Assembly (NCBI RefSeq): GCF_009914755.1 | Contig: NC_060925.1 | Reading direction: 5' to 3' (one strand) | DNA from: the human T2T-CHM13v2.0 reference genome, Homo sapiens | DNA length: 64,000 nt | In this document: one piece after another, positions 1 through 64,000 of the stretch | How the letters are laid out: every line of letters starts with the position of its first letter | Position numbering within the stretch: the stretch's first letter is position 1 | Translations under genes and position numbers: made by a program | The notes under the pieces: model-generated | Databases searched by the model: none | The model's input: only the letters and a program-made list of their open reading frames with translations | What the model was told of the DNA's origin: nothing

Positions 1-88
1 GAGGGACAAGGTGATGAAAAAATCAGGAATTATTAAGTTAACAGATAGCTGAAGCTCCCCTCCAACTCTAAAAATCCCACGATTCTAA

Positions 89-470
<382 letters not shown>

Positions 471-1034
471 TAATCTAATGATAAGATCAATTGTAAAAAT
501 GCATGAATAAATTTGGAGAGATCAGAATTTCAAGATCACTTGTTGAATGACATTGATGACCTTCCTAAAGGGTTGACCCAGTGGCCCTCCTCCCCTAGGC
601 CTGGGATCACTTCAGCCTCAGAAACACCTGCCACTGTTTTAGAAACTTAATTGGCAATACACTTTGGCGGTGCCTTCAATGACATGGAAGCAGGGAGCGC
701 CCCCATCACAGACCTTGCCCTCAGAAGGTTTTAGGGAACCCAACACTTTGAGGAGAGTCTTCTTAGATGTTTTCCTCCAAGACTGCAGCTCCTCACCCTT
801 CCTTTCCACTGGTTTTAAATCTAATACCATAGGCAGGTTGAACCAAGGAGAGCACACCCAGACAAGCCCCTTTCCTCTGCCTCCCTCAGGGTCTCTACTT
901 AGCTCTATCATTGTTGTTAGACCTGACCTACACTTCAGGGTTGGCTTGGCAGAGGCTTTTTGGGGAGCAGGGATAGTGTAAGAGGCAAAAAAAAACAAAA
1001 AACAAAAAACAAAAACAAAAACCCACACTCAACA

Positions 1035-1795
1035 CACAACATTTCTGTGACCAGATGCAGTGGTGAGGGGCCCTGGGGGGTAAGTTCCTCAGACACCAAG
1101 CGATTCTCCAGTGGACATTGGCTAAGCATTCTATAATTCAATTCGATTCTGATTCTGACACTAGCTACCTGGAGGTAGTGTCAGATTCCATGGGGTAAGG
1201 GCTTGATCCCACTAGACTGCTCCTCTTCAGATGCCAATTGCAAGTAGTAGATTTCACCTATACTTCTTAGCAGCTATAAACTGGGGCTCCCACTACCCCC
1301 TCCTTTGGTCTGATTAATTTGCTGAGAAGGCTCACAGACCTCAAGGAAACATTTACCAGTTTATTATAAAGGATAGTACAAAGGGTACAAATGAACAGCC
1401 AGATGAAGAGATGGATAGGGCAAGGTGTCAGGGGTGCAGAGCTTCCATAACCTTTCTGGGCAAGACACCCTCCTGGCATCTCCACATGTTCAACAACCCT
1501 GAAGCTCATCAACTCTTGTTGTTCGAGCGTTTATAGAGTTTGATGTCCAGCTCCTCCCCTCCCCCTTTCCTGGAGGTTGAAGGGTGGGGATGAAAGTTCC
1601 AATCCTCCAATCACTTGGTCTCTCTGGTGACTGGCCCCATCCTAAGGTTATCTAGGGCCCCCATCCTAAATCACCTCCTTATTATAAACTCAGGTGTTAT
1701 CAAAGAGACCCATTACGTATAACCCAGGAAATTCAAGGGTTTTAGGGGCTGTGTCAGGAACCAGGGACAAAGCCCAAATATATTTCATATTATAA
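1035..1795 (-). mobile_element. MER21-family ERVL LTR relic
   Basis: Recognised consensus blocks such as ctgacactagctacctggag and tttattataaaggat...gaacagccagatgaagag; subfamily, strand and ends approximate. Confidence 0.65.
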
Positions 1796-2802
1796 ATAAA
1801 TAATATGATAGTTAGCTATGTCACACCCTCATCTCAGGAGTCCATGACGGCGGTATAAGATCAAGAAGGTCTTAGCACATCTAGCTTCGAGAAGGCATTG
1901 GAAGTGAGGCTTTAAAGTTTCTGCAGAGTGGAAGGATTGGGGGTGGGGGTGGGGGAGGAGATCACCTGTTCCCAAATCCTTCAAATAATCTCTTGTTATC
2001 AGGGAGATTCTTTGATAACTTTGGCTTCACTCGGCAACTAGAATATTTCATTTAAAGGTCTGAACATTATAAAATCAAAGTATGATACAAACCGTTCTTC
2101 AAGACGCTTTCAAATTGACCCAAGACATGACCTCAACACCTTATACGGCGTTCAAATCTGCTTAATGTCCCTTTGGAAAAGTTTTCTCTCGTCTCTCTCT
2201 AAAAGACAACCGCACTTTCCCAAAGCTGTGCTCTTAAGAGTTGGTAAAGTGACAATTTGGTTTATCCAATAATCAGATTAATAAAGGTATACCATTTCTA
2301 AGGCACGAGAGCAGGAATCTTAAGCTGAGGTAGCCCTGGGACTAAATATGCCATCCTCTTGTATCAAGATGGAGAAGACGGCCGAGGTTCAGGGAAAGAG
2401 CCCAGTGGAAGAACCCAACCTAGTGAGAGGAAAACGGGCACCTGGTGAAGGCCCCGGCCTCTAAGCTAGGGATGAGGGGACAGGCCTCTGCCTAGCCTGA
2501 GACAGGAGTAGGAAACTGAGGCATTCACACTTTTATGTGGCGATCACAGTTCCTGCAGACTGTAGCAGAGCTGGGGAGCAGGAACCAGAGGTATAGTCCC
2601 ACGCCCACCCACTCTCCCCTCCCCTCCCTCCGCGGCCCCGCCTCCAACCAGCCGCTTCCGGTCGCGGGGAGGGTCGCCTGCGGGCTCCAGCTGCGCCTGC
2701 GCAGGAAGGGCGGGTCAGCGCGCCGGCGCAGTGCGGCGGTCACAGGCTGAGTGCTGCGGCGCGATCCTTGCTTCCCTGAGCGTTGGCCCGGGAGGAAAGA
2801 AG

Positions 2803-26697
<23,895 letters not shown>

Positions 26698-26907
26698 ACA
26701 TTCCTGCCTCCCTATTTGCCAGGCTTTCATTTCTGTCTGCTGAGATCTCAGAGCCTGCCCAACAGCAGGGAAGCCAAGCACCCATTCATCCCCCTGCCCC
26801 CATCTGACTGCGTAGCTGAGAGGGGAACAGTGCCATGTACCACACAGATGTTCCTGTCTCCTCGCATGGGCATAGGGACCCATCATTGATGACTGATGAA
26901 ACCATGT

Positions 26908-26913
26908 AATAAA
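26908..26913 (+). terminator. SARS1: SARS1 polyadenylation signal AATAAA
   Basis: Canonical hexamer ~210 nt after the stop, overlapped upstream by TGTA; pyrimidine-rich sequence downstream. Confidence 0.75.
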
Positions 26914-29847
26914 GCATCTCTGGGGAGGGCTTAGGACTCTTCCTCAGTCTTCTTCCCCGGGCTTGAACCCCGCCTCTGAGGTTCTCCCTGATATACACTT
27001 CTGCTTTTCCTTCCAAATTAGGCTGCTCCCTCCAGTTAGCAAGTCACAGAGCCTTTGAACAGGTAAGCGAAGGGAGGGGTACACTTAGAAAAAGCTCAAG
27101 GGGAAGGTGGAAGATGGAGTCTGAATCACAAAAGCTTGCAGGGCAAGGGCCAGGATCCTCCTTTACAAATATATTCCTGCTTGAAATCATTGAGGTAGGA
27201 CTAGCTTAGAGACCAGAACTGTTTTAAAAGCCTCTTAGCACTTCTGTTCCCTACAAAGGACTCTGTGGAAAGCGAGAGGCTGTATTTAATCCAGAAGAGC
27301 CCCTAGCTTCTATGCCTAGCATGGGTTGGGGACTTATTAACAGCAGTTTCTCTCGTTACAGCCATCCCCACATGGGGAGACCAACTGCATACCAACTTGC
27401 TGCTGCACCTCCAAAGGATTGGGATAGCCAGCAGGGCAGAGGAGAGGAGAAAATGTTGTAGCCCCTTTGTGGAGCTCCCACTGTTGCCCTAATAGCCAGT
27501 TCCTTTCTCAGGGGAGGCTGATGTTCAGGCTGTTTATTTACCTGCTGCCTTTCATCTGCAATCTACAAACCCTTTACTTTAATAACAGCTTCTGTTAGTT
27601 TAGTGCCTCTCTCCTAGGAGGTTAAAATACTCCCTATAGATGATCTCTTTTATCTTTGTGATGGTCCCAGAAGGTAGGGTGGGGACATGATTATATGATT
27701 ATGCTTATTCCATCCTTTGGAAGACAGAAATACAAGGACGGTAAGGGAGATGAGACAACGTGGCCTGGTGGAGGTCGGAAGTCCTGACTCCTCGGCAGTG
27801 CTTTATGTTTCTTTGGGAGGTTGAGAGCTGGAATGTGAACTGGGCTGTCACTTAGGAGCCTTTATCTCACCTCAGCTTCCTTAGTCCCTGAGCAGCGACT
27901 TGGGCCTGCTGGAGCATAGTACCAAGGAAAGGGGCCATGTGCTCCATTTTCCACTGGGGGCTTGAGATTGATCCTATTAATCTTGCTGCTGGAAACCCTG
28001 TCAAAACTGAGGTAGGTGCGTGAAGGGGTGACAGTGGCTCTCTTGTCTTGCCTGGCTATGCCAGCTGGGGGCCCACAGGCAGACCCGCCTGGGCCGTAGC
28101 CCATTGCCCCAGCTCTGGGATAACAAAGCCGGGACAAGGGGACAAAGAGCAAGCTGCTCCCATTTGTAATTCAGAAGGACCAGAAACTCACATTTCCTGT
28201 GGCCTCAACTATTTGGTTTGAAGAAAGGCAGCGTACACAGTGTGCAGGAGGCTAGTTTTGCCCCACCCCCTATACCATTCCAGAAGCCCACTGGGAACTC
28301 TCACAGGGCCCTGAACGCCCCTGCTCTGCCTTAGCTCTGTCTTAGAAGTCCCTACAGCTGCCTGCACCACTCCCCACGCCTACCTGCTTAGGCTCCTGGT
28401 GCCTGTCCCCTTCCTACCAGTAGGAGGCTCTGCTTTTTGCCATGGCCCTGAGAGCTCTGTGGGAGGGCAGAAGCTGGGGCTTTGAGTCCCTGAGGACCCA
28501 GCTGACTTACCTGCTGGAGCTGGCTGCCTGGACTCTCAGCTGCTTTGTGCAGAGAGACCCTCCTGCCTTGGGCAGCCCAGCTTTCCCTGCCAGCCTTCCT
28601 CCTGCCCGTGTAGGGACTGGTGTAGGAGCCTGGCTAGGAAGATGGCTGTATGGACAAACTGGCTTGTTAGCAGAAAGTAACTATAAGGGACCCCATGCTT
28701 CCAGAAGCCAGAGGAGAGGAAGTCAATGGTAGTGAAGGCAAGGATGACTGTGGCTGAGGTCCCTCCCCACAGGTCATACCCAAGAGCACAACAGCAGGAG
28801 GGCACACACGGTCACCGAGTGCTTACCTTGTGCCAGGCACCATTAGGAGCAGGGTTTACAGAAAGAAGGTAACACAGTTCCTGCTCACAAATAACTGTTG
28901 GGAAAGGTGTGGTTCGCCTTCCTTCAGAGAGGGAAAACCAGACACTCTCCCTCCCTGAGGCAGTGGGATGGGGCTGATGCAAGCTTCATTTAGGAGGGGC
29001 CGACCCACCTGGAAGCCGAGCAGTTGGGAACAGGCCCAATAGCCTTGACTCCACCCTGGTAGTTGCCTCCGCATCCCACGCCTGATGCCCTCATCTCTGG
29101 CACCTTGACCTGCCCCATCTCCAACCTCAGCTACCCAGGTTACCTCAGTTAGCAAACACCCTCCAGAGGCCTAGTGGAGTGAGTCAGAGCCCTGGGTCCC
29201 TCACCAACCCTGGGTTCCCACACCCAGGTATTCAGGGCCCAAGATGCAGGTCTGGGTGCTTTAGGCAGGGAGTGAGGAAACACTGGGACCAACAGTCTGG
29301 CCTCTCCACCAAGAGAGACAACCATAAGCCAGACTTCTAGAAACTCTAAAGAGGCTGGTAACTGGGGACCCAACGTAAGGCCGAGGGACCTGCCTGCGCT
29401 CACAGTCCAGGCTGGGCAGGGCAGCTCATTAGCCAAACACTGAAACCTCACTCCTGGGAACCAACATTCTCCTAGCCGTCTGTCCTGCTTTTCCTCCCCT
29501 GAAGCTTTTCCGGTTTACCCCAGGTCCTGAGAATGCCTCCTCTCCCCGAGTCCCCATCCTTCCCCAGGGGGTACGCGGCGGGGGCGGCCCTGGCTGCACT
29601 CCCAGGATGAGTCTGACAGGCAGAGCTGGGATGGGCGCCAGACAAATGTACTGCGTGTCGGAGCCTGTGCCGGGATGAGGGGCCTGCCCCGCTCTCCCAG
29701 TTACCTCCCAACATGGGGTTCCCCAGCAGCTCTTCCCAGGTGCAAAAGGGGAGTGCATCCTTGCAGCCTGGACTTGGCCAGGTCCTGGTGGGGCTGATGC
29801 CTCGGCCTCTGACATTGCCCTTTTAAGAGCCCTCTCCGGCGGGGCCA

Positions 29848-30245
<398 letters not shown>

Positions 30246-31714
30246 TTACCTCTCTGGGACCTTCCGGCGGAGGTAGGGTGTCCCAGCCACCTCCGAGAGA
30301 ACCTCTTGTTACGGAGGGGCGGGTCCTCTTCTGCTGCTCTGACTGGCTGGTTCACAAGCCCTGCATTTTGGAGATTGGTCCCTGTCCCTCCATGGGACTT
30401 GGTTCCCTTCCCCCTACACAAACCTGCTGTCAAAATGGTCTGGGAGTTTATTTTCATTGGGGTGTAAATTGCTGATAAGACGGTGTGACCTTCTGGGACA
30501 AGTGGTTTTTAAACCTGAAGAAATTGAAGAATTAAGCTCCCATTTGGAATACGCTTCATCCTTGCCTCCTTCCATCTTGTCTCAGAGAAAACCTTTTTTT
30601 TTTTTTTACTCCTTCTCCAAAACCAGGTCTTATCTACTTGTGCCCTGGAACTCGCCACCATCCTGCTTCCCCTGAGTCCTTGTTCTTGAGCTAGCTCTCT
30701 GCTGAACCTCCCGCCCCACTTCCCCTCAGTCCCGACCTGCTAACATATTCCCCATCTGAAAACAGCCATCCTGCACTCCTGCCGCTCCTGTCAAATTGCG
30801 ATCCCATCTGGCTCCTCTCCCTCAAAGATGAATGAACAGTGGACACTTGCAGGCTCTGTTACCTCATTAACATTCCTGGCCCTCCTTCACCCCATTCCCC
30901 TCAGAGGGAAGGTGAACTGTTCCAGAGGGAACTGCACGAGGGGACAGGAAGAAGGCCTGAATGGCTGAAGCATGAAGTAAGGGCGATACTGACTGGAGGC
31001 TGGAGATGTGGGCAGGGTCAGGAGATGGCACCTGACCCTAATGCTGGCCTCCACCTCCGCTTTCCCTGCTGCTCTGTGACCTCCACATGCAGGGCTCTCA
31101 AATCCATTCTCTCTCATCTGAGCACCTCCACCCACCCCCAGCATACACATTGGGCATCTCCTCTTAGTATTCAGGCACCCCAACACACACCTGAGACTCA
31201 CCCTGGACAACTCCCTCCTCTTCATCTCCAGGGGCCAGTCTGTTTCGCAGCGCCATTGAGTCTTCATCACTCAGGTCTGCCCCCTTGACAGCCTGCTCCC
31301 TGGCCCCAGCACAGCCCTCCTCCTCCTGGACTATTACAGCGGCCTCCTTGCTAGTCTGCTGGACCTCAGTCCCTTCTTCCGGCGCAGCCTCCTCACTGTG
31401 CCAGATTAGCCTGCCAGATGGCACAGCCATGATCATTCCTCCCCTGCCAAAACACTTCAGATGGTTCCCCTCAACTTATAAGGTCCAGACTTCTCAGCTG
31501 GAGCCCCAGCTCATCAAAATGTGCCCCCAGTTCAGATTAGCGGCTCTCTGCTCCTTATTCTCACCGCCCCCTTGTTTCCTCCTGTTTCCTGGCACTGACC
31601 GTGTGTTGCACCTCTCCACGCTTGCTCACACTGTTCCCCCTGCCTGGATGCCTTTTCCTCCTGCCTATTAGTGGAATTCTTCCTTCCTCTTCAAGATAGC
31701 TCAAATGCCACTTT

Positions 31715-32015
<301 letters not shown>

Positions 32016-32533
32016 AATGCCACCTTCTTTAAAAAGCCCTCCCTAACTCCTCCACCCCCACACAAAAATATTAGTGACTATTGCTCTGTGACAGCTTTTG
32101 TCTCTGTCCAAGGGACTGGCTGTCCCTTGGGGACATAGCTCATCTGTGTACCTCTCACACTTAGCCACCTACCACCGTGGCTGGAGCATGGCTCTGGCCA
32201 GACAGGGCCTCCTTCCTTGGCCTGCTCTGACAGCCTGAACAGCCACGTTATTCAGAGGGTGCTTAGGGATTTGCCGCTCGAAGCTCAGCCCCAGGTTCCA
32301 TCTCTTCCTGCCCGGTGGTCAGAGGCAGTATTTTCAGCTGGATCTTAGATGGCTTTACATCTTTATGGAATGCTGGGCCTATTAAGCCACCCTTGACAAA
32401 GAACACTGGCACTGTGGGTGGAACCTATCACTAGGATAAAGCATCCAATATCATCTTTTAACAAGCGCCAAAGAAGGTCTATCTCACAGGGCTGGGACAT
32501 CAAAACCTCTACCCCTGGCTGCAGCAGGCATGG

Positions 32534-33936
<1,403 letters not shown>

Positions 33937-33937
33937 T

Positions 33938-34240
33938 GGCCAGGCACAGTGGCTCACACCTGTAATCCCAGTACTTTGGGATGCCGAGGCGGGCGGATCA
34001 CAAGGTCAAGGGTTTGAGACCAGCCTGGCCAACATAGTGAAACCCCATCTCTACTAAAAATACAAAAAATAGCCGAGCATGGTGGTGCATGCCTGTAATC
34101 CCAGCTACTTGGGAGGCTGGGCAGGAGAATCACTTGAACCCGAGAGGCAGAGGTTGTGGTGAGCCGAGATTGTGCCACTGCACTCCAGCCTGGGCAACAG
34201 AGCAAGACTCCGTCTCAAAAAAAATTAAAAAAAAAAAATA
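33938..34240 (+). mobile_element. AluS
   Basis: Sense Alu; TSD core actgcattcc. Confidence 0.92.
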
Positions 34241-34366
34241 CTGCATTCCCTGACTCTCAGGAGCTGCCTGCGGAGGGGCCCAGGGCTCAGGCACCTCATT
34301 TTCCTCTCATTCTTCAAAAATTGAGAGACATAAAGCAGAGTGTCAACAATTATTGAATCCAGACAC

Positions 34367-34650
34367 CAGGCACAGTGGCTCACATATGTAATCCCACTTG
34401 AGACCAGGATTTGAGATCAGCCTGTGCAACACAGCAAGACCCCCTCTCAAAAAAAAAAAAAAAAAAAAAAAAAAAGCTGGGCATGGGTGGCCTGCACCTG
34501 TAGTCCCAGCTAGCTACTCAGGAGGCTGAGGTGGGAGGATCACTTGGGGCTGTTCTCAAGCAGTCAAGGCTGCAGTGAGCTATGATCACACCATTGCACT
34601 CCAGCCTGGGCAACACAGTGAGACCCTGTCTGAAAAATATAAAATAAAAA
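34367..34650 (+). mobile_element. AluJ-like, degenerate
   Basis: Sense Alu; aatt(a/g)ttgaatc on both sides. Confidence 0.85.
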
Positions 34651-37600
34651 TTGTTGAATCTAGCAGGAGAATATCTGGGTATTTATTATACCATTACACC
34701 ATTCTTTTGATTTTTCTGAAGGCTTGAAATTTTCCCAAATAAAAAACTGGGGGAGATTTTTTAAACCTAAAAATGTTTATTAGTTTAAAAAAAAATTACT
34801 TTCACTGCCGAGCAGAGACTGGTTTGGAGGGGAGGTGACCACATGAAGAATCCATAAAATCCTGACTGAGTATCCCCCTCTGTGACAGACCTGAAGTGGG
34901 GAACTGAGAAACAACAGAGCCCCCACAAGGAGTGCACCTTCCAGCCTTGAAGAAAGTGGGGAACAGTGGGCGGGGCACGACAGGCAAGTGTAGACCGAAG
35001 GGTGTTCAGATTTCTGGCCACCCCCATCCCCCAGTCTGCTGGCTCCTGGTTCCTTCACGCCACCCACCCCACAGTCCAGGAGCTCCAGGAGTCACCCATG
35101 GCCAGGTTCTCTCCTTCTGGTTTCTGTGCCCTTTCTAAAGCAGCACAGAGCCCAGAAATGGGATCGGGTGCCAGGGCCTCTTTCTCTTTCCAGAGAAACT
35201 GCCCTGCCCACCCACAAAAGGTCACCATGACCGATCCCATCAGCAGCCTCCCTCCCCACCCCTCCTTCCCAGCAGGCCATTGGTTCCAGAATTTCAGGCC
35301 ACAGGGATCTGCCCAAGGCAGAGCTCACCTTGTTCTTCCTCACCAGCGTGCTAGGCCACAGCAGAGCCACCCCAATCTTCAGCTCCAGCCAAGCTGATGC
35401 TTGCATTTCATTCATTCCTTTCATTCATTCATAGTGTACTGCTTAAGAGAGTGGGCTCTGGGGTCAGATTGCCGGGGTCCAAATCCTAGCTCTTCCATTA
35501 CTAGCTGTATAATCATGGAGAAGACACTTAATGTGTAGATTAAGTGACTTAACTGATGAATTCCTCTTCCAGGAATGCTGTTCCTGATTCTTGAAGATGC
35601 AGCCCAAGTCCCGTCTCCTCTAGAGGCCCTCTGGGATTTCCTCCACCCTCACTGCTCTGTCCTCTGAATTCCTTTAGCCTTTTCTCTCAGTTGCTTCTGG
35701 AGCACTTCACCCATGCGACCCTGTTGTGTTGAAAGCCAGGGCCATGCCTTATCCAGGGGGTCCTCAGGAAGCAACCTGAGTAAGGAAATCCCACCAGAGC
35801 TAAAGGACAGCCGCAAGGCTAGCCAAGCAGGTTTCCTTCCTTCCCAGAGCCTCCACTGTGAAGTGGGAGGTTTGGACTAGAAGAACAATAAATTCTCTTT
35901 TAACAGACCCCAAGCCCTTGCTGCCCCTTGATAGCACCTAAAAGCTATGCAGAAGGGAGGCCTAAATGTCCCTTACACATAGGAGGGAGGTCCATAGGTT
36001 CCTTACAACTGGAAAGCTCCATGAAGCAGGCAGCCCTTCCCTGGGGATCAGGGAGGCCTCCACCAGGGCAACCCCTCCCTCATTTGAGACTCTCAGTGAT
36101 GCATATGAAACTTGGAAATTTCCCTCCTGCTTTTGGGAGTTGGAAGTATCTGAGGAAGTGATGGGGAGAGAGCTCTGTCCTGTGCCCCCGGAGGGAGGAC
36201 TGGGGAGGATTAAGGACTATTTGCCAAATGTGCTTGGGGATGAAGGAAAGGGTTCCTTGGATCCCCCAACCTATCTGCCTTTGGGTGGAAAGGCCACCCA
36301 CCTGGAAGGGGCTTCTGAGCTCATGCCTTCCCTGGCAACCCCTGCCTCAAGGTGCAAGGCCCCAGAACCACCTTCCGTGATCCAGAGCCAGGGCTACTCT
36401 TTCCTCCCACCCAGAAAGCTTATTTTAGCAACAAAGGGAGCGAGATGAATGGAGAGTTGCAGCTTCTCCACGGGTTGGCTTGGGCCTTCACCAGAAATGA
36501 GAGTCTCATTACCCAACCCCAATTCAAAGGATAATTAACAGATGGTATAATTTCCAAGCATTCTCTGCACCACATGGCTATTAGGTGAAGAACAAAATGC
36601 CCACGCAGCCCCTAGATCCTTCCAAACTCCAGAGTCTGAGGAAGTCTAGAGAGGCAGAGCCCTGCGGAGGCGTGTAACCCACGCCTCCATCTCCAGAGCT
36701 GCCCTTGGCCTTGCTCAGAGGAAGAAAGCTCCTGTTTGGTCAAAGGGGAGGGCATTTCCTTGAGCCATGGGTCCTCCTCCTACTTCTATCCATCCTGCCA
36801 GGAGCACAGTCTAACCCTAATCTTTCTTGCTGTACCCAAGGCCCATCTCCTTTCCTGTTTCCCCAGGGGAAAAGAGAAAAGCTGATTTCTCATCCTTGGC
36901 CTCACTGTGTGGTCACACAGACACTCCTTGGGCCTGGGGCTGGGGGATCCTCTGCTGTGACCCAGTGAGAGTGGCACCACTGTGACCGGGGGCAGTGGTA
37001 GAAGGGAGCACCTGATCCAGTGCTTTTCAGATGGGTTCCTCCAGACCCTCAAGTTGCACAGAGCAGCCCAGGGATTTCTTGGTTGGGGGAGTGGTGGAGA
37101 GGGGCAAGGCCCTGACCCCCTCACTTCAACCCAGCAGCACTACTCATCTGTTCTATATTCTGGCCTTCCACTTCAGATTTCTTTTGAAGAAAAGAATTCT
37201 ACTGCTAAATAAACATTTGAGAACCATTCACCTTATTCAATCCCCTCATTTTACAAAAAGGGACATTGAGGCACAGAATTTGAGCAAGGTCACATAGCTG
37301 TGGTGTTGGAGGCTGGGACCCAGGCCCAGGCATCCCCCCAGGCCAGGGCATCCCCCCAGGGACTACCTGACTGGGCCCCTGGCTGCTCCAGGATGTAGGG
37401 AAGCCTTTTCTGGGTCGCCTGCACGGCTCCTGCCTGGCTCTCCGTGTGGTCCAGCTTCATGTCTGGTCCTCTTGGAGAACCCCTGGAATCCTGCACACCC
37501 TCTCAAATGAAGCTGCCTTGGAGAGGGTCAGGAGCCCGGGTACCAGGTAGGCCTCCTCGCTGGTCACAAAACTGTGGCGGAAGGAGGGGGTAGCCGCAGG

Positions 37601-38886
37601 ACATGGACAGGGAGGCAGGAGGGGATGAGAGGCCGCCTCTCTAGACAGGACCTCAGGGGGCAGTGTAAGCCCCTTGTCTAGAATCCAGGAAGCCTGTGTT
37701 AAAGCTAGGCTCCACCGCAGCCGGCCTCCGAATCTGGTGATAGTGTGTTTGCACCACCTGGCTTCCACCCACTCTGACCCTTCTAATTTACCTCCCTGGA
37801 AAAGCCCAAGTGGTGTCCAACATGAGGCTGGGGTCATTCTTCCAACAGCCCGACCCCAAGGGGCATGCTGGTCAGACAACAGCCTCGCTGGTGGGGTGGA
37901 GGGGACGGTAGGGAGCGAGTGGGCCCGGTGACTCATTGTGGGTGCTTCTCTGGGATTTTGGAGGCTTTGTTGTGTTGCTCAGGGCCCTTTTAACTCTGTC
38001 TGACCTATGGGAGGGGACAGCAACGAGGGCTTTTATGACTGGAATGAACTGGAAACTTGGCCTCTGAGAGCCCTTAAAATGTTTTGGAAACCTCTAGGCA
38101 TACTTAGGGTACTTCCACCATGATTATCATCGGCTGTGTGGCTTCCGATCGCTAATTCGCACCGGGCATCTGGCGAGGCCGGCCTGGGGAAATTGGGATG
38201 GAGGGTCCTGCTGGAGGGAATCCTGGCGCTTTGGGCGGAGGAGTGCTCTGGGTGGGGCCCACCTCCTCCAGCGCGGCCGGCGTTGCCGCTTTAAGGCGGC
38301 CGCGGCGCGAGCAGGTCTATGGTAATGAGCCGCCGCCGCGACTCTGCAGAGCTCGCCCGCCCGCCGGGGAGGCGAGGGAGCGCGGGGCTGGGCCCGGGGC
38401 CGCGGCGACAGGCAGCAGCCGCGGCGGGGACGCGGGGCGCGAGCGGGCGGCGCGGGACCGTCGGGGGCCGCCGGGGCCGGGCCGGGGTCGGGGCGCACGG
38501 CTACGCGGGCGCAGGTGGGCGATCCCATAGGGGCGGAGGGGGCACCCCGGCTCCGGAACCCGGGGCCCGGCAAGGCCAGGGGCGCCGCGGGGCCCCCGGG
38601 CGCAGGTGGTGAGTGCCCGGAGCGCAGGTGGAGGCGCGGCGGCAGCCCGCGGTGCTCAGGGTGACCCGGGAGCGGGTCTGGCTCAGGGGGCAGTGGGAGC
38701 CCGGGCTCGTCGGAGGGTGCAGCGCGGGGTCCCGCCGAGCCATCCAGACGCAGGCCCCGCGGGGCGCACGGGAGGCCCCCGGGGACTGGCGCCCTGGCCC
38801 GGGCATGAGGCGCGGCGGGGCCGGCAGGAGCCGGAGGAGGAGCCGCCGCCGCCGTTGACCCGGCCGCCGGCCGGGAGCTGGGAGAG

Positions 38887-62845
<23,959 letters not shown>

Positions 62846-63025
62846 CCCTGGGCCGTGGTTCCTACGCCCGAGGCTCCCTTCCCTTCCCCAGCCGCACTCA
62901 TGCCCTGCTCCTGTCTTGTGCTTTATCCTGCCCCGCTCCCCATCGCCTGCCCGCAGCAGCGACGAAACGTCCATCTGAGGAGCCTGGGCCTTGCCGGGAG
63001 GGGTACTCACCCCACCTAAGGCCAT

Positions 63026-63035
63026 CTAGTGCCAA
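63026..63035 (+). promoter_or_regulatory. CELSR2: miR-96 target site CTAGTGCCAA in CELSR2 3' UTR
   Basis: Complementary to nt 2-11 of miR-96-5p (UUUGGCACUAG...); CELSR2 recalled as a reported miR-96 target. Confidence 0.65.
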
Positions 63036-63729
63036 CTCCCCCCCCACCATTCCCCTCACTGCACTTTGGACCCCTGGGGCCAACATCTCCAAGACAAAGT
63101 TTTTCAGAAAAGAGGAAAAAAAGAATTTAAAAAAGGATCTCCACTCTTCATGACTTCAGGGATTCATTTTTTTTATACGCTGGAAATTGACTCCCCTTTC
63201 CCTTCCCAAAGAGGATAGGACCTCCCAGGATGCTTCCCAGCCTCTCCTCAGTTTCCCATCTGCTGTGCCTCTGGGAGGAGAGGGACTCCTGGGGGGCCTG
63301 CCCCTCATACGCCATCACCAAAAGGAAAGGACAAAGCCACACGCAGCCAGGGCTTCACACCCTTCAGGCTGCACCCGGGCAGGCCTCAGAACGGTGAGGG
63401 GCCAGGGCAAAGGGTGTGTCTCGTCCTGCCCGCACTGCCTCTCCCAGGAACTGGAAAAGCCCTGTCCGGTGAGGGGGCAGAAGGACTCAGCGCCCCTGGA
63501 CCCCCAAATGCTGCATGAACACATTTTCAGGGGAGCCTGTGCCCCCAGGCGGGGGTCGGGCAGCCCCAGCCCCTCTCCTTTTCCTGGACTCTGGCCGTGC
63601 GCGGCAGCCCAGGTGTTTGCTCAGTTGCTGACCCAAAAGTGCTTCATTTTTCGTGCCCGCCCCGCGCCCCGGGCAGGCCAGTCATGTGTTAAGTTGCGCT
63701 TCTTTGCTGTGATGTGGGTGGGGGAGGAA

Positions 63730-63775
63730 GAGTAAACACAGTGCTGGCTCGGCTGCCCTGAGGGTGCTCAATCAA
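63730..63775 (+). promoter_or_regulatory. Hepatic enhancer core at the rs12740374 site (SORT1/CELSR2/PSRC1 eQTL), G allele
   Basis: ctgagg[G]tgctcaat at 63764; a T here would create the C/EBP site TTGCTCAAT. Adjacent forkhead motif GTAAACA at 63732-63738. Confidence 0.85.
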
Positions 63776-64000
63776 GCACAGGTTTCAAGTCTGGGTTCTG
63801 GTGTCCACTCACCCACCCCACCCCCCAAAATCAGACAAATGCTACTTTGTCTAACCTGCTGTGGCCTCTGAGACATGTTCTATTTTTAACCCCTTCTTGG
63901 AATTGGCTCTCTTCTTCAAAGGACCAGGTCCTGTTCCTCTTTCTCCCCGACTCCACCCCAGCTCCCTGTGAAGAGAGAGTTAATATATTTGTTTTATTTA

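What the first reader, a model, noticed from the sequence alone, without database searches (positions are those of the whole stretch)
62905..62978. Hidden alternative last exon in the CELSR2 3' UTR encoding a PDZ-binding C-terminus (...SGSDSDETSI*)
Seen in sequence: 139 nt downstream of the exon-34 acceptor is a second pyrimidine-rich stretch ending ccgCAG|CAG (AGs at 62955-62956 and 62958-62959). Joining the phase-2 exon-33 donor (GGC TCC GA|) to 62957 gives GA|C AGC GAC GAA ACG TCC ATC TGA = D-S-D-E-T-S-I-stop. The second AG gives D-D-E-T-S-I-stop, also in frame. Established: E-T-S-I-COOH fits the class I PDZ ligand consensus (S/T-x-hydrophobic), and I recall a CELSR1 isoform ending ...NETSI. 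Inference: this may be the ancestral Celsr1/2 terminus, and acceptor choice may toggle PDZ-scaffold coupling relative to the reference ...EFLFFNFLH tail. It may already exist as a predicted isoform.
Basis: partly seen in the sequence, partly recalled or inferred. Interest (0 to 1): 0.8.

Follow-up and report, generated by a model that had tools for sequence, protein, structure and literature searches.

The report
Unannotated PDZ-motif tail of CELSR2
A second splice acceptor inside the annotated 3' UTR of human CELSR2 gives the receptor a different, very ancient C-terminal end (…DETSI) that looks like a docking motif for scaffold and recycling proteins and that the human reference annotation leaves out.

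Summary
A tandem CAG|CAG acceptor (AGs at 62955-56 and 62958-59) joins in frame to the phase-2 exon-33 donor (62466). It gives …SGSDSDETSI* or …SGSDDETSI* in place of the reference …[12 protein letters not shown].

The sequence alone is not beyond chance: the acceptor is weak and in-frame class I tails are common. Orthologues settle it. Of 146 CELSR2 database representatives, 32 end in ETS[I/V], from sharks to birds and four mammals. Chimpanzee "isoform 6" equals the human 62960 join and mole equals the 62957 join. Another 52 end in FLFFNFxx, and several species carry both tails.

Human CELSR1 has the same donor and a …EGSNETSI* acceptor; its ETSI codons differ from CELSR2 only at synonymous sites.

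Mouse fat and islet transcript models splice intron 33 only at a junction whose length fits the distal acceptor. A published human catalogue reports an unannotated 34-exon CELSR2 transcript that dominates outside the brain; that it is this isoform is my inference.

PDZ binding is untested. The motif fits the SNX27 type, which recycles fly Flamingo. Mouse has DEPSI, which breaks the motif.

Verdict: a real, conserved alternative C-terminus, already present as predicted isoforms but missing from human RefSeq and from the literature I searched.

The parts
62232..62466 (+). CELSR2 exon 33, ending in a phase-2 donor (…TCC GA|gtgagt). It is the common upstream exon for all three C-terminal outcomes.
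   Evidence: Its translation is P0001. The homologous exons of human CELSR1 and CELSR3 end in the same GA|GT phase-2 donor.
62818..62845 (+). Proximal (reference) acceptor and coding end: (E)FLFFNFLH, then TAA.
   Evidence: It is the strongest acceptor in the region (leave-one-out 15.24 bits). The 37 nt at -40..-4 upstream of it are CU-rich (pyrimidine 0.86, T 0.46), and the 100 nt upstream hold 5 PTB-like motif starts. 52 of 146 orthologue representatives end in FLFFNFxx.
62846..62956 (+). Stretch that is 3' UTR in the reference transcript but becomes the end of a longer intron (62467-62956, 490 nt) when the distal acceptor is used. Its last ~40 nt hold the pyrimidine tract and candidate branch points (ctcAt, tttAt) of the distal acceptor.
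   Evidence: pyrimidine 0.76 at -40..-4. The branch points were read by eye against the yUnAy consensus and are inference.
62954..62959 (+). Tandem (NAGNAG) acceptor CAG|CAG, with splice points before 62957 and before 62960.
   Evidence: Both outcomes are annotated in orthologues. DSDETSI-type: Talpa, Sarcophilus, Mus. DDETS[IV]-type: Pan, Smutsia. Sander lucioperca isoforms X2 and X3 differ by the same single Ser.
62957..62978 (+). Alternative coding end. (GA)C AGC GAC GAA ACG TCC ATC TGA gives D-S-D-E-T-S-I-stop. From 62960 it gives D-D-E-T-S-I-stop. [quoted passage not shown]
   Evidence: 32 of 146 orthologue representatives have an identical or near-identical tail. The human CELSR1 paralogue has GAA ACT TCA ATT TGA, three differences that are all synonymous.
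62979..64000 (+). 3' UTR shared by both isoforms. It runs on to 64548, outside the window.
   Evidence: Annotation supplied with the finding. The last exon would be 1592 nt from the distal acceptor, against 1618 nt in the mouse transcript models.

Best explanation
Positions 62957 and 62960 are a genuine, ancient alternative 3' splice site (a tandem CAG|CAG) inside the annotated last exon of CELSR2.

When the exon-33 donor pairs with it rather than with the strong proximal acceptor at 62818, the intron is 490 or 493 nt. The reading frame then runs for 7 or 6 codons to TGA. The receptor ends in …DSDETSI or …DDETSI instead of …EFLFFNFLH. The stop stays in the last exon, so no nonsense-mediated decay is expected.

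Shown here:
- the frame and the two splice points;
- orthology with annotated CELSR2 ends in most jawed-vertebrate groups;
- a paralogous tail in human CELSR1.

Inferred, most likely:
- The ETSI form is the default form outside the brain, and the RefSeq FLFFNFLH form is brain-enriched. The choice may be set by repression of the CU-rich proximal acceptor in non-neural cells (PTB-type). This last step is speculative.
[quoted passage not shown] The FLFFNFLH and intron-retained (…GSE) ends lack this coupling.
- The two splice points put Ser (phosphorylatable) or Asp (constitutively acidic) at position -5, a position that tunes SNX27 affinity.
For: Sequence: (frame, AGs, stop).

Orthologues:
- searched with exon 33 among proteins of 136-2000 aa. 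Of 29 hits, 2 end in S[DN]ETSI, 1 in FLFFNFLH, 25 in …GSE and 1 otherwise.
- One search gave 318 hits, of which 120 were listed. One search gave 128 hits, 120 listed, 27 of them new.
- The union is 146 CELSR2 representatives: 32 ETS[IV], 19 other short class-I-like tails (18 teleost NTSM-type, plus sturgeon NETAI), 52 FLFFNFxx, 20 GSE/GSES and 23 other.
- ETS[IV] by group: cartilaginous fish 4 of 6, non-teleost ray-finned fish 2 of 3, lobe-finned fish 1 of 2, amphibians 3 of 4, reptiles 5 of 20, birds 12 of 28, mammals 4 of 33.
- Both tails occur in one species in Pan, Sarcophilus, Balearica, Haliaeetus albicilla, Mus musculus and Sander.

Paralogue: the human CELSR1 acceptor gives EGSNETSI*, and its ETSI-stop codons differ from CELSR2 at 3 positions, all synonymous.

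Transcripts:
- Mouse fat and islet models come from Knierim 2019, supplement file 4 parts 5-6. 30 of 49 Adgrc2 models reach the 3' end. 17 splice intron 33 at one junction with a 494-nt intron, 13 retain it, and none has a ~351-nt intron.
- 494 nt matches human 490/493 (ratio 1.01/1.00) and not 351 (ratio 1.41). The ratio for the other 32 introns ranges 0.48-1.35, median 0.95.
- In human, the NAR 2024 text and supplement sheet ADGRC2 list a new 34-exon transcript, NSTRG.3707.1. It makes up 77-100% of CELSR2 TPM in most non-brain tissues and 96.2% in cerebellum. NM_001408.3 makes up 72.6% in brain and ~0-7% in most other tissues. The text says the new dominant variants differ in amino-acid sequence and names CELSR2 as an example.

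Function by analogy:
- The fly stan-PA isoform carries a PDZ-binding motif that binds Snx27. Deleting its last 3 residues lowers junctional Flamingo (passages).
- SNX27 prefers class I motifs with acidic or phosphorylated residues at -3 and -5, and the ETSL end of OTULIN binds it (passages).
Against: - No human junction reads were available. The identification of NSTRG.3707.1 with this acceptor is an inference, because the held supplement gives no exon coordinates.
- The mouse junction was matched by intron length only, not by sequence.
- The distal acceptor is weak by the local matrix: 6 of 43 true sites score lower.
- Mus musculus isoform X2 ends DSDEPSI, with Pro at -2 and so no class I motif. 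Perognathus ends DSDPAAT. In at least some rodents the motif is therefore not kept, which argues against an indispensable PDZ function in mammals.
- Only 4 of 33 mammalian representatives carry ETS[IV]. Clustering at 90% identity hides isoforms that differ only at the tail, so this number is not a frequency.
- Many database entries are automatic gene models that can copy one another by homology.
- No PDZ binding of any CELSR2 tail was found in print.
- The PTB idea rests on motif counts alone.
Confidence: 0.75

Rival explanations
1. The acceptor is real and conserved, but in humans (and perhaps mammals generally) it is a minor or relic isoform. The ETSI end no longer has a PDZ-dependent role, and the FLFFNFLH form does the work.
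For: Mouse isoform X2 ends DSDEPSI and Perognathus ends DSDPAAT. Only 4 of 33 mammalian representatives end in ETS[IV]. The acceptor score is weak. Human RefSeq lists one transcript. A 2025 review table lists no PDZ-binding motif for the ADGRC subfamily.
Against: The human, chimpanzee, mole, pangolin and marsupial sequences keep E-T-S-[IV]-stop intact. Mouse fat and islet models use only the long-intron junction. The human catalogue shows an unannotated 34-exon form dominating non-neural tissues. Clustering at 90% identity hides tail-only isoforms, so the 4 of 33 is not a usage frequency.
Confidence: 0.15
2. The conserved stretch is kept for a non-coding reason, such as a 3' UTR regulatory element. 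On this view the ETSI protein models are annotation artefacts passed from species to species by homology-based gene prediction.
For: Most hits are automatic predictions ('isoform X', 'PREDICTED', 'LOW QUALITY'). No proteomic evidence was seen.
Against: The three differences between the CELSR1 and CELSR2 ETSI-stop codons are all synonymous. The stop codon directly follows the motif in both paralogues. Teleosts keep a different tail (NTSM) that is still class-I-like. The one-codon tandem-acceptor variant recurs in fish and mammals. The de novo mouse transcript assemblies, reported in the paper's section on de novo transcript assembly, show the long-intron junction.
Confidence: 0.05
3. It is a chance in-frame AG and a chance motif with no biological use.
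For: 4.0% of AGs in the window give a class-I-like tail in phase 2, and 5.8% of decoy AGs score as well as this acceptor.
Against: The seven-residue tail DSDETSI is identical in sawfish (Pristis), gar, lungfish, mole, Tasmanian devil and the human 62957 join, and the SDETSI core also recurs in birds, reptiles and amphibians. A paralogous tail exists in CELSR1.
Confidence: 0.03

Closest known systems
Predicted or annotated CELSR2 isoforms of other species (Pan troglodytes 'isoform 6', Talpa occidentalis, Sarcophilus 'isoform 4-T5', Mus musculus isoform X2, and many birds, reptiles, amphibians and fishes)
   Same: The exon-33 end is the same and the tail is the same. Pan equals the human 62960 join. 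Talpa and Sarcophilus equal the human 62957 join.
   Different: The human RefSeq annotation supplied with the finding has no such transcript. The chimpanzee model also starts at an internal Met and lacks exons 10 and 15. The mouse tail is DSDEPSI.
Human CELSR1 alternative end …EGSNETSI
   Same: It has the same phase-2 GA|GT donor after the homologous exon, and E-T-S-I-stop is encoded right after an acceptor downstream. Database proteins P0180 and P0192 end …GSNETSI.
   Different: In CELSR1 the ETSI acceptor lies upstream of the other acceptor (…EKP*, 60 nt further on). A 27-bp tandem duplication repeats the NETSI-stop unit. No [12 protein letters not shown] tail was found within 6 kb. CELSR3 has the same donor but no ETSI-like tail within 4 kb.
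[quoted passage not shown] 2019, PMC6370945; passages read)
   Same: [quoted passage not shown] That motif binds the Snx27 PDZ domain and sustains junctional receptor levels.
   Different: The fly motif sequence was not seen in the passages read, so homology of the motif itself is untested. No vertebrate CELSR2 experiment exists in the papers searched.
Latrophilin-3 (ADGRL3) C-terminal transcript variants with or without a PDZ-binding motif (PMC10592476; passages read)
   Same: It is an adhesion GPCR whose alternative 3' splicing decides whether the tail ends in a PDZ-binding motif that engages scaffold proteins (SHANK).
   Different: It belongs to a different subfamily, and the alternative tails there are large rather than a 6-9-residue swap.
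SNX27-type class I PDZ-binding motifs, for example OTULIN …ETSL (Chandra et al. 2021, PMC8083963; passages read)
   Same: X-[S/T]-X-Φ at the C-terminus with Glu at -3. At -5 there is Asp in the 62960 form and a phosphorylatable Ser in the 62957 form.
   Different: Binding of the CELSR2 tail to SNX27 has not been measured. The resemblance is by motif only.

Membership tests
Functional alternative 3' splice site in a terminal exon | AG dinucleotide preceded by a pyrimidine tract and a plausible branch point | tested here: met
   cccgCAG|CAG, with pyrimidine 0.76 at -40..-4. The matrix score of 5.61 bits lies within, but low in, the range of the 43 real acceptors (6 of 43 lower). Branch points were read by eye only.
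Functional alternative 3' splice site in a terminal exon | Spliced transcripts that use the junction | tested here: inconclusive
   Human junction reads are not available with these tools. 17 of 30 3'-complete mouse models use a junction whose 494-nt intron fits the distal site and not the proximal one, but this match is by length, not by sequence. A human unannotated 34-exon dominant transcript exists, but its exon coordinates were not held.
Functional alternative 3' splice site in a terminal exon | Reading frame kept and conserved as coding in orthologues | tested here: met
   32 of 146 CELSR2 representatives end in ETS[IV] and 19 more end in other short class-I-like tails. The differences from the CELSR1 tail are synonymous only.
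NAGNAG tandem acceptor | Two AGs three nucleotides apart, both in frame, differing by one codon | tested here: met
   CAGCAG at 62954-62959. The products differ by one Ser.
NAGNAG tandem acceptor | Both sites used | tested here: inconclusive
   Both products are annotated across species: Pan and Smutsia against Talpa, Sarcophilus and Mus, and Sander X2 against X3. No evidence that both are used in human.
Class I PDZ-binding motif (X-[S/T]-X-Φ-COOH) | Motif sits at the extreme C-terminus, directly before the stop codon | tested here: met
   E-T-S-I followed by TGA at 62976-62978.
Class I PDZ-binding motif (X-[S/T]-X-Φ-COOH) | Ser/Thr at -2 and a hydrophobic residue at 0 | tested here: met
   Thr at -2 and Ile at 0 in human. 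This is not met in the Mus musculus X2 tail, which has Pro at -2.
Class I PDZ-binding motif (X-[S/T]-X-Φ-COOH) | Measured binding to a PDZ domain | not testable with these tools
SNX27-retromer cargo motif | Acidic or phosphorylatable residues at -3 and -5 (Chandra 2021, passages) | tested here: met
   Glu at -3. At -5 there is Asp in the 62960 form and Ser in the 62957 form.
SNX27-retromer cargo motif | SNX27-dependent recycling or direct binding | not testable with these tools
   Shown only for fly Flamingo, and reported by proteomics for CELSR1 as cited in Strutt 2019. The cited proteomics paper was not held.

The most novel reading that the evidence does not exclude
The CELSR2 protein used as reference, which ends in FLFFNFLH, may be a brain-enriched special form. 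The default form in nearly all other tissues, and the one shared with CELSR1, would then end in an ancestral PDZ-binding motif that hands the receptor to SNX27-retromer for recycling to cell junctions. The one-codon tandem acceptor would set whether position -5 is a constitutive acid (Asp) or a phospho-switch (Ser). Neurons would uncouple CELSR2 from this route by switching to the proximal acceptor.
Probability: 0.3. Interest if true: 0.7.

Novelty: new member of a known kind. Interest (0 to 1): 0.5.

Why it matters
CELSR2 is a core planar-polarity receptor. It sits at the 1p13 cholesterol locus and is studied in ciliogenesis, axon growth and regeneration.

If the default non-neural protein ends in a PDZ-binding motif that the reference sequence lacks, two things follow. 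Constructs built on the reference end would miss a sorting or scaffolding signal, and a tag placed on the C-terminus could mask it. Variants in the '3' UTR' at 62957-62978 would be coding changes, and those at 62954-62959 would alter a splice site.

It would also give vertebrate CELSR1 and CELSR2 the same retromer-linked recycling handle that was shown for fly Flamingo. A recent review table lists no PDZ-binding motif for this subfamily.

The practical step is small: add the transcript to the human annotation and test one peptide.

Tried and rejected
- Searching the human genome with single CELSR2 exons 29, 31 and 33 found no paralogues. A 481-residue bird fragment did find them.
- The 1.84-billion-protein representative library returned mostly short unnamed fragments: 54 hits, of which I printed the tails of 8. 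It added only the two …GSNETSI tails, two more …SDETSI tails and one …SEKP tail.
- I looked for exon coordinates of the human transcript NSTRG.3707.1 in the held supplement and found none.
- The SNX27 interactome paper cited by Strutt 2019 (PMC4052425) is not held.
- Full-text searches for CELSR together with ETSI found nothing relevant. One search gave 0 papers. One search gave 50 papers by substring, of which I opened two, and there the match was an author's name.
- Searches for CELSR2 with PTBP1 and with SNX27 gave no direct link. Reviews list Celsr2 and Snx27 side by side among hydrocephalus genes, but I saw only titles and abstracts in the listing.
- There is no Rfam match in 62000-64000 and no other notable open frame on either strand.
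- I did not run a complex prediction.
- I considered that the tail might be a chance motif or a non-coding conserved element, and rejected both on the orthologue and paralogue evidence.

Full report
**1. The observation**

The window sequence shows exon 33 of CELSR2 ending …GGC TCC GA|gtgagt at 62466. The reference acceptor is …ctctccag|ATT TCT… at 62818. A second site, …ctgcccgCAG|CAG CGA CGA AAC GTC CAT CTG A, lies 139 nt further on.

Using the annotated coding exons, the reference reading ends …[16 protein letters not shown]. Joining 62466 to 62957 gives …DEDSSGSDSDETSI*, joining to 62960 gives …DEDSSGSDDETSI*, and reading into the intron gives …SGSE*.

**2. Is it more than chance?**

On the sequence alone, no. 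A weight matrix from the 43 annotated acceptors of SARS1 and CELSR2 in this window gives 62957 a score of 5.61 bits. That is lower than all but 6 of the 43 real sites in leave-one-out, and 273 of 4727 other AGs (5.8%) reach it. Site 62960 scores 4.39 and the reference acceptor 15.24.

Joined in the same phase, 4.0% of all AGs in the window give a tail ending [ST]x[VILMF], and 0.47% give [DE][ST]x[VIL]. In 62467-64000, 3 of 92 AGs give the strict motif, and all three share this one stop codon. The case therefore rests on comparison with other sequences.

**3. Orthologues**

Exon 33 (77 residues, P0001) was searched against the 5.8-billion-protein collection among proteins of 136-2000 residues. 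It returned 29 hits. 25 end at …GSE (the intron read through), two bird models end …SGSESNETSI and …SGSESDETSI, one owl model ends …[12 protein letters not shown], and one lizard model has another end.

Two searches for full-length proteins followed. One used the tail region of a monitor-lizard CELSR2 (318 hits, 120 listed). The other used the tail of a chimpanzee CELSR2 (128 hits at E ≤ 1e-20, 120 listed, 27 new). Together they give 146 CELSR2 cluster representatives and one CELSR1, which I set aside. Their ends are as follows.

| End | Count of 146 |
|---|---|
| E-T-S-[I/V] | 32 |
| Other short class-I-like tails (18 teleost …NTSM/NTSI type, plus sturgeon …NETAI) | 19 |
| FLFFNFxx | 52 |
| …GSE or …GSES | 20 |
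| Other or evident mis-models | 23 |

The ETS[IV] end is found in these groups.

| Group | ETS[IV] |
|---|---|
| Cartilaginous fishes | 4 of 6 |
| Non-teleost ray-finned fishes | 2 of 3 |
| Lobe-finned fishes | 1 of 2 |
| Amphibians | 3 of 4 |
| Reptiles | 5 of 20 |
| Birds | 12 of 28 |
| Mammals | 4 of 33 |

The mammals are as follows.
- Talpa occidentalis and Sarcophilus harrisii end …SGSDSDETSI, identical to the human 62957 join.
- Pan troglodytes 'CELSR2 isoform 6' ends …SGSDDETSI, identical to the human 62960 join.
- Smutsia gigantea ends …SGSDDETSV.

Both tails are annotated in one and the same species in Pan, Sarcophilus, Balearica, Haliaeetus albicilla, Mus musculus and Sander lucioperca. 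The pike-perch even has the one-codon pair …SDSNCNTSM / …SDNCNTSM, which is the same tandem-acceptor choice.

Because the collection is clustered at 90% identity, isoforms that differ only in the last residues are hidden behind one representative. These counts show presence, not frequency. Many entries are automatic gene models.

Results against a universal role: Mus musculus isoform X2 ends …SGSDSDEPSI, with Pro where the motif needs Ser/Thr, and Perognathus isoform X2 ends …SGSDSDPAAT.

**4. Paralogues in the same genome**

A bird CELSR2 fragment located CELSR1 on contig 22 and CELSR3 on contig 3 of the window's own genome. I fetched 20 kb and 10 kb around their 3' ends.

In CELSR1 the exon homologous to exon 33 ends …RTGSAQADGSDSE with the same phase-2 donor GA|GTGAGT. 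748 nt downstream lies …cccacgcgcag|A GGC AGT AAT GAA ACT TCA ATT TGA, giving E-G-S-N-E-T-S-I-stop. A 27-bp unit holding NETSI-stop is tandemly duplicated. 60 nt after the first acceptor, another acceptor gives E-K-P-stop.

Two proteins of the representative library whose tails resemble human CELSR1 end …GSNETSI, and one ends …SEKP (I printed the tails of 8 of the 54 hits).

The codons for E-T-S-I-stop in CELSR1 and CELSR2 differ at three positions, all synonymous.

CELSR3 has the same GA|GTAAGT donor. No ETSI-like tail follows within 4 kb: 8 of 337 AG joins end class-I-like, and none resembles it.

The ETSI end is therefore shared by CELSR1 and CELSR2. The FLFFNFLH end was found only in CELSR2, and no such tail turned up within 6 kb of the CELSR1 donor.

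**5. Transcripts**

I could not reach human junction data. Two published catalogues bear on the question.

Knierim et al. 2019 (PMC6667449; passages, and supplement file 4 parts 5 and 6) list 49 mouse Adgrc2 transcript models from fat and islets. 30 of them reach the 3' end. 17 splice intron 33 at one and the same junction (last exon ending at mm10 chr3:108392516, intron 494 nt), 13 retain the intron, and none has an intron near 351 nt.

Human intron 33 is 351 nt with the reference acceptor and 490 or 493 nt with the distal one. For the other 32 introns the mouse/human length ratio has median 0.95 and range 0.48-1.35. So 494/351 = 1.41 falls outside that range, while 494/490 = 1.01 fits. This is a match by length, not by sequence.

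Kuhn et al. 2024 (PMC11039983; passages, and supplement file 1 parts 19 and 20) state that some newly found human transcripts are dominant and differ in amino-acid sequence, and they name CELSR2. Their table lists a new 34-exon transcript, NSTRG.3707.1, with the same 3' end as NM_001408.3.
- NSTRG.3707.1 makes up 77-100% of CELSR2 TPM in most non-brain tissues and 96.2% in cerebellum.
- NM_001408.3 makes up 72.6% in brain, 94.5% and 82.4% in two further brain sets, 46.1% in fetal brain, 3.8% in cerebellum, and about 0-7% in most other tissues.

The held supplement has no exon coordinates. That this transcript is the ETSI isoform is therefore my inference. It has the same exon number, a changed protein and the tissue pattern seen in mouse.

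**6. How it most likely works**

Shown: the distal tandem acceptor keeps the frame and ends the protein in a conserved E-T-S-I. The stop stays in the last exon.

Inferred: acceptor choice is tissue-dependent, with the distal site used outside the brain and the proximal site in brain. The 37 nt at -40..-4 upstream of the proximal acceptor are unusually CU-rich (pyrimidine 0.86, T 0.46), and the 100 nt upstream hold five PTB-like motif starts. The distal site has 0.76, 0.27 and one. This would suit repression by PTB-type proteins in non-neural cells, but it is speculation, and a search for CELSR2 with PTBP1 gave nothing direct.

[quoted passage not shown] In the fly, the stan-PA isoform of Flamingo carries such a motif. 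The motif binds the PDZ domain of Snx27, and removing its last three residues lowers junctional Flamingo. The same paper cites proteomics linking CELSR1 to SNX27 (Strutt et al. 2019, PMC6370945, passages).

SNX27 favours class I motifs with acidic residues, or phosphorylated Ser/Thr, at -3 and -5, and the …ETSL end of OTULIN binds it (Chandra et al. 2021, PMC8083963, passages). The human tail has Glu at -3. At -5 it has Asp if 62960 is used and Ser if 62957 is used, so the tandem acceptor could set a constitutive or a phosphorylation-dependent ligand. None of this has been measured for CELSR2.

**7. What is known**

Full-text searches found no paper that names a PDZ-binding end or an ETSI tail for any CELSR. 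The searches were CELSR2 + PDZ-binding + isoform, Celsr + ETSI, CELSR2 + splicing terms, CELSR2 + SNX27 and ADGRC2 + PBM/PDZ.

The 2026 consortium review says that nearly half of the adhesion GPCRs have such a motif, and in the passages I read it mentions C1 only through Dishevelled (the first 300,000 characters are held). A 2025 review table lists only proline-rich sequences, and no PDZ-binding motif, for the ADGRC subfamily. Subscription journals and supplements that are not held may say more.

As database entries the isoform is not new: predicted or annotated proteins with this end exist for many species, including chimpanzee and mouse. It is missing from the human RefSeq annotation supplied with the finding, which lists one transcript.

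**8. Verdict**

This is a real and ancient alternative C-terminus of CELSR2, shared with CELSR1. It is very probably expressed in human tissues and plausibly serves as a PDZ/SNX27 handle. It belongs to a known kind, adhesion GPCR tails that gain or lose a PDZ-binding motif by 3' splicing, as in Flamingo and latrophilin-3.

Interest is moderate. It corrects the reference view of the protein's end and offers a direct test of how vertebrate CELSRs are sorted. The isoform is already in sequence databases, the function is untested, and the mouse motif is broken.

Noticed in passing
L002 (G000 contig 22, about 46847919-46847979, minus strand): Human CELSR1 has a 27-bp tandem duplication that repeats the unit encoding N-E-T-S-I-stop together with its CAG acceptor. 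The acceptor that gives the …SEKP end lies at the end of the second copy. Several closely spaced acceptors could therefore give EGSNETSI, DNETSI (twice) or EKP.
   Followed up: partly
window 62467-62470, and mouse models: Retaining intron 33 ends the protein at …SGSE*, because TGA directly follows the donor. 13 of 30 3'-complete mouse fat and islet models retain this intron, and 20 of 146 database representatives end in …GSE or …GSES. A third, tail-less C-terminus may be a regular product.
   Followed up: partly
P0202 (Mus musculus isoform X2), P0099 (Perognathus isoform X2): The rodent versions of the alternative tail are DSDEPSI and DSDPAAT, so the class I motif is broken. Mole, pangolin, chimpanzee, human and Tasmanian devil keep it. 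This may be a lineage-specific loss in rodents, and it matters for mouse models.
   Followed up: no
P0110, P0123, P0128-P0149, P0221, P0222 (teleost CELSR2): Teleosts replace …DETSI by …(H/N)CNTSM or NTSI. These tails are still Thr-x-hydrophobic, and they show the same one-Ser tandem-acceptor variation (…SDSHCNTSM against …SDHCNTSM).
   Followed up: no
window 62740-62817: The proximal acceptor is preceded by a long CU-rich tract of about 75 nt with several CTGCC repeats close to the AG. This composition is seen at splice sites repressed by PTB and, from my recollection, at sites activated by neural SR-related factors.
   Followed up: partly
window 63760-63779 (RefSeq regulatory feature; single position 63764): The annotated cis-regulatory site in the CELSR2 3' UTR lies about 800 nt downstream of the alternative stop, in the same last exon. 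From memory this is the 1p13 cholesterol-locus variant site that acts on SORT1. It is not connected to the acceptor as far as I can see.
   Followed up: no
P0083 mapped on the window: The chimpanzee 'isoform 6' that carries the DDETSI end also starts at an internal Met within exon 1 and lacks exons 10 (52888-53175) and 15 (54915-55016). As a whole it is not simply the reference protein with another tail.
   Followed up: partly
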